Source: an uncultured Verrucomicrobiae bacterium
GTDB taxonomy: Bacteria > Verrucomicrobiota > Verrucomicrobiia > Palsa-1439
Reading direction: 5' to 3'
Length of the DNA stretch: 64,000 nucleotides
Assembly (NCBI GenBank): GCA_963812605.1
Contig: CAWEWF010000001.1
Coordinates: forward strand, 1-64,000
The translations under genes were made by a program, and so were the position numbers. Shown piece after piece: positions 1 through 64,000 of this stretch. The notes under the pieces are model-generated. The model had not been told where the DNA came from. It did not search any database and saw nothing but the letters and a program-made list of their open reading frames with translations. How positions within the stretch are numbered: position 1 is the stretch's first letter; each line of letters opens with the position of its first letter.

Positions 1-24
1 GTTCGAGCCCCGTCACTCCCGCCA
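1..24 (+). tRNA. 3' end of tRNA-Asp (T-loop to CCA), cut by the window edge; intact gene or att copy
   Basis: GTTCGAGCCCCGTCACTCCCGCCA. Asp identity is taken from the longer copy at 4207, which carries the CT-GTC-AC anticodon loop. Confidence 0.65.
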
Positions 25-328
25 ATTTGCTATTACTACTTTTGGCGTCATTCCGCGACAAATCGCGTGTTTTGCCTTTATTTTCGCCAACTCCTAGTTC
101 TCCGGTTCCGTGACTTGCGGTGTCAGGAAATGACACTTCTCCCCCGTTTGCGACCGCTAAATGTGGGGACTGGTGTGGAGCTACTTGAGAGGCGGCGTTC
201 AGGTAGCTTGGCAATGACTGAATGGCTGCGAGCGTACCTAGCTGGCTCTCGTCAATGTAGGTCTCGTCCGTCAGCACGCATCATAGGAAGGCGAAAGGGG
301 TGCGAAACCAAAAAATCCTAGCCGCGCC

Positions 329-450
329 CTAACTCCTTGTGGTTCTCTTGGCGGAGTTGATGATTGCCAGCACTGCTGCTCGAATTTCAGTGGAAAGCGT
401 GTCCCATGAGTCTATGACTGTTTGAAGTTCGGGGGGTGTGCCTTTTTTGT
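329..450 (-). CDS. short 'W-x-x-L-(P/S)' helical ORF, island-end associated; start uncertain
   Basis: ELQTVIDSWDTLSTEIRAAVLAIIN resembles NLHKIINSWPRLPAHIKGAILTLV at about 17770-17870. Confidence 0.35.
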
Positions 451-509
451 GTGGTGATAGGTGCGATTTGCTGGTGTGTTTCTCTACATTTTGGGCGGAA
501 AATGCAGCA

Positions 510-543
510 GAGGTTGCGGGTTCGAGCCCCGTCACTCCCGCCA
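510..543 (+). repeat. tRNA-Asp 3' fragment (att-like direct repeat)
   Basis: GAGGTTGCGGGTTCGAGCCCCGTCACTCCCGCCA, identical to 1-24 over the overlap; no D arm or anticodon arm. Confidence 0.85.
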
Positions 544-659
544 ATTTCTTAATGCGGATCTTCTTCTGTTTTCCATTGATCCGGCGGCTTTTCTGGGCGG
601 CGGGACTGTCGCCCTGCTCCGACTGCTACGCAGTCAAAATATAGGCAAAAATGACCCAT

Positions 660-687
660 CGGGTGAGTGTCAGGGTGATAGTTTTTT
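660..687. repeat. non-coding module A, copy 1 (CGGGTGAGTGTCAGGGTGATAGTTT)
   Basis: near-identical copies at 8756, 16518 and 17009. Confidence 0.85.
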
Positions 688-839
688 TGGGAATTCTGGG
701 GGTGGGGTACTGGGCGGTGGGATGCGGGCGGGGGATTTGGCTGGAAGATGGGGGGATCAATAGCAACAAAGCGGTAGTTCCAAAATGGGTCAGGAATTGT
801 AATCGACCAGTCGGCTGGAATATGGGAGAAGTCGAGGTA

Positions 840-1166
840 ATGAACGACGCGCCACTCTACGCATCGAAACGCACAGCCAAAAGTCTCTGGCAGCAATATC
901 GCATCTACCGTGACCGGCTGGAACTGCAATCGTGGGTTCTCCTCCATACAGTTGTTCTGCCGACAGATGCAATCCGCTCTATTGAAGTCCGCCCGTCCAT
1001 TTTTGGCGGCCGGAAAGGCTTCACGTGGGGAATAAAAATCGACAATTGCGATTTGTGCCGTCACGTTTTGCTGACGAAAACAACCGGACTTTTCAAACGC
1101 ATTGGCTTTTCGCCCGACGAACCGGAAAAGTTCGTTGAGATTTGCAAATCAGTTTTGCCAAGTTGA
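840..1166 (+). CDS. hypothetical protein (possibly PH-like)
   Basis: ATG840 follows GAGG. Globular-looking 108 aa. The ORF extension to 651 runs through repeat module A. Confidence 0.55.
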   Translation: MNDAPLYASKRTAKSLWQQYRIYRDRLELQSWVLLHTVVLPTDAIRSIEVRPSIFGGRKGFTWGIKIDNCDLCRHVLLTKTTGLFKRIGFSPDEPEKFVEICKSVLPS

Positions 1167-1818
1167 CTGTTCATTGCGGCAGAAAGCAATGGCGGGCGAC
1201 GGGATTAGTTGGATTGAACTATCTGGCTTTTCGACTTTGGCATCAACTCTCGGCAAATCGCTTTGCAGTGCCATGACCATTGTCTATTCCGCCGCAGAGA
1301 CAACAAATGGAGAACAACCCGCCCTGTTGGTCTTTTCGCCAGCTTGACTTGCGTAAAATGCTTCACTCTCAGCAAGCTTAGCGTGAATGTTCCAAATTGC
1401 ACTTGCGAAGACCGCTTTACGTAAACGGCGGGGCAATGGGCGGAACTGCGGCGGGATGGGGGCGGGCTCGAATTGGCAGGTTGAATGCTCCCTCTAGGAG
1501 CCATGGACGACAAGGGGATCAGCAATCAAAGGCATCTACCCGATTCAAAAAGTTGTCGGACGGGGTATCGGGGGCAATCTCTGGACATTTCGTATTGTCT
1601 GATGGAAAACCCAGACGATTGCGAGCATGCGGTCTGTTTTGGTTGTAGCGTCTTCTGTCGCCATCCGGATCGGCGTAGCTTCGAGAAGACAGATCGGCGT
1701 TGACGGGAGCGTGGCTTCAAGGTGGAACTGGCAGCGGGATGCGGGCGGGGGGACTGGACGGCTGGAATCGGTGGTAAGATCAAGGCGATTGGCATTCTGG
1801 TTGCTACTTACTGCAATC

Positions 1819-2250
1819 ATGCCATCCACAGACCTGTCAGAGTTGACGAAGCCTTACGCCAACATTTACGAATTTAAGACGCTCCTCTTGGTGGACGATG
1901 ATCGCCAGTTGGCGGAGACCCTCCAGTGGATTCTGGCTAGCGAGAATTTCCTCGTGGAGGTTGCTCATAATGGTAATGAAGCGATGGCGAAGATTTCATC
2001 CAACCATTACGATGCGGTTATCTGCGACATCATGATGCCGCAGATGAAAGGCGACGATTTTTTTCGCCAAGCCACAGAGATTCGACCGGAATTTAAAAGG
2101 CGCTTCATCTTCATGACCGGCTTCGGCAATGATCCAGAAGTTCGGTGCTTCTTGGCTAAGTCCGGCGTGAAATGCCTGAGCAAACCATTTCCCGTCAAGA
2201 AACTGATCGAATGCGTCAGAGAACTGCTCGCCGCTGCGACCGCCTCCTAG
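1819..2250 (+). CDS. single-domain response regulator (REC), copy 1
   Basis: LLLVDDD, ICDIMMP, FMTG and LSKPF motifs; paralog at 8882. Confidence 0.9.
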   Translation: MPSTDLSELTKPYANIYEFKTLLLVDDDRQLAETLQWILASENFLVEVAHNGNEAMAKISSNHYDAVICDIMMPQMKGDDFFRQATEIRPEFKRRFIFMTGFGNDPEVRCFLAKSGVKCLSKPFPVKKLIECVRELLAAATAS

Positions 2251-2410
2251 GCGTCATTTCCCCCCTTCTGACCTGTCCTTGCTTAGCGAAGCAATAAAAG
2301 AGAACCGCTCCCCGCCGTTCACTCCTCACCCGCGTCAACCGACGACAATCCGTGCCAAGGGGGTGGTCTCAGTTGCGATAAGGCAGGGTTATCGGCGGGG
2401 GAAAAGAAAA

Positions 2411-2494
2411 GAGAGCCGAGGCTCAACTCTTAGCAAACCCAGCCGACCCAATTCGGCTGAATAATCCTACCCAGAGAGAGCGTCTCGACCCTCC
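2411..2494 (-). ncRNA. candidate end-paired small RNA (module B, copy 1)
   Basis: Minus strand: TTGCCA-16-TACGTT promoter (2527-2500), then GGAGGGUCGAGACGCUC...GAGCCUCGGCUCUC followed by a U tract. Differences from copy 2 become G-U pairs. Confidence 0.45.
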
Positions 2495-2691
2495 GCTGCA
2501 ACGTAAGCGTGATTGGGGGAATGGCAACCGATAGTTTTTGGGGGCCGGTTTCAGTTGGGAACCGGCGGCGGGATGCGGGCGGGGAGAACAGAATCGCTTG
2601 GTAGATAAGATCGCGGCTAGAATCGGCGCCTGCGCAGGATGCTGACTGATGTAGTGGCTGTCGTAAGGATTAGCGCAGGAATATCTGATGA

Positions 2692-3051
2692 TCAGAACAA
2701 GAATTCCACGTTATGAAGTGCCACGATTAACGAGACAACGCCAACCAAGAGAAAAACCTGCCAGTGTGTATCATCGGCATACTGTGTGCGCACGACCCGC
2801 TTCGCCAACTGGCATCCCAGAAAAATTACGGGCGTGGTGATCAGTGCTTCGTAAGTAATCAAACCCGCTTGATGCCCGAGCAAGTATAAAACATCCGCCA
2901 CGAATGGTTTGGCCTCGACCGCTTGGCCTTGACTGATCGCGACCCATGTTGTGGCAAAATCCAAGCCTCGGCCCAGCGCACAGACTGTCATTGCCAGTGT
3001 GCTTCCGTTGGCTTTGCCAACGACCGGTCCCAGTACCCCTACAGTCGCCAT
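2692..3051 (-). CDS. small membrane protein (DUF5658-like), copy 1
   Basis: Three hydrophobic segments and an LDFATT..G.AVEAKP motif; paralog at 8158 with the frame preserved. Confidence 0.7.
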   Translation of the reverse strand: MATVGVLGPVVGKANGSTLAMTVCALGRGLDFATTWVAISQGQAVEAKPFVADVLYLLGHQAGLITYEALITTPVIFLGCQLAKRVVRTQYADDTHWQVFLLVGVVSLIVALHNVEFLF

Positions 3052-3346
3052 ACCCAGAATTGTCCACCCATCTCGCCCGACCCCTATTCAGATTTAATTC
3101 GTATCAGATTACCGTATTTTTGGCAACAACAATCCGACTGATAAGGCTTGTTTTTCCTGCCTTCTATGGCTACGCCGCGAGAGTTGCGAGTTAGCTCATC
3201 ATGTGAGGAAAAGCATATGAAAGGGTACCTGGAGAAACTTGTACGCCAGCTCGGCAAGCAATCAGGCCAGAGTTTAGTCGAGTATTCCAGCGGCTAATTC
3301 CCTCCATTGGCTTGCTTCGGAGTCAGATCGGCAGCAGAATTTCACC

Positions 3347-4072
3347 ATGCCTGCGCACAAACAGACCCCCTACACAGACCTGGCTCGATATTATGACCTG
3401 ATTTATTCGTGGAAGGACTACCAGAAGGAAGCCGCAACCATTCAGCGCCTGATCGTGAAATATAAGAGGTCGAAAGGAAACGACTTGCTTGAAGTCGCTT
3501 GCGGGACGGGCCGGCATATACAGTATCTGAAAGGTAATTTTCGAGCGCTGGGAATCGACAGAAGCGTTGGAATGCTGGGAGTCGCCCGCAAGAACGTCAA
3601 AGGCGCTCTCTTCAAGCGAGCGGATATGGTCACGCTCAATCTAGGGAAGGAGTTCGACGTGATCACCTGCCTTTTCGGCTCGATCGGATATGTAAAGACC
3701 TATACCGACCTGAAACGAACATTGCAGAATTTTGGACGCCACTTGAAGAAGGGCGGCGTGGTCATCATTGAACCGTGGCTGACCAAGGAAATGTTCAAAA
3801 AAGGTCATCCGAGCATGACAACGTATGACGGCAACGACATCAAGATTGCCCGGCTGTGCGTTTCCAAAGTTCGGGGCAGCAGCTCCGTCATGGATATGAA
3901 TTATCTCGTCGCCGAGAGAAACAAAGCGGTGAAGCATTTTATTGATCGCCATGAACTCGGGATGTTTGAATCGCAACGGATTCTTGAGTTCATGCGACAG
4001 GCGGGACTGCGAGCAAAGTTCATTCGGAACGGTTTTACGGACGGACGGGGGCTTTATGTTGGGGTCAAGTAG
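3347..4072 (+). CDS. class I SAM-dependent methyltransferase (TylM1/DesVI-like N-methyltransferase family)
   Basis: LLEVACGTGRH motif I, FDVITCLFGSIGY, YYDLIYSWKDY. Confidence 0.9.
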   Translation: MPAHKQTPYTDLARYYDLIYSWKDYQKEAATIQRLIVKYKRSKGNDLLEVACGTGRHIQYLKGNFRALGIDRSVGMLGVARKNVKGALFKRADMVTLNLGKEFDVITCLFGSIGYVKTYTDLKRTLQNFGRHLKKGGVVIIEPWLTKEMFKKGHPSMTTYDGNDIKIARLCVSKVRGSSSVMDMNYLVAERNKAVKHFIDRHELGMFESQRILEFMRQAGLRAKFIRNGFTDGRGLYVGVK

Positions 4073-4206
4073 AAGAAACGTTTCGGAAAATGACGGCTAG
4101 TCCCTGGCGGCGAGGACTGGCGGCAAGGTCATACCCGCCGTAGGTCGGGTGAGTGCGGCGGGTGGATCCGGCGGCACAACCTCATGGTAGTCAAAAACGA
4201 TTTCGA

Positions 4207-4254
4207 GCCCTGTCACGGCGGAGGTTGCGGGTTCGAGCCCCGTCACTTCCGCCA
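4207..4254 (+). repeat. tRNA-Asp 3' half (anticodon loop to CCA), att-like repeat
   Basis: GCCCTGTCACGGCGGAGGTTGCGGGTTCGAGCCCCGTCACTTCCGCCA; GTC anticodon; 5' half absent. Confidence 0.85.
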
Positions 4255-4322
4255 ATTCCTTTCTTGCGATAATCCGGGACTGCCCTAACGCTTATCATGT
4301 CCACGTCGTTCCGCCCACCCAC

Positions 4323-5625
4323 TTAGCTGGTTGAGAATTGTTGCCGCTCCTGGCTTCCATCCAGCGGCGTGACGGGGTCGATGAAAAGCCAGCAGGCAGC
4401 GCCGATCAGGTAAATTCCCGCGGCGACCCAGAAGCAGATCGTCCAATTGTTGCCGGTGAATTTCAGAATCTGGGCCACGACGAGGGAGCCGACCGCGCCG
4501 CCGAGATTACCCATCATGTTCATGCTGCCGGAGAGCGAACCCGCATACTTGCCGCCAACGTCCATGCAGGCGCCCCAGCCGCTGGGCATCGCGCAATCGT
4601 TGGCGAAGCCGGCCAGTCCGAGGGCGATCATCGCGAGCGTCGGATTCTGAATGTGGGTTGATAGGACCAACATGCTGGCGGCGACAACCAGACCCAGCAG
4701 TGCGGGAATTCGTCGCGCGTGACGCACCGACCCGGTCCAGCGCGCGAGGCGGTGGACAAGCACGCCCACGAATAAACAGGCCAGCCCACCGAAGAAGAGC
4801 GGCAACCCGGACAAAAACGCGCTTTTCGCCAATTGCACACCGCGGGCTTCCTTCAGATAAGTGGGCAGCCACGTGATGTAGAAGTACCAGCCATAACTCA
4901 TGCAAAAGTATTGGAGCCAAAGCAACCACACCGACCGGCTGCGAAGAAATCGTTTCCAAGGGACGTCGCCGTGACCCACGGCGTTCACCTCGGCGCCGTC
5001 GAGCAACGCGAGTTCCGCTGGGTTCACGGAACGATGGTCGCGCGGATGGTCGCGAAACCAGAAATAGAACACGACGGCCCACACCACTCCCAGCGTGCCG
5101 AAAAGAAGAAACGCCTGGCGCCAGTTGAGAATCTGTCATCACCCAGAACACGAGCAGCGGCGTGAACGCCCCGCCCCAGCGCGCGCTCAACCACATGATG
5201 CCCTGCGCGCGGACGCGCTCATTCCAAGGAAGCCAGATGGTGAAGATTTTGGTGAGATTCGGAAAACAGCCGGCTTCGCCCGCGCCAAACAAGAACCGGC
5301 ACACGATCATGGAAGCCAGGTTCCACGCCCAGCCCGTCGCCGCGGTGAAGAATGACCACATGACAACGACACGCATGAGCACACCGCGCGGACCGCGACG
5401 GTCGCCGAGCCAGCCCGCGGGGATTTCGAAGATCGCATAGGCCAGCGTGAACGCCGAGAAGACCCAGCTCATCTGTTCCTTGGTGAAACCAAGGTCGCGT
5501 TGAATATCGTTGGCCGACTGCGAAATACAGACGCGGTCGAAGTAGGTAATCACGGCCAGCGTGACGGCGAAGACGATGACCCAATGCCGCGCCCGCGTCG
5601 GTTGAATGGCGGAGGGTGGTGTCAT
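4323..5625 (-). CDS. MFS transporter, anion:cation symporter (sugar-acid) family; frameshift near 5130
   Basis: ITYFDRVCIS, GWLGDRRGPR and RFLFGAGEAG motifs; two ORFs (4507-5625 and 4323-5087) join into one. Confidence 0.9.
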
Positions 5626-5637
5626 GGCGGGCCGAGC

Positions 5638-6632
5638 TTAATTGACCACGTTGTAGGGCGGTTGCCCCAACAATACGCGCCGGCAGTTTTGGCTGCCTTT
5701 GACGCGCATATCGAGCATTCCTTCCTCGGAATAGAACGCCGAGTGCGGGTTGATGATCAAGCGACCGTGGGCGGGATGTTTCGGATCGCGCCACGCCGCG
5801 ATGAGCGGATGGTCCGGCGCTGGCGGCTCCGTTTCCAACACATCAAGGGCCGCGCCGCGCAAATGCCCGGAGGTAATCCCGTCGAGAATCGCCAGCACAT
5901 CGACCACGCCGCCCCGCGACGTGTTCACCACAAAGGAACCGGGCGGCATCTTCCCGATCGTGTCGCGGTTGATCAGGTGTTTTGTTTCCGCGGTAAGCGG
6001 ACAGTGAAGGCTCACGACGTGGGCTTGGGCGAGAAGTTCATCCAGGGTCTCCGCGGCGCGAATGCCCAGCGACTTGTCGCGGCCCTGGGGCGCGAATGGA
6101 TCGTAATAAACCACCTCCATGCCCAGCGCCTTGGCGCGCAAGGCAGTGGCCGTGCCGATGCGCCCGATGCCCACGATCCCGAACACTCGCCCGCGCAACC
6201 GGTGCAAAGGCTGCGCTTGGGTATGACTCCACGGGCCGGTCCCAGTTGCAAACGGTCGTTCAGATAATGAATGCCTCGCAGCAACGCCAGCGTCATGCCG
6301 ATGGCGGAGTCCGCGACCTCTTCGGTCCCGTAGTCCGGCACGTTCGCCACATGGATGCCGCGCGCCCGGGCCGCCACATGATCCACGTTGTCGAATCCCA
6401 CCCCGCAGCGAACAATGAATCGGCAATTCTTCAACCGTTCAATCGTCCGCGCGCCAATTTGGGTGCGATGATAAATCATGATGGCGTCGGCGTCCTCGAT
6501 TCGGCCCACGAGGTCGTCCTCGGAAGACGCATTCAGCGCCACCACATCGGCCAGGTCGCCCAGGATCCGGCGCTCGTGATCGAGTGGCTCGGTGATGAAA
6601 TCGGTGACAACAACTTTCGCGCGCTGGGTCAT
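5638..6632 (-). CDS. D-isomer-specific 2-hydroxyacid dehydrogenase (CtBP-like); frameshift near 6240
   Basis: RCGVGFDNVD, GIVGIGRIG, VSLHCPLT, NTSRG, INPHSAFYS. Confidence 0.9.
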
Positions 6633-6733
6633 GGCTGAATGATACCCAGCCTTGCATTTTAGTGCGGGTCGAGGCAAGCCAACAAAATAGTTTGGTCTTT
6701 CAAATCCGCGCGGTGAATCGTATATCCGACCCT

Positions 6734-7894
6734 GTGAACGCGCAGTTCAACGTGCCCTCCACGATCCTTGTCGCCGGCGGCGCCAGCCAGCCGCTCGCCG
6801 CTCAAGCCGCACGGCTCGGCGGACGGCGCGCGCTGCTCGTCACCGATGCGACGATGGTCGCCAGCGGACTGGCGCAACGCTGCGTCGACCAACTGGCCGC
6901 CGCCAACATCCCGGCCACCGTCTTCTCCGGCGTGAAACCGGACCCGACCGATGAAAACGTCCGCGACGGACTCGCGTTGTTGCGCAAAACCAACTGCGAT
7001 CTCGTGATTGGCCTCGGCGGCGGCAGCCCGATGGATGCCGCGAAAGTCATCGCCGTCGCCGCCACGAACGACGCACCGCTTCGCGAGTTTGCGGGTTATC
7101 ATCGCATCCGCGCGCCGGCCTGCCGCTGGTGTGCATTCCGACGACGGCCCGGCACCGGCAGCGAAGTGACCAAGGTCGCCGTCATCACGGACACCGAGCG
7201 CGACGTGAAAATGATGATGCTCGACGTTCACCTGCTGGCGCGCGTGGCGCTGGTGGACTTCGAATTGAGCCTGACGATGCCGGCCCCACTCACCGCGCAC
7301 GTCGGCGTGGACACGCTCACCCATGGGATCGAAGCCTTTGTGTCAAAGAAGGCGAATCCGCTGACCGACCCGCTGGCGCTGGAGTGCATCCGCCTGACGG
7401 CAGCGAATCTCTTCACTGCCTGGGAGGAGCCGGGGAACCGCCCGGCGCACGAGGCGATGATGCTCGCGGCCTGCCTTGGCGGGATGGCGTTTGCCAACAG
7501 CAGCGTTTGTCTCGTTCACGGCATGAGCCGTCCCATCGGCGCGATGTTTCACCTGGCGCACGGATTGTCAAACGCGCTGCTCTTGCCAGCACTCACGCGC
7601 TGGTCGCTGCCCGGAGCCGTGGCGCGCTATGCACAGATCGCCCGGTTGGTCGGCGCCGCCGCTAACGGCGCACCGGATGAGACGGCCGCGGCGAGTCTGC
7701 CCGATTATTTGGAAAAGTTGAATGCGCGCCTGGGCATCGGCCGTCTGCGCGATTTCATCAAGATGGATCCGGTTGCCTTCGAGCAGAAGTTACCGGCCAT
7801 GGCGGACGCGGCGCTGGCTTCCGGCAGCCCGCAGAACAATCCGGTTGTCCCCACGGCCGATGAAATAATCGAACTCTATCGCCAGGCTTGGTGA
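6734..7894 (+). CDS. iron-containing alcohol dehydrogenase
   Basis: GGGSPMDAAK, GTGSEVT, DTLTHGIE, HGMS and HGLSNA motifs; compensating indels near 7110-7150. Confidence 0.92.
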   Translation: MNAQFNVPSTILVAGGASQPLAAQAARLGGRRALLVTDATMVASGLAQRCVDQLAAANIPATVFSGVKPDPTDENVRDGLALLRKTNCDLVIGLGGGSPMDAAKVIAVAATNDAPLREFAGYHRIRAPACRWCAFRRRPGTGSEVTKVAVITDTERDVKMMMLDVHLLARVALVDFELSLTMPAPLTAHVGVDTLTHGIEAFVSKKANPLTDPLALECIRLTAANLFTAWEEPGNRPAHEAMMLAACLGGMAFANSSVCLVHGMSRPIGAMFHLAHGLSNALLLPALTRWSLPGAVARYAQIARLVGAAANGAPDETAAASLPDYLEKLNARLGIGRLRDFIKMDPVAFEQKLPAMADAALASGSPQNNPVVPTADEIIELYRQAW

Positions 7895-7915
7895 GGCGGT
7901 ATTCAACAATGGAAA

Positions 7916-7986
7916 AGGTCGCGGGCTCGAGCCCCGGCCCTCGACTCACCACGGCATCGTATGCCTGTTTGCAGGAATAGCAACCG
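7916..7986. repeat. chimeric tRNA-T-arm-like fragment fused to a truncated module B
   Basis: AGGTCGCGGGCTCGAGCCCC (tRNA-like) joined to CTCGACTCACCA...ATCGTA-16-TAGCAA (module B promoter end). Confidence 0.6.
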
Positions 7987-8157
7987 AAATGGCGAGGGGC
8001 AACGGCGGCAAGAGCATTGGCGGGAACTGACGGCGGATGCGGGCGGGATAAGAGAGAAATCGCTTGGTAGATAAGATCGCGGCTAGAATCGGCGCCTGCG
8101 TAGGATGCTGACTGATGTAGTGGCTGTCGTGAGGACTAGCGCAGGAATATCTGATGA

Positions 8158-8517
8158 TCAGAACAAGAATTCCACATTATGAAGTGCCACGATTAACGAG
8201 ACGACGCCAACCAAGAGAAAAACCTGCCAGTGTGTATCATCGGCATACTGTGTGCGCACGACCCGCTTCGCCAACTGGCATCCAAGAAAAATTACGGGCG
8301 TGGTGATCAGTGCTTCGTAAGTAATCAAACCCGCTTGATGCCCGAGCAAGCATAAAACATCCGCCACGAATGGTTTGGCCTCGACCGCCTGGCCTTGACT
8401 GATCGCGACCCATGTTGTGGCAAAATCCAACCCTCGGCCTAGCGCACAGACTGTCATTGCCAGTGTGCTTCCGTTGGCTTTGCCAACGACCTGTCCCAGT
8501 ACCCCTGCCGTCGCCAT
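8158..8517 (-). CDS. small membrane protein (DUF5658-like), copy 2
   Basis: near-identical to 2692-3051. Confidence 0.7.
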   Translation of the reverse strand: MATAGVLGQVVGKANGSTLAMTVCALGRGLDFATTWVAISQGQAVEAKPFVADVLCLLGHQAGLITYEALITTPVIFLGCQLAKRVVRTQYADDTHWQVFLLVGVVSLIVALHNVEFLF

Positions 8518-8723
8518 ACCCAGAATTGTCCACCCATCTCGCCCGACCCCTATTCAGATTTAATTCGTATCAGACTACCGTATTTTTGGCAACAACAATC
8601 CGACTGATAAGGCTTGTTTTTCCTGCCTTCCATGGCTACGCCGCGACAGTTGATAAGTAATTCAGATTCGGCGGCTTGTGCCCATTTGTTTCGCCCCCAG
8701 TTTTGCCCCGTCCCATAGTCAAA

Positions 8724-8783
8724 ACACTCACCCAGAATGGGCGTTTTGCCCCTGTCGGGTGAGTGTCAGGGTGATACTTTTTT
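8724..8783. repeat. module A copy 2, with inverted repeat ACACTCACCC/GGGTGAGTGT
   Basis: IR arms at 8724-8733 and 8757-8766; inner GGGC/GCCC. Confidence 0.85.
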
Positions 8784-8881
8784 GGGGTGATGTCGGGGGC
8801 GGGTTAAGGCAGGAACTGTGCGGCGAGATTCGGCGGGGAGAATTGGGGCGATTGGCATTGTGGCTGCTACTTACCGCAATC

Positions 8882-9313
8882 ATGCCATCCACCGACCTGT
8901 CAGACTTGAGGAAGCCTTACGCGAACATTTACGAATTCAAAACGCTCCTTCTGGTGGACGATGATCGCCAGTTGGCGGAGACCCTCCAGTGGATTCTGGC
9001 TAGTGAGAACTTCCTTGTGGAGGTTGCTCATAATGGTAATGAAGCAATGGCGAAAATTTCAGCCAACCATTACGATGCGGTCGTCTGTGACATCATGATG
9101 CCGCAGATGAAGGGCGACGATTTTTTCCGCCAAGCCACTGAGATTCGACCGGAATTCAAAAATCGCTTCATCTTCATGACCGGCTTTGGCAACGATCCAG
9201 AAGTCCGGTGCTTCCTGGCCAGGTCCGGCGTGAAGTGCCTAAGCAAACCATTCCCCGTCAAGAAACTCATCGAATGCGTCAGAGAACTGCTCGCCGCTCC
9301 GACCCCCTCCTAG
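8882..9313 (+). CDS. single-domain response regulator (REC), copy 2
   Basis: paralog of 1819-2250; differences mostly synonymous. Confidence 0.9.
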   Translation: MPSTDLSDLRKPYANIYEFKTLLLVDDDRQLAETLQWILASENFLVEVAHNGNEAMAKISANHYDAVVCDIMMPQMKGDDFFRQATEIRPEFKNRFIFMTGFGNDPEVRCFLARSGVKCLSKPFPVKKLIECVRELLAAPTPS

Positions 9314-9430
9314 GCGTCATTTTTTCCCCTTCTGACCTGTTCGTGCTGTCTGCCTAGGCTACTTACCCCCTGTGGTTAAGGAGCTTGGAAGGCAGTCCAA
9401 GCTGGCAAGCTGATTGCTTCTTGCAAGAGT

Positions 9431-9820
9431 ATGGATCGCAGCAAAAAAGAATGCGTTCTTGTCATTGACGATGAGAAAGTAGTTCTCGAAATGATCAAGG
9501 ACGCGTTGGAATGCTATGCGTTCAGGGTGTATACGGCTTCCAGCGCCAAAGAAGCCATCGCGGTGTTTCGGGATAACCAGCACGACATTGGCATGGTCCT
9601 GTTGGATTTCTTGCTACCGGACATGTCGGGCGAATGGATTTTTGAGAATCTGCGGTCCCTCGATCCGGACATACAGGTTGTCCTATTGACCGGTTGCGAA
9701 GAATCGGTAGCTGATAGAATGCTCAAAAGGGGTCTGCGGGGCTACCTTCAAAAGCCTTTTGATTTACCAGAGCTTGTTGAGAGAGTTCGCGACGCAATCA
9801 ACTCCCCGGTACTTGCTTAA
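9431..9820 (+). CDS. single-domain response regulator (REC)
   Basis: LVIDDE, LLDFLLPDMSG, LLTG, LQKPF. Confidence 0.9.
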   Translation: MDRSKKECVLVIDDEKVVLEMIKDALECYAFRVYTASSAKEAIAVFRDNQHDIGMVLLDFLLPDMSGEWIFENLRSLDPDIQVVLLTGCEESVADRMLKRGLRGYLQKPFDLPELVERVRDAINSPVLA

Positions 9821-9946
9821 CCCGTAGAACAATCCCTAGCCTGATCTGCGTAACTTCGAGGAAGCCACCTCCGCCCTGATGCCTCTTCCGTAATCTTCGT
9901 CCGCCCATATCCAATCGGGCAGGATTTGGGCGACGGGAAATGAAAA

Positions 9947-10047
9947 GGAGAGTCGAGGCTCGAATCCCGATTACACCCCCCAAACCGCATTCTAAATGCG
10001 ACCTCTCGCCTTTGAGATTTCCCAGCGAGAGAGCGTCTCGACTCTCC
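9947..10047 (-). ncRNA. candidate end-paired small RNA (module B, copy 2)
   Basis: Minus strand: TTGCTA-16-TACGTT (10080-10053), then GGAGAGUCGAGACGCUC...GAGCCUCGACUCUCC-UUUU, with internal hairpins UCUCGC/GCGAGA and CGCAUU/AAUGCG. Confidence 0.45.
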
Positions 10048-10368
10048 ACTGCAACGTAAGCCTGATCGCAGGAATAGCAACCGATAGTTTCGCGGCAATT
10101 TTTGGCGGCAAGAATTGGTGGATGGGATTCGGGAGTCGGACTGGCAGGGGTGTTGGCGATCAAGCCAGACGACGGGATGTTGGTTCTTAGCGCTGCATTA
10201 TAAGCAACACGATTGCACAGGCGGTCGCTGAACCTAGCAAGTACGCCAGTCCGCGGCGCATCCGCAGGAATATGTAGCCCAACGGTTTAGCCAATAAACA
10301 TTTCTCCCGCCATGCGCTTCTGGCATGGAGAACGCTTCACGGAGCTTGGCTAAAATGTTGGATATAGC

Positions 10369-12347
10369 TTGAACCCGACCAAGGAACTCCTCAATAGAGA
10401 CGTGTATATCGAGGGCGCCGAACCGAATGCGTTGGCTGCTCCAGAATTGGAATCTTTGCCGACAGCGAGCAAGAGCAATGGCGCTGCAGATTCGAACCCT
10501 CCGGTCACCGAAACGCAAGCGGTGACGCCGCGAAGGAAGCGAAGGATGCGAAAGTCCTGGCGCCTTCTGTTACTCACCGCGTTGGTTCTTGTAGGATCAT
10601 TGTACGGACTGATCACCCTGGGCCTCAGTGCATGGGACAGTTTCATTCACGAACAAGAAGCCCATGCGGCAACCACTCGCGCCCAGCAGATACTCATCGC
10701 GCTGCCATCGCTGGCAAGTAGTCTGCACGAGGCGGAAAGCGGCGCGCGTGGATTTGCCATTTCGGGCAAACAATTGCACCTCGATCAATATTATGGCGCT
10801 ACAAAAGCGATCCAGCCTCAACTCGATGAACTCCAACGGATCTTGCGGGACGATTCAGCCGCATTGAAACAATACCGGGGACTCGCACCCCTTATCACCG
10901 CCCATTTGGCCGTACTGAAAGAAATGGTCGACTTGGGTAACAAGAATGTCTTTCGCGCCGTGGGACAACGAGGCTTGGCCGATCAGGGTTATGAGATGAT
11001 GCAAAATATCTCCGCCAGGCTTCAGGCGATGGAGCAATCGGCGCGAGCGCGCCTTGCCGGGCCATCAAACATCGCCCTTCAATATGCTCACATTGCCAGG
11101 GTGGCATTGCTGGAAGGGGGAGCATTGGCATGCGTTGTCCTGTTTCTCGGCAGTATTAGCACGTATTGGCTGGTGATCGAAAACGGCAAGATGGAAGAGA
11201 AACTAAATGGCTTCCTCGAGTCGTCTCCGGATGCCATCGTCATCGTCAATAAGGAAGGCAAAATCGTCGTCAGCAATTCGCATACAGAACGATTACTGGG
11301 TTACACACCGCAGGAACTTGCGGGCCAGACTGTGGCCATCCTTGTGTCAGAGCGTTATCGCAAAGTCTACTTGCAACAGTACGCGGTTTTCTTTGCGAAT
11401 CGCGGTGATCAAATGACAACGACGAGCCTGGAACTGAGCGCCATCCACAAAGACGGACGAGAGTTTCCAATCGAAATTTGCATGAAACCGCTGGAGACAG
11501 AACAGGGGGTTCTGGTTACCAGCGCCATTCGGGACATCAGCCACCGGAAGCAGACCGAACAACAAGTTAGTCGATTGAATGAGCGACTCGAACAACGGGC
11601 AGCCGAACTGGAAGCCGCCAATAAAGAACTGGAAGCATTCAGCTATTCTGTTTCCCACGACCTCCGTTCGCCGTTGCACAGCATCGATGGCTTTAGCCAG
11701 GTGTTGCTTGAGGATTATGCAGACCGGTTGGACACGAGGGTCAGGAACATCTCAAGCATGTGCGCAGCAGTTGTCAGCATATGGGAGAGATTATTGACGC
11801 GTTGTTGGCACTCTCCAAGATGATGCGCACCGAAATGTTCCGCCAAAAGTCGATCTAAGCGCATTCGCCTGTCAGATTGCCGACGAACTCAAGGCCAATG
11901 CGCCCGACCGCGCGGTGGATTTTGTCATCGCCAGTAATCTCAACGCCGATGCTGACCCACACCTTCTCCGGGTCGTGCTGGAGAATCTCCTGAACAATGC
12001 CTGGAAGTTTACTTCGAAACAACCTCGTGCGCGAATCGAAGTGGGATCATTACTGCAGTCAAACGGGGAGCAGGTTTTCTATGTTCGCGACGATGGCGCC
12101 GGCTTTGATATGGAGCGTGCGCAAAAACTATTCTCCCCCTTTAAGCGTTTACATAAGGCGAGTGACTTCCAGGGAACCGGGCATCGGTCTGGCAACGGTC
12201 CAGCGCGTCATCGCGCGACATGGTGGTAAAATTTGGGCATCGGCCGCTGTCGACCATGGCGCAACGTTTTGTTTCACACTTGCGCCGACGAACAAAGTTG
12301 GAGCATTGGCTGCGGTCTCCAATCTGACTGCAGGGGAAAATAATTGA
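10369..12347 (+). CDS. sensor histidine kinase (CHASE3-PAS-HisKA-HATPase); frameshifted; start may be 10546
   Basis: ESGARGF (CHASE3), ESSPDAI (PAS), [32 protein letters not shown]. Confidence 0.9.
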
Positions 12348-14005
12348 ATGAGCGAACCTTTACGAGTCTTGTTTGTAGACGATTCGGAAAAAGACGTTTT
12401 TCTCCTGTTGCGCCAACTAAGGAAAGCCGGCTTTGAACCCCAGCACAAGCGCGTGGATGATGCCGTCAGCCTGCGAACTGCGCTTCAAAGTGAGGAATGG
12501 CAAATCGTCATCAGCGATTTTCATATGCCGAGTTTCGATGGGCTAATGGCGCTACAGGTTTTCAAGGAGGCGGGGCTCGATATTCCATTTATTTTGGTAT
12601 CCGCTACAGTCGGCGAGGAGACTGCGGTCCTGGCCATGAAACAGGGAGCTCGATGATTACGTCATGAAAAGCAACCTGGCGCGCCTTGCTCCAGTGGTCC
12701 AGCGAGAGTTGCGCGAAGCGGAAATACGCGCCCAACAACGTCGCACCCAACTGGCATTGCAACAAAGGGAGGAACAGCTACGGCAGGCGCAAAAAATGGA
12801 AGCTATTGGCCGCTCTGGCTGCCGGCGCCGCCCATGATTTCAAAAATGCCCTGACTGTCATCCTCGGTCAATCCCAATTGCTGATGAGTGAGAAGGACTT
12901 GAGCGCGTTGCAACGATCGAAGCTCGAACATATTCAAAATGCCACCGACAAGGCGCATTCTCTTATTGTTCGCCTCCTGGCCTTCAGTCGCAAACAGGAA
13001 CTGAAACCGCAAGCTCTGAATCTTGGCGCCGCAGTCAACGCGATGAAGCCGATGCTGACGCCATTGCTGGGTAACAGTATTCAACTTGTTGTGCTTCCTG
13101 AACCCAATCTTGGATTGTGTGAGGTAGACGCCAACAGCCTGGAACAGGTCATTATCAACCTTGTTATTAATGCGCGCGATGCCATGCCCAACGGGGGGAC
13201 CGTCACTGTCGGCACGGCCAACCTGGCGGTAACCGAAGAAAATGCCATCCGCCATGCCGGAGTCCCGCAGGGCGATTACATACTGCTCACGGTCACTGAC
13301 TCGGGTACGGGCATGACAGAGGAAACGCGCAAACACCTGTTCGAGCCGTTCTTTACCACAAAAGATTCCGGTAAGGGCACCGGTCTGGGATTATCCACCT
13401 GCTATGGAACCATCCACCAAAGCGGCGGCTACATCCTGGTTCACAGTGAACTGGGCAAGGGCTCCTCGTTCCGGGTTTACCTGCCTCGAATAAAGTCCAA
13501 TGCGATAAATCCATCGACCGACACCGACCTTGCTATCAGTGGGGAGCGCCAGGAAGAAGCCTCTTTGGAAACATCCACTCCCGGGTCATCTGATCCTTCT
13601 TGGAGCTCCGGGACAGTGCTCCTGGCAGAAGACGAACTGGTGATCCGAGAACTCATGGCTTCGGTATTGCGGGAAATGGGCTGCACCGTTCTTGAGGCGG
13701 AAAACGGTGAACAAGCTCTTAGCCTCATGGAGCATTCCAGTGGACAAGGAATCGATCTGCTCTTGACCGACATTGTCATGCCAGTGATGGGAGGCAAGGA
13801 ATTGGCTTATAAGGTCGGATCGCGCTTCCCCGCAACCAAGATCCTTTTCTGTTCCGCTTACCCTGAAAAGCTGGGTGTTCGCAACGGGATGTTCGACAAG
13901 CAGATTCCCTTTCTCCAAAAGCCGGTGACTACGAACGCACTAAAATTCAAGGTGCGAGAAGTTATGGGCGATGTACAAGCAACGGCGGTAATAGAACAGA
14001 ACTAG
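12348..14005 (+). CDS. hybrid response regulator/histidine kinase (REC-HisKA-HATPase-REC); frameshifted
   Basis: N-terminal REC, AHDFKNAL, NLVINARDAM, FFTTK..GKGTGLGL, C-terminal REC. Confidence 0.9.
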
Positions 14006-14267
14006 CCGTGCCAGACCAGATCGTGACCGCTATTCCATCGGGGTCGTGGTTGACCGAGCCTGCAAGAAGCCGGACTTTCCAGAGGCAGTGTAGAGACTGA
14101 CATACTCCTGCTTCGACATCTAGAGCCTGTCGAAGTTCCTCCTTTGGGGCAGGAATGTCCGTCAGCGATTTAGGGAGCCGCTGTTCAAATTCTTCGCAGC
14201 AAGTGACAACATCGATATGAAACCCAGTGAATCGTTTCTATTTACCATTTGTAAGTTGGTACGGGCG

Positions 14268-15475
14268 TCAATACCAGAGGCAAAGGCCGGCGCGGAGGGC
14301 GTGACTGGCTTCGTTGTATTGAGCCAAGGTCTGGCCGAATCCCGTAAAGTATTGCACTTGAATTGTCGGGTTGAACCTGCGCAAGACCGGGAGGCCAACC
14401 AGGTTAAACCGCAAGTCGAATAGGAGACCGGCGTGCGACCCTTCGTCGCCGATGAGGAATTTATTGGACAACTGAATTCTCTCCCCGGACTTTGGATCCA
14501 GCCAGGTCAAGGCGGAGAGCAGATCGGCGTAACCGTGAAAGTCGGCAATATTCGGGTTGTTGTCACCCACGACGGTGTAGAACCAGGCGCGCGGCTGGAG
14601 GGAGAATTGGAAATTGCAGGGCAGGTCAAACGTGGCTTTGGGTTGAAGGTAAATCGTATTGAAGCTGCGCTCCAAGGTGCCGCCACGGCCATTCGATTCA
14701 TGTTCGACGCCGCCTTGCAGGTCGAGCTGGAAGAAGCCTTTCTGAAAGACGTTCGGGATAATAGAGGAATATCGACGGTTTGTAGCTGGTGTCGAAGAAA
14801 GACGGATCCTTCGAGAAGGCATTCCAATAAGAAGTTTGCGTGTAGGCGAAATAGAGGTGCGTGAGAGGATCCCAGTTGTCCTTAAACGCGAGGACCTTGT
14901 ATTTCAAGCTGAGTCTGAAATTCAACGTTCGGAGCGCTGCCGGGAATGAAATAAATCGGTTCGTAGAACGACACGTGAGTGGCGAAATACTCCCGCATAT
15001 CAGTATTGGGGGCGTTGATGCTGGTGGTGACTTTGATGTTGGTGGCGAAGGCGCAGCCAGTGGAACCCCGGAAGAGCCGGGTTTTCACCAGGACCACTAG
15101 CTGATTATAACTGCTTATATCCAGTGTGACCTGACCGCTGCTGGTTAACGGAAGATCCAGCAGATATTCTTCTTTGACGAAGCCGCCGGGTGCAATCGTT
15201 GCCGCACTCGGACTACTGTTGGTATTTAAAACAAGAACGGTTTCGAACGTGGCGGATTGTGAAATAAGCGTGCAATTGAGACTCGGCTCGAAGGTTCGAT
15301 TGATGGAATTGGAGGAGTTGTTCATGCAGAAAAGCCAAAGACTGGCCCGACTGCCCCCGGTAAGTGTCCCAGACGGCGCAGTGAAGACAGCCGTGACATC
15401 CTGCGCCAGGACGGATACTACGTTTGTCAGAAGTAGGATGGAAAACAGCAAATGCGATCGACGAACGATGGACAT
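14268..15475 (-). CDS. pldA: outer-membrane phospholipase A with extra N-terminal domain; frameshifted
   Basis: signal peptide, YEPIYF, FAYTQTSYW, HESNG catalytic motif, QYFTGFGQTL, C-terminal aromatic residue. Confidence 0.82.
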
Positions 15476-15963
15476 GTCACTCTCCTTGGTTTGCCAGCTC
15501 ACGACATAGGCAGCAGCGCCGTAAAGGCCATGCTATTCGGTTCAGCACATTTGCTGCTTTTTTTGGACAGCAGCATGGTAAGCTGGAAGATTGCATGGCC
15601 TCTATAGGGTGAACACCCCATTGGCTGCGCGGATGATTTGCCGCGTAAACTTTGAGCCGAATGGGGTCGGACCTGTATTCATGACGGATGTGTCCAATGT
15701 AAACGCCTGTTCGGTGAGTACACCCGGCACCACTGGAACAATATGACAATTGTGCTAGATTGCCTTGCGTATTTGGCTCGGTTGTTTGCGATCCACGGCG
15801 ATGGCTGTTAACCTCCTTGACGTTATTGCCACAAAAGCAGCCGAGTCCACTCCTAGAGGACTACCAGTTTTTGATCAAGACGGCTTCGACTGGCGGCAAG
15901 ACAATGGAGGACGTGGCCAAAGGGAATAGAATCGGCGTATATGCGTAAAGCTGACCGTTCCTT

Positions 15964-16367
15964 CTATTGAAACCAGAACCCAGCTACCTTGTCATCCTTT
16001 AGAACGAGCCTGGCCAAAGTGTCGTCACCTCCGTCCTTAAACACGAGCTTCCAGAGGAGAACCCGACACCCCTGTTGCTTCAATTCACCAAGATACGCAC
16101 ATTGATACCCCTTTTTCATCCGTGGTGAAAGCTGGCCGCTGACACTTTGCAACATCTGCCGGGTTAAGGCCGCTTTGAAAACGTCGGTTCCATCCGCCAC
16201 GAAGCTGTCGTAGTCGTTCGCTTCGGTGGCCTTGAGGAGTTTGTCCAAGACGGGTCTACCTGGCTCAGTAGTCTCTCCGGAAAACACGCCGTCGACGACA
16301 TGGCCAGCCAGATACACACCACACTTGAAACGATACAGATAATTTTTCTCACGCTCATTGGCTTCAT
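15964..16367 (-). CDS. secreted hypothetical protein (DUF3887-like); frameshift after the signal peptide
   Basis: signal-like MKPMSVRKIICIV... joined to DYDSFVADG...KVAGFWFQ. Confidence 0.6.
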
Positions 16368-16485
16368 TGTCCTTTCTCGATTCTTCGCTCGAAAAAGGAA
16401 CATAGCAAAATGAAGTGCGTTTCCTATTACAATCGCGGGCTCGATTTGTAATTCGTCCTATAGAATATCCGATCCCAAAGTTAAA

Positions 16486-16545
16486 ACACTCACCCCCAAT
16501 GGGCATAAATGCCCTGCCGGGAGAGTGTCAGGGTGATAGTTTTTC
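16486..16545. repeat. module A copy 3, with inverted repeat
   Basis: ACACTCACCC...GGGCAT/ATGCCC...GGGAGAGTGTCAGGGTGATAGTTT. Confidence 0.85.
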
Positions 16546-16681
16546 GGAGGCGGGTTTAGGGGCCGGTCGGGGGGAATGGGCGGGCATCAGTTCAAACTAG
16601 GGTGTCTGATTCTCGTTTGATCTCTTCCACCTTCCTCTGCTAACGTACGTTCGCTTCCAAACCCAGAAAGGAAAACGCGCC

Positions 16682-16974
16682 ATGGCACACTACGTCATGC
16701 TGTTGAAGTTCACCGACCAGGGCATTCGCAACGTCAAGGACACCACCAAACGTGCCGCTGCTGCCGCCGACATGGCGGGCAAGATGGGGGTAAAAGTCAC
16801 CAGCACCTACTGGACGATGGGCGATACGACCTCGTCTTGCTCGCCGACGCATCCGACGACGAAACCGTCGCCGCTGTGTCAATCAAACTCGGCTCGCTCG
16901 GCAACGTCTCGATTGAAACGTTGCGGGCATTCACCGCCACCGAGGTGGACAACATTGTCAAGAAAGTCGGCTAA
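16682..16974 (+). CDS. GYD domain protein; frameshift near 16822
   Basis: YVMLLKFTDQG, YWTMG-YD, LGNVSIETLRAF. Confidence 0.85.
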
Positions 16975-17008
16975 GCGAAAATCAATAGAGTGGGAAGATT
17001 GACCCCAT

Positions 17009-17055
17009 CGGGTGAGTGTCAGGGTGATAGTTCTTTGGGGGCAGGGGATGCGGGC
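17009..17055. repeat. module A copy 4 plus GGGATGCGGGC
   Basis: CGGGTGAGTGTCAGGGTGATAGTT. Confidence 0.8.
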
Positions 17056-17233
17056 AGCTACCTTAACCAATTGAGCTACACCCCTGGACGGCATTTCGGA
17101 TCAGGCGGCGGGAATTGGCGGGGCGGATTTGGGAGGGCGGAGAGTCGAGTTGGAACCGCTTGATTCAACGGGAAACGCTACAGCATAATAGGAAAAGCGG
17201 AAATGCTCGAACACTATAGTAAGGTTAAATACA

Positions 17234-17629
17234 ATGGAAATAAAACGAAGCGGCTCACAGCCTTCCAGCAAGGGGCCGGTAGAGCACTTCACCGGCACAG
17301 TGCGGATTGATCTACTGTTCAATCCGCCAGCGCCGTCGCGAGTTGTCGGTGCCAGTGTTACTTTCGAGCCCGGCTCCCGCACCGCATGGCATACGCACCC
17401 GCTCGGACAGACCTTGATCGTGACGGCAGGCTTTGGCTGGGCACGGCGTTGGGGCGGGCCTGTCGAGGAAATCCGACCGGGGGATGTGATCTGGTTTCCG
17501 CCCGGCGAGAAGCACTGGCATGGGGCGACGGTAACTACGGCGATGACCCATATCGCCATCCAGGAGCAGCTCGACGGCAAGGCTGTTGACTGGATGGAGC
17601 CGGTGAGTGACGAGCAGTACCGGACATGA
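17234..17629 (+). CDS. cupin domain protein (hydroxynitrile-lyase-like cupin family)
   Basis: [39 protein letters not shown]. Confidence 0.9.
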
Positions 17630-18025
17630 TTGACGTTTGAACAAGCTGCACGAACAACGAGCGGCGGTAATCGCAACTCTCTATAGTCATATCCTCAAAG
17701 CCGATAAACTTGCCGACAACTTCATGCGCGAGTCTACGAGAGTGCCAGTTTTTGATCAAGACGGGCTTCGACTGTATTGTGACGGCAACGAGGGTCAAAA
17801 TTGCCCCTTTAATATGAGCCGGCAGTCGAGGCCAGGAATTGATGATCTTGTGCAAGTTCGTGTCCGTGGTTTGTGATGCGGAATGTAAACATGGGATCAG
17901 TTCTTTCCACACCGGTCCAAGTAATGGTCATGCTCCCGTTTCCGTTCCGGACGGAGCCGACAACGATGTGATCTACATCTGAAGGTTGCTATTCGGCCAT
18001 ACCCGTACCGCTGGAAGTGCACACA

Positions 18026-18280
18026 AGTGAACCCGCGCAACGTCTCGACGGAAACGTTGCCGAGCTTGCCAACGATGACAGCGAGGGTGGCGATCGTTTC
18101 ATCGCTGGGAGCCTCGGCCATTGCGACAAGGTCGTATCGGCTGAGCGTCCAAAGGAAGTTGTTGATCTTCGCCCCCATCTTCGACGCCGTCTCGGAGAAC
18201 GTGGCGGCGCGTTTGGTGGTGTCCTTGACGTTGCGAATGCCTTGGTTGGTGAACTTCAACAGCATGACGTAGTGCGCCAT
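18026..18280 (-). pseudogene. GYD domain protein, inverted second copy, 3' end lost or replaced
   Basis: matches the 16682 copy up to VETLRGFT, then unrelated sequence to the stop at 17897. Confidence 0.65.
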
Positions 18281-18428
18281 GGCGCAGATTCCTTTCTGGA
18301 TTTGGAAACGAACGCAGCGTAGCAGAGGAAGGTTGAAAGAACGAACTGGAACCAGATGCCCGCAAATTGCACTACCGGCCGACTGGGAATTTAAACAGGG
18401 ATTTCCAGGTTGCCAAGTCCCTGCCTTC

Positions 18429-18674
18429 CTAGCGGGTATCCATCAGCGACTTGCGGACCCGCTGTTCGAACTCCTCGCAGCAGGTGACAATGTCGATGTG
18501 GAAAGTATTGAATCTTCCGCCTTCGACTTCAACCCACGCATTCTTGTGGTGGCGGGGACACCGCATCTGGGAAACAGTTGTCGCATAATTCCGTTTGATT
18601 TGTTCCACCGTCCCGTCGAATCGCACGTTCAATCCAAACCTCGCATTGGTAACCAGGTGAATGTTGGACCCCAT
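18429..18674 (-). CDS. small hypothetical protein with CPxH...CC motif
   Basis: MRCPRHHK and VTCCEEF; start uncertain. Confidence 0.45.
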   Translation of the reverse strand: MGSNIHLVTNARFGLNVRFDGTVEQIKRNYATTVSQMRCPRHHKNAWVEVEGGRFNTFHIDIVTCCEEFEQRVRKSLMDTR

Positions 18675-18939
18675 CGACGGGAACAGGGTATGGACACGCA
18701 GCCACTCGCCAGTTGCTGCGGACGATTCGATTAACAAATACGGGTTGACCTGTCCAGATAATTCTCGCCATTGCGGTAGTTCGCAAATGCTCTCCTCACC
18801 CGAATTCGGCAAAGAAAAAAATGGTCAGAGCAGAATAAAATGTGCTAGCCATATAGCTTTTATGTGAGTGGTCGCGGGGGGAAGGGCCAAAAATGAGAGT
18901 GAATTCGTTTGGGCATGGGGGAGGGACAACCGAGGCGAA

Positions 18940-21900
18940 ATGGCCTTCGCTTCTTTACATGATTTCGTCCGTGCCCTCCAAATCCTGTCTATGCTTCTTT
19001 TGTTGGCGTCGCCAATAGCCGCGTCCGCCGTGAACGTCCTGACGCAACACAATGACACTTTTCGCACGGGCGCGAACCTCAACGAGTCCGTCCTGACAGT
19101 TTCAAACGTCGGCTCCAGTCAGTTTGGCAAACTGTTCTCGCGCGCGGTCGACGGCCAGATTTACGCGCAGCCCCTGTATGTCAGCGGCCTGACAATTTCC
19201 GGCAAACTCCGCAATGTCCTGTACGTCGCGACCGAACACAATAGCGTTTATGCTTTCGATGCGGATGATCCGTCGGCTTCGACCGCGTTGTGGCAGGTGA
19301 ACCTCGGCTCATCGGTTCCCATCGGTGACTTTAGTAACTGTACCGATCTCCAGCCGGAGGTCGGCATCACCGGCACCCCCGTCATCGATTTGACCGGTAA
19401 TACCAACACCATGTACGTCGTCGCCAAGACCTTGGTGGGGACCAATCATTTTCAACGACTGCACGCCCTGGACATCTTGACCGGCACAGGAAAAATTCGG
19501 CGGCCCGGTGTCAATACAAGGGTCGGTGCCGGGGACGGGAGCGGGAAGCTCGGGCGGGACGCTCACGTTCGATCCGCTGTATCAACACAGCCGTGCCAGC
19601 CTGCTGTTGCTGAGCAACACGGTCTATGTCGCTTGCGGTTCGCACTGTGATTATGGGAACTACCACGGCTGGCTGTTCGGCTACAATGCGACCAATCTCC
19701 AACAGACCGCCATTTTTTGCACCTCACCCAACGCCGGGGATGGGGTAATTGACGGCGGCGGCGGCATCTGGGGCAGCGGCATGGGACCGTCCGCCGATAC
19801 CAACGGCAACATCTACGTGACGACCGGCAACGGCCCACTCGACAAGAATACCGGCGGTCTCGACTACGGCGATTCCCTCATCAAATTCAGCGTCTCCAGC
19901 GGCACGCTGGTCGTCGCCGATTGGTTCTCACCGCACGACCAGGCCAACCTGTATACGAACGATCTGGACCTTGGGTCGGGCGGGCCGATGGTGATTCCCA
20001 GCACAAACCTCGTCGTCGTCATGGGCAAGACCGGGGAAGTGTACCTGATCAATCCCCAGCACCTCGGCGGTTTTGTCAATTTCTCCAGCGACACCAACAT
20101 CGTGCAAGAGTTTTCGGCGGCGCCAACACCTTATACGATCGGCCAGGGCCCGGTTTACTGGAGGGGACCGACGACTGAATTCATTTACTTTTGGGTTGGC
20201 GCGACAGCATTGCAGCAGTTCTCGTTCAATGGCTCAAAAATCACAACCACCCCGGTGGCCTTGGGGAACACGCCCCAGCCGAACCGGGCCGCGGGATCTC
20301 GCTCTCGGCCAATGGCAATACGCCGGGATCGGGAATTATTTGGGGCACAGAAGCCGGCAGCGGCGGGACCATCCATGCCTACGATGCAAGCAATGTCGCC
20401 AATGAACTCTGGAACAGCCAGCAAAACGCAGCCCGCGATGCGCTCGGCAACTACGTGAAGTTCTGCGCCCCGACCATTGCCAATGGGAAAGTGTATCGTG
20501 CCGACGACCTCGTCCAGCCTGGTAGTGTATGGTTTGTTGGGCACACCCGTTCAGGGTATATCGCCCGCGAACTTCAACTTCGGCGCGCTCACGACTGGCA
20601 CGACCACACAAACCACTTTCGTCGTCACCAACACCGGCGCTGGGGAGTTGATTGGCACGGTGGCCACGGCCGCGCCTTTCGCCATCGTGAGCGGCGCTTC
20701 CTACGCCTTGGCCGGCGGCGGCTCGAGCAATGTGGTCGTCAATTTCACACCGCCGAGCGTGGGGAGCTTTACCGGGACCGTGGTGTTTGCGTCCAACGTC
20801 GGCAATTCCACCAATGTCGTCACCGGGCAGCGGCGCGGTTTTTCCGGCCGCGTTATTCAGCGCAAGCTCCGCCACGGGCGCGGTGCCGTTAACGGTCACG
20901 TTCACCGACACTTCGACCGGTACGATCACCAACCGGTCCTGGACTTTCGGGGATGGGGCCAGCTCCAACCTCATCCTCACCACCGTGGCCCATACTTACA
21001 GCGTCACCGGGACCGATACGGTCCGCTTGATCGTCAGCGGCCCGTTGGGGAACAGCACCAACACGCAGGTCAATTTAGTTGTGGCCATGAATCCGCCGCA
21101 GTTGCTGGTCAGCCCCTCCACAAAGAATTTCGGCACCGTCGTCATTGGCCAGACCAGCAACCAGCTTTTCTCCGTGATCAACACCGGTGGTCTGACGCTG
21201 ACCGGCTCGGCAACTGTGCCCGGCGCGCCGTACTCCGTCACCGCCGGCAGTCCATTTAGTGTCGCTCGCGGGACAGACGCAGAATGTAACGGTCGCGTTT
21301 ACACCCGTTGCCGCCGGCACTTTCAGTACCAACCTCATCGTGGCCAGCAATGGCGGCGCGTCCACCAACGCCCTTACGGGTGTGGGGGTGACGCCCGCCC
21401 AACTGGCCGTTAGCCCGTCAAGTTTGAACTTCGGCGCACTGGTAACCGGGAGTGTGGCCTATGCCAGTTTCACCGCGACGAACTCTGGCGGCGCGTCGCT
21501 CAGCGGTACCGCCGTTGTCGGTCTTCCGTTTGCCGTGGTGACCAACGGCAGTTTCAACCTGGCCGGTTTCGCGTCCACCAATGTCGTCGTGCAGTTTGCG
21601 CCGGCAATAACAGGAACCTGGACCAGCAACGTCGTCTTCACCAGTACGGGCGGCGCTTCAACGAATGCAGTGACGGGCACCAGCGTGACGCCCGCCAATT
21701 TGATTGTCAACCCGGGCAGCTTGAACTTCGGCACAATCGCCACCGGGACGACCGCCCAGGCCACCTTCGTCGTGACCAACTCGGGCGGTGCGCTCCTGAG
21801 CGGAACGGCGGTTGCGGGCGGAGCGTTTACGATTTCATCCGGCAGCCCTTACAACGTCCCGGGCTTCGCCGCAGCAAACGTGGTCATCAATTTCACACCG

Positions 21901-23827
21901 TTAAGCGTGGGGAGCTTTGCCACGAACGTGGTGTTTGCGTCCAACGGCGGCAACTCCACCAATGCCATCACCGGCAGCGGCGCGGCTTTTCCAGCCGCGT
22001 TCTTTAGCGCGAGCTCCGCCACGGGCGCGGTGCCGTTGACGGTCACCTTCACCGACAATTCGACCGGCACGATCACCAACCGGTTCTGGAGTTTCGGCGA
22101 CGGGGCCACCTCCAACCTCACCCTCACCACGGTGGCCCATACCTACAACGTCACCGGGACCGATACGGTCCGCCTGATCGTCAGCGGACCGCTGGGGAAC
22201 AACACCAACACGCAGGTCAACTTGATCGTGGCCGTGAATCCGCCGCAGTTAATGGTCAGCCCCTCCACAAAGAATTTCGGCACCGTTGTCATTGGCCAAA
22301 CCAGCAACCAGCTTTTCTCCGTGATCAACGCCGGTGGTCTGACGCTGACCGGCTCGGCAACCGTGGCCGGCGCGCCGTACTCCGTCACCGCCGGCAGTCC
22401 ATTTAGTGTCGCTCCGGGGCAGACGCAGAATGTGACGGTCGCGTTTGCACCCGTTGCCGCCGGCACTTTTAGTACCAACCTCATCGTGGCCAGCAATGGC
22501 GGCGCGTCCACCAACGCCCTCACGGGCGTGGGCGTAACGCCGGCCCAACTGGCCATCAGCCCGTCGAGTTTAAACTTCGGCGCCCTGGTAACGGGCAGTG
22601 TGGCCTACGCCAGTTTCACCGCGACCAATTCCGGCGGCGCGCCGCTCAGCGGCGCCGCCAGCGTCGGTCTCCCGTTTGCCGTGGTGACCAACGGCAGCTT
22701 CAACCTGGCCGGTTTCGCGTCCACCAATGTCATCGTGCAGTTTGCGCCGGTGACACCAGGGACCTGGACCAGCAACGTCGTCTTCACCAGCACCGGTGGC
22801 AATTCGACCAACACCGTCAGCGGTATGGGCCTGACGCCGGGCAGTATCGCGGTGGCGCCCGCGACGCTGAACTTCGGGGCGCTGGCCACGGGCACGACGG
22901 CCCAGGCCAGTTTTGTGGTCACCAACTTCGGCGGCATAGCCGTCAGCAACGGCACGGCAATAGTGAGCGGTGGGCCGTTCACGATCTTGTCCGGCGCGGC
23001 TTTCAGCGTGCCGGGTCTGAGCTCAAGCAACGTGGTGGTGCGGTTTGCACCGGTCAGTGCCGGCGCGTTCACCAACAACGTGGTGTTCACCACCGCCAAC
23101 GGCGGGAACGCCACGAACACCGTGAGCGGCGAGGGAGCGGTTGCGCCCGTGGCCAGTTTCACCGTCCACCCGGTCGCCGGCACGGAACTGCTGCAGGTGA
23201 CCTTCTCGGACACTTCAACCGGCACGCAGCCGTTAACGCTGTATTGGAATCTGGGCGACAGCGTCCTCGTGACCAACTCTGGGCGGCGCCAATTTCAACC
23301 ACACCTACGCCGCCGGCGCCTACACGGTGGCGTTAACGGCCAGCAATGCGTTTGGCACGAGCATGTTGATCTCGAACAACGTGATCGCGGTGGTCACGGC
23401 GTTGCAGGCGTGGCAGCTGCAGTACTTCGGCTGCACCAACTGTGCGCAGGCGCAACCAAACGCAGACCCGTACGGCACGGGCATGAGCAACACCAACAAA
23501 TTACTCGCGGGCTTCAATCCTACCAATCCGGCGGCGTATCTGCGCATCATCAGCATCGCCAATACGAACGCCACGGACATTAACGTGATTTACCTGGGGG
23601 CCAATGGCGACAGTACCTGGTCGCCGGGCATCGCGTCGCGCACCAACGTGCTGGAGTTCACGGCCGGCGCCGCCCCTGGCGACTACTCGACCAACTTCAC
23701 GAGTACCGGCCAGACGAATATCCTCAGTGGCGGGACTGGAAACGGCATCGTAACCAACATGATCGACAACGGGGGCGCGACCAACGCGCCGTCGCGGTAC
23801 TACCGGGTCCGCGTGCTGGCGCCGTGA
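18940..23827 (+). CDS. large secreted protein: PQQ-like beta-propeller, ASH/choice-of-anchor-D-like Ig and PKD repeats, conserved C-terminal domain; several frameshifts
   Basis: signal peptide, VLTQHND..RTGAN, VDGQIYAQPL, DLDLGSGG, P.SLNFG repeats, PKD motif TVTFTD..WSFGDG, ends RYYRVRVLAP. Confidence 0.85.
20560..22853 (+). repeat. intragenic tandem duplication, 2 x about 1146 bp
   Basis: for example 21421 AGTTTGAACTTCGG matches 22567; the offset steps 1148-1147-1146 across two single-base insertions. Confidence 0.9.
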
Positions 23828-23917
23828 ACATTGCTTGAAGGCGGCAACCGTAAGTGTAGAACGGCGATAGTTAGGGCTGTCAATCGGGTTCACAAACTTG
23901 TATGGATTTCGATTGTC

Positions 23918-25572
23918 ATGCTCCGCACCGTGATCCGCTGTCTTCAATCCGGTCTCGCCAGTTTTGCGTTGCTGGTTGCGCTGGCCGGGTCAGCCGGCGC
24001 TGCGGAGGCATCTGTCGAGCAGTGGGGCGTTTTTGACGTCCCGCTCACCGGACCGACCAATGGCAATCCCTTTGTGGATGTCCAGGTTTCTGCCCGCTTT
24101 TCGTGCGCTACTTCGGCGGTCGAGGTAGCCGGGTTTTATGACGGCGACGGGACGTATCGTGTGCGGTTCATGCCGAATGAACAGGGCCAGTGGCACTACG
24201 CGACACGCAGCAACCGCCCCGAGTTGAATGGCAAAACGGGCGAATTTACGGTCACCGCACCGGTTGCCATCAATCACGGACCGGTCCACGTGGCCCACAC
24301 GTATCACTTTGCCTACAGTGACGGCACGCCGTTTCGTCCGCTGGGCACGACTTCTTACAATTGGGGGCACATGGTCGACGCACTGGAGGAGCAAACGCTC
24401 GCCTGCCTCGCGGATGCGCCCTTCAATAAAATCCGCATGTGCATTTTCCCCAAGCATAATCCGGAGAACACGAACGAACTGGCGCTTTACCCGTTTGCCG
24501 GAACGCCGCCGAAGGCGTGGGACTTTTCCCGTTTTGATCCGCGGTTCTTCCAGCACTTGGAAAAGCGCGTCGGCGACCTTCGTGACCGGGGTATCGAGGC
24601 GGAGCTGATTTTATTCGATCCCTACGACAAGGGCCGGTGGGGTTTCGACCGGATGCCGGCGGAGGTGGATGATCGGTACGTGCGCTATCTCGTCAGCCGC
24701 CTGGCCGCGTATCGCAACGTCTGGTGGTCGCTGTCCAACGAATACGATTTCAACAAACAGAAGAAGGAGTCGGATTGGGACCGCCTGTTCCAGGTCTTGC
24801 AGGCCACGGATCCTTACGGCCATTTGCGTTCCATCCATAATGGCTTCCTACATTTACAACAACACGCAGCCCTGGGTCACGCACGCCAGCATCCAAAACG
24901 GAGCGGCGGTGGAAGATGCCGGCCGCGCCGAGATGTATCGCGATGTCTATCGCAAGCCCGTCGTTTACGACGAGGTGAAATACGAGGGCAATATTTGGAA
25001 ACGCTGGGGCAACCTTTCCGGGGAAGAAATGGTGTTTCGTTTCTGGCAGGGCACTGTCGCGGGCACGTACGTGACCCATGGCGAAGTCGTGACCAACGAA
25101 CAACACACGCTGTGGACTTCCGAAGGCGGCAAGCTCTACGGGCAAAGTCCTCCGCGGCTCGCGTTCCTCCGCCAGGTGCTTGCGGAAAGTCCCGCAACCG
25201 GCATCGACCCGATTGACAAATGGCAGGACGCAAACATGGGCGGCAAACTCGGCGAATACTACCTGCTCTATTTCGGCAAACAAACGCCGGCCTCGTGGCC
25301 TTTTGAACTCTACAAGGATCAAATTGCCGATGGCATGAGATTCAAGGTCGAGGTGCTCGACACGTGGGCCATGACCATCACGCCGGTCGAGGGCGAGTTC
25401 GTGACAAAGAAAAAGGACAACTACCATTTCATCGACGAGAAACGGCCGGGCCGTTGCGTTGCCCGGAAAACCTTACCTGGCGTTACGCATTCGCCGTGTG
25501 CCGGACCCGGCAAACTCAAGTTTGAAGAAGGCACCGCCAGCCGACGTGCCACCGGACCAGGCACAACCCTAA
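23918..25572 (+). CDS. DUF5060/DUF4038/DUF5605 glycoside-hydrolase-like (apiosidase-like) secreted protein; frameshifted
   Basis: [43 protein letters not shown]. Confidence 0.85.
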
Positions 25573-28514
25573 GGAACGGGCGTGATCTTATAGAATCGCT
25601 GCGTCGCGCTTGAGGCGGTCGTGTCGATGTAGGAAAGCGTGGTTTGACTGTTGCCGGCCGTGAGCGGAGCGCCCATGTTTGTCCAGGTGCCGCCCGGCGC
25701 ATTGCAGGACATCACTTGATAGGTTTTGCCCGGCACCGCCGGCCAATTGACGGTGAATCCGCCAGCGGATGGTTGAACGCTGCGGATAACGAACCCCAGC
25801 GTGGGATCCAGGCTGTCGAAGACGCCGTCCCCGGTGCTATCGGTGATGGCGGCAATCGGCACCGCCAAAAACTCATTTGACTCGATATTGCCGTTGCCGT
25901 TTCCGGCGGGCGCCTGCGCGACAAGTGCGCCGCCATCGGCCGTGCCGTAAGCGGCCGCGGATAGATAGATCGTGGAAGGCATCGCACCGAAGGCTTGCAC
26001 CAGATCGATCGTGCCCTGCATCTGGCCTGAGTTTGTCGCGGCCTTGACCGCCTGGTTGGAGGCCGTGGTCTGCTGCCAGCCGACGTAACTGCTCTGGCTC
26101 TCGCCGGCAAGAAATGGTTTGAATGGCGGGATGGCTATGGATCCGGCTTTGGCCCATTGTGCTGCTGTCGTCGCCGAGGCCAATAATTGATCGGAGATCA
26201 GGACGAAATGGTCGTTCGGACCGTTGGTTCCCGGCGAGATGGTCGCGACATATAAAATGGTGCCGCGGACGGCGGCGTAAAGCGTCATCCCCGGATTGCT
26301 CAGCAAATAACCGGGGTAATTGTTGGTGGTTCCGTCCAGCGTAAATGGCGGAATCAATGTTTTCGCGCAGACAGGGGCGGAGTCCGCCGATCGCTCCTCG
26401 CCTTCGGTCGCGGCGACGGTGTAGCAATACGGAGTGTTGGTGACCAATCCGCTGTCGGAGTAATTAGTGGCGGATGTCATGGTGAGGAAGACGCCGCTTC
26501 GCTTCACGACGTAGGAAGTGGCGCCGCTGGAAGTCGACCACGCCAGGTTGATCTGGTTGGTACTGACGGCGGTGGCGGTGAGATTCGTTGGCGTTGCCGG
26601 GGAAGGAGGCGGTGGCACCTGCGAAAAGATCAGCGCGCTGTAAGGGGCGATGTTGATCGCGGCTGAAGCCGGATTGCCGCTGGCAACCACCGTCGCGCTT
26701 CCGAAATTGCCGTAGTCAGAGCCGTAATCGGTCGAATCGCTGTTGAAGTGCGCGTACCAGGTCCCGCTCTTCGGAAAATTGATCATGTAACCGGTGCGGC
26801 TGGCATTGGCGAAGTTGGCGACGACAACCACATCATCTCCCGAGCTGCCCGTGTTCCAGCGGCGAAAGGCGATCAGTTTGGTGGTATTGTCGAGGTTCTC
26901 CAGGCTCACGTTTCCACCCTTCAATCCCGATGATAGGCCGTCGAGATTGCGCCGCAGCCGGATCAGATCCTTATACAGCCAGACGATGCCGCTATAGGTA
27001 TTCGCGCGCGTCCAATCCAGCGGATTGGACGTCCCGAACTGGTTGGTCGTGAGCATTTCCTGGCCCTCCAGCAACATTGGGATGCCCGGGGCGGTCAACG
27101 CCAGGGTGGCGCCGAGTGTGGAACGTTTGCGAGCATAGTAGCTGGCGGGATCACCACCATCGACCGCCGACGGCACACGCAAGTGGGTTGGACCATTCAG
27201 GTCCCCGGCCGAATCGTGGTCTTCTGTGAAGAGAACGCGACCGAATCCGAGGAATCCGGTAATCCCCTCGTTGACGGCAAAGGAAACCGCGCTCATGTCC
27301 CGGGAGCCGTCGTCCCCGGTGGTCAATTGAGGCACCAGGTTGCCCTGAAAATCGTCCGACGCCCACTGCGCGTCGAATCCCGATACCCAGCCAGAGTCCT
27401 CGGCGATGTTGATCTTGCCCGTATATTGGGTGTCGATCATGCTGTTGATTTGTTGGATGAGGGTCTCGGCATCCTGGATGAAGATATTGGTGCCTCCGTT
27501 GGTGGCGTTCATCATCACATACGGCGTGTCCCAACGAAAGCCGTCCATGTGGTATTCATCCAGCCACATGCGGAAATTGTCCTGGATGTACGTGGCGACT
27601 TGCGGGCGGCTGTAATCCGGCCGCGGTCCGAAGCCGGAGCAGCAAAGCCCGTCCTGTTGGTAAAAATAGATCCCGCCGCCATTGGTGCCGGGCCCCGCCG
27701 AGCAATCGAAATCCCAGAGCGGCAGGTTGTCGGGACCGTAGTGGTTGTGAACGGTGTCCAGCACCACGGCGATCCCTCGTTGATGGCACGCCAGCACGAA
27801 ATTTTTCAATCCGTCCGGACCGCCATAGGCGCCGTCGTCTACCGCGAACGGATCGGAAGGATTGTAACCCCAACTGCTCGTGGTGGGGAATTCCACGATC
27901 GGCATGACTTCCACCACACTGATCCCAAGCTGTTGGAGTTGGTCCAGTTTGTTGATCGCGTCATAAAACGTGCCATTGGTATTATTGTTCGGATTATTGA
28001 AAGTCCCAACGTGCAACTCGTAAACCACTGCATCGTTCAGGGGCGGCGCCGTAAAGTTGTCCCCATTCCAGAAAAATGCGTTCGGATTGTAGATGATGGA
28101 GTTGCCACTGGAAGTGTCCACCTCGCGGTTTCGCGGATCTCGCGGCCACGGACTGGAACCACCGCAGGCGTTATTAATTACATACTTGTATTCCTGCCCG
28201 GCCGATGCGCCAGGCAAGTCAACAGACCAGACTCCGCTCGTTCCCTCTGAAAATAATGGATTCGCTGTCGTCGTCCAATTATTGAATTCGCCCGCCACCG
28301 TGACGGTGGTCGCATTCGGCGCCCACGTGCGGAATGTCACTCCGGTTCCTCGGCATCGGCATAGGGTGTGGAACCAAAGCCTAGGACGAGAGGACGGTGC
28401 GGCGTGAGGCGTGGGGAGGAAGAGAAAATGAAAAAGCGTGAGTGCCGCAATCGCACGAAAACGTGCCACCCAATTCCCTGGCCAACGAGTTCCAGTAAAA
28501 CGATACAACTTCAT
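25569..28514 (-). CDS. secreted GH13 alpha-amylase family enzyme (CBM48-GH13-FN3-C-terminal domain)
   Basis: GVTFRTWAPNA, YELHVGTF, WGYNP, catalytic motifs DGFRWD, IAED and EDHD; FN3; ends [10 protein letters not shown]. Confidence 0.9.
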   Translation of the reverse strand: MKLYRFTGTRWPGNWVARFRAIAALTLFHFLFLPTPHAAPSSRPRLWFHTLCRCRGTGVTFRTWAPNATTVTVAGEFNNWTTTANPLFSEGTSGVWSVDLPGASAGQEYKYVINNACGGSSPWPRDPRNREVDTSSGNSIIYNPNAFFWNGDNFTAPPLNDAVVYELHVGTFNNPNNNTNGTFYDAINKLDQLQQLGISVVEVMPIVEFPTTSSWGYNPSDPFAVDDGAYGGPDGLKNFVLACHQRGIAVVLDTVHNHYGPDNLPLWDFDCSAGPGTNGGGIYFYQQDGLCCSGFGPRPDYSRPQVATYIQDNFRMWLDEYHMDGFRWDTPYVMMNATNGGTNIFIQDAETLIQQINSMIDTQYTGKINIAEDSGWVSGFDAQWASDDFQGNLVPQLTTGDDGSRDMSAVSFAVNEGITGFLGFGRVLFTEDHDSAGDLNGPTHLRVPSAVDGGDPASYYARKRSTLGATLALTAPGIPMLLEGQEMLTTNQFGTSNPLDWTRANTYSGIVWLYKDLIRLRRNLDGLSSGLKGGNVSLENLDNTTKLIAFRRWNTGSSGDDVVVVANFANASRTGYMINFPKSGTWYAHFNSDSTDYGSDYGNFGSATVVASGNPASAAINIAPYSALIFSQVPPPPSPATPTNLTATAVSTNQINLAWSTSSGATSYVVKRSGVFLTMTSATNYSDSGLVTNTPYCYTVAATEGEERSADSAPVCAKTLIPPFTLDGTTNNYPGYLLSNPGMTLYAAVRGTILYVATISPGTNGPNDHFVLISDQLLASATTAAQWAKAGSIAIPPFKPFLAGESQSSYVGWQQTTASNQAVKAATNSGQMQGTIDLVQAFGAMPSTIYLSAAAYGTADGGALVAQAPAGNGNGNIESNEFLAVPIAAITDSTGDGVFDSLDPTLGFVIRSVQPSAGGFTVNWPAVPGKTYQVMSCNAPGGTWTNMGAPLTAGNSQTTLSYIDTTASSATQRFYKITPVP

Positions 28515-28655
28515 ACCAGTCTGCCTTCGCGAGCAGTATAGCATGCCGCCCAGTGAAATGAAATCAGGCCCAAAAGTCGAGCGTATTACACCTTTCGCGA
28601 GCAGCGGAGATGAACTTTGATTATTCCTGGCATTTTGTGCACTATCTCGTTTGCC

Positions 28656-29822
28656 ATGCGCATTGTGGAAATCCGGGAAAAGACAGTTTCCATCGCCTCG
28701 GCTATCACCAACGCGTACATCGATTTTTCGAAAATGACGTGCTCGGTGGTCGCGTTGATCACCGATGTCACGCGCGACGGGAAGCCGGTGGTCGGTTATG
28801 GTTTCAACTCCAACGGACGCTATGGCCAGGGTGCGTTGATGCGCGAACGTTTCTTCCCGCGCCTGATGGCCGCCGATCCCAGGACGTTGGTGGACGAAAC
28901 TGGCGAGAACCTGGATCCATTCCGCATCTGGACCACGTTGATGACCAACGAAAAACCCGGAGGGCACGGCGAGCGTTCGGTGGCAGTGGGCACCATCGAC
29001 ATGGCCGTGTGGGATGCCGTCGCCAAGATCGCGGGGAAGCCGCTGTACCGGCTTTTGGCGGACCGCTATCGCGGGGGACAGGCGGATGACAAGGTTTGGG
29101 TCTATGCCGCCGGAGGTTATTATTACCCGGGCAAGGACATGACCGCTCTGCAGAACGAGATGAAGCGCTATCGCGACCTCGGCTATCAGGTTGTGAAGAT
29201 GAAAATCGGCGCGGTTCCGATCGATGAAGATATTCGTCGCGTCGAGGCGGTGCTCGCTGTGGTGGGAGACGGCAAATTCCTCGCGGTCGATGCGAATGGC
29301 CGTTTCGATCTGGACACTGCGATTGCTTATGGCAAGGCACTGAAGCCATACGGCCTGTTTTGGTATGAAGAGGCGGGTGATCCAGTGGACTATGCCCTGC
29401 AAGCGGAACTTTCCAGGCATTACGACCTGCCGTTGGCGACGGGTGAGAATCTTTTTTCGCACCAGGACGCCCGCAACCTGATCCGTTACGGCGGTATGCG
29501 TCCCGATCGCGATTGGCTGCAATTTGATTGCGCGCTGTCCTACGGCCTCGTCGAATACCTGCGCACGTTGGAAATGCTGCGGCAGCACGGTTGGTCAACG
29601 CGCCGGGTCGTCCCGCATGGCGGTCATCAGATGTCCCTGAATATCGCCGCTGGGTTGCACCTCGGCGGCAATGAATCTTACCCGGGCGTCTTCCAACCGT
29701 TCGGCGGTTTCGCGGATGGCATTGCGGTCCAGAACGGATTTGTCGGTTTGCCGAATGTCCCAGGTGTAGGCTTTGAAACCAGGGCCGAACTCTTCACGCT
29801 GATGAAATCACTGAGCGACTAA
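28656..29822 (+). CDS. tarD: D-(-)-tartrate dehydratase (enolase superfamily)
   Basis: NAYIDFSKMT, GFNSNGRYGQG, NEKPGGHGERS, KMKIG and PHGGHQMSL match the Bradyrhizobium TarD sequence as I recall it. Confidence 0.85.
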   Translation: MRIVEIREKTVSIASAITNAYIDFSKMTCSVVALITDVTRDGKPVVGYGFNSNGRYGQGALMRERFFPRLMAADPRTLVDETGENLDPFRIWTTLMTNEKPGGHGERSVAVGTIDMAVWDAVAKIAGKPLYRLLADRYRGGQADDKVWVYAAGGYYYPGKDMTALQNEMKRYRDLGYQVVKMKIGAVPIDEDIRRVEAVLAVVGDGKFLAVDANGRFDLDTAIAYGKALKPYGLFWYEEAGDPVDYALQAELSRHYDLPLATGENLFSHQDARNLIRYGGMRPDRDWLQFDCALSYGLVEYLRTLEMLRQHGWSTRRVVPHGGHQMSLNIAAGLHLGGNESYPGVFQPFGGFADGIAVQNGFVGLPNVPGVGFETRAELFTLMKSLSD

Positions 29823-29825
29823 GCC

Positions 29826-31111
29826 ATGGCCAAAACACGCGGCAAAGCGGCGACTTTATTCGGTCATCTGTACTTCCAGGTAATTCTCGGCGTCTTGCTC
29901 GGTGTCATCATCGGCTTTCTCAATCCCGCCCTGGGAGAGTCGCTCAAGCCGCTCGTGGACGCTTTCATCAAGCTTGTAAAAATGGTGCTGGCGCCGATCA
30001 TCTTCGGGACGATTGTCGTCGGCATTGCGAAGATGGGGAGCCTGAAGGAAGTGGGCCGGGTCGGCGTCAAGGCGCTGGTCTATTTCGAGATCGTTTCCAC
30101 GCTGGCGCTCGTCATCGGACTGGTCGTGGTGAACATTCTGAAACCGGGCGCCGGGCATGAATGTTGATTCCCATACTCTGGATACCCAATCGCTTGCCTC
30201 GTACACCTCCGCCGCCAAATCGCCGGATGCCGTCAGCTTCTTCCTGGACATCATCCCCACCAGCATCGCGGACGCGTTCGTGAAAGGGAATATGCTGCAA
30301 GTTCTGTTGTTTTCCGTGCTGTTCGGCCTGGCGCTGGCGCAACTTCCCGACCGGGGAAAACTGATCGTCGACGTGATCGATTCGGTCCTGCACGGCCTGT
30401 TCGGCATCGTGCGTTTTATCATGCGGCTGGCGCCGCTGGCCGCGTTCGGCGCCATGGCCTTCACCATCGGAAAATACGGACTCGACACCCTGATCTCTTT
30501 CGGAAAGCTGATCGGTTGCGTCTATCTTGCCAGCCTCGCCTTCGTCGTGATCGTCCTCGGCGGCATCGCCCGGATGAACCAGGTTTCTCTCTGGAAATTC
30601 CTTCGAATTCATCAAGGACGAGATCCTGATCGTCTTCGCCACCGCTTCCACCGAAGCCGTGCTGCCGCAGATGATGGCCAAGCTGGAGCAACTGGGGTGC
30701 GCCAAGCCGGTCGTGGGCATGGTGCTGCCGGCGGGTTATACCTTCAATGCGGATGGGACTGCGATTTATTTGACGATGGGCGCGATCTTCGTCGCCCAGG
30801 CCACCAACACGCCGTTGACACTTTGGGACCAGCTTGTCGTCCTGGGGGTCTTGCTGTTCATGTCCAAGGGATCCGCGGGAGTCGCCGGGGCCGGATTCGT
30901 GACCCTCACCGCCACGCTGGCTTCCATGAACAAAATCCCCGTCGCTGGCATGGTGTTGCTGCTTGGAGTCGATCGGTTCCTCAATGAGGCGCGGGCGGTG
31001 ACCAACCTGATCGGCAATGGCATCGCCACCATCACCGTCGCCCGGTGGGAAAAAGCCTTTAATGAGCAGCAAGCCACGGCCATACTGAATGGCACCGGAG
31101 TAGAGCCATGA
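29826..31111 (+). CDS. dctA: C4-dicarboxylate transporter DctA; two frameshifts
   Basis: [39 protein letters not shown]. Confidence 0.9.
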
Positions 31112-31806
31112 CCACACCCAATAAAGTCGTCTTCCTGTTCGACGTGGACAATACGCTGCTCGACAACGATCGCGTCACCGCCGACCTGCGGCGACATCTG
31201 GAAACCGAGGTTGGCAACGAAGGGTCCCGTAGTTATTGGAATATCTTCGAACAGTTGCGGAGCGAGCTGGGTTACGCGGATTATCTCGGCGCGCTGCAGC
31301 GTTACCGCAGCGAAAACCCGCACGACCCGCACCTCTTCACGGTTTCGCATTTCCTGATCGACTATCCGTTCGCCAATCGCGTGTTCCCCCACGCCCTCGA
31401 CGTCATCGAGCTCGTCAAGCAATGGGGCCCGGCGGTGATCCTGTCCGATGGCGATGTGGTCTTTCAGCCGCGCAAGGTCGAGCGATCGGGGCTGTTCGAG
31501 GCCGTGGACAGCAACGTATTAATCTACGTGCACAAGGAGCGGGAACTCGATGACGTGGCGCGACGTTTCCCCGCAAATCATTACGTGATGGTCGACGACA
31601 AACTGCGCATCCTGGCGGCCATCAAAAAAATCTGGAGCGAGCGGGTCACAACCGTTTTCGTGCGCCAGGGGCATTACGCACATGACCCGCAGATCGCGGC
31701 GGCCTGCCCACCCGCCGATGTTGCGTTCGACCAGATCGGCGACCTGCTCAACGCCGCGGACCTTTGGGCGCGATTCAACCAGACCCCGGGAAGGCCTGTT
31801 CCATGA
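31108..31806 (+). CDS. HAD family hydrolase
   Basis: [19 protein letters not shown]. Confidence 0.88.
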
Positions 31807-32204
31807 AACCGAAAGGGCCGTTACCAGATCCGGAAAAGCAGGAACAAATCCTGGCCGGGCTTCGACGGGACGCGGAAATCCGGCAAAAGAGCTATCGGGA
31901 GCGGGCGCTGCGGATGTTCCCGCACGTCTGCGGCAGTTGCGGGCGCGAATTCTCGGGCAAAAAACTCCGCGAACTTACCGTCCATCACAAGGACCACAAC
32001 CACAATAACAATCCGACAGATGGCAGTAACTGGGAGTTGCTCTGCATTTATTGCCACGATCATGAACACGAGAAATACAAGCTGAAGGGCTATGTGGACG
32101 GATCCACGCCCGATGTCGGGGCGGAAAAACCTCCCATCGCGAACCCGTTTGATAATCTGGACAACTTATTGAAGAGCAAGGATACGGACGCAAAGTCCAA
32201 ATGA
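31803..32204 (+). CDS. yajD: YajD-family HNH nuclease
   Basis: YRERAL..PHVCGSCGREF, VHHKDHNHNNNP.DGSNWELLCIYCHD. Confidence 0.88.
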   Translation: MKPKGPLPDPEKQEQILAGLRRDAEIRQKSYRERALRMFPHVCGSCGREFSGKKLRELTVHHKDHNHNNNPTDGSNWELLCIYCHDHEHEKYKLKGYVDGSTPDVGAEKPPIANPFDNLDNLLKSKDTDAKSK

Positions 32205-32226
32205 AGCTTCCGACGGAGCGCTCATA

Positions 32227-32742
32227 ATGCCTCGCAACGTCGAAATCAAAGCCAGGGTTGGCGACCTGGCGCAACTCCGCGCGCGGGCGCAAGCCATCGC
32301 CGACAGCGGGCCCTTCGAGATCCAGCAAGACGACACTTTCTTCGTGTGTCACAACGGCCGATTGAAGCTGCGTATCTTTTCGGAATCACAAGGCGAGCTC
32401 ATCTTTTACAAACGCGATGATTCACCCGACCCCAAGGAATCGCAGTACGTCATCACACCGACCTCCACTCCCCATGAATTGCGTGAGACACTGGCTCTCG
32501 CATTGGGAGAGTGCGGTCGAATTCGCAAACAGCGCACCCTTTTTCTCGTTGGAAGAACCAGGATTCATCTCGATGAAGTCGAGGGGCTGGGCCACTTCAT
32601 GGAGCTTGAGGTTGTATTATCAGACGGCGAAACGGTCGCCCAGGGTATCGCGATCACTCGCCGTATCATGCAGCAGCTCGGAGTCAACAATCAGGACCTG
32701 ATGCATCAAGCCTACGTCGATCTCCTCGAAGGGAGGCGATGA
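32227..32742 (+). CDS. CYTH domain / class IV adenylate cyclase family protein
   Basis: NVEIKAR, RLKLR, IHLDEVEGLGHFMELE. Confidence 0.88.
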   Translation: MPRNVEIKARVGDLAQLRARAQAIADSGPFEIQQDDTFFVCHNGRLKLRIFSESQGELIFYKRDDSPDPKESQYVITPTSTPHELRETLALALGECGRIRKQRTLFLVGRTRIHLDEVEGLGHFMELEVVLSDGETVAQGIAITRRIMQQLGVNNQDLMHQAYVDLLEGRR

Positions 32743-32758
32743 AGGCGATGTGGATCCG

Positions 32759-33181
32759 TCAGGGTTTGAGCGCAACAAGCCCGGCGCCAACGGCGATCAG
32801 AATGATGCCGGCCCAGTTGCGCAACAGCAGTTTTTCACCCAGAAATGTCACGCCCAACAGCGCGACCAAAACCACGCTGAGTTTGTCGATCGGGGCCACC
32901 AGGGAAGCATTGCCCAGTTTCAGCGCACGGAAGTAACACACCCAGGACGCACCGGTTGCCAGTCCCGAAAGGAAAAGAAACAGATAGCTTCGCAGGGGAA
33001 CGGAATCCAGCCGCTGGTACTGGCCCGTCACACCGAGAATGGCCGCCAACGCGAAAAGGACAACAATGGTTCTCACAAAAGTTGCGAAATCGGAGTTGAT
33101 GTCTTGAACCCCCACTTTCGCGAGGATTGCGGTCAACGCGGCAAATGTCGCGGATAGAAACGCCCAACCCTGCCATGACAT
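32759..33181 (-). CDS. EamA family transporter
   Basis: FAALTAILAKVG, SWVCYFRAL, VAPIDKLS. Confidence 0.9.
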   Translation of the reverse strand: MSWQGWAFLSATFAALTAILAKVGVQDINSDFATFVRTIVVLFALAAILGVTGQYQRLDSVPLRSYLFLFLSGLATGASWVCYFRALKLGNASLVAPIDKLSVVLVALLGVTFLGEKLLLRNWAGIILIAVGAGLVALKP

Positions 33182-33292
33182 GTGAGCTCCTTTCATCTGA
33201 ATTGCTCCACCGCCAAGAATACGCCGCGTTTCAACTTGGAAAAGCAAACAGAATCCTCACACGCCCGGCATGGCGGCGCAACGCAGGAGCGA

Positions 33293-34147
33293 TCAGGATT
33301 TGCCGACGGTATTGGCGCTTTCGCTCGCTTCTACCCGCCGGCGAAGTTTGCGCAGAGCAATTTCCTGAATCTGGCGGACGCGCTCGCGGGTCACTTTGAA
33401 TCTCTTGCCGACCTGCTCCAGTGTCCTTGGCGACTGACCGTCCAGACCGAAACGCATCGTCAGGATTTCCGCTTCGCGCGGATCCAGGTATTTGACGTGC
33501 TCACGGATCTCCTGGCGCATCGTTTTCACGCGCAACAGTTCGTATGGGGTCAGGGCGCCATCGTCCTGGACAATGTCACCAAAACGGCTTTCGTCCTCGT
33601 CGCCAATCGGGGCGTCGAGGCTGATGGGACTTACGCCGAGTTTGCGGAGCGCAGCCACCTTGGCCGTCGAGATGTCCAGGGACCTGGCCAATTCAGCGTC
33701 ACTCGGCTCGCGACCGAGTCGCTCGGTGAGTCTCTGAATTACCCGATTCAATTTGTGCACTTTGTCCACGATGTGGACGGGCAATCGAATGGTCTTTGAT
33801 TGGTTCGAGAGGGCCCGGCGAATCGATTGCTTGATCCATAAAGCGGCGTATGTGGAAAGCTTGGCGCCTTTCCGGGGATTGAATCGCTCGACAGCTTTCA
33901 TCAAGCCGATGTTGCCTTCGTTGATCAAATCCAGCAACGGCATGCCGAAATTCGCATAGTCGTGAGAAATCTTTACAACCAGGCGCAGATTGGCCTTGAT
34001 CATCTGCTCGCGGGCGCGCTTGCTGCCGCGCTGCACCTGCGCCGCCAGCTTGTTCTCCTCCTCCCGCGTCAATAGCGGGGTCTTCCCAATCTCCCGCAAA
34101 TAAAGCTGGAGGGCGTCTCCGTTTTCGTTGTATCGGTCAATAACCAT
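33293..34147 (-). CDS. sigma-70 factor, RpoD/SigA family, lacking region 1.1
   Basis: YLREIG, ANLRLVV, DLINEGNIGL, TIRLPVH, TRERVRQI. Confidence 0.93.
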   Translation of the reverse strand: MVIDRYNENGDALQLYLREIGKTPLLTREEENKLAAQVQRGSKRAREQMIKANLRLVVKISHDYANFGMPLLDLINEGNIGLMKAVERFNPRKGAKLSTYAALWIKQSIRRALSNQSKTIRLPVHIVDKVHKLNRVIQRLTERLGREPSDAELARSLDISTAKVAALRKLGVSPISLDAPIGDEDESRFGDIVQDDGALTPYELLRVKTMRQEIREHVKYLDPREAEILTMRFGLDGQSPRTLEQVGKRFKVTRERVRQIQEIALRKLRRRVEASESANTVGKS

Positions 34148-34185
34148 AACTTCTTTCCGCTCTTAATGCTGCGCCATCTGCCCTG

Positions 34186-34213
34186 TTAGATGCCACCCGG
34201 CTGGATTTGGTTC
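34186..34213 (-). promoter_or_regulatory. candidate ECF-type promoter upstream of the sigma factor gene
   Basis: GAACCA-17-TCTAA, resembling the sigmaE-type GAACTT/TCTAA consensus. Confidence 0.35.
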
Positions 34214-34352
34214 AAAAACCTCGAAACTGGGTGATTACCGGTGGTTTGATCCGTGATAGCTCGAAGCGGAAATCCATCGGCACAGATTTGCTGCGCAATG
34301 AGTTGGCAATACCGGCAGAGTGGCGTTTGGGGGAATGCGAGGGAAACAATGA

Positions 34353-35483
34353 TTATTGACCGGTGACGCGAAGATGCATGAATCTCCTGCCACTGGTGGC
34401 GATCGGATTGCTGGCGTCACTGGCCTTGTTGGTCTGGGTGATGCCGTCACTGCCCAGCACCGTTTGCGTGATGCCGTTCGTGCTCCACGGTCCGCCGGGG
34501 TCGCCGGCGGCTTCTGGGGTGTAGATGAGGTCGATCGCGGAAAGGACTTTGGTGTAGGTCAACGTCAAGCAGCCACAACCCGGATCAATTTGCGTCGTGG
34601 GTAGTCCGGCTGCACTGGCCATATTCGGATTCAAATTCAGCGCGTACTCCAACAAGTTAACGATCCCGTCCCCGTCGGGATCGGCGAGGTCGCCACTGAT
34701 GGCGGTATTATTTGCGTTGGTGCCAAACTCAGCGAGCAGCCAGGCGTTGAACGGCGTGTCGTGGATCGTGACCGTGGCGCTGGTGGGCGCGGCGAGGTTG
34801 TACGCGCTTGAATTCAACAAGGTCAACACCACCGTCTTGTCACCCTCGACCACACCGTCCGCCAGCGGGACGATGGTGACATTCGACGGCATGGAATCCG
34901 CGCTCGTGACGAAATTCGTGATGAGACTGTAATTGACCCCGTTGCTGGCCGTGCCGCTGATCGCATAATTCACCACGAGGCTGAGATCGCTGCCCCCGAT
35001 ACTGTTAACCACAAAGGAGCCGGGCTGGGCCCCGAATTTGAAAGCGTTGGCAACATTTGCCTGGATGCTGACGTCAATCGTCGAGACTTGGAATGGTTGT
35101 GTCGCCAGATTGCCGGCGGCAAAGATGTTCGACCCGCCCAGGATGGTGACGGCCCCGAAGTAATCGCCCGCCGGGGTCGTGGGATTAACGGTCACTCCAA
35201 AAACGACATCGCTGTAGGTTTGGCCGGCGGACAAGATGCCGGGAACATTGGCAAAAAAGGCATTGGCGTCGGATGTGAAATTGCTGTTGGCGATGAACTG
35301 AATACCGTTCAAGTACAAATCGTTGGTCGGGTCCGTGTTGCTTAAAATGCCGGTGAAAAACACTTCGTTGCTCCGGGCGGACGCCCGCACCGCCGGCGTG
35401 AGCACGAATGACAGGTTTGCGCGCGCTGTGGCGTCGGCTAACACCAGCGTCAGACCGACCAGGAGAAATGATTTCAGGCGCAC
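34353..35483 (-). CDS. secreted protein with Calx-beta-like domain and conserved C-terminal domain
   Basis: signal peptide, VNYAISGTASNGVNY..DGVVEGDKTVVLTL, ADPDGDG..NLLEYA, ends RRFMHLRV. Confidence 0.85.
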   Translation of the reverse strand: MRLKSFLLVGLTLVLADATARANLSFVLTPAVRASARSNEVFFTGILSNTDPTNDLYLNGIQFIANSNFTSDANAFFANVPGILSAGQTYSDVVFGVTVNPTTPAGDYFGAVTILGGSNIFAAGNLATQPFQVSTIDVSIQANVANAFKFGAQPGSFVVNSIGGSDLSLVVNYAISGTASNGVNYSLITNFVTSADSMPSNVTIVPLADGVVEGDKTVVLTLLNSSAYNLAAPTSATVTIHDTPFNAWLLAEFGTNANNTAISGDLADPDGDGIVNLLEYALNLNPNMASAAGLPTTQIDPGCGCLTLTYTKVLSAIDLIYTPEAAGDPGGPWSTNGITQTVLGSDGITQTNKASDASNPIATSGRRFMHLRVTGQ

Positions 35484-35495
35484 GATTCGTTTCCC

Positions 35496-37040
35496 TCACT
35501 GGCGGATCGCGAACAGAATGGCGTTGTTGATCGCATACACGGTCCCGTCGACCCCGATCAAGGTGGGCGTGTAGGCTTCGCCAATTCCCGTTGTGAGCGT
35601 GAAGGTTTCGGAAAGCGTATTGGAGGTCAAATCCCAGCGGTAGAGTTTGCCGTCCTCGCTGCCGGCCAACACGGACTTGGTGAACGGATCGACCACCGCG
35701 GTGTTGATACACCATTCCCGCACGCCGGGCAGCGAAGTATTCGGCGTGGGACCGAGAATGGTCAGTATTTCCTTCATCACTGTGGCACCGGTCACTGGGT
35801 CAACTTCCGTATTCAGGGGATCCAGAACGGCAATTTTGTTGGATCCGTTTCCTCCAACTCCGTAATCGGCATAGTTGTTGTATTTGGTCACCAGCAAATA
35901 CGACGAACCGCCGTGGTAAGAGGAAACGACGGCAGACGGGACGATGGAAGCCGTGTCGTCCCAACCGAAGGCTCCCGGAATCTTCGCCTGACTCAGCGAG
36001 CCATTAAAATGCAAAAGCCAGCCACGATCGTGATTGACGCAGCATTGATATTCAAACACGCCGAAGTAAACATCGCCGTCCGGACCGACCGTGGGCGAGG
36101 CCGTGCCGTCGTCCGGCAAGGCGGCGTCCTGGGTCGGAAACCCCGCATCCTTTAACCGGACTTTGGCGATCGGCGCGAGCGTGCGGCTGTCCACCGCCAC
36201 CAGGTAGCCGTAACTGAAATTGCCGGCGTTCACGGCGAAATACAGGGTCTTATGATCGTTGGCCAGCGCCGGGGCACAGTTCTGAACAACCTTGTTCATC
36301 GTCGCGTCACCGGCGGCATTGCTGGCGGCAATCCACGTACCCGCGCCGTTAACGTCGATCCGGGCAATACCACCCTGGAGGTTCACCGGTGTGGAGTTAG
36401 TGACTTGGAAGCCGAAGTAGATGTTCCCGTACCGGTCCGATGTGATCGGTGTATCGATGAACACATTCGATAGATACGCACTGGGATTGGCATTGTAATT
36501 GGTCAGCCCGTAAAAGGCGATGTGGCCAATGACAGGGAGATTGGTCGAGTCGGGGGAATCGCAGTAGTAGACCGTGCCACCGCCGCCGGGAAAATAGATC
36601 CGGTTTTTGGGGGTCAGCGTTGGTGAAAAACTCGGCGTCCAATTGTGCGGCGGCAGAATGTAATCCGTGGATTGCATCCAATTCGTCGCGCCCGTTGTCC
36701 CGACGCGTGATTCGATGCGAAATCCCCCTGCACTGGTGGTTTTCACCGGCACGATGACGGTATTGGAACGCGTGATCAGCGGCGAGCCATAGTGGATGTA
36801 TAGTTCGCTCGTGTTATTGGTGGGCACACTCAAATCCATCGATGTCTGCCACACGGCGCGATGCAGCGGTTGGGATGCTACCGGCGAAATGGCGCTGTGT
36901 TGCGGATCGTGAGCGTAGTCGCTCCAAGGCACCCGGATGCTTTGCGCCCGCGCGCTCGCAGGCAACAGCAAACCGACAACCGCAGCCGCGTGCAACGCAA
37001 GCTTCAGTCCGCCAGTAATCCTGTTCACACCCTGTCCCAT
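35496..37040 (-). CDS. secreted beta-propeller-like protein
   Basis: signal peptide (ASARA), SPTVGPDG.VYFG, YTPTLIGVDGTVYAINN. Confidence 0.8.
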   Translation of the reverse strand: MGQGVNRITGGLKLALHAAAVVGLLLPASARAQSIRVPWSDYAHDPQHSAISPVASQPLHRAVWQTSMDLSVPTNNTSELYIHYGSPLITRSNTVIVPVKTTSAGGFRIESRVGTTGATNWMQSTDYILPPHNWTPSFSPTLTPKNRIYFPGGGGTVYYCDSPDSTNLPVIGHIAFYGLTNYNANPSAYLSNVFIDTPITSDRYGNIYFGFQVTNSTPVNLQGGIARIDVNGAGTWIAASNAAGDATMNKVVQNCAPALANDHKTLYFAVNAGNFSYGYLVAVDSRTLAPIAKVRLKDAGFPTQDAALPDDGTASPTVGPDGDVYFGVFEYQCCVNHDRGWLLHFNGSLSQAKIPGAFGWDDTASIVPSAVVSSYHGGSSYLLVTKYNNYADYGVGGNGSNKIAVLDPLNTEVDPVTGATVMKEILTILGPTPNTSLPGVREWCINTAVVDPFTKSVLAGSEDGKLYRWDLTSNTLSETFTLTTGIGEAYTPTLIGVDGTVYAINNAILFAIRQ

Positions 37041-37164
37041 TGTTCTCACCCGCGAACCGCGTTCCGAAGGATACAAGCAACGAGTGTACCGGGCAAGCCG
37101 AATCCCGGTCGCTCGGGGAATGTTCTAAATAGGGACACTGTCACACAAACACGGCCTGAGTCAG

Positions 37165-37926
37165 CTATTGTGACGGATTCACCAACTTGGGAGGCGGCGG
37201 CGGGGCATTCGTCGGGGTGATGTCAACGATCTGCATACAGTTCAGATAGCCACCAACGCTGGAGTCTCTGTTCGTTCCCTGGAACTTGATGTACATGATG
37301 CCGTTGTTCTGCGGTGAGATCCGGCTAATGGTGGCTACCTTGTTCGAATTGTGGGCCCCGGGGTTGCCGGGACTCTGTACATAGAGACTGATCGAAGCGA
37401 CCACCCTCGAATAACTCGCGTCGCGGCAAACGGAGTAGGTCGTGTAATCACTGGCGCTGTATTTATGCGATCCAAAGAAGGTCAGCAAGTAAACCTTCGT
37501 CGGATCCAGCCCTTGAATTTGGAAAGTTGAATTGACATAATAGTCATACACGGCTTCATTGATGCCCAGGTAGCCGAGCGCGTCCGTGTCGATGACGCAG
37601 GCGCTGGGATTCTGAGTCGCTCCAGAGGGACCGTTGTAATAGTCTGTTCCGGCTGCGGAGTCAAATACCAGACTCATGGTCGTCACTCCGCCGGCGGCGT
37701 TCGTCAGAGGGCTATTAAGAGCGCCCGCCCAAACACTGTTCCAGAAATTCCCCTTTCTATCCGGACTCGGCGTGTTGGCGCCGCGGTAGCTCTGGTTGTT
37801 CCCAAAATCGAGCAAGATGGTGCCGCTTGGCGGCGGCACTTCGGAAACCTTCACCTTGGCAGAAACCGTCGTCAGCGGAATGGCCGCGCAACTGAAGATG
37901 ACCGCCAGTCTGACGATACGATTCAT
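37165..37926 (-). CDS. secreted hypothetical protein
   Basis: signal peptide MNRIVRLAVIF, ILLDFG, GLDPTKVYLLTFFGS, Pro-rich tail. Confidence 0.75.
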   Translation of the reverse strand: MNRIVRLAVIFSCAAIPLTTVSAKVKVSEVPPPSGTILLDFGNNQSYRGANTPSPDRKGNFWNSVWAGALNSPLTNAAGGVTTMSLVFDSAAGTDYYNGPSGATQNPSACVIDTDALGYLGINEAVYDYYVNSTFQIQGLDPTKVYLLTFFGSHKYSASDYTTYSVCRDASYSRVVASISLYVQSPGNPGAHNSNKVATISRISPQNNGIMYIKFQGTNRDSSVGGYLNCMQIVDITPTNAPPPPPKLVNPSQ

Positions 37927-37974
37927 TTTCACACCTGGATGAAATTTGGCTGACCACCATCCTATTTGTCCAAC

Positions 37975-39030
37975 AGGAATTCGGTTTTGCGGAGGGTTAA
38001 GAAAGTGCATCACCAGGCGTATGCCTCGGGCGCAGGACCTCCCGGCCCCGGGAAAATGGCGTCCAGATCCTTCAACATCGCCCCGCCAAGCTTCAGTTTC
38101 AGGGCTTTCAGCGCCGTGTCCACCTGGGTCTTGGTGCGCGGGCCTATGATGGGCGCGGTCACGGCCTTCTGGTGGAGCAGCCACGCCAGCGCCACCTGCG
38201 CCGGGTCCAGCTTGCGCTTGGCGCACCATTTCTCGTAGGCGACGACCTTGGTGTGGTTGGCCTTCAAATCGCGCGCCGCGTTGGCGTCGGCCCTGCGGCC
38301 GCTTTTGGCGCTGGCAGCCCCTCCGGCTAGCGCGCCGCCCATCAGCGGCCCCCAGGGGATGAGGCCCACGCCGTACTGCAGGCAGGCCGGAATTACCTCA
38401 AGCTCGGGCGTGCGGCATATCAAATTGTAGCGGGTCTGCTCGCAAACCAGGCCCATAAAATGCCGGCTCTTGGCGGCCTCGTTGGCGGCAGCGATGTGCC
38501 AGCCGGCGAAGTTGGACGAGCCCACGTAGAGCACCTTGCCCGCCTGCACCAACTGGCTCATGGCCTGCCAGATTTCCTCCCAGGGCGTGGCCCGGTCGAC
38601 GTGGTGCATCTGGTAAAGGTCGATGTGGTCGGTCTTCAGGCGCTTCAGGCTGGCCTCGCAGCCCGCCTTGATGTGCAGGGCCGACAGCCGCGAAAAGTTT
38701 GGCCACTCGCCCATGTCGCCGTAGACCTTGGTGGCGAGCACAACCTTCTCGCGCCTTCCGCCGCCCTTGGCGAACCAGCGGCCGATGACCTGCTCGGTCA
38801 GACCCTCGCCCCGCTTGCCTCCGTAGACATCAGCCGTGTCGAAGAAGTTGATGCCTGCGTCCAGAGCCCTGTCCATCACTTCATAAGCTTCCGGCTCGGT
38901 GGTCAGCCAGGGCCAGTTCATCGTGCCCAAGCAGAGCCTGCTGATCTTCAGTCCTGTGCGTCCCAAGTGCGCGTATTCCATCACCTTCCTCCGTTAACTG
39001 ATAGGAATTCGGTTTTGCGGAGGGGGTTAA
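37975..39030. repeat. about 26-bp direct repeats AGGAATTCGGTTTTGCGGAG(G)nTTAA flanking the aldo/keto reductase gene
   Basis: copies at 37975-38000 and 39003-39030. Confidence 0.8.
38010..38981 (-). CDS. aldo/keto reductase
   Basis: LCLGTM, FFDTADVYG, LATK, DHIDLYQMH, GSSNF. Confidence 0.95.
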   Translation of the reverse strand: MEYAHLGRTGLKISRLCLGTMNWPWLTTEPEAYEVMDRALDAGINFFDTADVYGGKRGEGLTEQVIGRWFAKGGGRREKVVLATKVYGDMGEWPNFSRLSALHIKAGCEASLKRLKTDHIDLYQMHHVDRATPWEEIWQAMSQLVQAGKVLYVGSSNFAGWHIAAANEAAKSRHFMGLVCEQTRYNLICRTPELEVIPACLQYGVGLIPWGPLMGGALAGGAASAKSGRRADANAARDLKANHTKVVAYEKWCAKRKLDPAQVALAWLLHQKAVTAPIIGPRTKTQVDTALKALKLKLGGAMLKDLDAIFPGPGGPAPEAYAW

Positions 39031-39220
39031 CCCCACATTTCCCATACGCCCCGCGGCCATCACCGGCCATTCAGTATTTGACCGATTATAGTATTCTCAC
39101 TCAGAGTGCCATCAAGCCTTTTCTCGGCTCTAAGACTCGCTTCCTGACTCTGGGGGAGACGGTTCCAGCGGATACGGATAATTGCCCAAATGAAGAGACC
39201 GCCGTCGCTTATCATTGCTT

Positions 39221-39250
39221 GCGAAATTCCCGATTGCGAAATTCCCGATT
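39221..39250. repeat. perfect 2 x 15-bp tandem repeat GCGAAATTCCCGATT in a divergent promoter region
   Basis: direct reading. Confidence 0.8.
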
Positions 39251-39297
39251 TCGTGTAGAATGCCGGAAGTGGCATCGCAGACAGGGGATGATGGCGA

Positions 39298-40020
39298 ATG
39301 AAAATGTTGCTGGCGAGTATCACGGTCGCTTTTTTCCTGACGGGCGCTTGTCTTCACGCCGAGGAGAATCTCCACGGTGATCTTCTTGAACTGCATTCCT
39401 GCCAGTTATACATCGGCGGCTGCATCGCCTCATCAGAATCCCCACAAGACGGCAGGTATTTGCTACGGGTCTGGAATTTCACCGGCGGATCGCATGCGGG
39501 AATCGCATTGCGCGGTTTGCAGGTAGCGTTGTTGGAAACCTCCGACGAGAATCTCGCTTCTCGCGAAACGATCCCCAATGCGGCCATGGCCTATTTGCCG
39601 CAATTCGCCACTCGCGCCCAAACGTCGGCGCTCCTTGATTGGTTGAAATCCACCAATCCAGAACTCGCCCGCCTCAAGCTATTGACGCGCACCGTTCCCA
39701 TGCAATTGACCAGCACCCATGGCGCGGTTTCCTTTTCCGCGGGCGATTTTCTACAGATGGAAGTCCGTCCGTTTCAATCTTGCGGCCTCGTCAGTTGCGG
39801 CGAATCGCTTTGGTACATGCCGCGCTCCTCTACCATCTCTTACACGGTCGGCGTCACCAGCAAGTCCGCCGTCAATGAGCCGACACTCGCCTTGCGGTGG
39901 ATCGATCACGGCAAGAACAACGTCTTCGAGGGTCGTTTCGGCGAAGGCACAACCGCCCCGTCCGTATTTCAGCCGCCCGCAATCGCCTGCGCCGTGGCTG
40001 ATCACCCAGCGCATGAGTGA
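39298..40020 (+). CDS. secreted Cys-containing protein (DUF1326-like)
   Basis: signal peptide, GDLLELHSCQLYIGGC, C-terminal CGLVSCGE; overlaps the next gene. Confidence 0.65.
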   Translation: MKMLLASITVAFFLTGACLHAEENLHGDLLELHSCQLYIGGCIASSESPQDGRYLLRVWNFTGGSHAGIALRGLQVALLETSDENLASRETIPNAAMAYLPQFATRAQTSALLDWLKSTNPELARLKLLTRTVPMQLTSTHGAVSFSAGDFLQMEVRPFQSCGLVSCGESLWYMPRSSTISYTVGVTSKSAVNEPTLALRWIDHGKNNVFEGRFGEGTTAPSVFQPPAIACAVADHPAHE

Positions 40021-40678
40021 GCCCTCCCACAACGAGCCGGGCCTCGCCGAAATCAGCCGCCGCTCGTTCCTGAAGGGTTTGGGCACCGTCGTCGTCGCTT
40101 CCGCCGCGGTGCCCGTGGGTGCGGTCGCCGCCGGTGTCGAGGAAATGGGAAATCTCGGCGCCGAGAAGACCCTCGGCCCCGGCCCTGTCCCGGTCACTCT
40201 CACTGTCAATGGCAAGCCGCTCAAACTGAATCTCGAACCGCGGGTCACGCTCCTGGACGCGCTCCGCAATCATTCCACCCTGACCGGCACCAAGGAAGTG
40301 TGCGACCGCGCCACGTGCGGCGCCTGTACCGTTTTGCTGGACGGGACTCCGGTCTATTCATGCATGAAGCTCGCCGTCGAAGCGCAGGGCCACGCGATTA
40401 CGACCGTCGAGGGTTTGGCGGACGCCGGCGAACTCACCCCTGTGCAAAAGGCCTTCGTCGAAGGTGACGCATTGATGTGCGGCTACTGCACGCCCGGGTT
40501 CGTAATGACCGTGACCGCGCTCTTGAAGAGAAATCCACATCCCACGGCGAATGAAGTGCGGACCGCCTGTTCGGGCAATCTCTGCCGTTGCGGCACGCAA
40601 GCGCGCATGCTCACAGCCACGCTGAAAGCCGCTGGTGTGACGGTTGCAAACACAGTCGAGGTCATCCGCCATGCTTAG
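40013..40678 (+). CDS. xanthine dehydrogenase family 2Fe-2S subunit with Tat signal (PaoA/YagT-like)
   Basis: SRRSFLK, CDRATCGAC, CGYCTPG, CRC. Confidence 0.92.
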   Translation: MSEPSHNEPGLAEISRRSFLKGLGTVVVASAAVPVGAVAAGVEEMGNLGAEKTLGPGPVPVTLTVNGKPLKLNLEPRVTLLDALRNHSTLTGTKEVCDRATCGACTVLLDGTPVYSCMKLAVEAQGHAITTVEGLADAGELTPVQKAFVEGDALMCGYCTPGFVMTVTALLKRNPHPTANEVRTACSGNLCRCGTQARMLTATLKAAGVTVANTVEVIRHA

Positions 40679-42758
40679 CTGGCCGGAAAAACGGCAGGTG
40701 ATCGGGCAGGGAACGCAGCGTGTGGACGCCCCCGCAAAAGTCACCGGTGCGGCCAAATACAGTTCCGATGTCCAGCCCGACGGCTGGCTCTATGGCATGA
40801 TTTATCGGTCACGTTGGCCCGCCGCCAAGGTGACGAGCATCAATCTCGAAAAGGCCAAACAAATTCCCGGCATCAAAGCCGCCGTCGTCGAGCGCGATGG
40901 CGAGCGGACCGTCCGCTTCTACGGCGATGAACTGGCCGCGGTTGCGGGCACCTCGAGACAGGCGTGCCTCGACGCGCTGCTCGCCATCGAAGTCGAAGCC
41001 ACGCCACTGCCGTTCGTGGTGAAGGAAGAAAAAGCCCGGAATCCGGATTCGCCACGAGTGTGGCCCGACGCGGCCAATCTTTCCGAGCCGAATGTGAAAG
41101 AGAAGGGTGATGTCGACAAGGCGTTCGCCGCGGCGGCGGCGGTCGTCGAAGGTTTCTTTACGACGCCGACCCAACTTCACCAACCACTCGAAACCCACGG
41201 CAACACCGTTTCCGTGACCTACGACGGCGTGACCTGCTGGGCCTCGACCCAGGGCATTTTCAGCGTCCGCGATGGCCTGGCCGATTATCTCGAAGTGCCC
41301 CACGAAAGGGTCCGCGTCATCACCGACTACATGGGCGGCGGTTTCGGCGCGAAATTTGGCCCGGGCGCGGAAGGCGGGCTGGCGGGACGGCTCTCCAAGG
41401 CGGCCGGCGCGCCGGTCAAGTTGATGTTGACGCGCTTCGATCAATCTCTGGCCGTTGGCAACCGTCCCTCATCCTTTCAGCGAATCAAGTTGGGCGCGGA
41501 CGCGGACGGCAAGCTGGTCGCCTTTGAGATGGATGCCTTCGGCACCGCCGGTATCGGCGCGGGTTCGTCCTCGGCGGGCGGCGGCGGGGGCGCTGGTTTT
41601 CCGGCGCCGTACATTTATGTGGTTCCCAATATCCGCGTGAAGCAATCCTCGGTCGCGATCAACGCCGGCCAGTCCCGCGCCTTCCGCGCGCCCGGCCATC
41701 CCATCGCCTCGTTCGGCATGGAATCGATCGTCGACGCGCTGGCGGCGAAGTTGAAGATGGATCCGGTGGAACTGCGCTTGAAGAATGACCCGAACAAGAT
41801 TCGCCAGCGCGAATACGCCATCGGCATCGAACGCTTCGGCTGGAAACAAAAATATAAACCGCCGGGCTCGTCGTCGGGGCCGATCAAAGTGGGCATCGGC
41901 TGCGCGGGCGCGACCTGGGGCGGTGGCGGGCACGGCTCGGAAGCGGAAGTGCGGATCAACCCCGACGGGAGCGTGGAAGTCCGCTGCGGCACGCAGGACT
42001 TGGGGACGGGTACGCGCACGCTCGTGGCCGTCGTCGCCGCGGAAGTTTTTGGGCTCAAGCCGGGACAAATCACCGCCAAAATCGGTGATACGCAGTTCCC
42101 GCCCTCGGGCGGCAGCGGCGGCAGCAGCAGTGCGGCGTCGGTTTGCCCTGCCATCTACGACACTTGCACGAATGCGCTCCGGGACTTGCAGGAAAAGTCG
42201 GGGATGGCCGACGCGCGCGGGGAGAATTGGTTGGCAGCCTGCCGGAAACTCGGCGTGAATCCGCTCACGTCACATGGGAAATGGCAGGAGGGGCTTTCTT
42301 CGAGCGGCGCGGGCGGCGTCCAGTTCGCCGAGGTCGAGGTGGACACCGAAACCGGCTTTGTGAAGGTCCGCAAAATATTGTGCGTGCAGGATTGCGGACT
42401 GGTCGTTGACAAGCTCACCTGCGAGACGCAGATCAACGGCGGCGTCATCATGGGCCTGGGCTATGCGCTGTATGAAGAGCGGGTGATGGACTCCGCCACG
42501 GGCGTGGTGTTGAATCCCAATTTTGAAACCTACAAGGTGCCCAATTTCGCGGACGTCCCGGAGATCGAGGTGATCTTGATGGACATGCCCGAGCGCGGCG
42601 TGATTGGCATCGGCGAACCCGCCACGATCCCGACCGCTGCGGCGATTGCGAATGCCGTCGCCAACGCGATCGGCGTTCGCGTCAACAGTCTCCCGATGAC
42701 CCCGGCCCGCGTCCTTGCCGCGTTGGGCAAGGTCGGGAAAGCGGACGCAAAAGCATGA
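40671..42758 (+). CDS. xanthine dehydrogenase family molybdopterin-binding subunit (PaoC/YagR-like)
   Basis: KVTGAAKY, GGGFG, AFRAPG, QDLGTG, GIGEP. Confidence 0.93.
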   Translation: MLSWPEKRQVIGQGTQRVDAPAKVTGAAKYSSDVQPDGWLYGMIYRSRWPAAKVTSINLEKAKQIPGIKAAVVERDGERTVRFYGDELAAVAGTSRQACLDALLAIEVEATPLPFVVKEEKARNPDSPRVWPDAANLSEPNVKEKGDVDKAFAAAAAVVEGFFTTPTQLHQPLETHGNTVSVTYDGVTCWASTQGIFSVRDGLADYLEVPHERVRVITDYMGGGFGAKFGPGAEGGLAGRLSKAAGAPVKLMLTRFDQSLAVGNRPSSFQRIKLGADADGKLVAFEMDAFGTAGIGAGSSSAGGGGGAGFPAPYIYVVPNIRVKQSSVAINAGQSRAFRAPGHPIASFGMESIVDALAAKLKMDPVELRLKNDPNKIRQREYAIGIERFGWKQKYKPPGSSSGPIKVGIGCAGATWGGGGHGSEAEVRINPDGSVEVRCGTQDLGTGTRTLVAVVAAEVFGLKPGQITAKIGDTQFPPSGGSGGSSSAASVCPAIYDTCTNALRDLQEKSGMADARGENWLAACRKLGVNPLTSHGKWQEGLSSSGAGGVQFAEVEVDTETGFVKVRKILCVQDCGLVVDKLTCETQINGGVIMGLGYALYEERVMDSATGVVLNPNFETYKVPNFADVPEIEVILMDMPERGVIGIGEPATIPTAAAIANAVANAIGVRVNSLPMTPARVLAALGKVGKADAKA

Positions 42759-43718
42759 AGTCCTTCCAATACGTTTCTCCGCGCACCGTCGACAGCGCCG
42801 TTTCGCTGGCCGCTGACCAGGGACGCTTCCTGGCCGGGGGTATCGACATTCTCGGCGAGATGAAGGACTACATCGCCAGCCCGCGGTTGCTGGTGAACGT
42901 CAAGGACCTGCCCGGTCACCCGCGAGATTACTTCCGGCAAGGAATCCTGGACGATTGGCACGAATGTCACGATTGCCGAGATCGAGCAACACGCGGAATT
43001 GAAGCGCGTTTTCCCTGGCTTGCAGCAAGCCGCGGCGGAGGTCGGTTCGCCGCAGATTCGAAATGTCGCCACCGTCGGCGGCAATCTCGCGCAGCACTCC
43101 CGCTGCTGGTATTACCGCCATCGCGACATCCGCTGCCTGAAACGGGGCGGTGACACCTGTTATGCGCGCGACGGGGAGAATAAATATCACAGCCTGTTTT
43201 CCGGCAACCCGTGCATCAGCCCGGTCGTGTCCAATCTCGCCATCGCGCTGGCCGCACTCGACGCGAAGGTCATCGTCCGTCGCGGTAAGGAAGAAGTGGC
43301 GATGACGATCCCCGAATTCTACGCGAAGGCTTGGGAGAATCCCGAGGCGCACAATTCGTTGGCAGGAACCGATTTGATTCTTCGCGTGCAAATCCCCGAC
43401 GCGGGTCGCCAAAGCGCGTATCAACAGGTCAGCGAAAAGGCCAGTTTTGACTGGGCCCTGGTCAGTTGCGCCGCCGCCGCGAAAGTTGATGGCGGTAAGT
43501 TGAGCAAAGTGCGCGTCGTTCTCGGCGCGGTCGCGCCGATTCCCTGGCAGGTCCAGGCAGCGCACGATTTTCTCGAAGGCAAGAAGCTGGATGACGATGT
43601 CGCCACGCATGCCGCCGAGATGATCCTGAAGGACGCCGCTCCGCGGGAGCACAACGGCTACAAAGTGCCCATCGCCCAGGCGCTGATTCGCCGAACCCTG
43701 AAACTACTCATCGGGTGA
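42755..43718 (+). CDS. xanthine dehydrogenase family FAD-binding subunit (PaoB/YagS-like); frameshift near 42920
   Basis: LAGGID, QIRNVATVGGNL, RCWYYR..C.K.GG..C, LGAVAPIPW. Confidence 0.9.
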
Positions 43719-43721
43719 ACC

Positions 43722-43928
43722 ATGAACACGCCCCTCTGCAAATATCTTCGCACGAAGAAAATGTTTATCCCCGCGCACGAAGCCGAAGCGCTGACCGAGC
43801 CGGCGGAAGCCGGCGCCGATGCGGATGCCTTCTACTGGTGTAATTGCACGCTCAGCGAAATCGGTTCCGATGACAAACCCGCCCATCTCCGTGCTTGCAT
43901 CCCGGGCCGCGCCTGCTTCAAGGAATAG
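43722..43928 (+). CDS. small Cys-rich protein
   Basis: CKYLRTKKM..YWCNCT..GSDD..C...R.CF; starts 3 bp after the FAD subunit stop. Confidence 0.7.
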   Translation: MNTPLCKYLRTKKMFIPAHEAEALTEPAEAGADADAFYWCNCTLSEIGSDDKPAHLRACIPGRACFKE

Positions 43929-44085
43929 TCGGTGTAACGCAGGTCGCTCCCCGTTGCCAGCCCGGGCGCAACCCATAAACAACGTCCCTTCAGGGACTTG
44001 ACCTGCCTGCTAGAATTGAACGCAGTTGTCACAGCTCCTGTCAAAAAAGTCAGCTTCAAGTTGTGAACCTCAAGAGGATGAAATA

Positions 44086-45075
44086 ATGGAACAAGGAATC
44101 GGCGCAATTAACGAACAGGTCAAACGCGAAAGCGAATTTGTACGGGTGCTGGTCGGCGAAATCGGCAAGGTCATCGTCGGCCAAAAATATCTCATCGAGC
44201 GGCTGTTGATCGGGCTCCTGGCGGACGGGCATGTCCTGCTCGAAGGCGTGCCGGGCCTGGCGAAAACGCTGTCGGTGAAAACGCTGTCGGCGGCGATCCA
44301 GACGACGTTCCATCGCATCCAGTTCACGCCCGACCTGCTGCCCGCCGACGTGATCGGCACGTTGATCTACAATCCCAAGGACGGCGAGTTCCGGATCAAG
44401 AAAGGCCCCGTGTTCGCCAATCTGATTCTCGCCGACGAAATCAATCGCGCCCCCGCGAAAGTGCAGAGCGCGTTGCTCGAAGCGATGCAGGAGCGCCAGG
44501 TCACCATCGGCGACCAGACGTTCAAGCTGCCCGAGCCGTTTCTGGTGCTCGCCACGCAGAACCCGATTGAACAGGAAGGCACCTATCCGCTGCCCGAAGC
44601 GCAGGTTGACCGCTTCATGCTCAAGCTGTCGATCGATTATCCGAGCAAACAGGAAGAGCGCGAGATCATGGATCGCATGGCCGAGACGGGCAAACACATC
44701 GTCACGCAGGCGGTCGTCACCCCGGAACAGATTTTACGCGCGCGCAAGGTGGTCGACTCCATCTACATGGACGAGAAGATCAAGAATTACATCGTCGATC
44801 TCGTCTTCGCCACGCGCGATCCCAAGTCCTACAACATCGATGTCGCCGGCCTCATCCAGTACGGGGCCTCGCCGCGCGCCACGATTTACCTGGCGGTCGC
44901 CGCAAAAGCGTACGCGTTCCTCCAGGGCCGGGGTTACGTGACGCCGCAGGACGTGAAAACCATCGGCATGGATGTCCTCCGCCATCGCGTCATCGTCAGC
45001 TACGAAGCCGAGGCCGAGGAAATGACCAGCGAAGATGTCATTAAACGAATTTTCGACGAAGTGCCTGTACCGTGA
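44086..45075 (+). CDS. moxR: MoxR family AAA+ ATPase
   Basis: GVPGLAKT, RIQFTPDLLP, LADEINRA, ATQNPIE. Confidence 0.95.
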   Translation: MEQGIGAINEQVKRESEFVRVLVGEIGKVIVGQKYLIERLLIGLLADGHVLLEGVPGLAKTLSVKTLSAAIQTTFHRIQFTPDLLPADVIGTLIYNPKDGEFRIKKGPVFANLILADEINRAPAKVQSALLEAMQERQVTIGDQTFKLPEPFLVLATQNPIEQEGTYPLPEAQVDRFMLKLSIDYPSKQEEREIMDRMAETGKHIVTQAVVTPEQILRARKVVDSIYMDEKIKNYIVDLVFATRDPKSYNIDVAGLIQYGASPRATIYLAVAAKAYAFLQGRGYVTPQDVKTIGMDVLRHRVIVSYEAEAEEMTSEDVIKRIFDEVPVP

Positions 45076-45957
45076 TCCCCAAGGAAGTCCTCAAAAAAGT
45101 CCGGCAGATCGAAATCCGCACGAACCGTGAAGTCACGGACGTGCTCGGCGGCCAATACCATTCCGTTTTCAAGGGGCATGGGATGGAATTTGAAGAAGTG
45201 CGCGAGTATCTGCCGGGCGATGAGGTGCGTTCCATCGATTGGAACGTCACGGCCCGCTTCGGCCATCCGTACATCAAGAAGTTCAAGGAGGAGCGCGAAC
45301 TCACCGTCCTCCTGATCGTCGATGTCAGCGCCTCGGGCCAGTTCGGCAGCGTCCGCCAGACCAAGAACGAGTTGGCCGCCGAGCTTGCCGCCGTGCTCGC
45401 GTTCTCCGCCATTCGCAACAACGACAAGGTCGGCCTCATCATGTTCACCGACCAGGTTGAAAAATACGTGCCGCCAAAAAAGGGGCGGCGCCACGTGCTT
45501 CGCGTGATCCGCGAGATCCTCGCGTTTCAACCAAAAGGCCGCGGGACAAACCTGAAGGCGGCGCTCGATTATCTCAACCACGTCCAATCACGGCGGGCGG
45601 TCACGTTTGTGCTCTCGGACTTCCAGGTGCCGGACGAAGAGACGGTCCGCAAGAAACTGCGTGTCGCCAGCAAGCGCCACGATGTCATTGCGCTGAGCCT
45701 GCGCGACCCGCGCGAAGAGGAACTGCCCGGCGGTCGGCCTGGTGGAACTTCGCGACGCGGAAACGGACGAGCGGGCCCTGGTCGACACTTTCGACCGAAA
45801 CGTCCGCGAACAGTTTGCTTTGAAATCGCGCCTGCGGCTGGAAGCGCTGCGCCGCCTGTTGCGGTCCGCCAGCGTCGACCACGTGGAGATTCGCTGCGAG
45901 GCGGATTACACGCTGCCGCTGATCAAATTTTTCAAAATGCGCGAGCGCCGAATCTAA
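45072..45957 (+). CDS. DUF58 domain protein; frameshift near 45730
   Basis: G.GMEFEEVREY.PGDEVRSIDWNVTAR. Confidence 0.9.
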
Positions 45958-45958
45958 A

Positions 45959-46459
45959 ATGGAAGATATCCGCGACATTAAGGGGCTCGTCCCGCTACCG
46001 CACAATTGGTGGTGGCTGTGCTTGCTGCTCATTCTTGCCGCGGCGCTGGCATACTGGCTGTGGAAACGCCGGCAGTCAACCGACGCGACCCCGGCCCTCC
46101 CTCCACTGACGCCCTACGAACTGGCGATTCGCGCGCTCCAGCAGTTGCGCGAGGACAATCCGCCGGCGGAAGAATTCTACACCCGTCTCTCGGACATCGT
46201 CCGCCATTACCTTGAAGGGCGTTTCCACTTGCACGCGCCCGAACAGACGACCGAGGAGTTCCTCTATGAGGTCTCGGAGAACAACGTATTGACCCGGGAA
46301 CACAAGGATTTGCTCGGCGCATTCCTGCAGGAATCCGACCTCGTAAAATTCGCGCGGCATCATCCGGAGCCAGCGGACATGCAGCGGGCGCTGGAAGCCG
46401 CGGATAAGTTTGTGCATGATACGCAACCGCAGGCGCAGGAGGTCGTCGCGGCCGCATGA
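45959..46459 (+). CDS. Bat-operon membrane protein (DUF4381-like)
   Basis: DIRDIKG, TM helix, EQTTEE, DLVKFA. Confidence 0.8.
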   Translation: MEDIRDIKGLVPLPHNWWWLCLLLILAAALAYWLWKRRQSTDATPALPPLTPYELAIRALQQLREDNPPAEEFYTRLSDIVRHYLEGRFHLHAPEQTTEEFLYEVSENNVLTREHKDLLGAFLQESDLVKFARHHPEPADMQRALEAADKFVHDTQPQAQEVVAAA

Positions 46460-47454
46460 AACTCGCAAGTCCATGGTTCCTGCTGCTCCTGTTGGTATTG
46501 CCGTTGTGGCTTTGGTGGGAGCAACGCCTGGCGCGGCAGGGCGGCCTGAAATACTCTTCCGTCGCGACGGCCCGGTCGTTGTCGTCCTTTTGGGCGTCAC
46601 TCGGCCCGGCGTTGTTGCTCCTACTGCGCGGGGCGACCCTGTTGTCGGTTGTGGCCGCGCTGGCGCGACCGCAATTGGGCCGCAGCGAAAGCAAAATCAG
46701 GACCGAAGGCATCGACATTGTCCTGGTTCTGGATATTTCCGGCAGCATGCAGGCGATGGACTACGAAAAGGGCGGGCAACGCCAATCGCGCATCGACGCG
46801 GTCAAAGACGTGGTGCGCGAATTCATCCGCGCCCGCTCCAACGACCGCATCGGGATGGTCGTATTCGGCACGCGCGCCTACGTGGCCAGCCCGCTGACGC
46901 TCGACCACGATTGGCTCGAACGCAACCTGGATCGGGTCCGCATCGGCCTGGTGGAAGGCAACACGGCCATTGGGGCCGGCATCGGCACAGCGGTCAATCG
47001 ATTGCGCGACACGAAGGCGAAGAGCAAAGTGATCGTGCTGTTGACCGATGGCGGCGAAAACGTCCGCAACCCGCCGGCGCTCGACGCGGCTAAAGCCGCG
47101 AAGGAATTCGACGTGCGCGTGTATACCATCGGCGCCGGTTCGCAAGGCGTCGCACCCATGCCGGTCTTCGACCAGGCCGGTAACCTCCGGGGATATCAAC
47201 AAATCGAAGCTGATTTGGACGAAGATCTGCTGAAGCAAATCGCGGCGACAACCGGCGGACAGTATTTCCGCGCCGCGGACACCGCATCGTTGCGGAAAAC
47301 CTATGCGCAGATTGATTCGATGGAGAAACAAAAGGTCGAGACGCTCGCCTACGAAGACTGGCAGGAGTTGTTCCCGTGGTTTCTGGCGCCGGGGTTGGGA
47401 TGCCTGCTGCTGGGTGTCACGCTCGAACAAACACGGCTGCGGAGGCTGCCGTAA
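46456..47454 (+). CDS. batA: BatA VWA domain protein
   Basis: ALARPQ, DISGSM MIDAS, TAIG, LLTDG. Confidence 0.9.
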   Translation: MKLASPWFLLLLLVLPLWLWWEQRLARQGGLKYSSVATARSLSSFWASLGPALLLLLRGATLLSVVAALARPQLGRSESKIRTEGIDIVLVLDISGSMQAMDYEKGGQRQSRIDAVKDVVREFIRARSNDRIGMVVFGTRAYVASPLTLDHDWLERNLDRVRIGLVEGNTAIGAGIGTAVNRLRDTKAKSKVIVLLTDGGENVRNPPALDAAKAAKEFDVRVYTIGAGSQGVAPMPVFDQAGNLRGYQQIEADLDEDLLKQIAATTGGQYFRAADTASLRKTYAQIDSMEKQKVETLAYEDWQELFPWFLAPGLGCLLLGVTLEQTRLRRLP

Positions 47455-48455
47455 TGCAATTTGGCAATCCAACGTCGTTCTGGCTGCTGCTCCTGGGACC
47501 GGCGTTGGGAGTGCTTTTGATTTGGGGATTTCGTGCGCGGCGCCGGGCGCTCGCGCAGTTTGCCGCCCCGCCACTGGCCGACCGGCTGGCCGATTCCGTT
47601 CGACCGGTCGCGCGCCGCTGGAAAGCCATTTGATTGTCATCGCGGTGTTGTTGGCGGCGCTGGCGCTGACCCAACCGCGGTGGGGGTTCGAATGGCGCGA
47701 AGTGAAACGCAACGGCGTGGACATCGCGGTCTTGCTCGACGTCTCCAAGAGCATGTTGACCGAAGACGTGCGGCCCAACCGGCTGGCGCAGGCGAAATAC
47801 GCCGTGCAGGATCTGCTGGAGAAAGCTCCGGGGCGACCGGATCGGTTTGATCGCCTTTGCGGGGACCGCCTTCGTGCAATGCCCGCTAACCGTGGACTAC
47901 GAAGCGTTCCGCCTGACCTTGAAGGATGCCGATCCACGAATCATCCCGCGCGGGGGCACGGCCATCGGGGTGGCGATTCGTACCGCGCTCAAAAGCTTCG
48001 AATCCGGCGAGGGACGCGACCGGGCGATCGTGCTCATTACGGACGGCGAAGAAACGGAAGGCGACGCGCTGGTGGCGGCGGACGAAGCGGCGAAGGCGGG
48101 CGTGAAGATATACACGATCGGTGTCGGCACGGCGGAAGGTGAGTTGATCCCCATCCGTGAAGAAGGGAAGCCGATGGAATTCCTGAAAGACCACGAGGGC
48201 CAGGTGGTCAAGTCGCGGCTGAACGAGGAGATGCTCAAGCAACTCGCGTTGAAGACGGGTGGCATCTACGTGCGCAGCGTGCCCGGTGACTTCGGCATCG
48301 ACACGATCTACGATAAAGGCATCGCGCAACTACAGCGCAAGGAATTTTCAGCGCAACTGCAGAAGCGTTACTACGAGCGCTTCCAATGGCCCCTGGGGCT
48401 CGCGTTTGCGCTGTTGGTCGTTGAATCCTTTGTCAGCGACAGGAGGACAGCATGA
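47454..48455 (+). CDS. batB: BatB VWA domain protein; two frameshifts
   Basis: PRWG, DVSKSM..DVRPNRL, ITDGE. Confidence 0.85.
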
Positions 48456-49243
48456 GATTGTGGTGTCTCCTGTTGCTATTCCCATCCGTGGCGCTGGCGA
48501 AGACCGAAACCTGGCCGCGGTTTTACAATGACGGCGTGACGGCTTATCACAGCAACGATTTCGCACGCGCCGCAACGTTGTTTGAAAGCGCGACCGCCTC
48601 TCCCGATCGCGCCTTGCAGCAACGCGCGCTCTACAATTTGGGGAACACCAGTTACCGCCTCGGCGAAGCCAAAGCGCAGCAGGCGCAGCAGCTCTGGCAA
48701 CGGGCCGTCAAGAGCTATGAGAGCGCGCTTGCCCTCGACCCACACGATACCGACGCCAAATTCAATCACGATTTTGTGCAAAAAAAGCTCGAAGAACTGA
48801 AGAAACAGCAACAACAGCAGCAGCAAAATCAACAAAACCAGCAGGACAAAAAACAGGACCAGAAGAAGGACAAGGACCAACAGAAACAACAGCAGCAACA
48901 ACAAAATTCGCAGAGCCAGCAACAAAAACCCGAGAACCAGGAATCTCAACAACAGAAACAGCAGCAACAACAGCAGTCGCCGGAACAACAGAAACAGGAA
49001 CAGCAAAAGGCTGAGCAGAAACAGAAGGAGGACCAGCAGAAACAGCAGGCGCAGCAGCAACAGAAGGAGTCGCCCCCGGAACAGCAGCCCCAACCGCAGG
49101 GAGGTCAACCCGAGAATGAAGAGAAGCGGGAGGCCGCCGCGTTGCTCGACAATCTGCGCGAGGACGAACGCAATTGGAATTTCTTTCCCGAAGTCCAAAT
49201 GAAGGACTTGAAAGACTCGGGCGAACCGGCCAAGGATTGGTAA
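48452..49243 (+). CDS. batC: BatC TPR protein with Gln-rich linker
   Basis: YNLGN TPR, Q/K/E-rich tract, ends KDW. Confidence 0.85.
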   Translation: MRLWCLLLLFPSVALAKTETWPRFYNDGVTAYHSNDFARAATLFESATASPDRALQQRALYNLGNTSYRLGEAKAQQAQQLWQRAVKSYESALALDPHDTDAKFNHDFVQKKLEELKKQQQQQQQNQQNQQDKKQDQKKDKDQQKQQQQQQNSQSQQQKPENQESQQQKQQQQQQSPEQQKQEQQKAEQKQKEDQQKQQAQQQQKESPPEQQPQPQGGQPENEEKREAAALLDNLREDERNWNFFPEVQMKDLKDSGEPAKDW

Positions 49244-49245
49244 CC

Positions 49246-50948
49246 ATGCGATCGTTCCTGATTCTCGGATTTCTGCTGGCTGCGACGCGCGTCTTCGCCG
49301 ATGTGTCCGTCGTTGCGTCCGTGGACAGGAACCGGATCAGCTTCGGCGAATCCGTCACGTTGACCATCGCGGTGCAAGGCGCACAAGACGCTGCGCCGCC
49401 AGCCATTCCGGCGGTGGATGGTTTGTCTTTTGGTGGCGCTTCCTTTCTGAACAGTTTTTCCATGGACAACGGGCAGACAAGTCATTCGCTCAACTTCACG
49501 TATCAAGTCACACCGGGTCGGATCGGCGAATTCACCATACCGGCGATTGCCGTGAATGTCGGGGGCAGGGATTATCTCACTGCGCCGATCAAGCTGGTCG
49601 TGGAGAAGGGGGGTGCGCAAGGCGAACTTGGGCAGGCGCTTTTCGGCCGCGTCAGCCTCTCTTCGCAGCAAGTCTACATCGGACAAACTGCGCCATTGGA
49701 TGTGGTTATTTACGCGCGCGCCGATGTTCCCCTGCGGGGTCTCAATGGGTTCAACTATCAAGCAGATGGTCTGGGCTACAAGTTTGTTCAGAGCATGAAA
49801 CTCAACAGCCAGGTCATCAATGGTGAATCGTTCAACGTCGGAGTAATCCAGGGAGCCATCTCGCCGATGACCACGGGCACGGTAAATTTTGGGCCGTGTG
49901 TCTTGAAGGCGCAACTAGCCGTCCCAAATCGTGGGGCCAACTCGCTTTTTGATGACATGTTCGGCCGCACACAGGTGCGTGAAGTGCCGATCACGATCGA
50001 TGCCGTGCCGTTCACGGTTTTGCCACTACCGGAAGAGGGCCGGCCAGCGGACTTCTCCGGCGCGGTTGGCCAATGGAACCTCGAAGTGACGGCCAAGCCG
50101 GCAGAAGTGGCCGTCGGCGACCCGATCACGTTCACGATTAAAATCAGCGGCAACGGCAACATCGACACCGTCCCAGCGCCGAAGCTCGGCGCGCTGGATG
50201 AATTCAAGACCTATGAGCCGACGACGAAGACAACCAAGGACGACTTGAACACGACGGGTGAACGGGTCATCCAGCAAGTACTCATCGCCCGCAGCCCCGA
50301 GGTGAAACAGCTTCCCGAAGTACGCCTGGCCTATTTCGACCCGGTGGCCAAAGCCTACAAAACCGCGGTCCAGGCACCCATGAAACTTGTCGTGAAAGCC
50401 GGGCAGTGGCGGTCCAAGCACGATTGTCAGCGGCGGCAACCGGTTGCGGCCGGAAGAAAAACTCGGTCAGGACATTGTGTATCTCAAAGGCGATCTCGGC
50501 CCGGTCGCCGCCCGCCACGCCATTTTGCGCCACGCCGACGTTTTGGGCGCTGAACACCATGCCCGTGCTCGCGTTGCTGGGGGGAATCGGTTGGAAGAAG
50601 CGCACGGACAAACTGCGGGGCGACGTCGCCTACGCCCGCCGCGTGCGCGCCGCCCGGGAAGCGCGCAAACTTCTCGCCGCCGCGAAAAACTACGACGAAG
50701 TGCAACATGCGCTGCAGCATTATCTCGGCGACCGCCTGAACATTCCCGCCGCCGGCATCACCACTTCCATCGTGGAAGAAGAGCTTATACCACGCGGCGT
50801 GAACGGCGAACTGGCAGCGGATTTGAAGGCGTGTTTTGAGGCGTGCGATGCCGCACGCTTTGCCGGCGGAAGCGCCGGTACAACCCTGGCGGCCACACGG
50901 GAAAAAATAGAACAAGTGATTGATGAACTTGAGAAGATACATTTATAG
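49246..50948 (+). CDS. batD: BatD family protein; frameshifts near 50400-50510
   Basis: ASVDRNRI, FSGAVG, GDPITF, YFDP. Confidence 0.85.
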
Positions 50949-51686
50949 CGCGATCGTCCTCGTCTGGTTGCTTGGTTTGTCCACGGCATTGGCAGCGCCG
51001 GGCGACGACTTCAAGGCGGCCAACCAGCTTTACGACGCTGGTAAATTCGCCGAGGCAGCGGCGGCTTATGAGAAGATTGAGCCGAAGACGGCGCACGTGT
51101 ACTACAATCTGGGCAATGCCTGGTTCCGCGAGAACAAGCTCGGCCTGGCGCTCCTCAACTACGCGCGGGCGCGACGGCTGGCGCCACGCGACCCGGATAT
51201 TCTCGCAAATCTCAAGTTCGCCCAACAACGGCTCGGCGTGGATGAAATAAATACGCCACCGCGCGCCTTGCAGAGGCTGCTGCGGTCCGTAGTCGATAGC
51301 TTGCACCGCCAGCGAATGGAGCGTCGGCGAAGTGGTCGGGCCTTTGGTTGCTGGCGCTGGCCATTGGCGTGCGCGTTTATTTCCCGAAAATCCGCACGGC
51401 ATTCCTGGTCATCGCAGCGGCCGGTTTAATTGGATTCGGATTCTCGGCTTTTGCGCTGGGCTATCAGGTAATCAACGATCACGCGGCTCCCGAGGCCGTC
51501 ATCGTGGCAGGCGAGACGGAAGCGCGTTTTGCCCCGGTGGCTGATTCGACCGTTCATTTCCGGCTCGCGGAAGGCACCCAGGTGGCTATCCGGGAAGACC
51601 GGGGGCAATGGCTCTTCGTGGAACGCGCGGACGGCCAGCAGGGATGGGTGAAATCGGAAGCTCTTGGACGGATCACGAACTTCTGA
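50923..51686 (+). CDS. batE: BatE TPR-SH3 protein; frameshifted
   Basis: YYNLGNAW, RLAPRD.DI..NL, LAEG..GWV (SH3b). Confidence 0.85.
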
Positions 51687-51693
51687 CAATCTT

Positions 51694-52059
51694 TCAATGA
51701 AAGTTGATCAGCCGCATCCGGTAGAATTGATGCGTGGACGTTGCGAAGTCGCTTACCTCGCCGCTGACGCTCCCGGTCACCATCAACATCGAGGAGTAAT
51801 CCGCCCAGGACACCACATTGGTGCTCCGCTGAATCGTAAAGGTGGTAACGTTCGTGCCGGTGGGGTCGATCACGGCGAAATCGACGCCGATGCTATTGTC
51901 TGCCGGCCGGTAGACAACTCCCGTGATGCCCGCTCGCACCCCTGCGGCATTGGTAATTGTTAGATCTGACCACGCCGACCCGGCACTCACCAGAAAGGCG
52001 AGGGCCACGATGAGTTGACTGACTGCGGCGTGCCCGATCCTCCTTCGGGCCGTTCCCAT
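51694..52059 (-). CDS. small secreted protein made only of the shared C-terminal-type domain
   Basis: signal-like LIVALAFLVSAGSAWS, IQRSTNVVSW, ends QFYRMRLINFH. Confidence 0.65.
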   Translation of the reverse strand: MGTARRRIGHAAVSQLIVALAFLVSAGSAWSDLTITNAAGVRAGITGVVYRPADNSIGVDFAVIDPTGTNVTTFTIQRSTNVVSWADYSSMLMVTGSVSGEVSDFATSTHQFYRMRLINFH

Positions 52060-52196
52060 ACAGTAAGTTCGTCCACGGTGCGGACTCTGTCAATCGGCTC
52101 GCGAAGAACGGTCGCCGCTTGACGCGCGGATGAATTCCGACGATAAATAAGTGGAGCGGGATTGTTGTAGCGATTTTGATAATGGAGGAATTGGCC

Positions 52197-53468
52197 ATGA
52201 TGAATTTGGAAGCTCAGGTACATGAATTTGTTCGGGAAGGATTTGCTCACAAATCCGGCAAAGCCGCGGTGACGGCGAAGGATGATCCCGAATGGCGCAA
52301 AGTGCGCGACGTGGGAACGCGTTTGTGGCTCGACACAGGCGACATGGATGAGGCGGCCAAGTTGTGGAATTCATCGTTCGACGCGCTGACGACCAACAAC
52401 ACGCTGCTGAACAAGGAAATCCAAAAGGGGATCTACGACGACCTTGTCGCCAAGGCCGCCCGCGTCGTCCTTGAAGCCGCGCCAAAAATCAGCGAGCCGG
52501 ACCTTATCCTGGAGATCGCGTTCATCCTGAACGCCCACCACGCGCTGCGGCTCGTCGACCGATTCGGCGCGTTCGTCAGCGTTGAGTTGCATACCGATCT
52601 TTCCAATGACGTCGAGCGCACGGTCGCCTACGGCAAGCGCTACTTCGCGATTTGCCCCGAAAGATTCTATGTGAAAGTGCCGCTCACGCCCGCGGGCTAT
52701 CTCAGCGCGCGCAAACTCGCGCAAACGGGTATCCCGCTCAACTTCACGCTGGGCTTCTCCGCGCGGCACAATTATGTCGCCGCCTTGCTCACCAAGCCCG
52801 ATTACGTCAATGTGTTCCTCGGGCGGCTGAACTCGGTTGTGGCCGACAACAAACTGGGGGACGGTCGTAATGTCGGCGAGAAGGCGACGTTGGCCACCCA
52901 GCGCGAATTGCTCACCCTCCGCAAGGCAGGCCGCACCAAAACGAAACTCATCGCCGCCAGTATCCGCTCGGGCGCCCAAATCGGCGATCTCGCCGGGGTG
53001 GACATCTTCACCATGCCAACTAAGGCCGCCACCGAGTACCGCGCCAACCCGCGTCCAGAAGTCGTCTCCCAGGTGAACAAGGACCCCGAGGTGCCGCTTA
53101 CCAACGGTGTGACCCTCGCACAATTTGGCGGGGAGACACTTTGGAACGTGCCGCCGCCATTCCAGGCTGCTGTCGAAGATCTGCTCCACAAAAACCTCGA
53201 CACGCTTACGCCCGACGACCTGCAAGCGCATTTCGAGAAGGCTGGCCTGGGCGGTTTCCTGCCGCGTTGGACCGCCGCCGACATCCAGACCGCAACGAAG
53301 GACGGGAAGATTCCTGTCTACGCGACCTGGAAGGACCGTCTGGCATCCGGCAAAGTCGGATTGGATGCCTTGATGAATCTCAGCGCGCTCTACTCCTTCG
53401 CGACCGACCAAAAGGCGCTCGATGATCGTATCCGTTCGCTGCTAAAGAAGGCGAACATTCAGGCATAG
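52197..53468 (+). CDS. transaldolase family protein with C-terminal extension
   Basis: WLDTG, TTNN, VKVP (Schiff-base Lys), NFTLGFS, VFLGR, AASIR; RBS GGAGG. Confidence 0.85.
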   Translation: MMNLEAQVHEFVREGFAHKSGKAAVTAKDDPEWRKVRDVGTRLWLDTGDMDEAAKLWNSSFDALTTNNTLLNKEIQKGIYDDLVAKAARVVLEAAPKISEPDLILEIAFILNAHHALRLVDRFGAFVSVELHTDLSNDVERTVAYGKRYFAICPERFYVKVPLTPAGYLSARKLAQTGIPLNFTLGFSARHNYVAALLTKPDYVNVFLGRLNSVVADNKLGDGRNVGEKATLATQRELLTLRKAGRTKTKLIAASIRSGAQIGDLAGVDIFTMPTKAATEYRANPRPEVVSQVNKDPEVPLTNGVTLAQFGGETLWNVPPPFQAAVEDLLHKNLDTLTPDDLQAHFEKAGLGGFLPRWTAADIQTATKDGKIPVYATWKDRLASGKVGLDALMNLSALYSFATDQKALDDRIRSLLKKANIQA

Positions 53469-53864
53469 ACCTAAACGCTGGCACGAATTCTCGCACAGCA
53501 ACTCGTTCCCAAACCGCCTCCACTGGCGGAAAACGAACCCATTTGTCATTTTTGTGCAATGTACCTTAACTATTTAGTACCCTGACCTTTCCAATGGCAT
53601 TTTAACAAAAACGATTTGGGTTCGTTTCGCAGAAAGCAGTGTTTTTTGCACCCTCTCCCTCGTCAAAACTCACCGCCCGAACTCAGTTGTCAAAGAACCG
53701 CAACCATTCTAGCTGCAACCCCTCCGCTCGTCCAGCCAAATATCAATTTACGATATTATCTCCTGTGTAAGAAAGCCTTGCTTTCGGGAAACCAGCGGTA
53801 TAGAAGCCTCTCAGGCGAGGATTCTGATTTGGTCTGTGGCTCAAAGCGGTGAAAGGCGGCGAGC

Positions 53865-56800
53865 ATGAATATGACCGGCGAGCGCATCCGACTTCGGCTG
53901 ACACTTCTTTCAGTTATCTGTTTTTTGGCACCCGTGAGAGCGAGCCTTGCGCAGGATGTGACCATCACCAATTTGACGCAGTTGGCTGAAGTGGCCTTCA
54001 GCGCGAATCATAGCCTGTATTTGCCGTGGACGCCGTGGCAGTGGCGGGCGTACCCTACGGACAATGGCGAGCCGTGGTGGGTGGATTGCTCGCAAGTGGC
54101 CTGCACCGACTTGCTGTCCACACCCACCAATTCCTGCGCGACGCTCCAGATGCACGGGGTAACGGTTACGTCCGTGGTTTTGACCAAGAACATTCTGACG
54201 GGCGAAACGTTGGTACAGTCCGGATGCTCGACGGATGTGATCGCGAGCATTGCCGCGCCGAGCGGCTACCAGCCCGGCGCGCAATTGGGCTACAACGCCT
54301 GGGTCTGGCGGGAATGGCAGCAGGTGACTAACTGCCTCGATTGCTGGGGGCTAACAGCCGACGAAATTCCGTCGCCCATCGTCACGCTCAAGACACGGCT
54401 GGCTGATGCCAGCACCTACTCCATCTACCAGAGCAACGTAGAGGCTGACGCCGAAGCCGCAGCAGCGGCCTGGGCGTCATCTGCGTCAAGTTTCACAACA
54501 AGCGGTGGCTTCACGGCGATGGCAGGCGGGATGATGATGGGGATGGACGACGATGTTTCCTGCCTTATCACGGATGAAACTTTGCCCTTTTCGGCCACGC
54601 AGATCGACCAAGATAGCTCGGGCAACACTTTCCTGACCTGGACCTCATGCAGCGACCACATCTATGGGGTATTTTCGTCAGCCGATTTGAGTAACTGGGT
54701 CGGGGTGACTGCGATGTGGGGCGCCGACCTCTCAACGACATGGGAAGATACGAATACGGCGAACGGTGTTACCAGCCAATTCTATAAAGTCGTCCGAATT
54801 CCGCCCGACGAGGGCTACAATAGCGACGCCATCCCCAGCGGCTGGGCGGTGGACAACGGGCTGAATCCGCTCGATCCGAACCTGGATAACGAAGACCCCA
54901 CTGGCGACGGATACAGCATTCTGGCGGACTATCTAAACGGGACCAACCCGAATGTGTCGAACACACCGCCGGTGTCCAGCATCAACAACGGCAACCTGTA
55001 CACCACGGTACTGACCATCCCCATCCAGCCGACGAATACGAATTATCCGAACATTCTGGTGAGCCTCGATCCCACGATGAGCAACGCGACGGTTCTGGCC
55101 AATACGGGCGCACCCATTAACTATACGTTGCCCGACAACGGTGATGGTGGGTATGAGTTGTTCTTACAGTATGCGGATGCGCAGGGCCAGCCGCACGGCC
55201 CGATTCTGAGCGAGGTTGTCATTGTGGATCGGACGCCGCCAGTGACGTACATCACGTCTCCGGCCAGCAACGCCGTGCTGGATCAGGCGTTTATCACGTT
55301 GCAAGCTGTGGCCTATGATCCGAACCCGGTGTTGCCGGATGCCACGCGTCCGCTGAAAATCTGGATCAATGGGCAGCCATTCTGGGACCGAGACGGAACC
55401 AATATCGTGATCGAGCGGTTTCCAGTCCCCGCGGGAACCAACTCTTTCACCGTCACGATTCAAGTCACCGATCAAGCCGGGAATAGCAATCAAACCATGC
55501 AGACATGGACCGTCGATCCCAGCGGCGACACCACGGCCCCGCAATTATCCTCATTCAACATCGCGACCAACATGCTGCTGCCAAACGTCAGCACGGTTTG
55601 GGTCGAAGGGGCGGTCGACGATAGCAACGCGCTGGTCAACGCGATCGTGAGTTCGGACAGTGGTGATGTCACGACCAACGCGCTGCATATCCGTGGCTTA
55701 CAGTTTGAGGGCTCGGTACCGCTGGAATTCGGTACGAACCAGCTCATGTTGCTGGCCTTCGACGCGGCGGGCAACACATCCTCGAACACCTTCATGATTA
55801 TCACCTCGGATCGCTACCGCTTCGAGATTACCTCGCCGGCATTTGGGCAGTTCGCCACCGCGCCCTCGAACACGGTCAGCGGCTATGTGAGCGCTCTCTT
55901 TGACGAGGGCCTGCCGACGCAAACGAACGTCACCAGCGTGTTCATCAACGGCGTCGCGGCGGTGCTATGCACGAATACTGACGCCAACGGCAATCGATCG
56001 TTCACCACGACCAACGCCATACCGCTGGGCGTACCCATCACAGGATTTCTGGCCGGTCCGGGCATCCCGACCGATCCGCCACCGGACCCGCCAGCCCAGT
56101 CTCAGGTGTACGAAGTCACCGAGAAAGTAGAGGTCAACGACGCGATTTATTCGCCTACGATACCGTGGGACTCCTCATTGTTGAGTCCCTCACCACCGGC
56201 TTACTCGATGGGTTCGCTCTACAGTCCTGACATTGATCAAGCTTTCTTTAATTGGGGTCCTATTTATAGAGCTGACATTGGTGTTTTTGACTATAGTTGT
56301 TGGGTCGACATTGAAGCATTACACCAGATAACGACCGTAACACAGGAATTCGATGCAGTGACGAGTCAGGTGCAATCAAATTGGACAGAGGAGCTTGACG
56401 CTCCTCCCTACGACTACTACCCCCCTCTTCCTGGAACCTCCATCTGTACCGACCCGGTAGGTCCGGATAACATCGCGTGGGTAATAAGTTCTCCAGACGA
56501 CGAAGTATCGACGGTATCTGGCCCGATCGGGCGCGGATTGTCTATCGGAACCTATGAATATGCTCACGGCGAAGCCGTGAGTGACAACGAGATTTACTGT
56601 GGGGGCCCGTACCCCTCGTTCACGGATGTCGCTTTGTGGCGTAACCGGGATACCAGCAGCATCCATTTCCGCGCGCCACGAGAATATGACACGAACACCA
56701 CGGTGATCTTCACCTTCGAGGGAGTGGATTATCGAAGGCGGGACGGTGTTCCTCGGGACTTGAGCCAGATCACGTTTCGCGGGCAGAGTCCCATTGCCTA

Positions 56801-57701
56801 CAGCAACGAGGCGCAGACGGTCAGCTACCTGATAACCGTGGATGGTGGCAGGGAATACACGATTTGTGAGGACGACTTCACGTGGCCTGCCGATCAGCAG
56901 GTACACGATTACACCTACTATTATTCAACCACCTGCTTCGATGGATCGCCGTTCCATGATCAGCTGGTTGGCACCTGGACCGAAGACATGCACTGGCTCA
57001 CCTGGACGAATTTTCACAATCACACAGTGGATTTGATCGTCCAAGAGGTCGGGCAGGCTGGATATACACCAAATCTCAAAAACGCAGCGGGACAGCTGAA
57101 GGTCAATTATCGCCAGCCGCTGCAAAACGCACGACTGTTGGATATGCGACAAACCTGCCAAAACGCCGGTTCATTCAGCGTGTACGTTTATCAGGGACAC
57201 GCGGGAATCATTAGTAACCAGCCGGGCATCGCTGCGTATACAGGGTTGAACTGCATATTTCCATCCAATTGTCCTGCAGGGACGCCAACTTATGACGTAG
57301 GGCTCTTCACATACAAGGCTGATGTGTATTTCTTGACCAGTGTTATCATGCCCAACATAGTGGGCGATTTCACGGCAGGTCAGGGCATGTCGCGTCTTGT
57401 GGTAATTATGGGCTGCGAATCAGGTACGAGTTGGCCGCCCGGTTTCACACAGGCGGGCGCCAAAGTGTTAATCTATTCTGGAGGTGAAGTTGATGCTGCG
57501 ACAGCGAGCGGCGCCATCAACGCATTCTTCAACACCCTCGCGAGTGGCCAAACCATCGCCGACGCGCTTGGTGCGGCAAACCAGATAATCGATAACTATA
57601 ATTCACATCCGGGCGCAACAGGGCAAATGAACGAAATGACAGCCGTTTACGGAAGTGGTGTTTCTGGAGCGAACACTTTTGTAGACATTATGAAACCGTA
57701 G
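53865..57701 (+). CDS. large secreted protein with Ca-binding linker, Ig-like repeats and C-terminal CHAT/caspase-like (clan CD) domain
   Basis: signal peptide, DRTPP/DTTAP Ig repeats, DQAGN/DAAGN, YVYQGHAG and LVVIMGCESG. Confidence 0.85.
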   Translation: MNMTGERIRLRLTLLSVICFLAPVRASLAQDVTITNLTQLAEVAFSANHSLYLPWTPWQWRAYPTDNGEPWWVDCSQVACTDLLSTPTNSCATLQMHGVTVTSVVLTKNILTGETLVQSGCSTDVIASIAAPSGYQPGAQLGYNAWVWREWQQVTNCLDCWGLTADEIPSPIVTLKTRLADASTYSIYQSNVEADAEAAAAAWASSASSFTTSGGFTAMAGGMMMGMDDDVSCLITDETLPFSATQIDQDSSGNTFLTWTSCSDHIYGVFSSADLSNWVGVTAMWGADLSTTWEDTNTANGVTSQFYKVVRIPPDEGYNSDAIPSGWAVDNGLNPLDPNLDNEDPTGDGYSILADYLNGTNPNVSNTPPVSSINNGNLYTTVLTIPIQPTNTNYPNILVSLDPTMSNATVLANTGAPINYTLPDNGDGGYELFLQYADAQGQPHGPILSEVVIVDRTPPVTYITSPASNAVLDQAFITLQAVAYDPNPVLPDATRPLKIWINGQPFWDRDGTNIVIERFPVPAGTNSFTVTIQVTDQAGNSNQTMQTWTVDPSGDTTAPQLSSFNIATNMLLPNVSTVWVEGAVDDSNALVNAIVSSDSGDVTTNALHIRGLQFEGSVPLEFGTNQLMLLAFDAAGNTSSNTFMIITSDRYRFEITSPAFGQFATAPSNTVSGYVSALFDEGLPTQTNVTSVFINGVAAVLCTNTDANGNRSFTTTNAIPLGVPITGFLAGPGIPTDPPPDPPAQSQVYEVTEKVEVNDAIYSPTIPWDSSLLSPSPPAYSMGSLYSPDIDQAFFNWGPIYRADIGVFDYSCWVDIEALHQITTVTQEFDAVTSQVQSNWTEELDAPPYDYYPPLPGTSICTDPVGPDNIAWVISSPDDEVSTVSGPIGRGLSIGTYEYAHGEAVSDNEIYCGGPYPSFTDVALWRNRDTSSIHFRAPREYDTNTTVIFTFEGVDYRRRDGVPRDLSQITFRGQSPIAYSNEAQTVSYLITVDGGREYTICEDDFTWPADQQVHDYTYYYSTTCFDGSPFHDQLVGTWTEDMHWLTWTNFHNHTVDLIVQEVGQAGYTPNLKNAAGQLKVNYRQPLQNARLLDMRQTCQNAGSFSVYVYQGHAGIISNQPGIAAYTGLNCIFPSNCPAGTPTYDVGLFTYKADVYFLTSVIMPNIVGDFTAGQGMSRLVVIMGCESGTSWPPGFTQAGAKVLIYSGGEVDAATASGAINAFFNTLASGQTIADALGAANQIIDNYNSHPGATGQMNEMTAVYGSGVSGANTFVDIMKP

Positions 57702-57710
57702 GAGATCAAC

Positions 57711-58256
57711 ATGAAATCGAAGCGGAGGACAAGGGTTGCGTATGGACTCATTCTTCTCATGTGCGGACTCTTCCTTTTTTTCTTTTATACTCCGGTTGGA
57801 CTTTTATCGCAGGCATCTCTAGCGCTCAAAATACAACCTCTTTACCTCCGATTTCTTTCTGCGCGGGTGGCCGCCACCGGCGGGGTGTATTGCAAAGACG
57901 GTGTTGCCCGGCAGCTGTACATGTCGGGAATGAATAATCTATGGGCCGCTCACGAGGCTGTGAGCGCAGCAATTGCTCAGCGGCCATATCCAATGGGTTT
58001 CCGCCGTCGGGCTTATATCGAAATGGGCACCGGCTCCTACAGCAACGCAGTTGCGGATTTTGAACAGGCCTTGAGCCTGTGGCAGCATGAGCAATACGAT
58101 TTCGACTTTAATCCAACAGGGACGTCCAACAGCCTTGAAATAGCGCAGGCGTGTGCTGCAGCGAAAAATAAGTATTGGTTGGATCGGAATAATAGGCCGG
58201 AGAATCCGTCCACGCCACCCGATTTCGAGCCGAAGCAAACGCAGCCAAGCCCATGA
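57711..58256 (+). CDS. membrane-anchored TPR-like protein
   Basis: N-terminal TM helix, RRAYIEMGTGSYSNAVADFEQAL; RBS GGAG. Confidence 0.7.
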   Translation: MKSKRRTRVAYGLILLMCGLFLFFFYTPVGLLSQASLALKIQPLYLRFLSARVAATGGVYCKDGVARQLYMSGMNNLWAAHEAVSAAIAQRPYPMGFRRRAYIEMGTGSYSNAVADFEQALSLWQHEQYDFDFNPTGTSNSLEIAQACAAAKNKYWLDRNNRPENPSTPPDFEPKQTQPSP

Positions 58257-58283
58257 TAGGATAGTAGCCCGTCAATCCCGAGG

Positions 58284-58889
58284 ATGAACATGACGGATAA
58301 GCGAACGAAACAGATCCTGACCGGCGCGCTCATTCTGAATTCGCTCTTGCTCGGCTTGATGCTTTTCTTCTTGTTTGCGGCGGTAAGCTGCATCTCGACT
58401 GTTTTGGATCAGGAGTCGAGTTACAAAGCGTTTCCTTCCATTACAGAGTGGGCAGTCAATTTCCGTCCCAAGAATTTAATTTCAACGTTGTCGCTGATTA
58501 TCGTTGTCGTAGCGACGTCTTTGTTTGTGGGCCTGTCGTTGAAGAGGAGCGTACAAGACATCTCTGGCATCTTCCTATATTTCACTATTCATTCATCCCT
58601 GTGGTTACTAGCGGGCGCCTATTTTCTTTTCTTTGTCATGGCGGTAGCATTCTCTTACATTCATGTTGGCGGCGGGTTATATACGGCGTCCAACGCCCCG
58701 CCGCCGCCACCATCGATGATCGCTACGCCGTCTGTTGATTCACGCATCTGGCTTGCGGCAGCTCTGGCCTATTCAGTCGGATTGTTCATACGTGCAATCA
58801 CAGTCTCGCGGAGACGCAAGGAAGCTGAGTGGAAAGTGAGACCAATAAGGGGTCAGGTCTCGGAAAGGGAGTCAGGGCTTGACACCTGA
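58284..58889 (+). CDS. hypothetical membrane protein (about 4 TM)
   Basis: four hydrophobic segments. Confidence 0.65.
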   Translation: MNMTDKRTKQILTGALILNSLLLGLMLFFLFAAVSCISTVLDQESSYKAFPSITEWAVNFRPKNLISTLSLIIVVVATSLFVGLSLKRSVQDISGIFLYFTIHSSLWLLAGAYFLFFVMAVAFSYIHVGGGLYTASNAPPPPPSMIATPSVDSRIWLAAALAYSVGLFIRAITVSRRRKEAEWKVRPIRGQVSERESGLDT

Positions 58890-59107
58890 TAGGCTCCCTC
58901 CTCGAAGAAATCAAGTAATCGGGGTCAACTCAGCACACTGGACAATTGACGCAAGAAGGCCCACGGCGGTGGGTGTCTATTTCTCTTATTACTTCACGGA
59001 TTTCGACCTGCCCTTGCCCCAATTTGGTGGACACCTGTGGTGTATAAGTGTGTCCCGAAAGAACACACCATGAACCCCAAAGTGATCAGCGCGGAAGGTG
59101 ATCTCAG

Positions 59108-59290
59108 CTAGGGAGCGGACTGCGATTTTGGCGCGACGGAGGCGGGAGAATTTGTCTGGTTGTTCGTCGCTGCGGGATAACTGGAAGGCCCCAGGACAGA
59201 GCGCTTGCTGCTGTAGGAACTCGCTGGCGACGCCGTTCCACACCCGGTCATCAACAATCCCAGGAGCGCCATCAGTCCAAATGAGCCCAT
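59108..59290 (-). CDS. possible small lipoprotein
   Basis: LMALLGLLMTGC lipobox followed by a Ser/Pro-rich tail. Confidence 0.4.
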   Translation of the reverse strand: MGSFGLMALLGLLMTGCGTASPASSYSSKRSVLGPSSYPAATNNQTNSPASVAPKSQSAP

Positions 59291-59452
59291 CCGCTTGCTG
59301 GTCTTTTCACAATTCAACACAAGCCATTTCCTACCACCATTTGGAGGACTCAACAAGCCGGGACTGCGCAACCGCCTTTTGGGTTTGACTCAGCGGCGCG
59401 ATTCGATACCCTGCTCAGACCTCATTCGTGTTGATTCTTTGGTTTGAAAATT

Positions 59453-60651
59453 ATGGCGAAACTTTCCATTAGCGACTTGAAAGACTTCCGCAACCAGCGC
59501 GTACTGGTGCGGGTGGATTATAACGTGCCGCTTGATGAAGCTGGGGGGATTACGGACGATAAACGCATCAAGGCGACCATGCCGACGCTCGATTATCTGG
59601 TGAAAGGGGGCGCCAAGGTGATCCTGTGCTCGCATCTTGGCCGTCCGAAAGGCAAGCGCGACCCCAAGCAGAGTCTCCGGCCCGTGGCGCAGCGCCTGGC
59701 GGAAATCCTTGGGCGACCGGTGGCCTTCGTGGATGATTGCATCGGCGAGAAGGTGGACAAAACGATCAGTATCATGCAGCCGGGCGATGTGGTTTTACTG
59801 GAGAACCTCCGTTTCTACGCCGAAGAAGAAGAAAACGATCCGTCGTTCGCGGAGAAGCTGGCGAAGAATGCCGATCTGTATGTGAATGATGCCTTTGGGT
59901 CGGCGCATCGCGCCCATGCTTCGACGGAAGGCGTGGCGCAAATCATCAAGAAACGCGGGGGTAACTGCGTGGCGGGTTTCCTCATGGAGAAGGAATTGAA
60001 ATATCTCGGAGGGGCACTTAGTTCCCCCAAGAGACCGTTCATTTGCATTCTCGGGGGTGCCAAGGTTTCGGACAAGATCGCCGTCATCGAGAATTGCTTA
60101 CACAAGCGGATGCGATTCTTATCGGCGGGGCAATGGCTTACACGTTCTTAAAGACGCAAGGATTTGGGGTGGGGAATTCCCTCGTGGAAAACGACAAACT
60201 TGAAATGGCGAAGTCGTTGCTCGACAAGGCGAAGGGTAAAAGTTTCTTCTGCCAAGTGATCACCTGCAAGCGACCAAACCCGCCGCAGGCGCAACGACCC
60301 GCATTACGGACGGGCCGAGCATTGAAGACGGTTGGTGCGGCGTGGACATCGGACCCGACACCATCGCGCGCTACAATAAAGAAATCGCCTCGGCGAAGAC
60401 CATCGTCTGGAATGGGCCGATGGGCATTTTTGAAATCCCCGAGTATTCGAAGGGCACGTTCGAGGTCGCCAAAGCCGTAGCTGGAAACAAGGATGCGATT
60501 TCGATTATCGGCGGCGGGGACAGCGCGAAGGCCGCGAAGAAGGCGGGCGTGGACAAGGAAGTCACGTTCGTTACGCACCGGCGGCGGGGCGTCGCTCGAG
60601 TTTTTGGAAGGAAAAGAATTGCCCGGCGTGGCCGCGCTGAGCGACAAGTAA
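59453..60651 (+). CDS. pgk: phosphoglycerate kinase; several apparent frameshifts
   Basis: [39 protein letters not shown]. Confidence 0.95.
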
Positions 60652-60671
60652 CGACCGACCCGACAAAGCCA

Positions 60672-61442
60672 ATGAATTCAAATCGCAAACCGATTATCGC
60701 GGGCAACTGGAAGATGTATAAAACGGCGGCGGAAGCACTCGCTTTGGTCAACGGACTTAAAAGCGAGCTTGTCGGCGTGAGGGACACGGACGTGGACACC
60801 GTTGTCTGCCCGCCGTTCACGGCGCTTTACGCGGTGAGTACCCTGTTGCAGGATTCGAACATCCAACTTGGCGCGCAAAACGTCCACTGGGAGAAGGAAG
60901 GCGCATTCACGGGTGAAATTGCCGCGCCAATGCTCAAGGAGTTGGCTGTGCGCTATGCTGTCGTTGGCCATAGCGAACGGCGGCAGTATTTCGGCGAAAC
61001 GAACGAAGGGGTCAACAAGCGCGCCAAAGCTGCACTGGCCAACGGGATCCGCCCGATTGTTTGCGTGGGCGAAATGCTCGCGCATCGCGAAGCCGGACAC
61101 ACGGAAGCGGTTGTGCGCGAACAGGTAACAGGGGGGCTTGCGGGTTTCACCAAAGATGCTATGCTCAATGTCGTCATTGCCTATGAACCTGTCTGGGCAA
61201 TTGGCACAGGAAAAACAGCCACCCCTGCACAGGCGCAGGAAGTGCACGCGTTCATCCGCGAACTGCTCGCGGCGATGTTTGATTCGTCGGTGGCCGCCAA
61301 GGTGCGGATTCAGTACGGCGGCAGCGTGAAAGCGGCCAACGCAAAGGAATTGCTGGGTCAGGCCGATATCGATGGCGCGCTGGTTGGCGGTGCAAGCCTC
61401 GAAGCAAAAGGATTCGCGGATATCGTCAAGGCTGCGTTATAG
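60672..61442 (+). CDS. tpiA: triosephosphate isomerase
   Basis: [30 protein letters not shown]. Confidence 0.97.
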
Positions 61443-61499
61443 TGTCTGGAGTTGGCGCAGGCGCGGATTGAAACTGCCCTGCAAACGAAAGAAAAATTC

Positions 61500-61952
61500 A
61501 TGAATTATTTGATTGGATTTGTAACGGTGGTGCATGTGCTGGTGGCACTCTTTGTGATCGTGCTGGTACTGATGCAGAAGTCATCGGAGCAGGGCGTCGG
61601 CGCCGCGTTCGGCGGTGGCGTAACCGAAACTGTCTTCGGTGCCGGCACGACTACCGCGCTCGTGCGGATGACGATCTATTGTGCCTGCGCGCTTTTGGCG
61701 ACAACATTAATCCTGGCCGTCTTGCATTCACACCGCGGAAAAGGGAACAGCTCATTACTGCAGCGTTCCCTGGCAACGATGCCGGCGACACCTGCGCCAC
61801 AATCAACATTTCCGCTCACACCGCCGCCGTCCACACCCGGCTCGCCCGCAGCGGTTCCTACGACACCAGCAACCTCGACGCAAGTTCCGGCGGCGCAGCC
61901 ACAGTCATCCCCCACCGCTTCAGAACCGGCGGCGACGCCAAAGACCCCGTAA
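61500..61952 (+). CDS. secG: preprotein translocase subunit SecG
   Basis: VLMQ..GVGAAFGGG, two TM helices, position after tpiA. Confidence 0.9.
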   Translation: MNYLIGFVTVVHVLVALFVIVLVLMQKSSEQGVGAAFGGGVTETVFGAGTTTALVRMTIYCACALLATTLILAVLHSHRGKGNSSLLQRSLATMPATPAPQSTFPLTPPPSTPGSPAAVPTTPATSTQVPAAQPQSSPTASEPAATPKTP

Positions 61953-62007
61953 CCTTCGCGCCGCAAATCGGCTTGACTGTCATGCGTTTGGCAGTAACGT
62001 GGGCCGC

Positions 62008-64000
62008 ATGTTTTCGAGAACCGTCCCGGTCTTGCTACTGCCAGTTCTTCTGGCTGCCTGCTCCAGCATGAATCACCAGTCGACCACCAAAATGGATTCG
62101 CTCCAGGACTTCCAAAAGCGCGCCGCCAAGTTTCACAGCGTCGTCACCGTCCCGTCGTTCGAGACCACGACGAACGAAGTCCAGATGTCGGTGAAGCAAG
62201 CCATCGAGTCCGGCAATGCGGCCCTGGATCGTATCGGCCAGCTTGCTCCCGGCGAAGTTACGTTCACCAATACGGTGCGCGCGCTGGATGATCTCGAATT
62301 TCAACTCGGCCTTGTGGACAATCGCCTCTCGCTCATCAAGGAAACCAGCACGGACGCTGCGGTTCGCGACGCTGCGACCGACTCCCTGAAGGAGCTTCAA
62401 GAATGGGTGGTCAGCTTTGATTACCGCGAGGACGTTTATCGCGCCGTTAAAGCCTATGCCGACACCCAACCCAAATTGGAAGGGGAGGACGCCAAGCTTC
62501 TGTCCGAAACCATGCGTGATTATCGACGGGCGGGGCTGGAATTGCCGAAAGCCGACCGTGACGAAGTCGAGCGCATGCGCAAGGAGCTTTCGCGATTGAT
62601 GACTGATTTCGAGACGAATATCACGAAAGCGGAGAAGGCGCTCAAGTTCACGAAGGCGGACCTTGACGGCGTCCCGGAAGACTTCCTGAAGCAAATCAAA
62701 ACCAACGAAGACGAATACGTCGTGATGGCGAACATCACCTGGCATTACATCACGGTAATGGACAACGCCACGCGTGAGGACACGCGCAAGCGGCTCTATA
62801 TCGAGCAGAGCAACCTGGCGAAGGAACAGAACGTGCCATTGTTGGAAAAGATTCTCGTTTTGCGCGATAACATCGCGCGCAAGCTCGGCTACAAAACGTG
62901 GGCGGATTACCAGACCGAAGTCAAAATGGTCAAGAATGCCGCCACGGCCATCAAGTTTCTGGAAGACCTGAAAACCGGCTTGCAGCCCAAGTTCCATGGC
63001 GAACTGGAAGAGTATCGCCAGCTTAAGGTCAGGGAGACCGGTGATACCAATGCGACGATCAACGTCTGGGATTGGCGGCACTACAGCAACCAGTTGAAGA
63101 TCGAGAAGTACAACGTGGATGCCGAACAATTGCGCGTCTACTTTCCCTATCAACACGTACTCGAAGGGCTGTTCCGCATCTACCAGAGCATCTTCAGCCT
63201 GAAGTTCGAACGCGTCGAGCCGCCGTACAAGTGGATCGGTGATTTGCAGATGTACACCGTGACCGATGCGCGGACCGGCGAGCCGCTCGGTCTCTTCTAC
63301 CTTGACATGTTCCCGCGCGAGGGCAAATACAATCACTTCGCTGAATTCGGCATCATCGATGGCAAATTGTTGCCGGACGGAACCTATCAGCGACCCACCG
63401 CGGCGCTGATTTGCAATTTCCCGGCGCCGACAGCGGACCACCCCTCGCTGATGTCGCACGACGACGTGGTGACGATCTTCCACGAATTCGGCCATGCGAT
63501 GCACTCGATCCTGACTCGCGCAAAATACGCGCGTTTCTCCGGCACCAGTGTGCCGCGCGATTTTGTCGAAGCCCCATCGCAAATGCTGGAGAACTGGCCC
63601 TGGGACAAGAAGGTGCTGGACAGTTTCGCGGCGGACTACCGTGATCCGTCAAAAAAGATTTCGCCGGCGATTCTGGCAAGCCTCAAGGAAGCCAGGCTCG
63701 CCACCGAAGGCACGCGTTACGAGCGCCAACTCTCCTTCGCGATGCTGGACCTCGCGTTGCATACGCAAATCCATGAGGATAACGCACAAGACACCGTCAA
63801 ACTGTCCAATCGCGTGCTCAGCGACGTATTTCTCCCAGTCCCCGATGACACGGCGTTCGTGGCTTATTTCGGGCACTTGATGGGTTATGACGCCGGCTAT
63901 TACGGCTACGCGTGGGCGGACGCGATCGCGGCTGACATGGACACGGTATTCGAGAAAGCGCCCGAGGGCCACTTCGACAAGCAGGCCGGTATGAGACTGC
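62008..64000 (+). CDS. M3 family metallopeptidase (thimet oligopeptidase-like) lipoprotein; runs off the window end
   Basis: LLAAC lipobox, YLDMFPREGK, HEFGH at 63481 in frame, DFVEAPSQMLENW, GYDAGYYGYAW. Confidence 0.92.
   Translation, partial: MFSRTVPVLLLPVLLAACSSMNHQSTTKMDSLQDFQKRAAKFHSVVTVPSFETTTNEVQMSVKQAIESGNAALDRIGQLAPGEVTFTNTVRALDDLEFQLGLVDNRLSLIKETSTDAAVRDAATDSLKELQEWVVSFDYREDVYRAVKAYADTQPKLEGEDAKLLSETMRDYRRAGLELPKADRDEVERMRKELSRLMTDFETNITKAEKALKFTKADLDGVPEDFLKQIKTNEDEYVVMANITWHYITVMDNATREDTRKRLYIEQSNLAKEQNVPLLEKILVLRDNIARKLGYKTWADYQTEVKMVKNAATAIKFLEDLKTGLQPKFHGELEEYRQLKVRETGDTNATINVWDWRHYSNQLKIEKYNVDAEQLRVYFPYQHVLEGLFRIYQSIFSLKFERVEPPYKWIGDLQMYTVTDARTGEPLGLFYLDMFPREGKYNHFAEFGIIDGKLLPDGTYQRPTAALICNFPAPTADHPSLMSHDDVVTIFHEFGHAMHSILTRAKYARFSGTSVPRDFVEAPSQMLENWPWDKKVLDSFAADYRDPSKKISPAILASLKEARLATEGTRYERQLSFAMLDLALHTQIHEDNAQDTVKLSNRVLSDVFLPVPDDTAFVAYFGHLMGYDAGYYGYAWADAIAADMDTVFEKAPEGHFDKQAGMRL

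Follow-up and report, generated by a model that had tools for sequence, protein, structure and literature searches.

The 64-kb stretch of DNA analyzed here (the window) carries on its minus strand three copies of a promoter module, two of which precede a complete putative small-RNA gene and one of which heads a truncated copy. A sequence-only reading of this DNA had pointed to a 44-nt box that joins promoter and 5′ arm, and exact pattern matching confirms it: TTGCYA-N16-TACGWT-N5-GGWGRGTCGAG occurs three times in the window, always on the minus strand (2527..2484, 7983..7940 and 10080..10037), while 100 dinucleotide-preserving shuffles of the window gave no match (expected 0, observed 3). The promoter module of the RNA that we call X1 (10048..10091) presents a −35-like TTGCTA (10080-10075), a conserved spacer of 16 nt and a −10-like TACGTT (10058-10053), with 5 nt (GCAGT) between the −10-like box and the first G of the RNA. 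The module of the second RNA, Y1 (2495..2538), has TTGCCA (2527-2522), the spacer and TACGTT (2505-2500), followed again by 5 nt. The third module (7940..7989) contains TTGCTA (7983-7978) and TACGAT (7961-7956) and ends with the 5′ arm GGTGAGTCGAG (7950-7940). With a profile made from 58 family promoters, nhmmer recovers the modules of X1 and Y1 at E-values of 1.4e-14 and 2.3e-10; the third scores 3.8e-07, and the profile search finds seven promoter modules in this genome.

X1 (9947..10047, minus strand; 101 nt, class A, L1 type) was delimited by sequence reading, folding and class-A alignment. Its helix P1 pairs the 5′ arm GGAGAGTCGAG (10047-10037) with the 3′ arm CTCGACTCTCC (9957-9947), and the T tract TTTTCATTTCC that follows (9936..9946) would provide the U tail of an intrinsic terminator. 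Inside P1 lie P2a, in which GCUC (10034-10031) pairs with GAGC (9961-9958), P2b, in which UCUCG (10030-10026) pairs with CGGGA (9969-9965), and the P4 hairpin CGCAUU/AAUGCG (10000-9986). Y1 (2410..2494, minus strand; 85 nt, class A, Y type) has a rod-like fold with the apical hairpin CAGCCGA/UCGGCUG. Its P1 joins GGAGGGTCGAG (2494-2484) to CTCGGCTCTCT (2420-2410) ahead of the T tract TTTCTTTTCC (2400..2409), where the terminator-like scan lists 2430-2412 with its tail. The features described earlier for the two full copies, namely paired ends, an AC bulge followed by GCUC/GAGC, and a U tract, are present in X1 and Y1, and the three inner hairpins (CAGCCGA/UCGGCUG, UCUCGC/GCGAGA and CGCAUU/AAUGCG) are all found. 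Where the stem of Y1 departs from that of X1, the three resulting pairs (G1.U, G5.U and U7.G) are G.U on the minus strand only, as had been observed. Predicted folding energies are −45.9 kcal/mol for X1 (z −4.0) and −45.2 kcal/mol for Y1 (z −5.4), and for neither did any of 200 shuffles fold as well. The two interiors had been taken as unrelated. They can in fact be aligned through intermediate forms in relatives and belong to one homologous class. X1 has an orthologue of 91% identity in a congener (locus L017), and Y1 has a paralogue in the same genome (C6:102676-102761) and relatives at loci L085, L086, L144, L155 and L183.

The third copy (7983..7940) retains promoter and 5′ arm only; RNA body and 3′ arm are absent. 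By sequence reading and fold, a foreign hairpin GGCCGGGGCUCGAGCCCGCGACC with UUUU (7912..7939, minus strand) occupies the place of the RNA body, and the fold of the truncated copy is no better than that of shuffles (z −0.59; 54/200). Read on the plus strand, 7912..7939 is 61% like a tRNA-Asp 3′ fragment that is repeated at 1-28, 507-550 and 4218-4261.

In relatives the scaffold recurs. We collected 133 unique RNAs with the common helix GGAGAGUCGAG/CUCGACUCUCC and a U tract, whose interiors form 18 clusters. This supports the proposal that small-RNA genes of one family are present in multiple copies, the scaffold (promoter, P1, P2 and U tract) staying constant and the interiors varying. The G.U-only departures seen in the window extend to the family. 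Among 979 P1 cells in 89 RNAs, 915 are Watson-Crick, 52 are G.U, 5 are A.C and 7 are other. The RNAs had been chosen for a minimum of 10 pairs out of 11, G.U included, which slightly biases the count toward G.U over A.C. The excess of G.U over A.C is consistent with an RNA whose sequence is that of the promoter strand. It also bears on the idea of a DNA-level repeat, that is, a dispersed promoter-terminator cassette, a MITE-like element or an attC-type site with arms acting as DNA. Several features suit such a repeat: the 11-bp arms are inverted and enclose variable content, each genome has many copies, the window copies lie amid segmental duplications and tRNA-Asp 3′ fragments, and one copy is cut off at its 5′ arm by foreign DNA. 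Pairing in DNA would not yield the strand-asymmetric mismatches, however, and the inner helices are conserved, orthologues of each class occur across species and genera, the arms contain no attC core sites (GTTRRRY), and each copy has its own promoter, as opposed to promoterless cassettes. Moreover, the RNA family has no match in the viral contigs, phages and plasmids searched, and no integrase or transposase was found among the neighbors scanned. We regard a DNA repeat as very improbable. The proposal that the copies are carried by islands finds no support: matches are absent from the viral contigs, phages and plasmids searched, and the copies are located in ordinary intergenic regions of the chromosome, often as tandem RNA arrays. 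The unit conserved alone, without its neighbors, is the promoter plus RNA of about 130 bp; C6:102639-102770, for example, matches only 2403-2530 of the window.

Within class A (36 sequences), 98.3% of 920 cells pair in P1, P2 and P4, compared with 30-44% after the partners have been shifted by 1-3 columns. Double changes are seen in 4 of 26 pairs (7 cells); shuffles reached this pair count in 13 of 500 cases and this cell count in 1 of 500, figures that overstate the support for covariation since the sequences are related by descent. A nearly invariant scaffold keeps the covariation modest; in class A, 7 of the 15 P1/P2a pairs never vary. Across classes the consensus reduces to P1 and P2, with double changes in 4 of 16 pairs. 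The interior "loop" between the P1 arms measures 24-90 nt (one outlier of 129 nt), and it is structured and conserved. Class A retains unpaired UGGG, GGGG(G)U and GUAAU, which the other classes do not have, and AG and GCAG motifs abound in the S class, some of them inside a covarying helix.

The 130 unique promoter modules of the fetched loci give a consensus from −45 to +11, and its form suggests a sigma-70-type promoter with −35 TTGC(T/A)(A/T), a partly conserved spacer of 16-17 nt and −10 TAnnnT. This assignment rests on conservation and position, not on strength; the fit to the E. coli consensus is poor (about 7 of 12 positions by manual count), and a consensus scan of 2300-10200 gave no promoter-like site. 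Orthologous RNA bodies are found behind two promoter types, TTGCTA-N16-TACGTT and TTGCAT-N17-TATCAT/TATTAT, both of which keep the −10 box 5-6 nt ahead of GGAGAG. In relatives the box stands at a fixed distance ahead of both RNA and protein genes. The same promoter and first 11 nt head small protein genes, whose ATG lies at +17 to +22 for an 84-aa protein, +57 to +68 for a PurA-like protein, +60 for a glycine-zipper peptide and +81/82 for an HTH-like protein. The RNAs would thus belong to a co-regulated set with four small proteins, of which one is PurA-like and a binder of single-stranded nucleic acid, one is a glycine-zipper membrane peptide and two are unknowns; the set resembles a regulon of the stress type.

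We consider these loci to be transcribed, end-paired small-RNA genes that form a new family, whatever their mode of action, with a probability of roughly 0.75. Start site, termination and RNA size are predictions from sequence. Transcription would start at the G of GGAGAGUCGAG, 6-7 nt past the −10 box, and CUCGACUCUCC, emerging 24-90 nt later, would close the 11-bp helix P1; in the class found in the window, a second helix, P2, would form above a small bulge. P1 and the following U tract could then act as an intrinsic terminator, giving products of 46-112 nt with both ends locked in a helix and an interior with class-specific hairpins. The 5′ arm appears to be constrained together with the promoter, since mRNAs lacking a 3′ arm begin with these 11 nt too, and the 3′ arm would then have to complement it.

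P1 probably terminates transcription. It shares with a plain intrinsic terminator the G+C-rich stem followed by a U tract, and in 81 of 89 family RNAs a TTT lies within 10 nt past the 3′ arm; in many S-class copies, 3-4 nt separate the stem from the T run, which is not ideal for a terminator. Unlike the terminator of an upstream gene, the stem starts 5-6 nt past a conserved −10 box. A simple terminator scan called only the sub-hairpins 2430-2412 and 9970-9953 at these RNAs (9 sites in the region, 8.5 expected).

For some members, P1 and the U tract might instead be a conditional terminator in a cis-acting 5′ leader or attenuator whose interior binds a ligand or protein. Some RNAs do lie 36-80 nt ahead of small ORFs on the same strand, as at L033 and L043, which precede an HTH-like protein of 67-75 aa. 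The 5′ UTR of the PurA-like gene resembles the short "leader-like" class, and in L1-type RNAs CUCUCG has two exclusive partners, GCGAGAG or the 3′ CGAGA. Yet of 90 P1-closed RNAs, 87 have enough flank to be judged (3 are too short), and 51 of these, X1 and Y1 among them, have neither ORF nor module downstream on the same strand; X1 and Y1 both converge on plus-strand REC-domain genes. A further 20 precede another RNA module within 300 nt, and candidate ORFs within 200 nt downstream are left for 16, several of which are probably spurious frames. A leader function is thus quite unlikely, even for a subset.

The family matches no recognized one. As the sequence-only reading had supposed, nothing in the 64-kb window reached the gathering score of an Rfam 15 family; the best matches in E-value mode had E 0.84 (X1) and E 0.9 (Y1), at 11-16 bits compared with cut-offs of 40-140, and they fell on animal or plant miRNA, lncRNA and snoRNA families, the bacterial DUF3085 RNA and ctRNA_pGA1. 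Twenty related loci (72,228 bases) returned 3 tRNAs only, and 14 loci spanning all classes returned nothing at E <= 0.5. ARAGORN found no tRNA or tmRNA gene in the window, and the Rfam tRNA and tmRNA models did not match the elements. The UUCGAGCC stretch was considered as a tRNA T arm and rejected by direct reading; it is made of P2a and P1, and its flanks do not pair as a T stem. We also rejected an integron attC site, as arms GGAGAGTCGAG/CTCGACTCTCC contain no GTTRRRY, each unit has its own promoter and no integrase domain was found among the 16 neighboring ORFs scanned, and a retron msr-msd, as Pfam detected no reverse transcriptase in the 16 ORFs of 549-14005 or among recurrent neighbors in relatives. 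Pfam domains in those 16 ORFs are REC, histidine kinase, methyltransferase, MFS, dehydrogenase and Fe-ADH.

Sibling sRNAs under one regulon promoter, such as Qrr1-5, RsmX/Y/Z and the streptococcal csRNAs, offer a likeness: several paralogous genes per genome, each with its own promoter box and a Rho-independent-type terminator, sometimes in tandem. Here, in contrast, the constant part is an end-to-end helix with its promoter rather than a seed or protein-binding motif, the interiors fall in 18 clusters, and protein genes too are driven by this promoter with its first 11 nt. OmrA and OmrB have conserved ends and a divergent center, with the conserved 5′ end serving as a free seed, whereas the 5′ end here is paired with the 3′ end.

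As to mode of action, we lean tentatively, at less than even confidence, toward a trans-acting RNA that binds protein, possibly the PurA-like paralogue encoded just downstream. A base-pairing regulator with a short seed is only slightly less likely, and other modes account for the rest. An antisense, immunity or guide-like role had been suggested, and the target search does not bear it out: the longest match of the interiors elsewhere in the genome is 15 nt, and in 14 of 20 cases shuffled sets equaled or bettered it. Genes for Hfq, ProQ and CsrA were looked for in this genome (89.96% complete), and none was found.

The invariant P1 could also be a handle for a dedicated protein, as in Y RNA/Ro60, with the interiors as effector or guide modules that can be exchanged within a single ribonucleoprotein family. 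Bacterial Y RNAs of Ro60/Rsr ribonucleoproteins are indeed similar RNAs of about 100 nt, with a stem of conserved sequence at the 5′ and 3′ ends, variable inner modules and several tandem paralogues. In the present family the P1 sequence is conserved over 18 interior clusters that cannot be aligned with each other, RNA genes occur in tandem, and a PurA-like paralogue under the same promoter lies 165-380 nt downstream of 8 of 19 class-A genes. But P1 is a perfect duplex, whereas the end stem of Y RNAs includes a bulged Ro-binding helix. A TROVE/Ro60 gene occurs in 1 of 45 family genomes, compared with 28 of 45 for the RNA; none lies next to an RNA module, the single TROVE frame being on a contig (C14) that has no module, and no Rfam Y RNA family appears among the matches listed, including those in E-value mode. 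PurA-like genes occur irrespective of the RNA, in 41 of 45 genomes, and no PurA-like neighbor was found for the four class-A genes of this genome. Finally, mRNA leaders lacking a 3′ arm conserve the 5′ arm just as well (exact in 11 of 40, most others close), so the sequence of P1 needs no helix-binding protein as explanation. We therefore judge such a handle unlikely. The same low likelihood attaches to a lineage-specific modular system in which terminal helix and promoter would be a universal cassette or protein handle for unrelated interiors, with the PurA-like paralogue as partner. If true, each bacterium would have 5-20 different "plug-in" RNAs under common regulation with single-strand nucleic-acid binders of the PurA-like type, and the system would be a bacterial counterpart of the Y RNA or snRNA gene families.

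A small structured RNA family with a shared promoter, a closing stem-terminator and differing interiors is previously undescribed; it is absent from Rfam and merits adding. A constant terminal helix around non-homologous interiors is an unusual architecture and raises the question of how small-RNA genes originate. They might, for instance, arise when a promoter is duplicated with its first 11 nt and a complementary terminator arm evolves afterward. To our knowledge, almost nothing is known of RNA regulators in Verrucomicrobia, and the carriers here, uncultured organisms of soil and peat, have 5-20 abundant-looking RNA genes per genome under a recognizable promoter, which marks a small protein regulon too. 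Because P1 is constant, the RNAs are easy to detect and capture, and the shared promoter gives a handle on a whole regulatory circuit, with a consensus by which the regulon can be defined in metagenomes. The RNA family belongs to one family of uncultured soil Verrucomicrobia and is essentially absent elsewhere in the class or phylum. A sample of 401 genomes of the class gave matches in 29 (G000, 27 of 44 in f1 and 1 of 1 in f3), and a phylum sample of 401, with no other f1 genome included, gave a match in the own genome only. Within the GTDB family, 28 of 45 genomes carry related modules, and within the genus 17 of 17 do; at least 122 metagenome stretches have matches, and the modules are common in soil and peat metagenomes.

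Three minus-strand matches to the composite pattern TTGCYA-N16-TACGWT-N5-GGWGRGTCGAG are present in the window (2527..2484, 7983..7940 and 10080..10037), and none was found in 100 dinucleotide-preserving shuffles. Two of these sites head complete predicted minus-strand RNA genes, which we call X1 (10047..9947, 101 nt) and Y1 (2494..2410, 85 nt). In both, 11-nt arms at the 5' and 3' ends pair with each other as the end helix P1; an AC bulge and the GCUC/GAGC pairing come next, and a T tract lies after the RNA. The folds have z-scores of -4.0 (X1) and -5.4 (Y1), with 0 of 200 shuffles equally good for either. The threefold box and the paired ends with their U tract, as proposed in the sequence-only reading, are thus borne out. 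Of the copy at 7983 only the box and its 5' arm are left; it continues into an unrelated hairpin with TTTT (7939-7912), and its fold is about that of chance (z -0.59). Because X1 and Y1 both converge on plus-strand REC-domain genes (9431-9820 and 1627-2250, respectively), we regard them as stand-alone genes. A link to two-component systems was considered and rejected: genes of both kinds (REC and kinase) lie beside the window copies but are absent from the recurrent neighbours elsewhere.

The strand asymmetry with which P1 departs from Watson-Crick pairing is a stronger argument for RNA structure than covariation. The 979 P1 cells of 89 RNAs comprise 915 Watson-Crick pairs, 52 G.U, 5 A.C and 7 others, counts that lean slightly to G.U because the RNAs were picked with G.U scored as a pair. 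Complementary arms could also be kept as a palindrome at the level of the DNA, which would give G.T and A.C in about equal numbers; the 52 G.U against 5 A.C argue against this. The earlier suggestion that G-U-only departures betray selection on the RNA, made from the window copies, therefore generalises to the family. In 36 sequences of class A (the RNA class of X1 and Y1, with types L1, L2 and Y), the pairs of P1, of P2a (GCUC/GAGC) and P2b (UCUCG/CGAGA) above the AC bulge, and of the inner hairpin P4 (AGCCGC/GCGGCU type) form in 98.3% of 920 cells, and a shift of the 3' partners by 1-3 columns lowers pairing to 30-44%. Class-A RNAs also keep unpaired UGGG, GGGGGU and GUAAU segments. Double-sided changes occur at 4 of 26 pairs (7 cells); 13 of 500 shuffles match the pair count and 1 of 500 the cell count. 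RNAalifold retains P1 and P2 in the long classes, with double changes in 4 of 16 pairs, and P1 alone in the short class (S), where an exchange of UUGCA/UGCAG with UUGCU/AGCAG favours an inner helix. With so little variation in the scaffold, covariation is modest.

A search of all fetched loci with nhmmer gave 142 matches, reduced to 130 unique promoter modules (box plus first 11 nt). A 3' arm pairing at no fewer than 10 of 11 positions stands behind 90 of them and not behind the other 40. Lengths of the P1-closed RNAs range from 46 to 112 nt, apart from a single outlier of 151 nt. Grouping 133 unique genomic and metagenomic RNAs by similarity of their interiors yields 18 clusters, the largest having 57, 33, 10, 6, 6 and 5 members. 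The variable interior postulated from the window copies is hence real across the family; the pair from which it was drawn is a different matter, as X1 and Y1 both belong to the cluster of 57 and their interiors are homologous and not unrelated, differing by indels within one RNA and bridged by intermediates (the 94-nt L2 type; loci L144, L155 and L183; alignment A3). Three loci of relatives (L082, L083 and L098) carry an extra RNA-like unit of ~135 nt under the same promoter, with degenerate first 11 nt and a terminator of its own (GGAGCUCAGCCG...CGGCUGAGCUCC and a U tract); Rfam has no match for it.

The box is conserved from -45 to +11; nearly fixed are TTGC, the TTG ahead of +1 and, in the -10 element, the T and A. 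Its fit to the E. coli consensus is poor; a consensus scan made 0 calls in 2300-10200. Orthologous RNA bodies (X2, L044, L021, L022, L126, L127 and others) sit behind an alternative box, TTGCAT-N17-TATCAT or TATTAT, at an unchanged distance to GGAGAG. The original box and first 11 nt also precede open reading frames with ordinary 5' UTRs, encoding a protein of 84-85 aa (ATG at +17 to +22; no Pfam match; found also on contig C7 of this genome), a PurA-like protein of 97 aa (PF04845 at 32.9 bits, cut-off 25), a glycine-zipper peptide of 64 aa (20.6 bits, short of the cut-off) and a protein of 67-75 aa with a weak match of GntR type. Conservation, swapped boxes and the positions of these frames point to a promoter with a probable start at the first G of GGAGAG, 6-7 nt after the -10. 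Where the 3' arm is missing, +1 to +11 is exact in 11 of 40 modules and close in most others, so the constancy of the P1 sequence is most simply ascribed to a constraint that ties the 5' arm to the promoter. Taken together, the small nucleic-acid binders, the glycine-zipper peptide and the several RNAs that share this promoter resemble, by analogy, a stress-type regulon.

A TTT follows the 3' arm within 10 nt in 81 of 89 RNAs. Downstream context was judged for 87 of 90 P1-closed RNAs, 3 being set aside for short flanks: 51 are free of both an open reading frame and a further module, 20 have the next module within 300 nt, forming tandem arrays (for example L3 followed by S), and 16 have a candidate open reading frame. 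A minority, L033 and L043 among them, resemble leaders.

Searched with a profile of 58 promoter instances (E < 1), the 4.17-Mb genome yields exactly 7 modules: the three of the window (X1, Y1 and the truncated copy, on contig C1), X2 (C7:26743-26854), the short form Z (C7:29091-29142), one heading a small protein gene (C7, ~27636) and Y2 (C6:102676-102761). When window positions 1-13000 are compared with the whole genome by BLAST, the promoter and RNA unit recurs by itself: C6:102639-102770 matches 2403-2530 only, C7:26733-26861 matches 9937-10054 only, and the flanking genes have histories separate from the units. The X1 and Y1 units are members of a family, not the product of a local duplication. 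Within the same GTDB family (f1), BLASTN is positive in 28 of 45 genomes, and within the genus in 17 of 17, with up to 12 per genome among the matches listed and at most 18 candidates scored. In a 401-genome sample of the class, the short-class query is positive in 29, namely this genome, 27 of 44 others in f1 and 1 of 1 in f3, and in no other family. In 400 other genomes sampled from the phylum, none of them f1, the P1-bracketed short element is absent. Metagenomes hold at least 122 stretches with the two arms 62-92 nt apart; the matches listed comprise 80 loci and 72 unique sequences, ~60 of them family members by reading and the remaining 12 low-complexity GAGAGTCGAG repeats or unrelated palindromes.

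Gathering and E-value scans of the window and related loci against Rfam gave no match at any threshold tried, and ARAGORN called no tRNA or tmRNA in the window, in keeping with the earlier failure to recognise a known family. Among the papers listed on small RNAs of Verrucomicrobia and Pedosphaeraceae and on the 11-mers, none deals with this RNA family. It is a new family of a general kind already known; unusual are its modular build and a promoter common to RNA and protein genes. Identity with Y RNAs was rejected, as TROVE, their defining partner, is present in 1 of 45 family genomes. That sole match is a 284-aa open frame in the present genome (C14:753613-754305, L077/L078) with two TROVE hits (37 and 31.5 bits), possibly a Ro60-like gene that is truncated or was gained by horizontal transfer.

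Binding to a protein is the mode of action we rank first, at roughly one chance in three; base pairing through a short seed is possible and slightly less probable, and a cis-leader role for a subset is unlikely. The ranking rests on the PurA-like neighbour and on the findings for chaperone and RNA-binding genes. In relatives, a PurA-like paralogue lies 165-380 nt downstream of class-A genes on the same strand in 8 of 19 cases, behind a degenerate copy of the shared box; it is absent at all four class-A genes of this genome. PurA-like genes do not track the RNA, since 41 of 45 family genomes have them. No gene for Hfq, ProQ, CsrA or TRAP was found in this genome (89.96% complete), which has genes for one PurA-like and three RRM proteins. 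One of the three RRM_1 matches (C6:120437-120640, minus strand) contains an in-frame TGA. The antisense or guide role first proposed for the interiors gains no support from a genome search with the interiors of the five complete copies: its best hit is an exact 15-mer, a score equalled or exceeded by 14 of 20 shuffled sets. In S-class loops AG is enriched about twofold (7.1 vs 3.8 per loop), and 46% of its spacings are 5-6 nt, vs 17% +/- 4% in shuffles, the sequences being related. TRAP-like binding of these NAG repeats was rejected given the relatedness of the sequences, the location of motifs partly in a compensated helix and the lack of a TRAP gene.

Carriage by islands, also part of the sequence-only reading, is not upheld: the short pattern has 0 matches in viral contigs, the family none in plasmids and phages, and the module neighbours include no integrase, transposase or reverse transcriptase. 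Two segmental duplications (2557-3186 vs 8022-8652, 96% identity; 1750-2283 vs 8812-9347, 89.6%) carry a REC-domain gene and a 119-aa membrane-like frame that matches nothing in Pfam, in an order that differs between sites, and account for the impression of islands. The 3' end of tRNA-Asp(GTC), T arm and acceptor, occurs in three direct plus-strand copies (1-34, 507-550 and 4218-4261), contig C1 beginning within the first; no integrase was seen. These copies resemble the att scars that tandem integration of elements at tRNA-Asp would leave; intact genes for this tRNA lie at C8 ~246689-246766, with a related one at C7 ~53509-53587. Positions 4262-7915, with a G+C of 0.60-0.65 against ~0.52-0.54 in the surroundings, hold a truncated MFS transporter, a 2-hydroxyacid dehydrogenase in two frames and an Fe-alcohol dehydrogenase; the left edge is a tRNA-Asp 3' fragment and the right edge a hairpin 61% like it, abutting the truncated RNA gene. 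Short CCGCC/CCCGCC motifs, which read GGCGG on the opposite strand, are abundant in the spacers around the RNA genes of all modules, one per 8-12 nt, as at 2540-2600, 9900-9945 and 10090-10150. A lone exact 3' arm, CTCGACTCTCC (17140-17150, minus strand), has the usual CCGCC-rich flank without a 5' arm or promoter upstream and is probably a relic copy. Just downstream of it (~17050-17085, minus strand) lies a sequence like a tRNA 5' half, uncalled by ARAGORN.
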